Notes under the pieces: model-generated | Databases searched by the model: none | The model's input: the letters and a program-made list of their open reading frames with translations, nothing else | Told to the model about the DNA's origin: nothing | Assembly: GCA_964016885.1 (NCBI GenBank) | Contig: OZ024741.1 | Location: forward strand, 239,754,001 to 239,818,000 | DNA length: 64,000 nt | Direction: 5' to 3' | From: Eledone cirrhosa | Taxonomy: Eukaryota | Shown: piece after piece, positions 1 through 64,000 of the stretch | How the letters are laid out: each line of letters starts with the position of its first letter | How positions within the stretch are numbered: position 1 is the stretch's first letter | Position numbers and translations under genes: made by a program

Positions 1-996
1 ATCTGCTGTATCACAGGAATCTGTTCTTGGCCCCCTTTTGTTTGTGGCATATATTAATGACATAGATGCCAACTTAAAGAATGCCACAGTACTGAAATAT
101 ACAGATGACATCAAGCTGTACCTTGAGATAAAAAGGACCGATCCTGAACACTATAGATCTTACTTGCAATCTGACCTGGACACAATACAACAATGGATCA
201 CAGACTGGCAACTCAAGCAGGCTGTGGACAAGTGCACCACCATGCATTTTGGGAGTAAAAACCCAGCGTCCACATACTCCCTCCACAACAGTAATATGAA
301 GAAGTCTTCTTGTGAACGTGACCTGGGCATTACGGTCAACAGCGATTTGCGTTGGATGAGGCAAGTCTCTAAAATTGTCAAGAAGGCCGAGGGTGTTTTA
401 GCATCACTCAGCAAGACCTTTGGCAGCTGCTCTCCAGCTATCTATTTAAAGCTGTATATAGCTATGGTGCGGCCACACTTAGAATTTGCATCACCAGTCT
501 GGAAATCCTATCTTGCTCAGAACATTGACTGCAACCAAGCGAATACCCTCCATCAGGCATCTACCATACTCTGAACACCTTGCTTCCCTGGGCATGGATA
601 CATTGAAGCTCCGACGTCTGGCAACTGACTTGGTAAACATCCACAAAATTACTAACCATCTTGCCAACAACAACCCTGAGTACCTTTTTGATTTCCATGT
701 GTCTAACATATGTGGGCATGCCCACAAAGTCAGAAAACAGCACAGCTCCCATGACTTTCGGAAACATTTTTTTCACGCTCAGAGTTGCTGAAGCATGGAA
801 CAAAAAACCTCCATGCTTCCTGAGATTCGCCAACACTACACCTAATATTCCCCCTCCATACACACATGCACATGTATATAATGACTCATACACTATTCAC
901 TTCCCTGACATTTGTATATTATTCTATGTACTATACATGCACCTTTGGTGAGTTGTAGTGCACCTGAGCACTGTACACAATAATTTCATTATTATT
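1..996 (+). mobile_element. CR1/L2-clade LINE, 3' portion (degenerate RT C-terminus, 3' UTR, short (ATT)n tail)
   Basis: Translates to SVLGPLLFVAYIND...KYTDDIKLY...ERDLGI...YIAMVRPHLEFASPVW, then a frameshifted LKLRRL...F..RVAEAWN; ends in ttcattattatt. Confidence 0.85.
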
Positions 997-3900
997 GTTC
1001 TTTGAGTCTCAGTCATTGATGTTAGTTAACTGGAAAGTTTGTTGAAATGAATATCAAGCCATTACCTGCAGCCTCAGATATTCAGGACGTATCGGAGGGT
1101 TCTTGCTGTTCCCAGCAAGCGTGCCTTTTGAAGCGTTCCAAAAAGCATGGCGGGGCCAATTTTCTTTAACCATCCCTGGAAACCTTTTGAGATAGTACCT
1201 AGTGCGCCTATGACAATCGGGACCACTTTGACTTCATGGCAGTTCCAAATCCTTTTTACCTCGCACTTTAAGTCCTGGTATCGGTTAATTTTCTCCCTCT
1301 CCTTCTCTTTCACTCTCGTGTCGAATGGGCAGGCCACATCCACAATCAGGCACAATATTTTTTCCTTGTCCAAAACCACCAGGTCAGGTCTATTGGGTTC
1401 CAGTTTCTTGTCCGTCTGTATCCTAAAATCCCACAGCACCTTTACCTGATCGTTTTCTATCACCGACTCTGGCTCATGCTCATACCACTTCTCAGAATGT
1501 GGTAAATTGTTTACTTTGCATAGGTGCTAGTGGATTACCCTGCCCATCACATGATGTCTCCAGCCTTTATAGTGAGTCTGGGCTAAGTGTTTACACTCGG
1601 ATACAATGTGAGCCACAGTCTCCTCTCTCTCTCCACAGATCCGGCACAGTGGGCTAGCCTCCTCCTTGTAAATATGGTGTTTCAGCCACTTTGTTTTGAG
1701 GGCCTGCTCTTGTGCAGCCATTAGCGTTCCTTCTGTAACCTTTTCAAGGTCTCCTCTTTTCAACCAGTTCCATGTCTGTGGATCTCTGAATTCAGTTTTC
1801 TCAAAGAAGGTACTATGAAGGGATTTTTCATGAAGGTTGCTCTTTCTCCTTGTTATTATTTCCTCCTTGGACATCCCCTGGTCTATTGTCCTCTCCTTCA
1901 GTACAATTCTGAGCATTGGCTCCCTACTATCAGTCACGTATTTGTGTAGGTTGTTTTTCTCCATCTGAACACAGTCCTCTATGCTGATAAGACCTCTTCC
2001 ACCTTCAGATCTCCTTAAGTAGAGTCTATCGACATCACTCCTCTTGTGGAACATGTTGTAGATAGTCAATAGCTTCCTAGTCTTCCTATCCATTTCTTTT
2101 TGTTCAGCAACATTCCATCTCAGAATTCCCGCACTGTACCTAATAATAGACACAGCTCGGGAATTTACTGCATTTATGGCATTCCTACTGTTCAGATGTG
2201 ATTTTAATATGCTCCTTACTCTCCGAATGTATTCAGATCTTATCAATTCCTTCATTTTTTGTTCTTGATGTCATCAGCCTCCAGAACACCCAAATACTTG
2301 TATCCTTCTTCAGTGTCAATTTCCTTTATCATCTCACCTGTTGGTACCTGGATTCCGTTGCTTCTGCTCAATTTACCCCTCTTCATCACAAGGCCTCCAC
2401 ACTTACTAATACCAAATTGCATACATATATCATTGCTTAAAATACGGACAGTGTCAATAAGCACATCCAACTCCTTCTCAGTCTTCCCGAAGAGCTTAAG
2501 ATCGACCATGAAGAGGAGGTGATTGATGGTAAGCTCTCCCTTTCCCAACTTGTATCCTGCTCTCACTTTTCGCAGTATAATGGTCAGGGGCATCAAGGTA
2601 AGGACAAACAACAGAGGGGACAGACTATCTCCCTGGAAGATACCTCTCTTGATCTCCACGCCTCCCAAGGATTCTCCAGCTGATGTTAATTCTGTTTCCC
2701 AGGACTTCATACTTTTGCTCAACAACTGTCTGATGTTATCTGCCACCTTGAAGATCTCTAGGCTTTTGGTGATCCAAGAATGAGGCACCATGTCAAATGC
2801 CTTTTTGTAGTCTATCCATCCCATGGCAAGAACCAGTGTGGCTCCTCTTGCAATTCCTCATTACCATCTTATCAATAAGTAACTGGTCCTTTGTACCACG
2901 GGACTTCTTTCAGCATCCTTTCTGTTCATCCGGTAACAAGTTGTTTGTGTGGAGGTGATGGTAGATTTCCTCAGACACAATGCTTGTCAACAGTTTCCAC
3001 ATTACGGACAGACATGTGATAGGTCTATAGTTGGTAACATCATTACCCTTGATTCGGTCTTTCATTACCAGGACTGTGGTACCTTTTGTCAACCTCTCTG
3101 GTACCTCACCTGACATCAAGCAGTCATTGAACATGGTTGTCAGTTTCGGGTGGAGGGATGTTATATTTTTAATCCAATACCCCTGCACACCATCTGGGCC
3201 TGGTGATTTCCAGTTGGTTAGTTTTTTGGCCTGCCCCTTAAGAGTTTCAACTGTGATACTCAAATCAGTTTGTTGGTGTGCCTGTTCACTAATCTCCTTT
3301 TGTACTGTCTCAATCCACACTGCCTGGTCATTATGTTTAACATCCTGCTCCCATATTCCTCCCCAGAATGTCTTAGTTTGTTCCGCCTCAGGGATCAAGT
3401 CGTTGCCTCTTTCTTTCCCTTCAAGCTGTCCAAACAACATTTTCTGGTTGTTGTCAAACATGCGGTTCTGTCTATACTGACTGACTCTGCTCTCGTATTG
3501 CCTAATTTTTGCACTCTTTGCTACAATGCGTTGCTTCAGTTCCTCTATGATAATATTTAGCTTTTACCTCCTAGTTTTGTACTTTATTTCCAGTCTATTT
3601 TTAGTGTCTATGTTTTTTAGTGTCCCATTCAGTAGGGACTCAAGCTTTCCAATGTCATTTCTCATTTCCTTGATTTGACCATTCAGTCGTTTCTTCCACC
3701 AAGGTTCTGATCTTTCTTGTTTGCTGTTTCCTCTCGCTTTTATGCCAAGTAATTTCCTCACCGCATTTGCTGTTGCTTTGAGGATATTGTTGCACTGGTG
3801 AAGGCTCCTCGCCTCAAGGTATGGGATGACTTTGTTTACCTTAGCTGTTGTTTCTTTTAACTTTTTCCTGTCTACAAATCTTAGGTTCATAGGTTTCCCA

Positions 3901-4870
3901 CTATCATTGTTCATTTCATCTACCACTAAGTTTAGGATATCAACCAAATCTTGTCCTAGCCCGTCAGCATTCATTTCCTCAATGGCCATACATTGCCCAC
4001 TGGCTCATTTGCCTGGCATACTCCACTCTCCATTTCCAACCTAATCTCACTGCTCAGTTCCTCCAGTTCCAGCTCGCATATCCACCCATTAGTTCTTATT
4101 ACCCGAGCCTGCCCGGCCAATTTTTGTTCATCTAATTTAAATAGACCAATCTCATTCCAGATGTTATGCATCCGTTTCCTATAGCCTTTTTCCTTGGGGT
4201 TACTCTTCAGGTAACATTGCATAGCAGCTCTATTCAATTCTTTCGTCCAGTTGGTTCTGGTCCCTTTCATTCTTCCTCTTCCTCCAACACCAGCAGTATT
4301 TGGATGACAGCCAGGTCCCTGCTGCTGGGCCAGGGAGCACCTGCTGGGTGAGAGTCTGTCACATGACATTGCAGTCTCCACTTCACCGTTATTTGAACTG
4401 TTTAGGTTCGACATTTAAGCACTCATATCGAGGATTGGTGAATGTATGGTTACATAACTACCGGTGATTTCATCACCCCCAGTGATTTCATCACCCCCGG
4501 TGATTTTAGCGTGGCACCATCACGCTGTAGACGAACATACATAAACAAACAAACAAATAGATAAAAACCTAAAAAAACACCAAAAACACCAAAAACAAAC
4601 ACAAGTTTCATTGTATTGTTTGAATGTCTGACTTAGTTTTTCTTTCCTTTTTCTCTCTCCCTTTTTTGTTTGTTTTTCTCCTTTGCGTTTTTCGTTTTAC
4701 AAGGCCAGTAACATCGGTTATTAGTGTTGTTGTTGCTGCTGCTGCTAAGGGAAGTAGGGGTTGTTGTGTTCAAAACTTTTGAAACCCGTGTCCGTTTTCG
4801 ACTATAATTTTTTCTATAATTTTTTTTCCTTTTCATCTCTACGTGGCCGACACCACAAAGCACCTGCAAC
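997..4870 (-). mobile_element. R4/Dong-like non-LTR retrotransposon (RT + CCHC + restriction-like endonuclease), near full length, ORF disrupted
   Basis: Consecutive minus ORFs 4414->1074: N-terminal RTNWT..YRKRM..W..EQKL, RT (NYRPITCL, WIDYKKAFD, GIFQGDSLSP, HLLFMVDLKL), CRICGEREETVAHIVSEC, RLE (LWDF..RPDLVV..IVDVACP..K..Y). 3' end abuts (AAT)n. The 5' boundary (4415-4870 as UTR) is tentative. Confidence 0.88.
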
Positions 4871-4995
4871 TCTTCTTCTTCTTCTTCTTCTTCTTCTTCT
4901 TCTTCTTCTTCTTCTTCTTCTTCTTCTTCTTCTTCTTCTTCTTCTTCTTCTTCTTCTTCTTCTTCTTCTTCTTCTTCTTCTTCTTCTTCTTCTTC
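4871..4995. repeat. (CTT)n microsatellite
   Basis: Perfect CTT run of about 125 bp. Confidence 0.98.
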
Positions 4996-6360
4996 TGTGG
5001 GCTCTTAGAAAACTAAGAGTAGATGAGTGGCTTGTGAAAGCTATACAATCCATGTATAGCGGAACAGTTAGCAAGGTTAGAATTAACAATGACTATAGTG
5101 ATGAATTTAGCATACAGGTAGGTGTGCATCAGGGCTCTGTCCTTAGCCCACTCCTGTTTATTATTGCCTTACAGGCTATAACAGAAGAGTTTAAGACTGG
5201 CTGCCCATGGGAACTTTTGTATGCAGATGATCTAACTCTCATAGTTGAAACTATGGCAGATTTAGAGAAGAAATTCCAAACCTGGAAGCATGGGCTAGAA
5301 TCAAAAGGTCTTAAAACTTGTTAAGACTAAAACTCCTAGTATGTAGAAAGAAAAATAGGGCCCAGATTCCCACTGGAAAATGTCCTTGCTTTGTGTGCAG
5401 GAAAAGAATAGGTAGAAATTCTATTCTATATCCCAAATGCAGTGGGATCACAGGCATGCTATCCAAGAACATAGGTTTTATATGCAGCCGATGCTCAGGT
5501 GCAGTAAGTGGCAAATGCCCACAAGATACTAGCTCCTTCAAATTCCCTAAAGGCTCTATAGAAATAGTTGGCAATTTCTATTACTTGGGTGATGTAATCA
5601 GCAGTGGAGAAGGGTGTTCCGATAGTACAGTAGCCAGAGTAAGAACGGGATGGAAGAAGTTCAGTGAGCTACTACCACTGTTAGCTACAAAAGATTTTCC
5701 CCTTAAATTGAAGGGAAGACTGTACGATGCATGTATACGAACATCAATGCTGCACAGTAGTGAGACTTGGGCACTGTGCGCAGAGGACCTGAGAAGATTG
5801 GAAAAAAATGAAGTATGCATTCCCCAATGGATGTGTAATAGTAATATATACGAATGGCAAAGTGAACTGAACTAAGAGAGAAATTAAGCATAAAAGGGAT
5901 CAGATGCAGTATACTAGAAAGGAGATTGCATTGGTATGGTCATGTGATGCATATGAAGGACGACAGTTATATAAAAAGGTGCAGGATGATCAAAATTGAT
6001 GCAAGCTATGGAGTAGGAAGACCCACGAAGACCTGGGACGAGGGGATAAAAGCTAACCTTGCGCAATTGCACCTCTCAAAGACAATGATACAGGATTGAG
6101 ATCTTTGGCGTTATGCAGTAATACAGAAGACATGCCTTCCCATGTACATGGACTCAAACACACATCTTGTAGGCACCTCTTAACCACTATACTTCCTTCC
6201 ATACATCCCCACGTCCCTACACCCACCCACCCCAATCCAGTCCATGCCACCCTTACACTGTAAAATTATGTTGGTATCACAAAAAGCATCCAGCCCACAC
6301 TGTAAAGTGGTTGTGTAGGTGTCATGATAGAAAGCACCATCACTGTAAAGTGATCATGTA
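4996..6360 (+). mobile_element. RTE LINE family A, 5'-truncated and degenerate, with part of 3' UTR
   Basis: WALRKL..VGVHQGSVLSPLLF..ELLYADDL, degenerate Cys-rich finger, RTGWKKF..SETW; frameshifts. Confidence 0.9.
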
Positions 6361-6362
6361 GG

Positions 6363-6795
6363 TCATCATCATCATCAACGTTTTACATCCATTCTTCCAT
6401 AATTGCATGTGTTAGACGGGTTGTCCTGTTGTGGGCAATGCCAGGTAAGGTGACCATGTCTTGCTCATACAGAACTGATTTTGGCTTGATTTCTACAGTT
6501 GGATGCCCTTCCTAACACCAACCTTATTTACAGTGAGTAGTGTGTGCTTTTTACTGTGGTGCCTACATGACCACTTTACAGTGTGGGCTGGGCGCTTTTC
6601 TGCTGTGGCACCTCCACGACCAGTTTGCAGTGGGAGGGGGTGGGGGCATTCTCTATATGCTTCAGCTTCGACTTGTACCCATGGGAAGTTGGGTCTTCTG
6701 TATTACTGCATGATGCCAGAGGTCACGGTCCTGTGTCATCGCCTTTGAGAGGTGCAATTGGGTAAGGTCGACTTTTATCACCTCATCCCAGGTCT
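6363..6795 (-). mobile_element. RTE family A 3' end and 3' UTR with (GAT)n tail
   Basis: TWDEVIKVDLTQLHLS..DRDLW; aggaagggcatcc motif; (CAT)n on + strand. Confidence 0.8.
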
Positions 6796-6837
6796 CCCCA
6801 CTCCATGGATTCCATATATATATATATGGAATCAGTT

Positions 6838-7130
6838 CCCGTCCTACCCTTGCAAGCAGGGAAAAGCGGACGTAAAATGATGATGATGATGATGATGATG
6901 ATATATATGGGTAATATATATACATATATGGGTAATACATATATATATGGATAATATATATATATATGGGTTATATATATATATATATATATGGGTTATA
7001 TATATATGGGTTATATATATATGGGTTATATATATATATATATATATATGGGTTATATATATATATATATATGGGTTATATATATATATATATGGGTTAT
7101 ATATATATGTGGGTTATATATATATATACT
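6838..7130 (+). repeat. Extreme 3' stub of RTE family B with (GAT)n tail, followed by a (TA)n-GGGT minisatellite
   Basis: cccgtcctacccttgcaagcagggaaaagcggacgtaaaatgatgat matches the family B end; then repeated atatatatgggtt units. Confidence 0.85.
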
Positions 7131-7150
7131 AGCTAATACTAGCATATATA

Positions 7151-7879
7151 CTAGCTAAACTACCCATCCTTTGGACGGTTCAAGTAGCTTTCGATGTAGC
7201 TCATTAAACTAAACAAAGTAAATTTGAATACATAGAAGAAAAACATACTTTATTTAAACATGAAAACCTTAGGTACTATTCCAGCGAAATAATTAATATG
7301 TGAGCTCGGTGTCATCCATTATACCATGTAACAACAGAAATCCAGTTTAGGTATACATTTTTTTGACAACAGTAAAAGCGCATCATGAAATAGAGGAGTG
7401 AAGTGAATAATAGACACTATTATGTACAAAGCATAATATTGTAAAAGTTATGACATCACTTAATGTATGAACATCAAGCTTGAAACGATAAATTATACAA
7501 TGTCAAATCTATAACTTAACTTAGTAATCTGTTAGAAATTGCTGGTTGTGAAATATACAAAATGATATTGTTAGTCTCAAGGAAACGTACCTTTTGTTTC
7601 AAGTACAAAGAGTAAATTAAAATCCGAATTACGAAAGATAACTCTTGGCTTACTTAATTACGAAAATTGACACAAATAACCGAAATTTTTTAATGTCTCC
7701 AAAGGCCTCAATATCGATTTTTGAAAGTCTTTGTAGATCTTGTACAGGTTTTGTGCAAGGAGAAGCTCTGTAAAAAATTTCAAAGAAATCGCATGAATGG
7801 TTTAGAATATATGAGCCCTCATTAAAAATTGTCCACACACACATACAGAAAACTTTGTCATTATATATATATATACAGA
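7151..7879 (-). mobile_element. Non-autonomous Helitron-like element
   Basis: Minus strand reads A|TCTGTATATATATATATAATG ... degenerate hairpin ... CTAG|T; no TSD. Confidence 0.55.
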
Positions 7880-8299
7880 TATGGGTAGACAGACAGATAG
7901 ATTTCTGATTTCTGAAAGGCTACATGGATTCCTAAATACTTTCAACCTGTCCCAGTCATTCATAGATATTATTTCTCTCCTCTTGCAGGTATCTGCCTTC
8001 CTCAATTTCAAAATGTCCTGTTCACATCGTTTATTTTTTATTGTTGTTACTCCTAAATCTCCTATGATTATATACGCGTGCTGGCTGCCTATCTCACAAT
8101 TTCCCTCCCTCTCGCCCCACCCCCCTCACGACCAATCAAACCTCAACCCATTATCAGCCCCAACAAACACTGCTATTACTACTACTACTACTGCACTTCT
8201 AGCCCTTACCAGCCCCAACAAACTCTGCCATTACTACTACTGTCCTTCTAGCCCTGCACTAAATAATAATAATTCTTTTACTGATATCTATGGATGAGC

Positions 8300-11200
8300 T
8301 GAGGATAAATGGAACAACCCCGAATTAATAAATGAATATGAATCGACGAGCTACCAAACACCCATGCAAAGCTTTAATCCAGAGACAGGAAGCATATACA
8401 CTCCCCCACAAAAATTCTCCCCATTCTACGAGTGATGGCAAATATCCAAAACTCCGAGTTGGAACCATCAATGTAAGCACAATGAAAGGAAGAGCAGGAG
8501 AAATTGTAGAGATGCTAGAGCAAAAGGAAATTGATGTATACTGTGTGCAAGAGACTAGATGGAGAGGAGAGTCCGCTAAAGTTCTCATAGGCAAAAGTCA
8601 ATGCTACAAATTTTTCTGGGTGGGAAATGACAATGGGATGGGAGGTGTAGGTATTCTTCTAGCTGACAAGTGGGTAGATAAAGTAATCTCAGTGAACAGG
8701 GTGAATGCAAGAATCATTAAACTCAGACTAGTCCAGAATAAAACAATTGCCACAATAGTATCAGCTTACGCACTCCAATCGGGGTGGCCAGACAAACTTA
8801 AGGATATATTTTATGACTCCCTAATGTACACTACTGTCCTAACAAATGACAATGACTTCCTAATCATTGCAGGAGATTTTAACAGACATGTTGGTAAACA
8901 CTGTGACGGCTTCTATAAAGTTCATGGAGGCCACGGGTTTGGCACAAGAAATGAAGAAGGCTTCAGGCTTCTGGAATTCTGCGACGCCAATGACATGTCG
9001 ATATGTAACACAAACTTCAAAAAACCCGACAACCATCTGATCATCTATAGATCAGGGGAGCATTCTAGTCAGATAGATTTTATCCTCATCAGAGGGCGTG
9101 ATAGATGGACGGTTGTAAACACAAAAGCCTTCCCTGGTGAGGAATGTACCTCCCAACATAACTTAGTTGTCAGCAACCTCACTGTCAAAACTAGACGAAC
9201 TTGGAAACAGAAGGCAACCTGGAGAAGAAAGATCTGGAAGCTGAAAGACCCCTCAGCCAGTAACAGATTTAAAGATAGTTTACTCGACGCCTATGACAGT
9301 AAAGAAGAACAAATAGAGACATTCAATGTAGAAGAGCACTGGGAGTTCCTAAAAAATAACCTACTAAAGGCGATGGACGATATCTGTGGTTGGAGCAAGT
9401 CTTCAGGGAGGAGGAGAGTGACTTGGTGGTGGAACAATAAAGTAGATGAGGCAGTTAAGGCTAAGAGACAGGCATGGAAAGAATGGAAGAATGGGGGAAG
9501 CAGGGTACATTACATAGAGACCAGGAGGGAAGCTAGGTGTTCGAGATTGTGAGGCAGTGTGTCAGAGAGAATTGTGATGTCATTGGAGAGAAGTGTATCC
9601 GGAATGATAAAGGTGAGCTTGCCCTCACAAGTGCCGAGAAGAAAGCTGCGTGGAAGAACCATTATGAAAGATTACTAAATGAGGAGAATGCATGGGAAAA
9701 AGAGACCCTACCCCAAGTGAACCCTATAGAGGGGCCAGCAGTAGAAGTCAGCAGCAGCATAGTAAGTAAGGCAATCAAAGATATGAAGACAGGGAAGGCA
9801 ACCGGTCCATCGGGTATAGCTGCCAAGATGCTGAAGACATCTGTGTCGGTAGGTCACACCATAACCACACAACTTGTTAACCAGGTAATACTAGAGGGTA
9901 TCATACCAAAGGATTGGTGCAGCAGCATCATTGTCAACTGCTACAAGGGTAAAGGTGATGCACTAGATAGAGGAAACTATAGAGGTATAAAGCTGATGGA
10001 CCAGGTCATGAAAGAAACTAGATGAGATGCAATTTGGGTGTGTACCAGGAAAAGGCACCACTGATGCCCTCTTCTTTGTGAGGCAGTTACAGGAAAAGTA
10101 CCTAGCTAAGAGTAAGCCGCTCTAGTTGACATTCGTCGATCTGCAAAAAGCCTTCGACAGAGTCCCCCATGCTATAATCTGCTGGGTTCTTAGAAAACTA
10201 GGAGTAGATGAATGGCTTGTGAAAGCTGTACAAGCCATGTATAGAGGAGCAGTCAGCAAAGTTAGAGTTAGCAATGACTATAGTGAGGAATTTAGCATAC
10301 AGGTCGGTGTTCACCAGGGCTCTGTTCTTAGCCCTCTTCTGTTCATTATAGGTTTGCAGGCTGTAAAGGAGAAGTTTAAGACTGGATGCCCATGGGAACT
10401 CCTATATGCGGATGATCTCACACTTATAGCTGAATCTATGGTGGAACTAGAGAAGAAATTCCAAACATGGAAGCAGGGACTAGAAAGAAAGGGTCTTCAA
10501 GTCAACCTGACAAAGACTAAGGTTCTTGTAAGCAGACGAGAAAACAGAACCCAGATCCCCTCAGGGAAATGGCCTTGCTCAGTATGTAGGAAAGGTGTAG
10601 GTAGGAACTCCATCCTCTGCCCAAATGCAAACAATGGGTACACAAGAGATGTAGCGGGATCTCAGGAAGCTTAACTAAGAATGTAGGCTTCATATGTAGC
10701 TAGCCGCAAAAGGCTTTTCCCTCAAAATGAAAGGCAGACTGTATGATGCGTGTACGAACAGCAATGTTACATGGTACTGAGACCTGGGCACTGTCTGTAG
10801 AAGACTTGCGCATATTAGAAAGAAACGAAGCTTGCATGCTCCGTTGGATGTGTAATAGTAATATACGTGAACGGCAAAGCATAAATGAACTGAGAGAGAG
10901 ACTGAATATAAGAGGAATCAAATGCTGTGTGCAGGAAAGGAGGTTACGTTGGTATGGACATGTGATGTGTATGAAGAATGACAGCTGCATAAAAAAGTGC
11001 AGAGCACTAGAAGTGGATGGAAGCTGCGGAGTGGGGAGACCCAAGAAAACCTGGGATGAGGTGATAAAAGCCAACCTTACCCAATTGCACCTCTCAAGGG
11101 CGATGACACACGACTGTGACTTCTGGCGTCATGCAGTAATACAGAAGACCCGACTTCCCACAGGAACAAACCGAAGCTGAAACATATAGACAATATGCCC

Positions 11201-11590
11201 CCACCCCCTTCCACTGCAAACTGGGAGTTGGCTCAACTTATAATTTTCTATTATAAGTTGAGCCATCTTATGCAGCTTCATATGCAAATGAGATTAATCA
11301 CCTCATTTACATGGACGAGAAAACTATATATTCTTGACTGTTTTCAAGTCCAGCAGTCGTCGCAAGCGGTGGGAGGGACTGTCCTGACGAAGGCCAGTCA
11401 AGCCTGAAATGCATAGATAGTTGGCCCCCTTGCTTCTGCTGGACACCACCAGAGGGTGTTAAAAAAGCACCCAGCACTCACTGTAAATTAGGTTGGTGTT
11501 AGGAAGGGCATCCAGCTGTAGAAATCAAGCCAAAATCAGTTTCCGTCCCACCCTTGCAAGCAGGGAAAAGTGGACGTAAAATGATGATGA
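8300..11590 (+). mobile_element. RTE LINE family A, near full length (APE endonuclease + RT), internal deletions and stops
   Basis: ORF 8332-9552 APE (GTINV, CVQETRW, IAGDFN, SQIDFIL, SQHNLVV); RT fragments 9537-10674 (YADD); C-terminus 10743-11180; 3' UTR interrupted at about 11225-11460. Confidence 0.93.
11378..11421 (+). ncRNA. Minimal type-I hammerhead ribozyme
   Basis: actgtc-CTGACGA-aggc(cagtcaa)gcct-GAAA-tgca-TA-gatagt; 6-bp stem I, 4-bp stem II, palindromic stem III loop, intact core. Confidence 0.85.
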
Positions 11591-11592
11591 TG

Positions 11593-12330
11593 CTCCGTCG
11601 GATGTGTAATAGTAATATACGCGAATGACAAAACATAAATGAACTAAGTGATAAATTAGGAATAAGAGGGATCAGGTGCTGTTTACTTGAGAGAAGAGTA
11701 CGTTGGTATAGTCATGTGATGCACATGAAAGACGACAGCTGTATAAAAAAGTGCAGCGCGATCAAAATTGATGGAAGTTACGGAGTAGATAGACCCAGAA
11801 AAACCTGGGACGATTTGATAAATTCCAACCTTTCACACTTGCACCTCTCTAAGACAATGTCACTGGATCGAGATCTTTGGTGCTACGCAGTAATACAGAA
11901 GACCCACCTTGCCTATGTACAAAGTGAAACCCACAGTCAGTAGGCACCTCTTAACCAAATATACACCCCAATCCACTACCCCTTCTCCATCCTCCCACTC
12001 CCACCAACATCACCCTTTCTCTGTAAAGTTGGTACCACAACATCCAATCCAAATAAATGAGATAAATGAGATTGAGATCGAGATCGTGTAGGTGTCACGA
12101 CAAAAAAACACACCGTCCACGCTGTAATGTGGCCGTGTAGGTAACACGGTAAAAAGTTCCCAGTTCCATACGGTAAATGTGGTTGGTGTTAGGAAGGGCA
12201 TCCTGTCGTAGAAAACCTGCCAGACAGTCCAATATGAGCGAGACATGGTCACCTGACCAGCCATGCCTCAAGTGGGACAATTCCCGTCTAAACCCATGGA
12301 AGATAGACGTTAAACAATGATGATGATGAT
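11593..12330 (+). mobile_element. RTE family A 3' fragment with 3' UTR and (GAT)n tail
   Basis: HVMHMKDDSCIKK..GVDRPRKTWDD..; 3' UTR shared with 55650-56143. Confidence 0.85.
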
Positions 12331-12954
12331 GATATGGGTAATATATATATATATATATATAGAAATCAAGTAATATATAATGACATTGTACCTAATGATT
12401 GTTAAGGCAGCAGTATTGTCAACTGCTACATGGACAAAGGAGATGCACTGAACAGACCCTGAACAGCGGAAACTACAAAGGCACCAAGTTGATGGACCAG
12501 GTTATGAAAGTTACTGAAAGAGTTTGTAGTAAGCAATGGTACTATTTCATAGCTGCGGTATAAATTTGGTCGTGCTTTGTCACTCGCCAGCCTTTGGGGT
12601 TGGTGGCGTATGAATACAGAGGACGACTTCCGCCCAGCAGTTGCTTCGCACCTTTTTTCAGTTCTACCCACCAGTTGCAGTTTTCATTTCGTCGACACCA
12701 GACCTCACATGATGGCGTTACCGGTTGAATAACTAACAAGATGTAGCACTTAGCAAAATACTTTGGCCCTCATGACAAGGGCCCAGCAACATTCTTCCTA
12801 CCTAAACATATTTCACCCACATTTTCGCGCAACACAAATTCTCTCTTTCTTTGTTGTTCATATCTTTTGGCCATAACAAAATATTAATTCATGTGATTCC
12901 ATTGTGAAATACTTCACAATACCACTATGTATAATTAAAGACTTAGTGATATAT

Positions 12955-12956
<2 letters not shown>

Positions 12957-13007
<51 letters not shown>

Positions 13008-13445
13008 TGTTTTTATGTTTGTTTTTCCATGCTTGCATGGGTTGGACGAGTCCTTCTCAGCACAGTGTCTCTCCTTCATCATCTTTTCTGTGATTCTCAG
13101 TGATTTAAGATCAGCACTAACCACCTCTTGGTCTCCCTTGGTCGACCTCCACTGTGGCTTCTTTTTACTGGGATTTCCTGGCACTTCTTCACCCAGTGAT
13201 CATCAGCCATGTGCATCACATGTCCATATTAATGCAGTCTTCTCTCTAGCACACCATTTTGGATCCCTCTTAAATCCAGTTGCTCCCTCAGTTCATCCAA
13301 GTACTATCTTTCTCTCACATTTACATTGTACATCCAATGAAGTATGGTTGCTTCATTTCTCTCTAGCCTATGCGTGTCCTCTGCAGTCACAGCCCATGTT
13401 TCACTACCATGTAACATTGTGCTCTGTATACAGGCCGCATACAAT
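12957..13445 (-). mobile_element. Degenerate RTE 3' fragment with long (GAT)n tail
   Basis: Remnants of ETWA..ERNEA..RW..YGHVM; (CAT)n on + strand. Confidence 0.75.
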
Positions 13446-13649
13446 AAAACATACGCACTCACATTTACATTCCTTCTTGTTGTACTTCCTTTTAACTTCC
13501 TAATCTCCTTTGTCCTTCCTGCTCATATATTTGTGTGTGTGTTACATTTTTATATGCATCTTATATATATATATATATATATGTACATCTAACCCATGCT
13601 AGCATGGAAGAACGGACGTAAAAGGGTGATGATGATGATGATGATGATA

Positions 13650-13770
13650 AGAAAGAAAGTGTGGTAAGAAACCAGGTGGACCATAACACACCAGAGTACT
13701 CGATACTTAGGGTAGTAGCTATCGAAACAGCTGGAGCTGAGCTCTCCGGGGTCCTGACTTTTTCCTCTCT
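13650..13770. mobile_element. Penelope-type pLTR remnant: inverted tail joined to the 3' half of a hammerhead
   Basis: 13660-13718 is the reverse complement of 43778-43835; GAAAcagct..ggggtcctgactttttcct matches 25735-25776 (minus) and 43726-43767. Confidence 0.6.
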
Positions 13771-13784
13771 CTATATATATATTC

Positions 13785-15060
13785 CCATGTTAACTCCACT
13801 ACAAGTAATTTATCTTTCCTTCCCTCTTTCCTATTTTGTTTTCTTATACTTTTGTTCCTGTCTTTCATCTCATATTTTCACTTCATAGCAGTAGCCCAAT
13901 ATTTCTCTTTTTATTTTTATTTCCAATCCTATTCATGTATCACAGATCATAACTACTCAACCATACCACCTAACATTAAATTAAATAACAATATATCTCC
14001 TCTAACTATCTATCACTCTTCAATCCAGTCCATTCTGCTAGTAGTATGCTTGTCAACATAGCCTCATATTTATTGCATATTTGCCCTAACTTAATTTTCC
14101 ATGCACCCACAACTTCCCGTTCTTATTTTTCTTTAGACACAATCATCAAATGTAATAACTTCTTTGCTTGTTCGAGACTAATCAAATGATTAGTGTTATT
14201 GCCATTCTATTCAGCATCTTAAATTAGTATCTTTTTTGAGTTGGTTCAGTTATATAACTATAAAGTAATAGTGATTACTGTTGTGAGGAAGCATAGGGGC
14301 TAACTTTTGCATCTCCACTTGAATCCGGACTGAATCTTCCAGCACAGATATTTACCTGTTTTATGTCTAGCCAAAAAATACAGAGATTCTCTCATACACA
14401 ATCTTAGCATGTTCACACAGTACCACGTCACGATGTAAGAGAACGTGAAAGACCCACAAACTCTGATGTGATGTCATTAGCCCCTTGCTTCCAACAAGAC
14501 CTCCCCTGTACTTCCAGTACCCTAACCCCACAATTACTAACACATATCAATAATAGTCTTTTGATATTGACTCCTAATTCAAGGATAATGGACCAATCTC
14601 CTTACAAATAGATGTAATAATAATTACTATTTCTAGGAGGTTGTCTAATGTTAAAGTTACCTGTAGCTTATTATGCTAAGCAAGCAATTGCATAATAAAT
14701 ATATTACAGGCAGGAATAAATCAGTATAGGAGAATACTGCAATTGTATAAAATCATGAACCTTGTGTTGTTAAAAAATAAGAAAAGTCTAAATAAAAAGC
14801 AATTATCTGGGAGGTATTGTTGTGATCAATAGATAAATATAAAAAAAAATTACAGGTTACTTTTGAACATCAGAATTGAGAAAAAAAAAATTTGAAAATT
14901 CACTTGAAAATAGAAAATTCAGTATCTGTTGCTTATAGAAATTATACATATTGGAAGAGGTTTTACCTAATCATTTGGTAGCATCTGTTATGAGGTAAAG
15001 ATGTGTCAATGAGACAGAATTCCATGCAAACTTTAGTACTGCGGTGAGTATTAAAAACCT
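13785..15060 (+). repeat. About 1.27 kb local duplication, copy 1 (uninterrupted)
   Basis: Colinear and highly similar to 19500-19711 joined to 23892-24952. Confidence 0.9.
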
Positions 15061-15439
15061 AACTCAAAATAGTTATGGAGAAAGAAGACATTATTAGTCA
15101 ATGACCTTCATCCTTACGGGGTCGATAAAATAAAGTACCAGTAATGCACTGGGTCATTGCTGGCCTTGTGCTAAAAGTAGAAACAATTATTAGTCAATGA
15201 CTAGTAATATTTTGTTTTTTCGCCAAGCACAAGAGATAACTTTAGCCATGTTGTGTTGTCAGCAGCCCATCATTAAAGCATAACCTTCACTTTATTTGCT
15301 AAAGTAGTGATGAAATATTAACTGAATAAATGTAGAAGGTTGGTTGGTGAATAGAATTGTTTAAAAAATATATTATTCTTCATTATTCTGAGAGTGTGCC
15401 CAATGATTAGAGGTGTTAGCTGAAGTATGCTGGAGAAGC

Positions 15440-15860
15440 ATCATCATCATCATCATCACTGTTTAACATCCATATTCCATGTTAGCATGGGTTAGACGAG
15501 TTGTTCCGTTGTAAGGCAAATCAGTTCAGGTAACAGTGTTTTGCTCATACAAAACTGTTTCTAGCTTAGTTTCTGCAGCTGGATGCTCTTTCTAACACTA
15601 ACTACATTTACAATGTGGACTAGGTGCTTTTTATCGTGGCACCAAAACAACAGGTTGGACTGGGTACATTTTCATCATATCATCAGTACGATCACATTAC
15701 AGGGTGGATTGGGGGCTTTTTGTCATGTCATCAACATGACCAAAGTACAGGATGACTTGGGGGCTTATTTGTCATGTCACCAACACAATCACCTTCCAGG
15801 GTAGAATAGGTACTTTTTTGTAATGTGACCAACATGACCACCTTAGGAGTAGACTGAGAG
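15440..15860 (-). mobile_element. Old RTE-type 3' UTR module with degenerate ~44-nt subrepeats
   Basis: (CAT)n, ggatgctcttctaacacta motif, repeated accacnttacagngtggactgggngctttt units. Confidence 0.6.
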
Positions 15861-16353
15861 CTTTTAGCCATTTCAGCAGCATTGTGGGAGAGTGTGACTA
15901 GCTTTCCATGCTTTTTTGCATGGGTTGGGTAAGAGAGTTGTATGAGATGTGGAAAGCGGAGCTTGAGGGTGGATGTTGTGCATGTATGCAAGGTAGAGTT
16001 TAAGGAGGTAGGTCTAAGGTGGGGTACTCAACTGTTGAGGAGTGGAGTATTATGATGTGGGAGGTGTATGGATGGGGTTGGGGAGAGGAGAGAAAGAAGA
16101 CAGTTGTGCAAATGCATACATTAGATGTGAATCTACAATAAGTGTTTGTGTAAATGGTTATATGTTGTCAGTGATGGGTACTTATGGCTACCAAGTAAAA
16201 CCTACAAACTGTGAGGCTAAGTCTCATGATGCTAGGCCTAATGGAATAGAGGAGGAAAGACTAAGGTAATTGCTCATATGATGTATGTAGACTCATCCAA
16301 ACCACAACAGCCTTGAAAAATGAACAGTGATAGTGACTGTGCTGTCTCTAGAA

Positions 16354-16646
16354 CAGAGGTTCTCAAACTTTTTGGGCCACCGCCCCCCTCACGGCCATGT
16401 AATATCCTCAGCCCCCCCCCCCCCCCCTATTTCCAGAGAGACCTGCCTACACGCAAATTGTAAATAATGTATAATAAATAATATAATATATACTATGTAT
16501 AAATAAATATATATTTTTTATTTTACTATATTTATATATATGTATTTGATATTCAATATACTATTATATCATCTCTACCACCCCCTTAGCCCCTGAACCT
16601 TTTCAACCCCGCCCGGAGGCAGTAGCACCCACTTTCAGAACCTCTG
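16354..16646. mobile_element. hAT (Charlie-like) MITE
   Basis: TIRs cagaggttctcaaact / actttcagaacctctg; exact 8-bp TSD CTCTAGAA at 16346-16353 and 16647-16654. Confidence 0.9.
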
Positions 16647-16750
16647 CTCTAGAAGATAGAATAAACTATAAACAAAACTCAATTCCAACTCCTTTGAACT
16701 ATATAAATCAAAATAGATCTCATTCACAGAAATGAAGTAGGAGGTCTTAC

Positions 16751-16853
16751 CTGTTGGGATTTGGTCATTCTAATTTGACTCTGTACATAAGCTTTGTGCT
16801 GTTTTTATAACATTCAGCTGTTAATTTCACAATATTAAATATTTGTTGGGCTT
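16751..16853 (-). other. Possible spliced exon (non-coding or 5' UTR)
   Basis: Minus strand: pyrimidine tract+TAG acceptor and CAG|GTAAG donor; all three frames contain a stop. Confidence 0.3.
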
Positions 16854-17404
16854 CTATAGGAATAAGAAGGAGCAAATTACTTTTGTTATGATTTGTGCCA
16901 TGTAGATGTTCTCTGACATATTTCTATACAGACACTGATCATATCCTGGATGAGGGTGCAAATCCTAGTGTAAGATATTTCCTTCACTAGTATTATCATT
17001 TTAAAGCCAATATATGCAGTTCATTCTTAAAGTGGTGACATGAAACCCATTGACCTCAATTGCCAATACAATGAAAGGAGGAAATATTTAAAAGTACTTC
17101 TGATAAGTGTTATGAATAATTTGATGTAAAAAACATTGTTTTATACTTAGAATTATAACCTATCCCATATCTCCAAAAAATACTTGTATTGCCTATATCA
17201 TGCTTCAGTTTTTATTTTTTCCAACTGTCTTTTATGCTACCCTTTGACTTATCTTTGTTATCAACAGTCTTTTCTTCATTCTTTGCTGTGTCTTCTCATT
17301 TTCTGCCACTTCTACTGATGTGTTATCTTCATTGGCTTGTCTTTATGAACATCTTTTGTTGCTGTTACTATCAGCTCTTCTTTGTATTCTATAACTACTG
17401 GAGG

Positions 17405-17610
17405 GATTGGTAGATTTGTTAGAACATCTGACAAATGCTTAGCAGTATTTGTTCCTGCTCTTTATGTTCTGTGTTCAAATTTTGTCAAGGTCAACTTTAT
17501 CTTTTGTTTTTCTGGTGTTGATAAAATAAAGTACCAGTCAAGAATTGGTTTGATGTAATCGACTTTTACTTCAGCTCAAAATTGCTGGCCTTGTGCCAAA
17601 ATTAGAATCT
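17405..17610 (+). mobile_element. Degenerate tRNA-derived SINE
   Basis: gttcaaat B-box-like motif, gataaaataaagtaccagt, gctggccttgtgccaaaattagaa as in the intact copies. Confidence 0.7.
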
Positions 17611-18107
17611 GTTATGTAACTCCTGCATTTAAAAAAAATGAATAACAATATATCATGTTTTTAGTATTCTAATACTTGTATTCACTGAATTTGCTTGACT
17701 ATTTGAGCAGAGGTTAGCAGATGTATTCAGATCATTGCCGTAATCATTTTACGGAGTGTAAAGAGTTTATATAAAAAATATTTCTTCTTTGGTTGATTTT
17801 AGATTCATAGCAGCATTTTTATTTCCTTTTTTTTTCAGAAAACTAATTTAAAATGTATTTGATAAATTTAAAAACTATAAACCAATGTTGTTAACATTAA
17901 AATTATTAAAAAAAACTCTGTAATAAGTTAAAAACTCTTATTTGATTACCTATTATATTTGACTACCTATTATAAAATGTCTGGACATTTTATATCTTAT
18001 GCTATTGTTGTTTCCAAAGTGTTCAAAGTAACATGTCCTTGACACATAAGTCAAGAGCCTTTAAATTATTTCAATATAGTATTATTTATCATTATGATTG
18101 TGACAAT

Positions 18108-18310
18108 GGTGGTGGATTGGCAGAAAAGTTAGTGTTAGAGAAAACACTACGCAGAATTTATCCCAGCTCTTTAAATCTTCAAATCAAACTGAAGTCAACT
18201 TTGCTTTTGATTCTTCCAGGGTTGATAAAATATAGTACTAATCAAGTCCTGGGATTATTGTGATCATCACCCCCAAAAACTGCTAGCCTTCTGTCAAAGT
18301 TAGAATCCAT
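18108..18310 (+). mobile_element. Degenerate tRNA-derived SINE
   Basis: ggtggtggattggcag head; gggttgataaaatatagtact; gctagccttctgtcaaagttagaa. Confidence 0.6.
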
Positions 18311-18399
18311 TAAAAAAAACACACAATATTAGTCTTATTTATTTTCTCAAAATACCAGTCAGCTGCAAAAGTTTAAAATGACAGCTATTTTAGATTTAT

Positions 18400-18860
18400 A
18401 AAATGATGTAATTGGAGAAAAGTATGTTTGGAATTACATCAGTGCTCTTAGCATTGCTAATACTCAAAAGACAAAGGCCTGGAAATGTTATTATGAGAGA
18501 TTGATGAATGTTAAGAATGAGAGGAAGGAAATACTACCCTGCAGTAAACTCAAAAGCAGGAATTGCTACCAATTGACAGTTATAGGGTGAACGAAGCAAT
18601 GAGAAAGATGAAAAATGGAAAAGCTGGTAGATTGTCAGAGATAGTCACTGAGATGTTGATATCATTTGGTGAAGTAGGAGTCAAGGTGGTCATCTGAATA
18701 GTCAATCAGATAATACATGATGATGTCATACCTTATGATTGGCACAACAGGATAATCATTAATTGTTACAAGAAAAAAATGATGCTCTAAAAGGAGGAAC
18801 TACATAGACATAACTCTACTTAGGTAAAGAGTCAAGTTAGATGAGATGAAGTTTGTTTTT
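18400..18860 (+). mobile_element. Highly degraded RTE RT fragment
   Basis: Remnants of KAWKCYYERLMNVKNE, MKNGKAG, IINCYK. Confidence 0.65.
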
Positions 18861-19423
18861 GTGGTTGAGGTTAGGAAGGGCTTTCAGCCATAGAAGCCAT
18901 ACTAAGGACAGGATGTAACTTTGACAGGAGACCCAAATGATGTATGCCCAAGCATCTGACTAGCATCATTTTATGACTCATTTCACCATGATTGCATAGG
19001 AGGTCAGATCTACGGCATGTTGCCAATCATCATGGTCCTTGAGTATCTCATCTATGAGGTTTATCTTTTTGAGGTCGGTCATTATGCATCCAATTAAGAA
19101 AATTGTTACAAAAAGATTAAATGCCTCATTATTTGTTCTGGCTCTCTGCACTATGAACCCAAATTCTGCTGAGGTCAACTTCTTGAGGTTGATAAATAGC
19201 ATATCAGTTGAGTGACAGTGTATAGGTGAAAATGTTAAAGAGTCAGATATGATGCTTTGCATTATCTGCTCCAGCTCTGAGCATTCTGAGTTCAAAAATC
19301 TTACGTCTTGTCATCAGGATAGCAGTGACACTTCTGCCAGGAGTTGTGACTGACAAATAGTATCAACAATGGAAAGACCAATGGAAACAGTTTCCATGTC
19401 TTAATTTGATGTTGGACTTCTTT

Positions 19424-19496
<73 letters not shown>

Positions 19497-19817
19497 CTTG
19501 TTAACCTCATTAAAAATAATTTCATTTTCTTCCCTCTTTCCTATTTTGTTTTCCTTTCCTCTTTCCTTTTGTTCGTCATTCTTCTCATAACTTCACCCCA
19601 CAGCAGTAGCCAAATATTTCTCTTTTCATTTTTATTTCATTTTTATTTCCAATCATATTCATGTATCACAGATCTTAGTTACTCAACCATACCACCTAAC
19701 ATTAAATTAAAGTAGCAGAAAAACCGCCCGCGGGCGGTTTTCTGCTAGCATATGTAGTATGCATATTGGTACTATACACAAATATATATATATGTAAATT
19801 GAAAAGTAAATTGATAT

Positions 19818-20410
19818 CTTCTTCTTTTTCGCCCACTTATTTCTGAGCGGGCCATGGAGGCAGAGTCCTTCTCAAATACTCCTTCCAGCGAGTCTGTCAG
19901 AAGCAAACATCTCTAACTGATCCAGCTGGATCCAAAAGCATTGCCTGTAAAATGTGTCCAGCGATTCTTTACTGAGACATTCTAACCACATGCTCATAAT
20001 ATCAGAGTTGTGATCTCTCAATTCAGAGAAGTAGCGGCTCTACCAGGAGTGACTCTCTGGTCTCTGAGCTATGCACTTTATCAAGTAACGTTATTCCAAA
20101 GACCCTTCGGAGGAATCCCATTTCTGCCGCTTTTATTTGCAATTGTATTCTTTTGGTCATTACTCAAGATTAATGATCCTCGGTAAGAGTTGACGGGAAT
20201 ACCAGGAAGACTGTGAGTTTGCCCCCCCCCTTCATCTGATTGCTGAGGCTGGCACTTTACTGTATCAGCTTTTGCAATTCTTGCACTGAATTCAGCCTCC
20301 TGCATTCCATCACTCATGAACATGGCTCCAAGATACTTGAACTTCTCTAACTGCTTCAGTAGAACTCCATTCACATGTATATAAATTTGAGGGACTTCTG
20401 TCCACCCGTC
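19818..20410 (-). mobile_element. RTE (third family, BovB-like) 3' fragment
   Basis: IHVNGVLLKQLEKFKYLGAMF..SARIAKA; short (AAG)n-like end. Confidence 0.7.
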
Positions 20411-20564
20411 TATCACACAATGTGTATGTGTGTGTAAAAGGAAGGAAAGGGATACACACATATATGTCTCTAACCTAAAAACAGTGACACACACACATAT
20501 GTCTCTAATTTAAGAACACCGACAAAATCACGTGCACACACATACATACACTGTCCTATTACCA

Positions 20565-21175
20565 CTTAAGAGCTTTGGCCCGGCCAAACATCCCCTCAAT
20601 TTTGGAACTGTCTGGGTTGTCCAGAATTGATGGGAAAAGACTTGATGGTCTTACTCTGTGCTCCTGGTCAAGAGGCAGGTGCTTTACCTGGGACGTCACA
20701 ATTAGGGATTCTTTTGCCTCTTCCCACATCTTGGATGCAGCGGTAAGGGCGAGAGCTACAGCATCTGCAGCTGAACGGAACAAAATCTTAAAATACTGTG
20801 CTCTGTCAGCTAACTACATTATCTAGCCTATGGCATTCGAGACGTTTGGGGGAGTCGGGCAACTGACAGCGAGGTTCTTATCTTCACTGGGGGCTCGCCA
20901 AACAAAGGTAACTGGTGATGCTCGTGAGGGAACTTGGTTGTTGCAGCACCTCAGCCTCGCCATCACCCCAGGTAACGCTGCGAGTGTGCTGGCTTGCCTC
21001 AAAAATTATCAGAGAGTTTTCCCGGTGCTCCTCCCTATATTGTTATCTTTTGCTCTGGTAGCGTCTTGTTTGTCCACCCCTTTTGCCTGCCTTTTGTTGA
21101 TGTGGTCCTAGATGTGGGTATTACTTGCTTGTGTATTTTTCTCTTTCTTTTTTTCCTTTCCCTTTCCTTTGTATA
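20565..21175 (+). mobile_element. CRE-like non-LTR retrotransposon 3' fragment (restriction-like endonuclease)
   Basis: DGKRLDGLTL..W..GRCFTWDVT..AAERNKILKY..P.AFETFG..LQHLSLAI..GNAASVL, one in-frame stop. Confidence 0.75.
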
Positions 21176-21181
21176 TATATA

Positions 21182-22267
21182 CTAGCAGAGGTACCCGGCG
21201 TTGCTCGGGTATTAAATAGCAGTTGTGTATACCATTTATGTCAATACTTCAGTGCTGCTTCGAAAACTATACTTTTACAAAATCGGCTTTTTCCAAAAGG
21301 GGGTTCCTGCCCCCAGGGGTCCCCTACTCAATATGTGCCAATTTTGAGAGTTCACATTCATCTGTAGGACAAACGTAGCCCATGTGTCAAGTTTTGTGAA
21401 AATCGGTTGTGAACTCCAGAAGTTATGATGTTTAGTTGCATTGCACTGCAGTGCTTCAGTCAACTCCAAGGAAGTGGTTAAAGGGGGTTATCTGCCGGGA
21501 GGCCCTATAGATCAATATCTGTAAAAATGAAAGTGCCCATGACCATCCGGAGTGCATAAGTAACATATGTCTTAAGTTTGGTGAAAATACTGTAGAAATG
21601 CATAAGGTTAATACACGCACGCGTTCGTGTGTGTGTGTGTGTGTGTGGGGGGGGGTATGTATTTGTGTGAGCGTATGTATGCGTATGTCCGTCGGGACAT
21701 ACGTATGTACTGGCCTAAATCTTCACTATTTACTTTTACTATTTTAATAACCTCTGTCATTTTCGTTTTCAATTTTATTTACATCATTCTTAAACTCCGT
21801 GGCTGGAAATCATTCTGTTATGTTAAATAGAATATTAGTCTAACGACTCCATTTATACCATAAACTTGGTCTTGTCTTTGCATGAAATTGTTCTTCATGC
21901 TCCACATAACGACGTATTATCCTCGCCCCCCCCCCCCCCCCCCCCCCCCCGTTCATTGCCAGGGAACGTCTTCACGAACCAAAATATCGTCTTCCTGTTT
22001 TCGTTCGGCTGGAACGTTGCTCGAAATATTGACTTCTGCGTTCACAGATTACTCTCAGTTCAATTTGAATGGGAAATTCCTGTTTCATCGATTTTCTCAG
22101 TAACCATGGAAGCTTGTACCCTAAAAGTCGACCCAATGCCTCTTCGGGTCAATCTGCATAACTGTGTAAATTTTCGCTGCATTCCACCGAGCCATTTCGA
22201 CGTTTATCCGACTACACCTACTTACTTAAATATACAACGTCCGACCACTTCCAATTTATATAGTAGA
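21182..22267 (-). mobile_element. Non-autonomous Helitron
   Basis: Minus strand A|TCTACTATATAAA ... cccgagcaacgccggg hairpin-tacctctgCTAG|T. Confidence 0.8.
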
Positions 22268-22746
22268 TATTTGTTAGTGTTTTTGTTCTGTAAGCATTAT
22301 ATTAAATTTTTATACAAATGAGTTTTAAAAAAAGAGTTTAACTGTGTTGTTAATAAATAAATAAAATGTTATACTTGTTTTACCCTCCCATTTCCAATTC
22401 ACCGAACGCTGCTATCATGACTGTATGTGTAAATGTATATGTGTGAATGTGTGTTTGTGTAAATGTATATGTGTGAAAGTATGTATATTTGTGTGAATGT
22501 ATGTCCGTGAGCGCGTATTTTTATAATTTTGTGTTTGCGTGATTATAGTTATATACTCATAGATGTATGTATGTGCACATACACACACATACGCGTCAGC
22601 GTGTAGAAAGTCATAATCACTCTATCTGTATATCTCACATCACACACTCTCTCTTTCTATATATATAGTAGTTGAAGATGGTGGTGGTAGCGGCGATATA
22701 CTAGATGTGTAGAAATTTGAAACTTTGAAAAGAAGTCAATTTTAAA

Positions 22747-23723
22747 TCTCTATATATAAAACTGAGGTTGTCTGTCTGTCTGTCTACTAAAACCTTCGGC
22801 ACACATCTTGTCCGTACGTTCAAATTTCGGTTAAATTGCTACACTCATAGATGAAGATCCGGCGGAGACATCGGTCAAAACATTTTTCAAATCGACCCAC
22901 GCCAAGTGCAAAAATCGAATTTGTAATGTATTGATTTTTCATTTCAAATGTATAAATAGAGATGAGAGACGAGTTATTTCCCTTTTATGGCGTCATTTGC
23001 TTATCTATTTATGTTACGTATAAACGACGCGGTGGACCGAGAAGAACAATTTCATGCAAAGACAAGACTAAGTTTATGGTGTAAATGGAGTCGTTAGCCC
23101 AATATTCTATTTAAAATAACCGAATGATTTCCAGCCTCGGAGTTTAAGAATGATGTAAATAAAATTGTAAATGAAAATGACAGGTTATTAAAATAGTCGT
23201 TTCTAATTTTGGCACAAGGCCAGCAATAATCCAGTACATTACTGGTACTTCATTTTATCGACCCGTTAGGATGAAAGGCAACGTTAACCTCGACGGGATT
23301 TTAGCTTTGCCTTAACATAGTAAAAGTAAATAGTGAAGATTTAGGCCATTACATACGTATGCGCCGACGAACATACACATACATATACATACGCACGCAC
23401 ACAGACACAGGCACACGCACGCACTGTCAATACTGTCAATACTGTCCCGGCAGATAACCCCCCCTGCAGTGCAATGCAAAAAAACGTCATAACTTCTGGA
23501 GTTCGCAGCCGATTTTCACAAAACTTGATACATGGGCTACGTTTGTTCTACAGATGAATGTGAACTCTTAGAATTGGAACATATTGGGTAGGCAACCCCT
23601 GGGGGCAGGAACCCCCTTTTGAAAAAAGCCAATGATTTTGTAAAAGGATAGTTTTCGAAGCAGCACTGAAGTATTGACATAAATGGTATACATAAGTGCT
23701 ATTGTGGTATACATAAATGCTAG
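22747..23723 (+). mobile_element. Non-autonomous Helitron related to 21182-22267, opposite orientation
   Basis: A|TCTCTATATATAAAA..(GTCT)n ... CTAG|T; 23075-23690 is largely the reverse complement of 21225-21865; carries a SINE piece at about 23200-23300. Confidence 0.65.
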
Positions 23724-23891
23724 TAAGCAATAACATTTTACTAAATTTAATAAAGAATTACGAAATTATGTACATAAATTATGTAATATTCATTCATTAT
23801 TTATTCAAAGTAATTCAACTTATTTTACTAACTGGATTAAAAGAAATAAACTGTACGCAGTCCCGCACTCCTTACTTTATTATAGTTTAGA

Positions 23892-24952
23892 TAACAAAAT
23901 ATCTCCTCTTACTATCTATCACTCTGCAATCCAGTCCATTCTGCTAGTAGTATTCTTGTCACCATATTTATTGCATATTTGCCCTAACTTGATTTTCCAT
24001 GCACCCACAACTTCCCATTCTTATATTTCTTTAGACACAATCATCAAATGTAATAACTCCTTTGCATGTTAGAGACAATCAGATAATTAGTGATATGCCA
24101 TTCTACTCATCATTAAATTAATATGCCTTTGAGTTGGTTCAGTTATATAACTATAAAGTAATAGTGATTACTGTTGTGAGGAAGCATAGGGGCTAACTTT
24201 TGCATCTCCACTTGAATCCAGACTGAATCTCCCTGCGTAGATGTTCACCTGTTTTACATCCAGCCAAAAAATACAGAGATTCTCTCATACACAATCTTAG
24301 CATGTCCACACAGTACCGCGTAATGATGAAAGAGAGCGTGAAAACCCACAAACTCTGATGTGACATCACTGGCCCCTCGCTTCCGGCAAGACCTCCCCTG
24401 TACTTCCAGTACCCTAACCCCACAATTACTAACATATATCAATAATAGTCTTTTGATATTGACTCCTAATTCAAGGATAATGGACCAATCTCCTTACAAA
24501 TAGATGTAATAATAATTACTATTTCTAGGAGGTTGTCTAATGTTAAAGTTACCTGTAGCTTATTATGCTAAGCAAGCAATTGCATAATAAATATATTACA
24601 GGCAGGAATAAATCAGTATAGGAGAATACTGCAATTGTATACAATCATGAACCTTGTGTTGTTAAAAAATAAGAAAAGTCTAAATAAAAAGCAATTATCT
24701 GGGAGGTATTGTTGTGATCAAGAGATAATTATAAAAATAAATTACAGGTTACTTTTGAACATCAGAATTGAGAAAAAGGAAAATTTGAAAATTCATTTGA
24801 AAATAGAAAATTCAGTATCTGTTGCTTATAGAAATTATACATATTGGAAGAGGTTTTACCTAATCGTTTGGTAGCATCTGTTATGAGGTAAAGATGTGTC
24901 AATGAGACAGAATTCCATGCAAACTTAGTACTGCAGTGAGTATCAAAAACCT
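23892..24952 (+). repeat. Local duplication copy 2, right part (left part 19500-19711)
   Basis: Matches 13986-15060. Confidence 0.9.
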
Positions 24953-25129
24953 TGTTGTGATCACAAGATAATTATTACAATCATAGCGGGCAAACCTTTT
25001 TTCTTATTGATGTGCAGAACTATCAATAGCAGTTATGCAACTCCATACCATTAGTCTCAGAAAAGCACATCAATTCTGCCATCTATCTTATACATATATA
25101 TATATACATACATATATACTAATAGATTT

Positions 25130-25510
25130 ATGAAATCACACTACCACAAGATGTTTTGTGCATCTATGTCATTAATATATGCAACACAAACAAAAGGGGA
25201 CCAAGAACAGATCTCTGTGGTATACCAGATGTCATCTCATAGTGTGAAGAATGCTGTAACTATTTCTTTTCGACTGAGAATGAAGGACTTTAACCAGTTA
25301 TAAAGATCATTTCTCACACCCATTGCAGAGAGTTTTGTCATAAGTCTTTTGTGTGGCATAGAATTAAAAGCATTAGGAAAGTCAAGATAAATAACATCCA
25401 CCCATGAACCGCCATCAGTGATTTGGGTAATGTCTTCAAGAAACTCAAGTTCATTACAGCTGCTGGAGTTAGGGATAAATCCAAATTGCGAGGGTTAGAC
25501 GGGCTGTGAT
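25130..25510 (-). mobile_element. Degenerate CR1-like RT fragment
   Basis: VDVIYLDFPNAF and TSGIPQRSVLGPLLFVLHINDID on the minus strand. Confidence 0.7.
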
Positions 25511-25734
25511 GTTATGAGACATGTCAGCCAGATAACCATGTGTTGCTCATATGGATCTGTTTTTGAGTTGGTTTCTACAGCCAGATGCCCTTTCTAATGC
25601 CAACCATGTTACAGTGTAGACTCGATGCTTTTTTATCTTGATACCAGCATGACCATCTATTGGGTTGACTGGGTGCTTTTTGTCATGTACAAGCATGACC
25701 ACCTTTCAAAGCAGACAATATATATACATATATA

Positions 25735-27230
25735 GGAAAAGAGTCAGGACCCCGACGGCTGAGCTCCGGCCGTTTCAACAGCTAGGTCTGAACTAACGCA
25801 GTAGTGTCAGGACAGTAGTAGTCTAGCTGAACTTACCAGGGGGTAATTCCATATATGGGCATGCAATGAGAGGGTAGTAGTATTATTATCATATCTAACA
25901 ATTCTAATAGTTGTTGTTATTCATGTCTATCACTGGGAGTGGTCAAAGATTTTGTAAACACAGTTAAATTCCTTCATAGCGGGGGGTGGGGGTGGCTGAA
26001 CTTGCCTGTAGAACAAGGGGAGGGAGTGAGATGACAATCTGGCCTGTGGATGCAGGCCAGTCATGTGTTAAGAGAGAATTCTATACAGCTATCTCTAAAG
26101 GGGGTGAAGAACTTATGATAAACAAGGAATATCTTAGAATTAATAGGTCAAGCGTCGGCTAGAAAGCAAAGCAAATATAATTTAATACAAAATTCCGAAT
26201 TAACAAGAATTTAGCTGTTAGTTCGTTCAATACACTAAAACAGCATCTCAAGGTAGTAATTTATCAAAATTATCATCCATAGTGATGCATCCCCCCCCCC
26301 CAAAAAAAGGGGAAAACACTGGCTATAGGTTCAGCCGGTGCTTTATATATTTAACAGGAGTGGAAATACTAGGGTTAATCTAAGGAAGAATGAAGCTGAA
26401 TATAATAGTGTAGACAAGCGATGAGCTGCCTAAGTGTAATTAGAGTGTGCAACTAATGAAGAAAAGTAAGAGAAGAAAAGGGGAGAGAAATAAGAAAGAA
26501 ATAGACTTTCGACTTCTACCTAAGTATGCTTGGGGTGGCCTCTATCTTAGTCTGCAAATAGGGAAAACAGTTACAGCCGAGGTCTACCCACCCGGCTCGT
26601 GAGGGGGTCTGAAGGTTAGGTATGTCCTATGCATTCTGTGTTTACATGAGGTAACAAGTTCATTTTTTTGTTTAAGAGTTGGTCCTTAGCAAACAACATT
26701 TGGATCGTTTCCTCCGAGCATAAATTACACGGACGGCGTCCTCCTGAGTAAGAGTTTGCCTTGGAAAGTATGCTCCAACTTAGATGGTAGGTGATGTTAT
26801 TGTCTTGGAGGTCCCAAATATGGCCAGAAAGTGCTGTTGCGTGTCGCCAAGCCGGGTTTCTAAATGTATGTCGGTGTTGGTAATACCGGGTCTTAAAATC
26901 GCAAGCAGTTAATCCGATGTAAGCCTTGTTAGAGTTTTCTGTCCTCACATTGCACTGGTAGACCACGTTACATTCTCGGCATCTGTTGTTGAGGGGGCAC
27001 GATGATATATCCGGACAGTTACACCTCCTAGTTTGCTCCCCACTGACATCGCTGTTGTCTCTTCTGTTAGAGAGGAGTTTTTCGTTGTTTGAAGAAACGA
27101 TGTTTTGTGCAAAGTTGGGTGTAGTGCTGTAGGAGAGTTTGACAGTGTTTCTGTTGATGACATTGTGGTAGCAGTGTTGTGGTGGGAAGTGTTTGTCAAG
27201 GAGTGTAAAAAAGATCCTCCCAGATGGGAA
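25735..27230 (-). mobile_element. Penelope-like element, 5'-truncated: GIY-YIG endonuclease plus 3' pLTR region
   Basis: VVYQCNV..KAYIGLT..FKTRYYQH..ATALSGHIWDL..CNLCSEE (26616-26970); hammerhead motif at the 3' end; (TA) flanks. Confidence 0.88.
25749..25844 (-). ncRNA. Type-I hammerhead motif (degenerate core) in Penelope pLTR
   Basis: acccc-CTGGTAA-..cagctag...ctagctg..-GAAA-cggc..gccg-TC-ggggt. Confidence 0.7.
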
Positions 27231-28086
27231 GTATATATACTAGCTGAGCTACCCGGTGATTCCTGGATATTTGGATATTTTATTAAAGTTACAATATTTG
27301 ACCATAGAAATATGATTGCTGAATTTTAACTAAAGTAAGAATTATAGCAGAATATTTATTGGTGTTTGTTTAAAGCAAATCATGTAGATAAAAATATTAT
27401 CAGTTTTGTTCAGTGGTGATTTTTTTGATACTGCTTCCTATTACAGTCAACATATATAATGCTTCACACTTGGAAGAATCATTAGGTATGTTGTCAGTGA
27501 AAAGGGCATAACAAAAAAAAATAAATTTAGATTTTATTTATCCTTTTTTTTTTTCACAATCAGAACCTCTGAAATTCAAACAAAAAGCATAAATAAAATA
27601 AAATAAAAATATAAATTTAGCATTGGTTTATGAATGAGTGAAGAATTTACTTACTCATTTCTGTAATTCAGTAAAGTTTATTTAAATGTGTATAAGTGTG
27701 GTAAATATATACATATACGCCAGGAACCAAACCCCCACTGTCACTGCCCCCATCTCTCCCGATCTCCCCATCACTCACTATTATGAGCAAATGGGGGCCC
27801 ATGCGCTGGCCGCCCAGCAGCCCAGGTGGTCGTAATAGAGGATGGTGAGGGAGACGCGCTAGAAAAGCCAACTCTGTGCCGATGGTGGTGAGTTGGGAGG
27901 TTTGTTTCCTATTTCTTTTAGGTACACCAACAGTTATAATGGCTTCCATAACATACATACACACACATGCATGTGTGTGTTTGTGTGTGTAAGACTGTTC
28001 GCTGTGATTGGAAATGGATTTTGCTAATATTTCTAGTAGATGGAGGTGTCACATACAACCTTTCCTTTTTGCTTCACATATATATA

Positions 28087-28847
28087 CATGGAGCTACTGC
28101 CACTGCTAACTGCAAAAAGCTTTTCCCTCAAAATGAAAGGCATACTGTATGATGCATACATACGAACAGCAATGTTACATGGTAGTAAGACCTGCGCGCT
28201 GTGTGTAGAAGACTTCCATAGATTAGAAAGAAACAAAGCTTGCATGCTCCGATGGATGTGTAATGGTAATATACGCGAACAGCAAAGCATAAACGAACTG
28301 AGAGAGAGAGACTGAACATAAGAGGAATCAAATGCTGTGTGCAGGAGAGGAGGATGCATTGGTATGGACATGTGATGCGTATGAAGGATGACAGCTGCAT
28401 AAAAAGGTGTAGAGCACTAAAAGTTGATGGAAGCCGTGGAGTGGGGAGACCCAAGAAGACCTTAGGATGAGGTGATAAAAGCGGACCTCTGGTGTCACAC
28501 AATAATACGGAAAACCCGACTTCCCACTGGAACAAGCCGAAGCATATAGGCAATATGCCTCCATCCTCTCCCACTACAAAGTGGTCGTGGAGGTGTCACA
28601 ACAAAAAAGCACCCAGATGACACTGTAAAGTGGACATGTAGGTGCCACGGAAAAAAAGCACCCAGCACTCACTGTAAATGAGGTTGGTGTTAGGAAGGGC
28701 ATCCAGCTGTAGAAATGTAGCCAAAATCAATTCCCATATTAGCAAGACAAGGTCATCTGACCTAACATTGCCCACAACAGGACAACCTGTCTAACCCATG
28801 CTTGCGTGGAAGAATCGACGTAAAACGGTGATTATGATGATGATGAC
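28087..28847 (+). mobile_element. RTE family A 3' fragment with 3' UTR and (GAT)n tail
   Basis: [34 protein letters not shown]. Confidence 0.88.
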
Positions 28848-28896
28848 ATGAGACAGTAGACTGGGTGATATATGTCTCTAACTTAAGTACGGTGAT

Positions 28897-28898
<2 letters not shown>

Positions 28899-28980
<82 letters not shown>
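28899..28980. repeat. (CA)n microsatellite
   Basis: Perfect CA run. Confidence 0.97.
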
Positions 28981-28983
<3 letters not shown>

Positions 28984-29616
28984 TCTCTAATTTAAGAACG
29001 CCAAGACACACGCGTATGTGCACACACACACGCTCACATACATACACAGTCCCATTATGACTTTTGTGAAAGAGAGAAAGAGAAGTAACATTAAGAAAGG
29101 AGTTAGTTATGAAGCGTTTAAAAAATCAATAAATAAAAGTTAGTTATCGAACTATGCTATCATTTTTCTGTTTTCTTTCTCTCTCTTCCCTAATCCCCCT
29201 CTCTCTCTTTTTTTCGCTGTCTCTCATCCCCCTCTCTCTCTTATCCTCTCTCTCATCCTCTTTCTTTATTTCTTATCTCCTCTCTCTCTTTCTCTACAGA
29301 ATGAAGAACAAAAAAACAAATAAGTTGTTGCCTCGTTTTGGAGGACTGAGTTGTGGTAGGAGAAAGAGGAGTAGTGGGAGGGAGGGTTTAATGTCACCAG
29401 GGGTTTCATTGTTGATTTTTATTGAAATCCAATTAGCCAGTCCTGTTTCTGAATATTAGCTTAACATGTGTCTAAAGTTTCATAAGGATCAGATCAATGG
29501 TTTAGACGCCAACTGGTAACACACAGACAGACAGAAATTGCCATTTATATAACCTAATACCTTTCGTAACTGTACTCCTGTGTTGTTATTTTCTTTCCCA
29601 TATATGTATATATCTT

Positions 29617-30290
29617 CACTTATATGTCTGAATTAATGTTGGCTTCTTGCTTACATTAATTTCTCTATTTTCATTTATATATTTATACTCAGAATTTTTC
29701 CTTGAGTGCTTAAAATTATTTGTGACTAATCCCGGTTTAAAAAAAAAAAACCGCGATAACTATTGCTTTATGCTGAACTCCATATATTTTGTTGATTTTT
29801 TTTCGGAATGTTTTGATTGCTGTTTCTTGTAAACGGACATTCGTCTCATTCTGACGTCACTAGCCCTGTCTCCATGTGTGTTTATTAATTCAATTCCACA
29901 CGAGGTTTGACTAGCCTGTTTTTAAATTCTCCTTTGGCATATTTTAGCTGTGGACTTAGTTAACGTTGTTGAGCACGACTCCAACCGTGACTAACCCCAC
30001 TGAAAAGTTTCGTGAAATAGTCTTTTTAAGACTATATAGTGCATTTGTAGATTTTTCCAAATTGACGGATAAGTATTTACTCTTAATTTTATTTTGAGTT
30101 AAGATTCTATTAGTTTTTTTCCCCGGATTACACAAAATCTGTGGATAAAATTTCTGGTCTTGACTTGTTTTGAATTGGGATTGAGTTATTTTCCCATATC
30201 TTACGTTAAATATTTTTCATCTTGACGTAATAATCACTTATATGTCTGAATTACTGTTGGCTTCTTGCTTACATTAATTTCTCTATTTTC

Positions 30291-30300
<10 letters not shown>
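29617..30300 (+). mobile_element. Non-coding element with ~65-bp terminal direct repeats and a degenerate hammerhead-like motif
   Basis: cacttatatgtctgaatta..ttttcatttatatat at about 29617-29682 and 30235-30300; CTGAAAA-gtttcgt-GAAA-tagtctt/aagacta-TA at about 30000-30037. Confidence 0.5.
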
Positions 30301-30382
<82 letters not shown>

Positions 30383-30841
30383 AATAAATAAATAAATAAG
30401 GCGGCTACTTTAGTCCATCCCTATTTATTTTATTATACATATTACAAAGATGTATGGCTTATGTATAACATCTGTCAAACATTTTCTCATCGGATAAAAT
30501 TCACAGGAGATGTAAATATCCTTTGATATGCTAGTGGTCAGACGAGTTATTCACTTCAGTGACTGATCAGCATATGCCTGAAAAAGTTTCAACGTAATAG
30601 ATATTGTATGAATGGGAAAAATATTTTACAGCTGGCGTTGATGTTTTTGAACTGGAGAGGGTATCAGGTGACCGGATTGGTCAATTCGTTCAAAGGATAG
30701 CATGTAAGGACTGTTAGTCTATTTTTTCTTTTAAATTTAAGATATTTAATTCATAGATGTTGAAGTTATAATGTAACTATATATTAAAGAAAATTTTAAT
30801 TACTAATTTATAGTCTATTTAACTTTATTTACATTTACTAT

Positions 30842-30889
<48 letters not shown>

Positions 30890-31087
30890 TAAAAAAATAA
30901 TGAATAAAACAATGAAACAGTTCCTTATATTAAACAAAAAAAGTTCATTATTTAACGATCGTTTCTAGGATATATATGTGTTAGAATTGGCATGCATATT
31001 CAACAGATCTATGTACGAAATTATACAAAATTATACAAACTATCAAAATTAAATATACATACCAACACATATATATGCCGTCTTCAG

Positions 31088-31129
<42 letters not shown>

Positions 31130-32257
31130 GCAGAAGATAAGTTATTTATACGTTGTTGTATATATATATGAGGAATGAGGCAGTTGAGTGTGTGAGGTCT
31201 AAGAAGGGATATGTAGCTGGTAAGGGGGAATGGGTGAGTATTAAGATAGGAAAGGGTATATGGGTGGTGGATGTTTGGTGCAGACTAGTGTCTTTTAGAA
31301 TGTGTATGTATCTATCTAAGTTTTTAGAATCAGTACACCATATCACTAAGAGGTGATTAAAATGGTTGGCATCAGAAAAGGAATCAAGAAGTAAAACATT
31401 GCCTCAAAAAGTCCTGCTCTACCCATACCAGTATATAAAAGTAGATGTAAAAATAATAATTATAGGTGCACATGTGTAGTCAAGAGTAAGGTTACCCATG
31501 AAATAAACACCCCCAAATTCTCAATTTTCACTAGAAGTAGTAGATAGCTTTTGCTATTTGGGTGACCTAATTAGCAGTGGAGGTGGATGAACCAAAAATG
31601 TTTTAGCCAGAATGAGAATTGTGTGGAAGAAGCTTAGGAGTGGCAACTTAAAGAAACTGAACGTCATGAAGCGGATGATACTAGAAAAGACCTACTTACC
31701 TGTACTGGCACTGCAAAGCTAAAAGTAAATATGGTGAGAGATCAGAAACTAAATGTAGTGGAGAGGTCACTTGATCTGCAATGAATGAGACAACCACTGT
31801 ATTGTAGAAGTCATGATGGAATACACTTGGTACCCATGTAAAGAGGTTGAGGGATGAACCAAGACAATATAGGTAGAGAAGTCTTTTGATCTGGTCGAGG
31901 ACTTGACAACTTCTCTAAAATTAGTGCCACAATGAAATACACCCAGGACACTATATAAAGTGGTTGGCAATCGAATGGAGACAACATTAAGTAGAGAGAA
32001 TTTTTCAGTCTTGTTAAGTACATGACAACCTCACTAGTGCTGGTGCCTCAATAAATTTCACGCAGTAAATTTTACAGATGTACTGGGTGAAATTATTTAT
32101 TCTGTTATTGCTAGTACCATGCTAAATTTCTCCCTAAACTTTGTTTCTCTTCAAACCAATGTAATATATAAACACATTGACCTAATTCTGAAAGACATGG
32201 CAATTATATACTACCATATATAATTTCCTTTGAACCTTGTATATTTAGTTTTACCTT

Positions 32258-32339
<82 letters not shown>

Positions 32340-32773
32340 ATACTTTGGGAGGGTCATGTTGCCAATAAGAAACACACGCACCAGTTGCTTTCACTTCAGT
32401 TTATTATATATTTATAAATTTACAAGTTTATAAATCTATAAATTTCTGGTTGGTTGGTTGGTTCCACAACCAGATAGTTGTTTATATATAGTCATAGTCC
32501 TTTCGTCACACACTCTGTGACCTATATTCATATATATGTGTGTGCACAGAAGGCTAGATCTTGAGTATTGTGAGCCAGATGAGCACAATGTTGCAGGTAT
32601 CCATGTGTGGGCTGAGAGATGTGAGTGTTATGTGTATAGAGATATGTGCATGCATGTGTGTTAGGTGGTATATAAGGTGTGAGTATGAGTATTTGTGTAT
32701 GTTCTTGTGGTGTAGGTGTGTCTGTAGGTGTTGGGCATGAATGTACAAGTGTTATAGAATTCTAGCTAACTAT

Positions 32774-32887
32774 CCTATGCAGAATATATGCCTCCGTAAA
32801 AGTGTAGTATATGAATGTAAGGTTACCATTAGTGCCACAACTTACAAATACATTGGCGTGACATCGACCACCTTTAAGGATAGGTGA
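32774..32887 (+). mobile_element. Penelope GIY-YIG endonuclease fragment
   Basis: PMQNICLRKSVVYECKVTISATTYKYIGVTSTTFKDR (not in ORF track). Confidence 0.75.
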
Positions 32888-33048
32888 TATGTTTTGTGTG
32901 GTTGTGATCTTTGCACTACCAAAGCTGTACATATCAACAAATGCTCAGATTTCTTCAACACATATTGGTACAAGATATCTAAATGTTTCCTTAGAATCTA
33001 TAGTTAGCTTTGATCATCGCCTTTAATCTTGCATCCCTCTCTTTAATG

Positions 33049-34550
33049 TCATCATCATCATCATCATCATCATCATTTTACGTCCGCTTTTCCCTGCTTG
33101 CAAGGGTGGGACGGGTCTTATTCAGCACACCATCTCTCCACTCATCACGGTCCTTCGTCATCTCCACCGTGAGCTTCAATGATCTGAGGTCTGTTCTCAT
33201 CACCTCTGCCCATGTTTTTCATGGTCTACCTCTACCACGTCTTCCTTCAACTGGCATTTCCTGGCACTTCTTCACCCATCGGTCATCCTCCATGCGCATC
33301 ACATGTCCATACCACCTCAGTCTCCTCTCCCGTACACTACATTCTATCCCTCTCAGACACAGTTTCTCTCTCAACACATTTATGCTGGGTCATTCACGCA
33401 CATTTACACTGCACATCCAACGGAGCATGCTTGCCTCATTTCTCTCCAGCTGTTGCATATCCTCTGCAGTTGCTGCCCATGTCTCACTACCATGCAGCAT
33501 CGCGCTCCTCACACAGGCATCATACAACCGGCCTTTCGTACGCCGGGAGAAACCCTTCTTCGTCAGCAGAGGAAGCAGCTCCCTAAACTTCTTCCAACCC
33601 GTCCTTATTCTAGATACTATGGCCTCGGAACACCCTCCTCCCATGCTAATTTGATCTCCTAGGTACCGGAAGCTATCCACCACTTCTATAGCGCCCTCCT
33701 ACATTTGAAAAATGTGTCTATCAATGCGACTTCTATTGTCTAATTTCCCTGTACATCTACTGCATACATATTTCTCCCTACCTGTTAGTTTGCCTGCTAT
33801 CCCACTACATCTCTTGTGTACCCAGGATCTGCATTGTGTGCATTTTCTAGAATTTATGCCAGTTCCTTTTCTGCATATCGAACATGGCCATTTCCCTGAC
33901 GGAATCAGAGTTTTGTCCTCTTTTCTACTCATCAACACTTTTGTCTTAGCTAGGTTCACTCTCAGTCCTCTTGCTTCCAACTGCTGTTTCCATAGCCAGA
34001 ATTTATTCTCTAGCTCCTCTACTGATTCTGCTATAAGAACCAGATTGTCAGCATAGAGAAGTTCCCATGGACAACCAGTCTTAAACTCCTCTGTTATGGC
34101 TTGGAGGACTATAATGAACAAGAGCGGGCTGAGGACCAAACCTTGATGTACTCCTACTTGTATCTGGAATTCCTCACTAAACTCCATTCCTACCCTGACT
34201 TTACTTAGAGTACCTCTGTACAAAGTTTGCACTGTTCTCACAAGCCATTCCTCAACACCTAGCTTTCTTAGGGACCACCAGATGACAGATCGGGGTATCC
34301 TATCAAAGGCCTTCTCTAGGTCAACAAAGGCTAAGTATAGTGGCTTATTTTTCTCTAAGAACCTCTCTTGCAATTGCCTCACCAAGAAGAGGGCATCTGT
34401 TGTACTCTTCCCAGGCACAAAACCAAACTGCATCTCTTCTAGTTTGACCCTTTCTCTAATTAGTTGTGCTAATATCCTTTCTGCCACTTTCATAACCTGA
34501 TCCATCAGTTTTATACCCCTATAATTGCTCCTCTCCCGAGCATCCCATTT
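33049..34550 (-). mobile_element. RTE family B, 5'-truncated
   Basis: Near-identical to ORF 56195-58588; one stop near 33700; YADN variant; (GAT)n tail. Confidence 0.95.
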
Positions 34551-35705
34551 ATGTGAACTTGAATAAATAATTACTTAACTTCAAAACCCCTTAGTATGTC
34601 ATTGTGTTGATACACTGGCCTATCCTCCTCATGTATGGCCAAACCCTTCCACTTTTCTTTGATAGCTCTACTAATCACTTTGATTTGTTGGGCTTATTAC
34701 ACCTCGATTCATTAGTCACCTTGATTCATTACTCACTAAACACTATCCACCCACCCTTTGGGAAATATTTTCCCCACTGACACCTCAAGTATTACATCTG
34801 TCTATGCATGATGCATAGTTTGCTTGTACTTGCACATTTGAATGTAATGAATTGCTATGCAACCATGCACTTCCATACTGAGATATGACAGCACATAACT
34901 ATTGCATGTATACATATTTGATGATATATATTTAAATATAACCGTGCATGTATATCCGTATGCGCATATTGTCTAGGCATGTGTATGTGTAAATGTGCGG
35001 CTTATACATATTTTGAAACCTAACTAGAACACACTGTCATAGAAATCTTTGTATGCTCTATCTATACACACAACAAATACTTTTACTCCCATATACACCA
35101 CAGAAGAGTGCGCTAAATTTGTTTGAGTTTAAATTTGGAACCAGCAGAGCAGCAGTTGTTGATTATCAAAGCTACCTATGACTGGGCCACAGTAAGTATA
35201 CAAAAATAAGAAGAAAATAAATAATCAAATTTACCAGTCTACCTTTTACCAATTGTAAACCAAAGCTGACGACCAGAATGACTAACTTTTAGTCCATTGA
35301 TCTACTTCAATCACCTACTACTAACAAGCCATATGCCCTACTCCTAGGCTGCTTCCTGCCAATATCTCTACATCATATGCTTGCTTATAGCCAGACAGCC
35401 AACATCGAGTTCCATACTATGGTGAGCATATCAAAAACAAAATAACATTACACCTAAATACCTTCCTAGTGACAACACATCAAATAATTGTTATACAGTG
35501 ACTTTGATGTTTTTGAAATGTACATAACAGTATGATGTAATAAACTGAAGATGCATATGTGGTACTGCTCTCTTCTCTTTTAATAATATTGACACTCCGT
35601 CTGATACCATATAGGTGACATTGTATCCATGTTGTGGAGTGCTTACATCTGATTACACCACAATCGGTCAATTACTTGATGAACCAACACTGATTACTTA
35701 GAATA

Positions 35706-35741
<36 letters not shown>

Positions 35742-37607
35742 TTATATATAGTTTTATTTTAAACATAAAACTATATATATATATTTATATGTAGTTTTAT
35801 TTTAAACATAAAGCTGGTAGTAGTAATTTGAGAAATCTCAACACCAAACTAATAACCATAAAACACTACTTTTTGTATTGAGTATTTTATCCTTTAATTT
35901 CTAAACACAAACGTTTATTAAATTTGTTAACCTTATTTAGAAGTAAAATTGTATAAAGATATGCATAAACAACTCACATTTCCAGTTTGTATTTTTTATT
36001 CAAAAATTATGAAAGACATCTCAGGTAGAACTTGTAATATATATATGGGTAAAATAATAAATATGCAAAAGTCACAATTTCTAATATTCCTTGTTAGAAA
36101 AAATGTTCATAATAAAGAGGGATATATTTAACAATGACAAAAATTATGTTTAAGATAAAAGATACATCTCCATGGGTAAGCAAAAAGTTCGGCTGGTTGA
36201 TCTGCTGTTACAATTGCTCTAAATTGTGAAGAGCAAGGAAGCATTGAAATAGGCTCCAAAGATATTAACATAAGTCATAAATAACAAAACATGGCCAAAC
36301 CTTTGGGTTTCCACATGGTGGCGAGTAACATCTTGTAATGAACAGTTTAAATAAAGTGAAATAAGAAAAGTAAACAAAATTCACAAGTGTGTTAAATTTC
36401 TACTGAATAGATAAAGAACTGATACTGGCTGGCTGAATACCAGATGCTATAAGAGACTATAATTTGCAAAGGATTCTAAAATTAAGTGGAATACATTTTA
36501 CAGTGCATTTGTATTGAAAAATTTGATATCTAAATATTATATAAGAAAAATGAAGAAAACATTTTTAACACTATTTCTGAGGAGATTTATGTACAGAAAA
36601 TGTTAATAGACTAATTAGACCAACCAACTGTCAAATATAAGGTGAAATGTTTTACAATGATAAAAAAATGAAATCAAAAATGATAGATGATTTTTTTAAA
36701 CAAAGTAATGTCTTTCATATAATATATACACGATGGCTGCTGGGAAATGTTTTTTTTGTTTATTGTTTTACTAAAATGCTTCAGTTATGATATTGCTTGC
36801 ACAATGAAAAATATTAAAGCTAGAATTAGGAGAAAAAAATCTTTTGAAAAAGTTTTTAAGAGTTAATGCATAAAAAAAATGGTTAATTTGTGTTGGGGTG
36901 GTGGTGAAACCATTTAATCTTTTGCAATAGTAGCTTTACTATTTTGTGGATTCCCCCCTGATAGATACATTAATATAATGAATTATACAGTTGACATATT
37001 AATGTGATGAATTATGTAAAAAGAAATAAGAAGTAGTATATTTTTGTAAAATATATATTATCAGCCTAAAACTGATATCCTTGAAATGGTAAAAATGATG
37101 ATAATTATTATTTCACTTGTTTCATTATTTCCATTAACTTACACACTCACACACACTCACACACACACACTCTCACACACACACAGACACACACACACAC
37201 ATACACACACACATGTATATGTATATATATTTATAAGAGAGAGAGAAAGAGGGAGTCATGTTGCACAACAAAAGTTGTTTTGAAGTGTTGACACTCTTGT
37301 TTCAGTGTGAAGTAATTTAATTACATTTCAACCCAATTAAACAATTCTTTCAGCCTTGAATGATTTTATAAACATATTGATATATAGTCAGAATTTTCTA
37401 TCTAAATTACAAATTGGCTAAGATAATGAGCCTTGATATGAAGCCAATTCGCATTTCTCTAATTCCATCCATTTGTAAAACCTGTAATATCTTTCAAAAA
37501 CTCCAGGATTCTGTCAACTTATTTTGTAATATGTAATTTAACAAAAGACGTCTTATACTTCAAAATAATTGCCAGTTCTAATCTTGTTAAAAAATATTAA
37601 AATAATA

Positions 37608-37770
37608 ATTTCTAATTTTGGCACTAGGCCAGAAAATTTGAGGAACATGCAAAGTCAATTAAATCAACCCCAGTACTTGACTGATACTTTATTTTATCGA
37701 CCCCAATAGGATGAAAGGTAAAGTTGACCTGGTTGGGATTTAATTTCAGAATGTAAAGAACCAGAACAAA
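37608..37770 (-). mobile_element. Degenerate SINE
   Basis: actttattttatcgacccc..ggatgaaagg reverse-complement core. Confidence 0.7.
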
Positions 37771-38529
37771 TACAACAATAGCATTAAAAAAAAATTAAAA
37801 TATTAAAGTGAGTTAACATCTATAATAACCTATTTAATAAAGCATTCTTATACTTAAAAAGTAATCTAAAGGTGTATATGACTTTAAATATCGGTGAGTA
37901 TAAGACCCAGAGTTCGACTGAAATATAGGGATTATAATAATTGTAGTCATAACTTAAAAGAAAACCACTGAAAATCACCAGAGAATAGCAATATTCATAA
38001 TTATTCAAAATATTAATTAAAAGTTTAAGGAATATAATACAACTAAAGGAAATATATTTTTCTTAATGTATAATTTGTAGTGAAAGAAGTGAAGTTTATA
38101 GTTTGGAAGATACATTTATGTAAGAATATGATATACATAGATGTATAATTCTAAATAATAAAACATCTATTGTTATTATTATTATTATTATTATTTAAAA
38201 GTTCCTTTGATATTATTATTATTTTTGATTTTGATGAGACACTAAACTGAAGTATTTTAGTAGAAATTATGACCTTGTATATTTTCAGTGCACCACAGCG
38301 TGTTACTTTATAATGGTTTTTAAAAAAGATTTTTCATTTCAAGTTTAGAAATATTGGTGTCTTGAAAGCAAAAATTATTTGCCATTGTGAATATGAGGAA
38401 TATTTTCTTTCTTCATCTGTATGTCTGTGAAATTTGAAAGTATTGTATCATGCTGCTTGATTCTGTGATTGAATAAAGACTTTTCATCATAAATATGATA
38501 AGGTTAAGGAACATAATTACTATCTTTGT

Positions 38530-38590
38530 TCAGTTCCTCACAATTTTCTTTGCTGCAGATGCTGCCTTTTTTTCCATTTCTGCCCAATCT
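38530..38590 (-). CDS. Probable last coding exon of a host gene (..IDWAEMEKKAASAAKKIVRN*)
   Basis: T-rich tract+TAG acceptor; phase matches the upstream exon; ends in TGA; unique sequence. Confidence 0.6.
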
Positions 38591-38707
38591 CTATCAATAT
38601 AAAAAAAAGTATACATGTAAACAAAATTCAACATTAAATTATTTATATCTATGATATAAAACAGTGTTAATATTACTGTAATATTGTGTGATTTTATTTT
38701 ACCTTAC

Positions 38708-38868
38708 ATACTTGGTATTTCTTCATAATGTCTCCCTCCTCCTTCACGTGATTTGTGTCTTCCATCTCTTGGAGCTGGTAATGTTTCCAGGGTGTAATCA
38801 GGAGCAATATCAGTGTTATGTTCCATAGCATCATCATTGGATGTTGCCACTACTGGTTCACTGTATTT
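38708..38868 (-). CDS. Probable internal coding exon (KYSEPVVATSNDDAMEHNTDIAPDYTLETLPAPRDGRHKSREGGGRHYEEIPS)
   Basis: Pyrimidine tract+TAG acceptor, GTAAGG donor, open frame, GC-richer island in AT-rich unique DNA. Confidence 0.68.
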
Positions 38869-39834
38869 CTACAAAAAGGAAAAGGAAAGAAAATGTAATG
38901 AGGCAGTTATGATTTATATTTTACAAGAAATTTTATTCATTAAACAACATTCTAAATTGTAATACATTGTTTTGAAATATCATGGCCTCCAAGAGAAAAT
39001 TTTACAAAGTGGGACAAGATAGCCTTTGACCTCTGGAAGGGAGGGATAGGTGGAGGGAATCCCTTTCAAAATTCAAGGGGCTGAAAGGATTTTTATTTAT
39101 TCAGTGGGAGAGGTTGTCATATATTCAGGGATTGTTCCTTGGCTTTCTGGACCCCGGGTTCATGTACCAACTGAATTTTCCTCTTCAAAAATTAAATTTA
39201 GGGCATAAACTTTGTTTAATAATTAGAAAGGTGAGTGTCTGTGTTTATGGAATTTAGGAGGGGTTCATTAGCTTCCTTCTCAAAAACTAATTGTTATGGA
39301 GTTTCCTCCAATTTAAACATGTAATTCTCATAAATTCATTTAAAAGACAATTGCATTAAACCCTTGGTGATTGTAAATTACAACTAAAGATTTGTTGGAT
39401 TTGAACTTTTTAAGATTTTAAAGATTTTTTTGAGATAAGATATTGTGAGGTAGATCATTATGAATTCAGATATATTGATAAATAATTAAAGCAAAAATAA
39501 ATTTCTAATTACACAAAGAAAGAATTTGTTATTTCACATTTATTTCAAAATAAAATATTCAATTTAATGTTTCTTCAAATTCCATTACTTTATGCACCAT
39601 CTTTATCTTTATGATAATTTTAAGATGAGTTATTTGAAATTCAATTATTTTAATGCCGATGAAAACAAAAACATACTCCAGTTTCTTCTCTAAGTAAAGG
39701 AATAAGTTTGTATTACAGCTATGATTTCAATGTAGCATTGTAGGATTTCAACAGCTGTTGTAAGGATTCCAGTGTGTGTAATCATTCTCATGGTAGAGGG
39801 AATTTCCAGGTGTAGCCGATGGTTGGTACCTCAC

Positions 39835-39895
39835 TTCTTCACAATATCGGTTGCACCGTGGAGTGCTCTGCAGGTTGGAGCTAGATTCCCTACTG
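39835..39895 (-). CDS. Probable coding exon (SRESSSNLQSTPRCNRYCEE)
   Basis: TAG/CAG/TAG tandem acceptor after a pyrimidine tract; GTGAGG donor in phase 0, compatible with the next exon. Confidence 0.45.
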
Positions 39896-40396
39896 CTAGA
39901 TGGAAATAAAATTATAAACTAACTTTCAAACGGATAAATAAGCAGAGCTAAAAGCAATGTTAAACCCTTTATTTTCCTGCAGCAAATTGCATTTGCACAT
40001 ATGCCTTGAACAGAATTCCCCCACTTACCATCCAATAACGAACTTTCATATGCATTTTACCTGGACAGAATTGACCAGCACTTTAACCACTTATACTCTC
40101 ATTTCCATACAGTTTATCTTCCTCGTGTATTTTTTTCTTATATTTTCTCATATTTTTTTCTCATATATGTCTCCTTTCGCATTTTGCATATATGTATGTA
40201 CTTTTTGTTTTGATTCATGTGATGGAAGAAGATATTAACTAATTATTTGCCTAATTACTACGTTTCATACTGTAATTCACCCTCCGTTCTACAGTGCGGT
40301 GCTGTCGTTCAATGTGTGGATAATATATCTGTAATATTGATCCCCCTTTCAAAACTTCCTACTATAATTTAAACATCTCCCTAGTATTAGTTATTA

Positions 40397-40428
<32 letters not shown>

Positions 40429-41157
40429 TTCATTTTTTATTTACTTCAATCGAGATTTTAACTTGTAAATTTTTTTAATTTCTAATTTTCAATCATAATT
40501 TCCACTATGAAACCATAACATCTAGAATTAAGTTAGATTCTCTTGGCAAATTCTATTGTCTAAGCGGAATGTAGGGGTAGTAGTAAGGCCCATTGAGAGT
40601 CATACTCTGCCACTACCACTGGGTTTCGGTCAACTGCAACTACCAAGACCGCTAGCAGCAAACTATAGCCGTCTCATATTACAGACCTGGATGGGGGTGA
40701 TTGTTTCGTTGGGGTAAGCGAGGACCTGTCTAGGTGAATTTTGTATAGTTTTGGGGTCAACTTCCTCTGGGGTGAATTAGGACTCACAAGGAAATGGAAG
40801 AAAGACTCAAGAGCAACTGCTTTGTTGGTTCCCTTGTCGATTCAATTTGGATTACCTCGGAAAAATAACCTCATATGTAAGAAGCCGTCTGATGATGTCA
40901 CGGCACTGGATACACCGAAGAGGGTCACAACTGCTGTCATTGAAATATGTATCACAGCATTATCATTAAAGGACGTTAACATCTGAAACTACTTTGCATT
41001 TTCTTATTCTATATATATATATATATATATATATACAGTATGTATATATATATATATATATGTATATATGCAAAGGTTTTATTTAAAATTGTTGGGTTAC
41101 AACGAGTAAATATTTTATAACTGATATAAAAGCACTCAACAGGTTTTGGAGTAGGTT

Positions 41158-41504
41158 TACGATATTAAACAAATGGAAACTATATTTATAAAACCATATT
41201 TATTTCATTATATATATTTCAGGGATATCATATTAAAAATATGGTATGCCTTCCTCAGACAAAATACAATATATAAACCGTTTTATAAATAAATTTGACA
41301 TACCTTAAACAGTACAACTTCCATTTAAAAAGTTGATTTGGAAGTTGCACTGTTTAAGGTATGTCAAATTTATTTATAAAACGGTTTATATATTGTATTT
41401 TGTCTGAGGAAGGCATACCATATTTTTAATATGATATCCCTGAAATATATATAATGAAATAAATATGGTTTTATAAATATAGTTTTCATTTGTTTAATAT
41501 CGTA
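41158..41504. repeat. Fold-back inverted repeat (arms about 166 bp, spacer about 15 bp) with a hammerhead in each arm
   Basis: Arms 41158-41323 and 41339-41504; + copy 41397-41460: attttgt-CTGAGGA-aggcat..atccct-GAAA-tatata-TA-atgaaat; minus copy 41202-41265. Confidence 0.85.
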
Positions 41505-41524
41505 TATGTATATATATATATATG

Positions 41525-41556
<32 letters not shown>

Positions 41557-41561
41557 GTATG

Positions 41562-41626
<65 letters not shown>

Positions 41627-41804
41627 GTATATATATATACAGTATCTATATATATATATGTATATATATATGTATATATATATATGTATATATATATGTA
41701 TATATATGTATATATGTATATATATGTATATATGTATATATATGTATTTATGTATATATATATGTGTATATATGTATATATATGTATATATGTATATATA
41801 TATG

Positions 41805-41885
<81 letters not shown>

Positions 41886-41934
41886 GTATATATATATGTA
41901 TATATATGTATATATATGTATATATATGTATATA

Positions 41935-41981
<47 letters not shown>

Positions 41982-42042
41982 GTATATATATGTATATATG
42001 TATATATATGTATATATATATATATATGTATATATATACATG

Positions 42043-42077
<35 letters not shown>

Positions 42078-42100
42078 TTATATATATATATATATGTATA
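41505..42100. repeat. (TA)n/(TATATG)n compound microsatellite; similar tracts at 43395-43660, 45070-45470, 47390-47680, 48250-48915, 49330-49555, 49830-50130, 50790-51115, 53005-53312, 54205-54620, 58866-59165, 60285-60882
   Basis: Directly visible; source of the poly-YI/IY ORFs. Confidence 0.97.
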
Positions 42101-43394
42101 CAGGGTGTGGACGATATTTGTTCGCAATTTTCAACTGCTAATTTTATGCAAATTTTTTTTACTTCCGTTGTCACTCTTGTCTACATAAAAACAGTGACTA
42201 TATTTCCATTATTTATTTTCAGAATAATTGATTATGAATAATTTTGAACCTCCAAATTTGTGGAAGAGACACGGAGTTCTTCTTGGAATCCATGCCGGGA
42301 GGACAAATAAGGAAATTTCAGACTTTCTCAGCGTCAGCAAGAGAATGGTGGAAAAGGTCAGAAAGGAATTGGAAGATTCAGGATTCGACTACGAAGCAAC
42401 ATCAGAGAGGAAAACACAGGATCGACGATCTGACGCCTTCAGAACACCCGAGTTCAGGATATAATCAACAATGAACCTAGCAAGTCGATGCGTGCCATTG
42501 CAAGGGAGAAAAGCGTGGATGAAAAGCTCATTAGGCTGGTGGTACATGAAGACATTCGCTACGTTTCTTACAAGATGAGGAAAGGACAATTTCTGTCAAA
42601 GGCGATGCAAGAAAAGCGACTGAAGTAATCAAAGAAGCTGATCAACAAGTTGAAACACCCACTGGAGCCAGACATGCTGTGGTTTTTCTCCGACAAGAAA
42701 AACTTCTGCCAAGACCAGAAGATCAACTCCCAGAACAACAGGTAGCTCGCTGTCTCATCCAAAGACGTGCCCAGAGTCATGCAGACAAAGTTTCCGGCGA
42801 CAACATTGGTCTTAGGTGTCATCAGCAGTCAAGGTGACGTCATGCCACCTCACTTCTTCCCTGAGGGCCTCAAGCTGGACACTGATGGATACATCCGCGT
42901 TCTGAGCGAGGTAGTAAAGCCCTGGATTGACCAGGTAGCTGCAGGTAGGCCGTACGTGTGGCAGCAAGACTCAGCGCCCTGCCATACCAGCTGAAAGACC
43001 CAAGCCTGGCTGTCAGAGAACTTTGTTGACCACACTTCACCTGACATCTGGCCTCCAGGCTCGCCTGACTGCAACCCCCTCGACTTCTTTGTGTGGGGCG
43101 CAGTGGAACGAGACACCAACAGATCTAGCTGCAATACGAAAGACAATCTGAAGGCCAGGATCACAAGTGCCTTTAGGGGCCTAAGTCGGGGGACAGTGAC
43201 GAAGGCCTGTAGCCGGTTCCGAGGCCGCCTTGAGGCCGTCATCAACACCAATGGCGGGTTTATCAAGTGAGATCGAAAGAACAAGTCATGAAGACAAACT
43301 GACCCAAGTTTGATAAATATATCTTAAAAAATAAAACTACTGTGTTACTTTTTCCTAGACAGTAATCTTGCTAACAAATATCGTCCGCACCCTG
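42101..43394 (+). mobile_element. Tc1/mariner DD37D (maT/mori-like) transposon, full length, transposase inactivated
   Basis: TIRs cagggtgtggacgatatttgtt / aacaaatatcgtccgcaccctg with TA flanks; WFFSD, WQQDSAPCH, WPPGSPDCNPLD with 37 residues between D2 and D3; stops and a frameshift. Confidence 0.93.
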
Positions 43395-43529
<135 letters not shown>

Positions 43530-43570
43530 GTATATATGTATATATGTATATATATATATATGTATATATG

Positions 43571-43619
<49 letters not shown>

Positions 43620-43661
43620 GTATATATTTCGTTTCTGAATTATATATATATATATATATAT

Positions 43662-43845
43662 ATAGGAACCAGTAAGACCCCGACAGCTGAGCTCAAGCCG
43701 ATTCGACGGTCCAGAATTAGCCGTCGAAACGGCTTGAGCTCAGCTGTCGGGGTCTTACTGGTTCCTATTACCCACTCTACTACCCCTAGTATTGAGTACT
43801 TTGGTGCGTTATGGTCCACCTGGTTCCTTACCACATTTCCTTCGT
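43662..43845. mobile_element. Short fold-back Penelope pLTR remnant (3' half of hammerhead in both arms, tail on the right arm)
   Basis: Hairpin 43662-43768; GAAA-cggct..agctg-TC-ggggtc; homologous to 25735-25776 and 13650-13770. Confidence 0.7.
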
Positions 43846-43891
<46 letters not shown>

Positions 43892-43983
43892 TGTATAGTA
43901 CGTTATTCCGGGTTGAATCGGAGGTAACCACAGTAAGTAAGGTACTCAATACATTGCAGAGTATAAAAGTTTTAATATAGATG

Positions 43984-44034
43984 AGATTCTACAGGACTAG
44001 AACTGTTTCATTCTTTAGAAATCATCAGGAATCT
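43984..44034 (-). ncRNA. Type-I hammerhead ribozyme (left arm)
   Basis: Reverse complement of the 45002-45052 motif; core intact. Confidence 0.8.
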
Positions 44035-44581
44035 GGGTATCAAAAAATAAATATGGTATTTATAGGTCTCTACAAGTGGTAGGAGAGGGTGGGGAGTGGG
44101 ATGGGTGTAGGTCATTGGTTGATAGAAAAGGGAATTCATTAAAAGCTAATTCTACAAAGCTATAGTTTATTTTTATTAATTTTTGTTTTTAGAGTAACAA
44201 AGGCAGACAGAATTCTATAAACAGGTTCCGGATGGCATACCATTCCTTGTCATTAAGTTTCTCTTAAGCTAACAGATGTCTATAGGATCAGTGGGGGGTC
44301 AGTCATGGTAGATAGAATTAAAGGAGAGGGAGATTCTTTAAAAGCTAAATTCATTAAGGTTCTACTAAGTGACAAAGGTTTAGAGAATCCTGTAGACAGA
44401 TTCAAAATACTGAGTGCATATCTTACAATTATCTTCGAACTTCTCTTAAACTAATCAACTATATGCCAAAAATCAACAGACACATTCACAAAAAAACACA
44501 CTCACTCACACACTCGCACGCAACCATAAACACACATACACATACACATATACACACATAAAAACACACACACATATATAA

Positions 44582-44767
44582 TTGTTTCTACTTTTGGCAC
44601 AAGGCCAGCAATTACCCAGTACATTACTGGTACTTTATTTTATCGACCCCGTAAGGATGAAAGGCAAAGTTAACCTCGGCGGGATTTGAACACAGACCGT
44701 AAAGGGACGTAACTATGCTGGAAAGCATGGCGTCCGACTCTCTACTGATACTGCCAATCCACCGCCC
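44582..44767 (-). mobile_element. tRNA-derived SINE, intact
   Basis: A-box tggcagtatcagtag, B-box gttcaaatccc; flanking repeat cacacatatataat consistent with a TSD. Confidence 0.9.
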
Positions 44768-45001
44768 ACCCACACATATATAATGACAAGGAATGGTATG
44801 CCATCCGGAACCTGTTTATAGAATTCTGTCTGCCTTTGTTACTCTAAAAACAAAAATTAATAAAAATAAACTATAGCTTTGTAGAATTAGCTTTTAATGA
44901 ATTCCCTTTTCTATCAACCAATGACCTACACCCATCCCACTCCCCACCCTCTCCTACCACTTGTAGAGACCTATAAATACCATATTTATTTTTTGATACC
45001 C

Positions 45002-45052
45002 AGATTCCTGATGATTTCTAAAGAATGAAACAGTTCCAGTCCTGTAGAATCT
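45002..45052 (+). ncRNA. Type-I hammerhead ribozyme (right arm)
   Basis: agattc-CTGATGA-t.ttc(taaa)gaa.t-GAAA-cag(ttccagtc)ctg-TA-gaatct; GUA cleavage triplet. Confidence 0.82.
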
Positions 45053-45071
45053 CATCTATATTAAAACTATA

Positions 45072-45176
<105 letters not shown>

Positions 45177-45181
45177 ATATG

Positions 45182-45214
<33 letters not shown>

Positions 45215-45331
45215 GTGTATATATATATGTATATATGTATGTATATTAATATATATGTATATATGTATATATATATATATGTATATATGTATATATATGT
45301 ATATATGTATATATATATATATGTATATATG

Positions 45332-45458
<127 letters not shown>

Positions 45459-45469
45459 GTATATATATA

Positions 45470-46343
45470 TAAATAAATTATACAATTATCAAAGTTGTGT
45501 TCACATCATTTAATAGCTGACAATCGTTTCTTCCAAACACTCGTTTGGAGTCATCGGAGCATAATCAATGTTTGCACATATAATTAACCCCCTATTCAAC
45601 TGAACAATAAAATAGATACATATAAATTGATGTTGTGAGCAACAGTTTCGTATTTACAGGGTGGAATGGATGTGACATATATTTTACGAGAATCGTATTA
45701 AAGTTCAAATTCAAATCAAAATTAAAATTAAAATCAAAAGCACGGAGTGGAATACATGCAGCAGTTAAAACAAGGGAATAGTCCAAATATTAAAGAGGCA
45801 TTGCGGAAGCAGTTTTGAGAAAGAAAGAGTGCGATAACAAAGCATATGCAGGCGTGTGAATAGTGTGACTGCGTAAGTCATATACATGACTGCGTAAGTC
45901 GTATACATATATCATGTATATGACTTACGCAGTCACACTGTCCACACGCCTGCATATGATTTGTTATCGCACTCTTCCTTTCTCAAAACTGCTTCCGCAA
46001 TGCCTCTTTAATATTTGGACTATTCCCTTGTTTTAACTGTTGCATGTATTCCACTCCGTGCTTTTGATTTTAATTTTAATTTTGAATTTGAACTTGAATG
46101 TTTGTACAATTATTGTACAATTCTCGTAAAATATATGTCACATCCATTGCACCCTGTAAATACGAAACTGTTGCTCACAACATCAATTTATATGTATCTA
46201 TATTATTGTTCAGTTGAATAGGGGGTTAATTATGTGTGCAAACATTGATAATGCTCCAATGACTCCAAACGAGTGTTTGGAAGAAACGATTGTCAGCTAT
46301 TAAATGATGTGAACACAACTTTGATAATTGTATAATTTATTTA
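45470..46343. repeat. Fold-back inverted repeat (arms about 420 bp) with a hammerhead in each arm
   Basis: Minus copy 45513-45562: gct-CCGATGA-c.tccaaac(gagt)gtttgga.a-GAAA-cgattg-TC-agc; + copy 46251-46300 with core CCAATGA. Confidence 0.88.
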
Positions 46344-46479
46344 TTTAACTGCTCTGTAAAACAACTGATGTTCATACATTGAGCTTACTGGTAATAAGGT
46401 AATTAAGAAATTACTGACATTCCTGTTTATAGTTGTTTATACTATATACATAACTATAAATATTATTATTATTATTATG

Positions 46480-46528
<49 letters not shown>

Positions 46529-46734
46529 GTATATATATATATGTATATTTATTAAAATAACAGATTAAAGTTTAAGCAAAGAATCGCTGCTTTCACCCTT
46601 AACGGGATCTTCTGAAACTACGGTTCTTATATATTTGATATATATTTTCCTTATCGAGCCCTCTTTGGATTTTAGTCTTCAATTTTATTATTATTACTAT
46701 ATATATGTATATATATATATGTATATATGTATCT

Positions 46735-47390
46735 CATCATCATCATCATCATCAACGTTTAACGTCCGTGTTCCACGCTTGCATGGGTTTGGACGGGGGT
46801 AGTCCCACGTGAGGCAAGAGTGATTGTCTTGCTCGCATAGGACTGTCTGGCAGGTTTTCTACAGTTGGATGCCCTTCCTAACACCAACCACATTTACAGT
46901 GTGGGTCTGGGAGGTTTTTACCGTGTTGCCTACACGGCCACATTACAGCGTGGACTGTGTTTTTTTTTTTGTCGTGACACCTACACGATCTCATTTGTTT
47001 CGGCCTGGATGGCGCGGCACCAACATAACTTTACATAGAACAGGGTGGTGTGGATGGGGTGGGGGTGGTGGCGGGACGGGGTGTATTTTGTTAGAGATGC
47101 CTACTGGCTGGAGTAGGTTTTACTATATATTTAGGTAAGGCGGGTCTTCTCTGTTACTGAGTACCGCCAAAGGTCTCGGTCCAGTGACATTGTCTTGGAG
47201 AGGTGTAAGTGTGTGAGGTCGGAGTTTATCAGCTCATCCCAGGTTTTTCTAGGTCTGCCTATTCCGTGGCTACCGTCTATCTTTATTGCCCTGCACTTTG
47301 TTATACAGCTATCGACTTTCATGCGCATCACGTGTCCATACCAACGTAGCCTTCTCTCGAGTAAACAACATCTGATCCCTCTTATCTCTT
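46735..47390 (-). mobile_element. RTE family A 3' fragment with 3' UTR
   Basis: [33 protein letters not shown]; near-identical to 55400-56143. Confidence 0.9.
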
Positions 47391-47602
47391 ATCTATATAT
47401 GTATATATATATGTATATATATGTGTATATATATATATGTATATGTGTATATATATGTGTATATATATATGTATATATATATATGTATATATATATGTGT
47501 ATATATATATGTGTATATATATATGTATATATGTATATATATATGTGTATATATATATATGTATATATATGTGTATATATATATGTATATATATATGTGT
47601 AT

Positions 47603-47634
<32 letters not shown>

Positions 47635-47680
47635 GTATATATATATGTATGTGTATATATATATATATGTATATATATAT

Positions 47681-48250
47681 ATCATCATCATCATCATCAT
47701 TTTACGTCCGCTCTTCCCTGCTTGCAAGGGTGGGACGGGTCTTATTCAGCACAGCATCTCTCCACTACTCGTCACGGTCCTTCGTCATCTCCACCGTGAG
47801 CTTCAACGATCTGAGGTCTGTTCTCACCACCTCCGCCCATGTTTTCGTGGTCTACCTCTACTACGTCTTCCTTCAACTGGCATTTCCTGGCACTTCTTCA
47901 CCCATCGGTCATCCTCCATGCGCATCACATGTCCATACCACCTCAGTCTCCTCTCTCGCACACTACATTCTATCCCTCACAGACACACTTTCTCTCTCAA
48001 CACATTTATGCTAGGTCGTTCACGCACATTTACACTGCACATCCAACGGAGCATGCTTGCCTCATTTCTCTCCAGCCATCGCATATCCTCTGCAGTTGCT
48101 GCCCATGTCTCACTACCATGCAGCATCATGCTGCTCACACAGGCATCATATAACTGGCCTTTCGTACGCAGGGATAAACCCTTCTTTGTCAGCAGAAGAA
48201 GCAGCTCCCTAAACTTCTTCCAGCTTGTCCTTATTCTAGATACTATGGCC
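47681..48250 (-). mobile_element. RTE family B 3' fragment in (TA)n
   Basis: [29 protein letters not shown]; (GAT)n tail. Confidence 0.92.
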
Positions 48251-48271
48251 ATATATATGTATATATATATG

Positions 48272-48304
<33 letters not shown>

Positions 48305-48682
48305 GTATGTATATATATATGTATATATATATGTATGTATATATATATATGTATATATATATGTATGTATATATATATATGTATGTATATATATATATGT
48401 ATGTGTATATATATATATATGTATGTATATATATATGTATGTATTTATATATATATATATGTATATATATATGTATGTATATATATATATATATATGTAT
48501 ATATCAGTGGCAAAGAGTATGCAGTCCAATCGCCATGGCGGAAAGTGGGGCTGTGCAGCCTACCCCCCCCCCCCCCACAATTCCCTCTACATGACCCTCC
48601 CGGTCAAAGCCGCATGTAGTGTGTGTGTGTGTGTGTGTTATCTTTTTATGTGTCTACGATTTAGTAAGCAGCCAAAATTCTG

Positions 48683-48752
<70 letters not shown>

Positions 48753-48760
48753 TATATGTG

Positions 48761-48882
<122 letters not shown>

Positions 48883-48917
48883 TATGTGTATATATGTATA
48901 TATATATATATGTGTAT

Positions 48918-48952
<35 letters not shown>

Positions 48953-49326
48953 TTTACGTCCGCTTTTCCCTGCTTGCAAGGGTGGGACGGGTCTTATTCA
49001 GCACAGCATCTCTCCACTCGTCACGGTCCCTCGTCATCTCCACCGTGAGCTTCAATGATCTGAGGTCTGTTCTCACCACCTCCGCCCATGTTTTTCGTGG
49101 TCTACCTCTACCACGTCTTCCCTCAACTGGCATTTCCTGGCACTTCTTCACCCATCGGTCATCCTCCATGCGCATCACATGTCCATACCACCTCAGTCTC
49201 CTCTCCCGTACACTACATTCTATCCCTCTCAGACACAGTTTCTCTCTCAACACATTTATGCTGGGTCGTTCACGCACATTTACACTGCTCATCCAACGGA
49301 GCATGCTTGCCTCATTTCTCTCCAGA
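48918..49326 (-). mobile_element. RTE family B 3' fragment in (TA)n
   Basis: [22 protein letters not shown]; (GAT)n tail. Confidence 0.92.
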
Positions 49327-49394
49327 AATGTGTATATATATATATATATATATGTGTGTATATATATATGTGTGTATATATATATATACATATA

Positions 49395-49435
<41 letters not shown>

Positions 49436-49561
49436 ATATATATATATGTGTGTATATATATATATATGTGTATATATATATATATATATATGTGTGTATA
49501 TATATATATGTGTGTATATATATATATATGTGTATATATATATATATATGCATATATGGTA

Positions 49562-49606
49562 AATATTGCTGATGAGTTGTAACAACAACGAAACTAGTTC
49601 AATATT
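49562..49606 (+). ncRNA. Minimal type-I hammerhead ribozyme
   Basis: aatattg-CTGATGA-gttgt(aaca)acaac-GAAA-ctag-TT-caatatt; perfect 7-bp stem I, 5-bp stem II, palindromic CTAG loop, GUU triplet. Confidence 0.9.
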
Positions 49607-49865
49607 CCTTGTCTGGCTTTCTGGAGAATAGAGGAAAGGTGTTTCCTCAAAAACCAGTATGACTCTAAAAACCGGTTTGTCTGTGTGTTTACATACAGAA
49701 TAGCTGGCCACTCACAGTAAAGTGACCAGTGAAAAAACTTGGTACATCTACATATGTATACGTGTGTGTATTCATATACATACTAGTATTTCAGTATACA
49801 TATATGGATGTACATCTTTAACTTAATTGTTTATATATATATATATATATGTGTGTATATATATA

Positions 49866-49994
<129 letters not shown>

Positions 49995-50009
49995 ATATAT
50001 ATATATGTG

Positions 50010-50045
<36 letters not shown>

Positions 50046-50055
50046 TGTGTATATA

Positions 50056-50130
<75 letters not shown>

Positions 50131-50135
<5 letters not shown>

Positions 50136-50786
50136 TGTATATACAGTGTATTTTGTAATACACTGTATGCTTCATTAAAAGCATTTCGAAGACCTTATGC
50201 TATTGTTTTAGAGTAGTGACAGTCTCACTTTAATTTTCAGCAAACAGGGGTGGTAAAGCTGACAGAGCTCTGTTTTGCACTTTTTGGTGCTTATCAAATC
50301 TAACTACTCCTCCTGTTTGCTGAAAATCATGAATGTTTGATTCTTATACAATTCTAGTAATAATCAAGAACTGATTATACAGAGCTGTTGCCTGTCAAGC
50401 AGATTTTCAAAATTAGAATTGGTGCTCTGAAATAGCGCTATATATATGAATGTATAAATAGTGTATTTTGAAAATCTGCTTGACCGGCAACCATTCTGTA
50501 TAATCAGTTCCTGATTATTACTAGAATTCTATATGAATCAAACATTCATGATTTTCAGCAAACAGGAGGAGTAGTTAGCTTTGATAAGCACCAAAAAGTG
50601 CGAAACAGAGCTCTGTCAGCTTTACCACCCCTGTTTGCTGAAAATTAAAGTAAGTGAGACTGTCACTACTCTAAAACAATAGCGTAAGGTCTTTGAAATG
50701 CTTTTAATTAAGCATACAGTGTATTGCAAAATACACTGTATATACATTCATATATATATATCGCTATTTCAGAGCACCAATTCTAA
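50131..50786. repeat. Fold-back inverted repeat (arms about 285 bp) with a hammerhead in each arm and a permuted spacer
   Basis: Arms 50131-50412 and 50465-50751; + copy 50577-50621: agct-TTGATAA-gcac(caaaaa)gtgc-GAAA-cagagctctg-TC-agct; minus copy 50257-50301. Confidence 0.88.
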
Positions 50787-50804
50787 TATATATATATGTA
50801 TATA

Positions 50805-51101
<297 letters not shown>

Positions 51102-51120
51102 CTATATATATATGTGTGTG

Positions 51121-51350
51121 TGAAAGGAAGGGCATCCAGCCATAGAAAACCTGCCAGATAGTCCTATTCAAGCGAGACATGGTCACCCAACCAATCTTGC
51201 CTCAAGTGGGACAATTCCCGTCTAAACCCATGCTAACGTGGAAGATATACGTTAAACGATGATGATGATGTATATATATATATATATATCATCATCATCA
51301 TCATCATCATCATCGTTTAACATCTATCTTCCATGCTAGCATGGGTTTAG
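51121..51350. mobile_element. Two short RTE 3'-UTR/tail stubs, tail to tail
   Basis: aggaagggcatccagcc..aacccatg..(GAT)n on +, then (CAT)n..catgggtttag; similar stubs at 51785-51942 (-) and 52556-52708 (+). Confidence 0.75.
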
Positions 51351-51388
51351 ATATATTTGTATATATATAGATATATGTATATATATAT

Positions 51389-51420
<32 letters not shown>

Positions 51421-51720
51421 TTTTGAGTATATGTTGGTTGTTTACCAACACCTCAGTATGCAGATTGGCGCACTCGATGAAGTACGCAGGTTGGTTTATA
51501 TATATAAAAGAAATTTTCGGTCTACATGGCTGAATACAATAAATGTAATCTGAGTTTTTCGAATATTAATAATAACATTTGATTTGTTTGCATTTATGCA
51601 ATCAAGCCTCAATTTTATAGCCATGTCAGTAGAATGAACACTTCATTTTGGCATGCGAACAGAACTGCAGATATATATATATATATATATATAGATATGT
51701 ATATATATATATGTATGTGT

Positions 51721-51752
<32 letters not shown>

Positions 51753-51967
51753 GTATATATATATATAAATGTATATATATATATATCATCACCATCATCG
51801 TTTAACGTACATCTTCCATGGTTGCATGGGTTTGGACGTGAATTTTCCCACTTGAGGCAAGATGGTTGCCTTGCTTGTATAGGACTGTCTGGCGGGTTTT
51901 CTACGGCTGGAAGCCCTTCCTAACACCAACCACATTTACATTGTATATATGTATATATATATATGTG

Positions 51968-51998
<31 letters not shown>

Positions 51999-52031
51999 GT
52001 GTATATATATATATGTATATAAATCTTTGTG

Positions 52032-52120
<89 letters not shown>

Positions 52121-52133
52121 GTGTATATATATA

Positions 52134-52535
52134 TCATCATCATCATCATCATTTTACGTCTGCTTTTCCCTGCTTGCAAGGTTAGATGGGTCTTATTCAG
52201 CACAGCATCTCTCCACTCATCACGGTCCTTCGTCATCTCCACCGTGAGCTTCAATGATCTGAGGTCTGTTCTCACCACCTCCGCCCATGTTTTTCGTGGT
52301 CTACCTCTACCACGTCTTCCTTCAACTGGCATTTCCTGGCACTTCTTCACCCATCGGTCATCCTCCATGCGCATCACATGTCCATACCACCTCAGTCTCC
52401 TCTCCCGTACACTACATTCTATCCCTCTCAGACACAGTTTCTCTCTCAACACATTTATGCTAGGTCGTTCATGCACATTGACATTGCACATGCAACGGAG
52501 CATGCTTGCCTCATTTCTCTCCAGCCATCGCATAT
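52134..52535 (-). mobile_element. RTE family B 3' fragment in (TA)n
   Basis: [25 protein letters not shown]. Confidence 0.92.
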
Positions 52536-53114
52536 ATCTATATATATATGTGTGTGAAAGGAAGGGCATCCAGCCGTAGAAAACCTGCCAGACAGTCCTA
52601 TATGAGCGAGACATAGTCACCCAACCAATCTTGCCTCAAATGGGACAATTCCCGTCTAAACCCATTTTAACGTGGAAGATAGACGTTAAACGATGATGAT
52701 GATGATGAGGTTGTATATATATATATATATTTATTTATATATATATAAATGAAATAGAATGAAACGAAATTTCATTTCTCACTCTTAGTACGGCACTTAC
52801 TTAAATGTAAGTATGTATGTATGTATACGTACATACATATATGTATACAGACGTACAGTAGTATGTATATATACACATACATGCACACATATATATATGC
52901 ATGTATCGGTTTACCGAACATTTATTATAATGCTCGGTTTGTTTCTTTGTAAACAAACAAACAGCCCGGATTACGCCGTACAGTGTTTAGGCAACCACGT
53001 CACCTTTATATATATATATATGTATATATACATGTATATATATATATGTGTGTATATATATATGTGTGTATATATATATATATGTGTGTATATATATATA
53101 TGTGTATATATATC

Positions 53115-53163
<49 letters not shown>

Positions 53164-53178
53164 GTGTATATATATATG

Positions 53179-53217
<39 letters not shown>

Positions 53218-53256
53218 GTGTGTATATATATATGTATATATATATATATATATGTG

Positions 53257-53307
<51 letters not shown>

Positions 53308-53312
53308 GTATA

Positions 53313-54206
53313 TCTAGCTAAGACAAAAGTGTTGATGAGTAGAAAAGAGGACAAAACCCTGATTCCGTCAGGGAAATGGCCATGTTCGATATGCAGAAAA
53401 GGAACTGGCATAAATTCTATAAAATGCACACAATGCAGGTCCTGGGTACACAAGAGATGTAGCGGGATAGCAGGCAAACTAACAGGTAGGGAGAAATATG
53501 TATGCAGTAGATGTACAGGGAAATTAGACAGTAGAAGTCGCACTGATAGACACATTTTTCAAATGCGAGAGGGCGCTATAGAAGTGGTGGATAGCTTCCG
53601 GTACCTAGGAGATCAGATTAGCATGGGAGGAGGGTGTTCCGAGGCCATAGTATCTAGAATAAGGACGGGTTGGAAGAAGTTTAGGGAGCTGCTTCCTCTG
53701 TTGACGAAGAAGGGTTTCTCCCTGCGTACGAAAGGCCGATTGTATGATGCCTGTGTGAGGAGCGCGATGCTGCATGGTAGTGAGACATGGGCAGCAACCG
53801 CAGAGGATATGCGACGGCTGGAGAGAAATGAGGCAAGCATGCTCCGTTGGATGTGCAATGTAAATGTGCGTGAACGACCCAGCATAAATGTGTTGAGAGA
53901 GAAACTGTGTCTGAGAGGGATAGAATGTAGTGTACGGGAGAGGAGACTGAGGTGGTATGGACATGTGATGCGCATGGAGGATGACCGATGGGTGAAGAAG
54001 TGCCAGGAAATGCCAGTTGAAGGAAGACGTGGTAGAGGTAGACCACGAAAAACATGGGCGGAGGTGGTGAGAACAGACCTCAGATCATTGAAGCTCATGG
54101 TGGAGATGACGAGGGACCGTGACGAGTGGAGAGATGCTGTGCTGAATAAGACCCGTCCCACCCTTGCAAGCAGGGAAAAGCGGACGTAAAATGATGATGA
54201 TGATGA
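53313..54206 (+). mobile_element. RTE family B 3' fragment in (TA)n, frame intact
   Basis: [11 protein letters not shown]-like finger..[20 protein letters not shown]; (GAT)n tail. Confidence 0.95.
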
Positions 54207-54218
54207 TATATATATTTG

Positions 54219-54250
<32 letters not shown>

Positions 54251-54290
54251 TTTGTATATATATATATATTTGTATCTATATATATATATT

Positions 54291-54353
<63 letters not shown>

Positions 54354-54359
54354 ATATAT

Positions 54360-54407
<48 letters not shown>

Positions 54408-54663
54408 GTATATATATATGTATGTATATGTATATATATATATATGTATATGTATATATATATGTACATATATATATGTATATATATATGTATATGTGTA
54501 TATGTATATATATATGTATATATATATGTATATATGTACATGTATATATATATGTATATATATATATATGTATGTATATATATATGTATGTATATATATA
54601 TTATGTACATATATATATATAAACAGATTAGAGCAAACATCATGGGCGATCTATCTCAAAATT

Positions 54664-54702
54664 ATTTTTGAAAAGCATTAGAAATGCGCAACCGGTAAAA
54701 AC
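54664..54702 (+). ncRNA. Degenerate minimal hammerhead motif
   Basis: ttt-TTGAAAA-gcatt(aga)aatgc-GCAA-ccgg-TA-aaa; U3:A8 core pair, palindromic CCGG loop, GAAA mutated to GCAA. Confidence 0.5.
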
Positions 54703-54810
54703 TTAAAACTAAAACTGAATACTAACTAATACTTATTACTAATTTTTACTTATTCCTAATTAAACTATTTTTCACTGGGAAAAATTTGTCAGCATTTTCT
54801 TTTCCTCTTA

Positions 54811-54868
<58 letters not shown>

Positions 54869-54894
54869 TGTATATATGTATGTATATATGTATG

Positions 54895-54927
<33 letters not shown>

Positions 54928-54984
54928 TTATGTATGTATATATACAAATATATCTATATGTATGTATATATATAAGTATGTATA

Positions 54985-56143
54985 TATGTGGCCGGTGCTC
55001 TGGTGCAATAAGTAGCAGCAAGTGCCCACCAAATACTAACTCTTTCAATTGCGCAGAGGGTTCTATAGAAATAGTGGACAGCTTCCGTTACCTGGGTGAC
55101 AAAATCAGCAGTGGGGGAGGGTGCTCTGAAAGTACAGTAGCTAGAGTCAGAACTGGATGGAAAAAGTTCAGAGAGCTTATACCACTATTAGCCTCTAAAG
55201 TGTTCTCCCTAAAAATGAAAGGCAGGTTGTATGATGCCTGGATACGAACAGCAATGTTGCATGGCAGTGAGACCTGGGCATTGTGTGCAGAGGATATACG
55301 CAGACTAGAGAGAAACGAAGCTTGCATGCTCCGCTGGATGTGTAATAGTAATATACGTGCATGGCAAAGCATAAATGAACTAAGGAAAAAATTAGAAATA
55401 AGAGGGATCAGATGCTGTTTACTGGAGAGAAGGCTACGTTGGTATGGTCACGTGATGCGTATGAAAGATGACAGCTGTATAACAAAGTGCAGGGCAATAA
55501 AGATAGATGGTAGCCACGAACTAGGCAGACCCAGGAAAACCTGGGACGAGCTGATAAATTCCGACGTCACACACTTACACCTCTCCAAGACAATGTCACT
55601 GGACCGAGACCTTTGGCGGTACTCAGTAACAGAGAAGACCCGCCTTACCTAAATACAAAGTAAAACCTACTAGTCAGTAGGCATCTCTAGCAAAATACAC
55701 CCCCGTCCCACCCCATCCACACCGCCCCCTTCAATGCAAAGTTATGTTGGTGCCACAACATCCAGGCCGAAACAAATGAGATCGTGTAGGTGTCACGACA
55801 AAAAACACACAGTCCACGCTGTAATGTGGCCGTGTAGGCAACACGGTAAAAACCTCCCAGTCCCACACTGTAAATGTGGTTGGTGTTAGGAAGGGCATCC
55901 AGGTGTAGAAAACACGCCAGACAGTCCACGCTGTAAATGTGGCCGTGTAGGCAACACGGTAAAAACCTCCCAGCCCCACACTGTAAATGTGGTTGGTGTT
56001 AGGAAGGGCATCCAGCTGTAGAAAACCCGCCAGACAGTCCTATGCGAACAAGACAACCACTCTTGCCTCAAGTGGGAAAACCCCCGTCCAAACCCATGCA
56101 AGCGTAGAACAGGGACGTTAAACGATGATGATGATGATGATGA
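54985..56143 (+). mobile_element. RTE family A 3' fragment, 3' UTR with internal ~119-bp tandem duplication
   Basis: Open frame 54985-55652 (CGRC..RYLGD..SETW..RPRKTW); duplicated block about 55808-56040; (GAT)n tail. Confidence 0.93.
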
Positions 56144-56170
56144 TATATATATATATGTATATATGTATGT

Positions 56171-58865
56171 ATCATCATCATCATCATCATCATTTTACGT
56201 CCGCTTTTCCCTGCTTGCAAGGGTGGGACGGGTCTTATTCAGCACAGCATCTCTCCACTCGTCACGGTCCCTCGTCATCTCCACCGTGAGCTTCAATGAT
56301 CTGAGGTCTGTTCTCACCACCTCCGCCCATGTTTTTCGTGGTCTACCTCTACCACGTCTTCCCTCAACTGGCATTTCCTGGCACTTCTTCACCCATCGGT
56401 CATCCTCCATGCGCATCACATGTCCATACCACCTCAGTCTCCTCTCCCGTACACTACATTCTATCCCTCTCAGACACAGTTTCTCTCTCAACACATTTAT
56501 GCTGGGTCGTTCACGCACATTTACACTGCACATCCAACGGAGCATGCTTGCCTCATTTCTCTCCAGCCGTCGCATATCCTCTGCGGTTGCTGCCCATGTC
56601 TCACTACCATGCAGCATCGCGCTCCTCACACAGGCATCATACAATCGGCCTTTCGTACGCAGGGAGAAACCCTTCTTCGTCAACAGAGGAAGCAGCTCCC
56701 TAAACTTCTTCCAACCCGTCCTTATTCTAGATACTATGGCCTCGGAACACCCTCCTCCCATGCTAATCTGATCTCCTAGGTACCGGAAGCTATCCACCAC
56801 TTCTATAGCGCCCTCTCGCATTTGAAAAATGTGTCTATCAGTGCGACTTCTACTGTCTAATTTCCCTGTACATCTACTGCATACATATTTCTCCCTACCT
56901 GTTAGTTTGCCTGCTATCCCGCTACATCTCTTGTGTACCCAGGACCTGCATTGTGTGCATTTTATAGAATTTATGCCAGTTCCTTTTCTGCATATCGAAC
57001 ATGGCCATTTCCCTGATGGAATCAGGGTTTTGTCCTCTTTTCTACTCATCAACACTTTTGTCTTAGCTAGATTTACTCTCAGTCCTCTTGCTTCCAACTG
57101 CTGTTTCCATAGCCGGAATTTATTCTCTAGCTCCTCTACTGATTCTGCCATAAGAGCCAGATCGTCAGCATAGAGAAGTTCCCATGGACAGCCAGTCTTA
57201 AACTCCTCTGTTATGGCTTGGAGGACTATAATGAACAAGAGCGGGCTGAGGACCGAACCCTGATGTACTCCTACTTGTATCTGGAATTCCTCACTAAACT
57301 CCATTCCTACCCTGACTTTACTGAGAGTACCTCTGTACAAAGTTTGCACTGTCCTCACAAGCCATTCCTCAACACCCAGCTTCCTTAGGGACCACCAGAT
57401 GACAGATCGGGGTACCCTATCAAAGGCCTTCTCTAGGTCAACAAAGGCTAAGTATAGTGGCTTATTCTTCTCTAAGAACCTCTCTTGCATTTGTCTCACC
57501 AAGAAGAGGGCATCTGTTGTACTCTTCCCAGGCACAAAACCAAACTGCATCTCATCTAGTTTGACCCTTTCTCTAATTAGTTGTGCTAAAATCCTTTCTG
57601 CCACTTTCATAACCTGATCTATCAGCTTTATACCCCTATAATTGCTCCTCTCCAAAGCATCCCCTTTACCTTTGTAGCAATTTATGAGAATACTGCTGCA
57701 CCAGTCTTTGGGTATGACACCACCATATATAGCCTGATTGATGATGCGTGCAACCAGTTTAGTGCCTACGTCCCCTGATGCCTTCAGCATCTCAGCAACT
57801 ATTCCCGATGGTCCGGCCGCCTTACCCTTTTTCATTTCCCTAATCGACTCTTGGACCCTATATTCGTCAATCTCAATAGCTGGTCCCTCTGTCGGATCTA
57901 CCAAGGGTAATTTCTCTCTCTCCCATTCGTTCTCCACATTCATCAGTCTCTCATAATGACATTTCCAGGCCTCCTTTTTCTGGTCATTCGTGACACTAAG
58001 TACACCGGCATCATCCCGGACACATTTATCACCAACAACATCCTGATTTGCATTGACACACTGCCTTGCAATGTGGAACACCGCACGCCTCTGATCTTCC
58101 CGTCGCAGAACATTGGCAAACTTCCTACTCTCTGCCTCCCTGCGTGCTAAGTACACCTGACGTCTAGCTTCTCTCTTAGTGGCTGTATATTCTTCCCTAC
58201 TCCCACCCTTTTTCCAAGCCTTCCATGCTAGTCTTTTGTCTCTAATAGCCTTATCTACTGTGCTGTTCCACCACCAGGTCACTCTCTGTCTGGTTGGAGC
58301 TCTGCTCCAGCCACAGGTTTCATCAGTAGCCTGCAGCAAGTTGACACGTAAGAACTTCCAGTTATTATCTATGTCATACGTCTCTAAATCGTCTTCTTTT
58401 TCGTCATATACATCTTGAAGGGCTTTCCTAAATTTGAATTTTAGTGAAAGGTCTTTTAGCTTCCAGACCTTTCTTCTCCACACCTTCCTATATGTCTCAT
58501 TCCATCTCTTGCTTACTGAGATATCACTAACAACTAACCTATGCTGTGGGGTACATTCTTCCCCAGGGTATGCCTTGGTATTAGACACTATCTGCCTGTC
58601 CCGCTGCCTAACTAGCAGGAAGTCAATCTGGTTTATGTGCTCACCAGATTTGTAGGTTATTAGGTGATTGGCAGGTTTCTGGAAGTTTATGTTGCAAATA
58701 GTCTATGTACTTGCATCACAAAATTCAAGAAGTCTCACTCCTTCTTCATTTCTTGAACCGTAACCGTGCCTACCATGTACCCCAGTGTAACCATCCTGGA
58801 GCTGTCCAACATGACCATTGAAGTCTCCTGCTAGCATAACGATGTCTCCGTCCTCTGTCATTGTG
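56171..58865 (-). mobile_element. RTE family B, young 5'-truncated copy (C-terminal APE + RT + PHD-like finger)
   Basis: 797-aa uninterrupted ORF 56195-58588 with FVDLEKAFD, QGSVLSP, YADD; upstream [10 protein letters not shown] separated by one stop; (TA)n on both sides. Confidence 0.97.
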
Positions 58866-58948
58866 GTATATATATATATATGTATATATGTATATATATA
58901 TATATGTATGTATATATGTATGTATATATATATATGTATGTATATATG

Positions 58949-59022
<74 letters not shown>

Positions 59023-59076
59023 TATATATATATGTATGTATATATGTATGTATATATATATATGTATGTATATATG

Positions 59077-59172
<96 letters not shown>

Positions 59173-59348
59173 GTTCAAGAGTAACCAATCTTAAAGAGAG
59201 AGATGGAGATAGGAGAGGAGATAGGAGAGGAGAGATTGGTGAATTAGTTAGAAGCCAAAGCATAAAGGCATGTGCTCAATGTGCAATATGCAGTAGAAAG
59301 CAGCTAGGTAGCTGGGTTCATGCAGAAGTTAGGCGTGCAGAGCTGGAA

Positions 59349-60283
59349 ATATTCATTAGTTAAGCAAAACAAGACCACAAATTTCACAAAGAAGACATTA
59401 TTAAAAGATTGTCAACATATTTTAGTTTGATGTAAGGAATGTAGAGAATAATAATAATAATGTCCGTTTACAATTGTTTCGCTACTCCATATAATATTTC
59501 TGGATCAGATGACTCTATATCATTATTGATCTGGTTCAGTTGAAAATAATTAACATATTTAAAAACAGAGCGGCTCATCGGAACTTCAAAGGAATATAAA
59601 TTAAAATAAGAAAAGAATGTTACACAATGTTCCATATATTGGTATTTCACTATGGTGTCCTGGCTGTATCAATTGTCAGCCATAATCAAGCAGTATTCAT
59701 CAGACTCGACAGATGAATACTGCTTGATTATAGCTGACAATTGATACAACCAGGACACCATAGTGAAATACCAATATATGGAACATTACATTATGTAACA
59801 TTCTCTTCTTATTTTAATTTATATTCCTTTGAAGTTCCGATGAGTCGCTCTGTTTTTAAATATGTTCATTATTTTCAACTGAACCAGATCAATAATGATA
59901 TATAGTCATCTGATCCAGAAATATTATATGGAGTAGCGAAACAATTGTAAACAGACATTATTATTATTAATATTATAAGGGCGGTGGATTGGCAGTATCG
60001 GTAAGGTCGGACGCCATGCTTTCTAGCATAGTTACGTCCCTTTACGATCTGAGTTCAAATCCCGCCGAGGTTGACTTTGCCTTTCATCCTTACGGGGTCG
60101 ATAAAATAAAGTACCAGTAATGCACTGGGTAATTGCTGGCCTTGTGCCTAAAGTAGAAACAATTATTATTAATATTATTATTATTATTCTCTATATTCCT
60201 TACATCAAACTAAAATATGTTGACAATCTTTTAATAATGTCTTCCTTGTGAAATTCGTGGTCTTGTTTTGCTTAACTAATGAA

Positions 60284-60286
<3 letters not shown>
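59349..60286. repeat. Fold-back inverted repeat (arms about 355 bp, spacer about 10 bp) with a long-stem-II hammerhead in each arm; SINE in right arm
   Basis: Arms 59349-59701 and 59711-60286; + copy 59834-59952: gtt-CCGATGA-gtcgctc[~80 nt]gagtagc-GAAA-caattg-TA-aac; minus copy 59466-59584. Confidence 0.85.
59979..60162 (+). mobile_element. tRNA-derived SINE, intact
   Basis: gggcggtggattggcagtatcggt A-box, gagttcaaatccc B-box, gcctttcatccttacggggtcgataaaataaagtacc central domain; sits in (ATT)n. Confidence 0.92.
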
Positions 60287-60320
<34 letters not shown>

Positions 60321-60321
60321 C

Positions 60322-60404
<83 letters not shown>

Positions 60405-60451
60405 GTATGTATATGTATGTATATATATATATGTATATATATGTATGTATG

Positions 60452-60486
<35 letters not shown>

Positions 60487-60638
60487 GTATGTATATATAT
60501 ATATATTTATGTATATATATATGTATGTATATGTATACATATATGTATGTATATGTATATATATATGTATGTATATATATATATATATATGTGTGTATGT
60601 ATATATATATATATATGTATGTATATATATATATGTAT

Positions 60639-60672
<34 letters not shown>

Positions 60673-60687
60673 GCATATATATGTATG

Positions 60688-60724
<37 letters not shown>

Positions 60725-60882
60725 GTATATATATATATGTATATATATGTATGTATATATATATGTATGTATATATATATATGTATATATATGTATGTAT
60801 ATATATGTATATATATATGTATGTATATATATATATGTATGTATATATATGTATATATATATGTATGTATATATATATATGT

Positions 60883-61034
60883 ATCTGTTAGAACACGAAA
60901 AGTGTGAAACAACAGAATGTTCACTTTTCGTGTTCTAACATATATGCCTAGCTTCTTCATAAATTTTTCGGGGATAGCCGTGGTGGTGGTGATCGTATGT
61001 CATTGGCTAATTTTCAACCAATCAGAGTAAGTGT

Positions 61035-61073
<39 letters not shown>

Positions 61074-61870
61074 TATATATATATATTTATACTATTCCCC
61101 CTCTCTCTATATATATCTTACGCTTTCGCTTTACACTCCTCCCCTTCAATAACACATTTCCCCCTCTCTATATATCTCTTCCACTGTTACTTACGCCTGT
61201 TTCTCTCTATCTGTTCCGTCTCTATATATATCTCTCTTACTCTTTCGCTTTGCACTCCTCCCCTTCAATACCATCTCTCCCCCTCTCTATATATTTGTTA
61301 CTCTATCGCTGCACGCTCCTCTCCTTCAATATATCAATTACACACGCTTTACACTCCTTTATCCCCAGCGTCCCTATATATACACCCCCCCTCCCGCATC
61401 TATATTTTAATGTTCCGTTGCACCGTGAATATATGTGTCTATATATCTGTTAGAACACGAAAAGTGTGAAACACAGAATGTTCACTTTTCGTGTTCTAAC
61501 ATATATGCCTAGCTTCTTTAAAAATTTTTCGGGGATAGCCGTGGTGGTGGTGATCGTATGTCATTGGCTAATTTTCAACCAATCAGAGTACCTCTCTCTA
61601 TATCTCTTCCACTGTTACTTACGCCTGTTTCTCTCTATCTGTTCCGTCTCTATATATATCTCCTACTCTTTCGCTTTGCACTCCTCCCCTTCAATACCAT
61701 CTCTCCCCCTCTCTATATATTTGTTACTCTATCGCTGCACGCTCCTCTCCTTCAATATATCAATTACACACGCTTTACACTCCTTTATCCCCAGCGCCCC
61801 TATATATACACCCCCTCTCCCGCATCTATATTTTAATGTACCGTTGCACCGTGAATATATGTGTCTATAT
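60883..61870 (+). repeat. Head-to-tail tandem dimer of a non-coding unit starting with a 19-bp-stem hairpin
   Basis: tgttagaacacgaaaagtg..cacttttcgtgttctaaca at 60886-60940 and 61448-61501; the second unit lacks about 140 bp. Confidence 0.85.
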
Positions 61871-62039
61871 ATATATATACATATATATTGTATATACACA
61901 TTCATGTATGTGTATACACACTCATGTATGTATATACACTGGTTTTATGTGTGTATTGTAAATTTGTACTGTTAAAACACGAAACTAACATTCGATTGAC
62001 ACTTTGATTACCTGTACAGGCAATAGTTATTAGAATGCT

Positions 62040-62076
62040 GTTGAAGTGTGTATATATTTTTGGGGGACATCCTGTA
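62040..62076. mobile_element. Solitary Tc1/mariner-like terminal repeat
   Basis: ..gtgtgtatatatttttgggggacatcctg|TA; partner end not identified. Confidence 0.4.
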
Positions 62077-62191
62077 TATACACACATTATATATAATACA
62101 ATAAACAGATAAATACACACATATATATATGAGCTTATTTAATTATAAATATTGTGAATTTTTAACTCAGTTCAATTATATATATAAATGG

Positions 62192-62238
62192 CTTCTACAG
62201 GACTAGAACTGTTTCATTCGAAAGAAATCATCATAATA
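62192..62238 (-). ncRNA. Degenerate hammerhead of the 43984/45002 family
   Basis: ttctacaggactagaactgtttcattc identical to 43987-44013; core reads ATGATGA; stem I broken. Confidence 0.55.
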
Positions 62239-62636
62239 TTGAGAGGGGGGACTAGATAAAATATTTCAAATCAAATGTGTATAAGTTATAAGTTAAAATG
62301 TATAAATAGAGACGATAGTGGAGGTATATCTGTTTAGTGGAACAGTAGACGATAGAATTAAATACAGACGATAATCTCCCTTTAATGAAACAGCAGACGA
62401 TAGAATTAAGGCAATTTAAATTTTAAGCATTTGCATTTTTGCCTTTCATCGTTACGGGGTCGATAAAATAAAGTACCAGTAATACACTGTCACTAGACGA
62501 CTTTCAAATTGAATTGTTGGTTCCATTTCTTTAGTATTTTCAATTGTAGTTATCTACTTAAAAAGCGTTACACGGTTAGAGACATAATTCGTAAGTTATA
62601 TCTTCCCTATTAAACCATTGCATTATTTCGCCTACA

Positions 62637-62822
62637 GGGCGGTGAATTGGCAGTATCGGTAGAGGGTTGGACGCCATGCTTTCTAGCATAGTTACGTCCC
62701 TTTACAGTCTGAGTTCAAATCCCGCCGAGGTTAACTTTGCCTTTCATCCTTACGGGGTCGATAAAATAAAGTACCAGTAATGTACTGGGTAATTTGCTGG
62801 CCTTGTGCCTAAAGTAGAAACA
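62637..62822 (+). mobile_element. tRNA-derived SINE, intact, with 15-bp TSD
   Basis: TSD attatttcgcctaca at 62622-62636 and 62823-62837; A and B boxes. Confidence 0.95.
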
Positions 62823-63046
62823 ATTATTTCGCCTACAATAGAACAAAAATGAAATGTTCTTTAAAGAAACAGGAATATAACTTTATAAAAAAAAAAGTTG
62901 CATCCGCTTCTTTTATCATTGATAATTTTTTCGTTTTAATATTAATTGTTTTTTGTAGTTGTTTATATTAAAAATCTTACTGTAATATTTACTTAAACGA
63001 AGGCAAACATCTAAACTTATAGATTAATCTTGAGCGAAGGACTAGA

Positions 63047-63049
<3 letters not shown>

Positions 63050-63140
<91 letters not shown>
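63050..63140. repeat. (CT)n(TA)n compound microsatellite
   Basis: Directly visible. Confidence 0.97.
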
Positions 63141-63143
<3 letters not shown>

Positions 63144-63525
63144 GAAGAATGATAAAATTTCAAGCAAAGAGTTTAATTAGGTATATTTTGTAATATTATT
63201 AACTAATTATTATAATTAACGCGCATATTTTGCTATCCTCAAACACGTTTACACATGGCATGAAATATAACTAATCCGAGATGGCTAGGTTTCATCTTCT
63301 AACTGGATAAACGAAATCCATTATGTCTTGACAACAACATGAGGTAACATTATGTTATTCACAGACACACTTTGTACACTGTTCCATATCAGAATGTATT
63401 TCCTTCGTCACATTCACAAACAGTATTGAAAATATGTTCTTCGGCAAATAAAAATGTTTTGTTCATAATATTTCAACTAGCGATTGCTCTACTTCACGCA
63501 CGACCACCATAAATTAATGACCAGC

Positions 63526-63705
63526 TCAACACAAGTATTGGTAGAGCGTCAGACACCATGCTTTGCAGTATTGTTATGGTCCTTTGCATTCTAAGTTCAA
63601 ATCCTGCCGAGGTTAACTTCGACTTTCATACTTACTAATTCGATAAAATAAAGTACCAGTAATGGACTGCCGTAATGGATTTGTGCCGAAAAATAGAAAC
63701 ACTAT
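63526..63705 (+). mobile_element. Older SINE copy
   Basis: gttcaaatcctgccgaggttaac..cgataaaataaagtaccagtaat. Confidence 0.8.
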
Positions 63706-64000
63706 TAATGTGCAATAAGAGCAAAATATAACGACATTGCTCAATTATTTTATCTAATGTTGTAATAACACAAGGAAATGTTGTTTGTGTATTTTTTTTT
63801 ATATTTGCTCATAGGCTTTTACAATTTCGCTCAGCCAACAACTATTAAAAAGTGAGTTGCTTAAGATAACAATTTAATCACAAATTGTTGCTATCTTTTA
63901 ATACACTCCAACAAGTCATCAAATTATGTACAATAAAAACAAATCTTATTAATTTGCTCAGGGAATATAAAGAAAATGTATATACACTGATAATTGCAAA

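Follow-up and report, generated by a model that had tools for sequence, protein, structure and literature searches.

The locus described here lies in a 64,000-nt stretch of Eledone cirrhosa DNA (the window) and is, with a probability of about 0.9, an inserted non-autonomous retrozyme mobilised by Penelope-like elements (PLEs). It consists of two arms standing back to back between (TA)n runs of ~300 nt per side (Table 1), and we favour, with some reservation, a single event in which a PLE RT/GIY-YIG enzyme acting in trans on a one-unit circular RNA put this pair into (TA)n. Judged from DNA alone, the repeat is a new member of the non-LTR retrozymes, and the PLE signature is unusually clear in its insertions. 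Elements of this class, a U3-A8 core and the signature of tail and inversion have each been described before. In the parts of the literature covered, the combination of PLE tail and inversion was not found reported for a retrozyme.

Positions 50466-50787 of the plus strand form one ~320-nt unit (1.00 unit in the self-comparison of the window), and the left side, on the minus strand, runs through unit positions ~262-322 and then 1-296. Unit positions are window positions minus 50465, and sense denotes the hammerhead strand. The 1.12 units obtained for the left side by self-comparison agree with the ~1.1 tandem units that a first-pass annotation had proposed from the letters of this DNA. It had also read the spacer as the reverse complement of the right-hand tail, followed by a second copy of the start of the left side, and both parts hold: 50412-50437 match the reverse complement of the tail (50762-50787) at 26/26 positions, and 50439-50473 repeat 50124-50158 with 91% identity (32/35) at a spacing of 315. 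The arms align with each other over 294 nt at ~94% and differ at 17/274 sites. Units of the family measure ~318-322 nt, and the local period of 315 arises because the left arm is short of 4 nt and its TA run is shorter. Site A, where the left arm merges into the flanking (TA)n, is the TA run of the unit itself; in such flanks a target-site duplication, if any, is invisible. The spacer is thus explained by an inverted pair with a one-sided 26-nt tail, i.e. by the insertion signature of PLEs. The first-pass annotation had missed this signature, and permutation of the copies is not free (see below). Junction overlaps similar in size to the six bases shared by the arms were seen again at other loci.

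Table 1. Features of the locus in window coordinates
Feature	Position	Strand	Basis
Left arm, ~1.1 units (unit ~262-322 then 1-296), ends at site A	50132..50470	-	self-comparison
Right arm, full unit (1-322), ends at site B with 26-nt tail	50465..50787	+	self-comparison
Microhomology at inversion junction, six bases common to both arms	50465..50470	.	sequence
Type I hammerhead motif, U3-A8 core, 4-bp stems I and II	50577..50621	+	predicted
Damaged left-arm hammerhead copy, predicted inactive	50257..50301	-	self-comparison
Long hammerhead-carrying stem (50550-50566 with 50630-50646), mirrored at 50233-50327	50550..50646	+	folding and two-sided changes between sister families
Hairpin immediately upstream of end A	50714..50741	+	predicted fold, self-comparison
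26-nt PLE-type tail between ends A and B	50762..50787	+	self-comparison, end mapping
Second tail copy inside left arm; as terminus, tail at right end only	50412..50437	-	self-comparison
Left (TA)n target run	49832..50131	.	sequence
Right (TA)n target run	50788..51113	.	sequence

A DNA search of the animal's own 3.0-Gb genome returned 2,083 candidates, 40 of which were scored. The exact 26-nt tail occurs 2,017 times in the genome, followed by T in 1,973 copies and by A, C or G in 44, and 828 exact tails are directly followed by the start of a unit, whereas reversed control patterns had 0 matches. The unit's own tail stood directly upstream in 29/30 loci picked on unit positions 1-95, the remaining locus (L041) being rearranged. 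With ~320 nt, a low GC content and no coding sequence, the unit fits the size range of non-LTR retrozymes (150-450 bp). Its longest stop-free run, read as a circle, is 54 codons, which bears out the earlier statement that it lacks coding capacity. Entire loci are accounted for by the unit, with nothing between the repeats that would resemble the internal region of an LTR-type layout; the RT and GIY-YIG ORF that defines an autonomous PLE was likewise not found there. Tandems are dispersed as arms of 2-3 units and as arrays of ~14 and ~17 units. The proposal that a hammerhead unit in tandem was copied more than once per insertion therefore stands: tandems exist, and none of the sampled copies, multi-unit arms included, continues into a long RT/GIY-YIG ORF, the outcome named beforehand as telling against it. 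The 17-unit array is ~10% heterogeneous and shows higher-order duplication at the DNA level, so that not all tandems are in need of a circle. A 163-nt deletion unit without hammerhead forms ~four tandem copies that end at site B in TA (L141:1908-2510); it is confined to this locus (4 junction matches), and one of its variants alternates every second unit.

Insertion ends were mapped in a first set of 55 loci (101 segments) and in a second set of 39 loci, hand-picked from pattern lists for paired hits. Six loci were left out before counting, three at the same place as another locus (L026, L038, L169) and three near-identical duplicates (L045, L052, L061); length distributions are biased, since loci entered either because they resembled the window or by selection from pattern lists. 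In the first set 89/101 segments have their 3' ends at two sites 26 nt apart, where ~10% would be expected by chance: 49 at site A (286-304; nominal 296) and 40 at site B (319-10; nominal 322), with TATA following directly after 36/40 of the B ends. The second set gave 66/81 segments ending at A or B. The 5' ends are scattered round the unit and not enriched at the predicted cut (4/101 at most 5 nt away), 1/101 3' ends lies within 10 nt of it, and the cleavage site is seamless in genomic copies. Permuted start points, as the first-pass annotation had expected, are thus found for the 5' ends and not for the 3' ends, and with the fixed A and B ends both random permutation and ends at the cleavage site are rejected. 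Since the 3' ends are fixed while the 5' ends spread, copying would begin at two sites 26 nt apart and halt anywhere. Unit positions 161-180, on the 3' strand of the long stem, hold 18 5' ends compared to 6-9 in neighbouring bins, possibly owing to RT stalling.

A divergent pair with an inverted 5'-truncated partner is present in 38/55 loci. When both sets are taken together, 42/48 pairs with two regular ends combine an A end with a B end, which leaves the tail one-sided (p = 5e-8; one of the pairs is a local duplicate), and at the arm junctions anything from a 24-nt overlap to a 28-nt filler is seen. The fixed two-site ends and the inversion correspond to the published tail/inversion signature of PLEs, whose insertions are described as partially tandem, with a 5'-truncated copy in inverted orientation and a tail on one side (PMC8557442). 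The anole PLE, a predicted dimer, has two internal start sites for RT, by which the tail is defined, and extends both strands (PMC11167929). A sister family, ~75% identical, has the same layout and the same two fixed 3' ends in 33/36 segments.

What kind of template was copied can be judged from variants that the copies of one locus have in common. Compared to copies of different loci, copies within a locus share minority variants ~3x and rare variants ~7x more often, and the stem II type agrees in 19/19 tandem and 29/30 inverted comparisons versus 1,813/3,692 between loci. Among 36 triplets (3,575 sites), 22 variants are present in all three copies, single-copy changes are level (86, 76, 79), as are two-copy patterns (7, 8, 4), and nothing pointed to a tandem source whose units had diverged beforehand; this test is limited by the 5-6% divergence of copies in one locus, and part of the sharing could stem from gene conversion. 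We infer that a variant found in every copy of an insertion must have passed a one-unit stage. The lineage variants shared among copies of one locus thus argue for a one-unit template, likely a circle, although a one-unit stage would be met equally by a circle or by homology-guided template switching. There is thus indirect support for the circle proposed in the first-pass annotation, which is plausible; support is better for the fixed ends and the inversion.

It is on this point that an alternative has to be considered in earnest. The same element and enzyme could have used a linear, uncleaved transcript of 1.x to n units. In this case RT would regenerate tandems either by reading young arrays or by a switch from one repeated end to another, and the role of the hammerhead would be confined to trimming transcripts. 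Published data on related systems speak for such a template or against a circle: in vitro, the anole PLE worked mainly on unprocessed RNA and inserted without requiring its hammerhead (PMC11167929), and 8/9 Xenopus dimers showed no cleavage in vitro (bioRxiv 10.64898/2026.07.22.740005). Multi-unit arrays do exist, and homology-guided switching would likewise be seamless and likewise homogenise the units. Plain tandem inheritance, however, would let subfamily variants drift apart, whereas they were in step in all 19 tandem comparisons. Moreover, the triplets show none of the heterogeneity of the 17-unit array, and the hammerhead-less deletion unit, present at one locus only, did not spread. On balance we regard a linear template as unlikely, if clearly less so than the following readings.

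The private variants that both arms share here, three beside the junction and two far off, would fit an inverted arm made by fold-back, either of a cDNA looping on itself or of a DNA-level hairpin after insertion. Fold-back fixes which arm extends further upstream, whereas the A arm is the longer one in 27/42 pairs and the B arm in 15/42; since either arm can be longer, we reject this improbable reading. Each arm at the locus also holds sequence that the other could not supply at its end, and the arms of one further locus (L068, see below) come from two different elements. Even less probable is a reading of the locus as a pseudo-LTR, the 3' remnant left by an autonomous PLE truncated at its 5' end, and not as an independent element. 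The geometry is the same as in truncated PLEs, to which opposite-strand hammerhead pairs 100-700 bp apart have been ascribed (PMC4209133), but a remnant does not account for the tail directly upstream of the unit, for the exact tails entering the unit start, or for multi-unit arms without ORF; among the 44 tails with A, C or G as next base, 0/30 examined reached a shared ORF. That the locus is an assembly artefact or a chance palindrome in AT-rich DNA is hardly credible. It has long (TA)n flanks and is spanned by no contig of three runs from one sample (possibly the source), the tail region being masked; against this, the arms differ from each other, the same architecture recurs at dozens of loci while the reversed controls do not match, and loose ends in the three runs of that sample fall mainly at the tail-to-start junction.

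The hammerhead motif also accords with the retrozyme reading. Cleavage is predicted after 50617 in the right arm (unit position 152), as in the first-pass annotation. The hammerhead which that annotation had assigned to the left side is indeed present as a copy, but a damaged one, with A in place of G12 (50276) and one mismatch in stem I (50299); the intact motif lies in the right arm. Stem III of the latter is a 12-nt palindrome (50605-50616) that can form 4 bp within one molecule. No Rfam family matched the window at gathering thresholds; below them the hammerhead gave a weak match (HH9, 23.6 bits versus a cut-off of 52, E 0.003). Matches to miRNA families at the E-value level were dismissed as TA-repeat or hairpin noise. 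U3 is kept in 94/94 and A8 in 93/95 copies, the full core is intact in 70/91 copies covering the hammerhead, and its 3' half has 858 exact matches in the genome. Stem II has C-G in 47 copies and T-A in 40, with few intermediates. The hammerhead of the sister family has C3/G8 and stems that are different yet paired, and in the long basal stem five or more pairs changed on both sides between the two families (one event each). Hence, with U3-A8 here, C3-G8 in the sister family and compensated stems, the hammerhead is under selection.

That the ribozyme sits on a longer stem, as annotated before, is confirmed by folding (z = -6.7 versus 200 shuffles). The unit as a whole also folds far better than its shuffles, both in linear form (z -7.9) and as the circle that the first-pass annotation had suggested to fold (z -7.3, 60 shuffles). 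The minimum-energy fold hides the core, the active hammerhead fold lies 3.6 kcal/mol above the minimum, and self-pairing of the palindrome is predicted at -20 kcal/mol. A hidden core together with a self-pairing palindrome is what a dimer-active motif would be expected to show. Hammerhead-like cores of the U3-A8 type were also seen near other PLE fragments (L069:9512, L216, L227, L235).

With animal non-LTR retrozymes the family shares the ~320-nt low-GC non-coding unit, the type I hammerhead, dispersed monomers to multimers, and coexisting PLEs (PMC7229834; bioRxiv 10.64898/2026.07.22.740005). Those retrozymes form head-to-tail arrays, whereas the copies here, known from DNA, are mostly arms of 1-1.5 units in inverted pairs; the word 'inverted' is absent from the available text of PMC7229834, and the link drawn between retrozymes and PLEs in the available text of bioRxiv 10.64898/2026.07.22.740005 is by homology and co-occurrence and not by insertion ends. 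Hydra-clade PLEs have a (TA)n target, a hammerhead, a partial tandem, an inverted truncated partner and a one-sided tail in common with the unit (PMC8557442), but they carry an ORF, and the tail of 26 nt here compares to 30-40 nt in that report and ~70 in the local Hydra family. Poseidon PAc of the green anole likewise has two start sites near a stem-loop and an AT-rich target; in contrast to our non-autonomous unit it is autonomous, with a hammerhead dispensable for insertion in vitro (PMC11167929). The minimal hammerheads of the Schistosoma PLE Cercyon resemble ours in U3-A8 replacing C3-G8 and in a palindromic stem III suggesting dimer action (PMC4209133), while the unit differs by a 4-bp stem II, a stem III that can form 4 bp intramolecularly, the long compensated stem and the missing ORF. 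MRC1-type PLEs of Chlamys are also non-autonomous with multicopy head-to-tail insertions; however, the 3' sequence of these PLEs is as a rule common to autonomous families, and canonical hammerheads are missing from most Chlamys elements (PMC8557442).

The genome contains many PLEs that could provide the enzyme. One autonomous family has intact 714-codon frames with the RWK, DKT and CxCx5C motifs of Hydra (identified by eye), and shows the same tandem, inverted and two-ended insertions into TA; a Pfam search with the 710-aa Hydra-type protein gave no family. Its copies at L103-L107 are young (~4.3 kb, arms up to 99.9% identical) and have a long, TA/TG-rich 3' region with two hammerhead-like motifs. 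Beyond TA-rich matches, the unit has no DNA homology to the Hydra families examined. Likewise, no shared pLTR or parent PLE was found in 30 Hydra-type loci, five longer Hydra stretches and 30 GIY-YIG loci, nor a shared pLTR in a few Neptune/Nematis-like loci, which together are a small sample of the PLEs of this genome. An ORF-bearing copy or parent was found neither in the flanks of 30 loci (all-against-all) or the longer stretches, nor among the loci of the sister family. The link to Hydra comes from a single chimera, L068 (1/94 loci), in which a 60-nt A-ended unit arm is joined, inverted, to a 5'-truncated Hydra-type copy with the same 3' end as two relatives. We take a Hydra-type PLE as helper to be a lead and not an answer. 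PLE fragments occur near 16/94 loci and, with the exception of L068, are read as neighbours in the same TA-rich DNA.

We propose that tandem copies are transcribed, and that their hammerheads would pair via the palindromic stem III and excise monomers. The monomer would be ligated, and since the lone hammerhead is predicted to fold off, the circle would persist. A PLE enzyme would then cut both (TA)n strands, and reverse transcription would be primed at A and, a second time, at B. Each cDNA would be of variable length, often beyond one full round, and joining of the two cDNA ends by microhomology or filler would yield the inverted pair with the tail at one end. It is more doubtful whether the enzyme belongs to the Hydra clade and primes at two sites, on opposite target strands, from one small hammerhead RNA circle. 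If it does, each locus would be a record of rolling-circle retrotransposition, and the family would show directly, from genomic sequence, that retrozyme circles are mobilised in trans by PLE enzymes with which they have no sequence in common. The entry of retrozymes into genomes and the way in which PLEs restore copies longer than one unit have both been stated to be open questions (bioRxiv 10.64898/2026.07.22.740005; PMC4209133; PMC7229834). The family offers a 320-nt substrate, mapped start sites and thousands of natural insertion products, and with young candidate helper ORFs in the same genome both questions become testable.

The window holds further hammerhead-like motifs and PLE sequence. 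A second, unrelated hammerhead motif with a canonical core at 49569 lies in the stretch 49558-49833 (+), which matches units of a 466-nt tandem array in L070 at 97% and probably represents another retrozyme-like family. A pattern scan gave a further hammerhead-like motif at 11384 (+), and a fragment of a Hydra-type PLE ORF is located at 26628-27221 (-) (tblastn E 4e-52).
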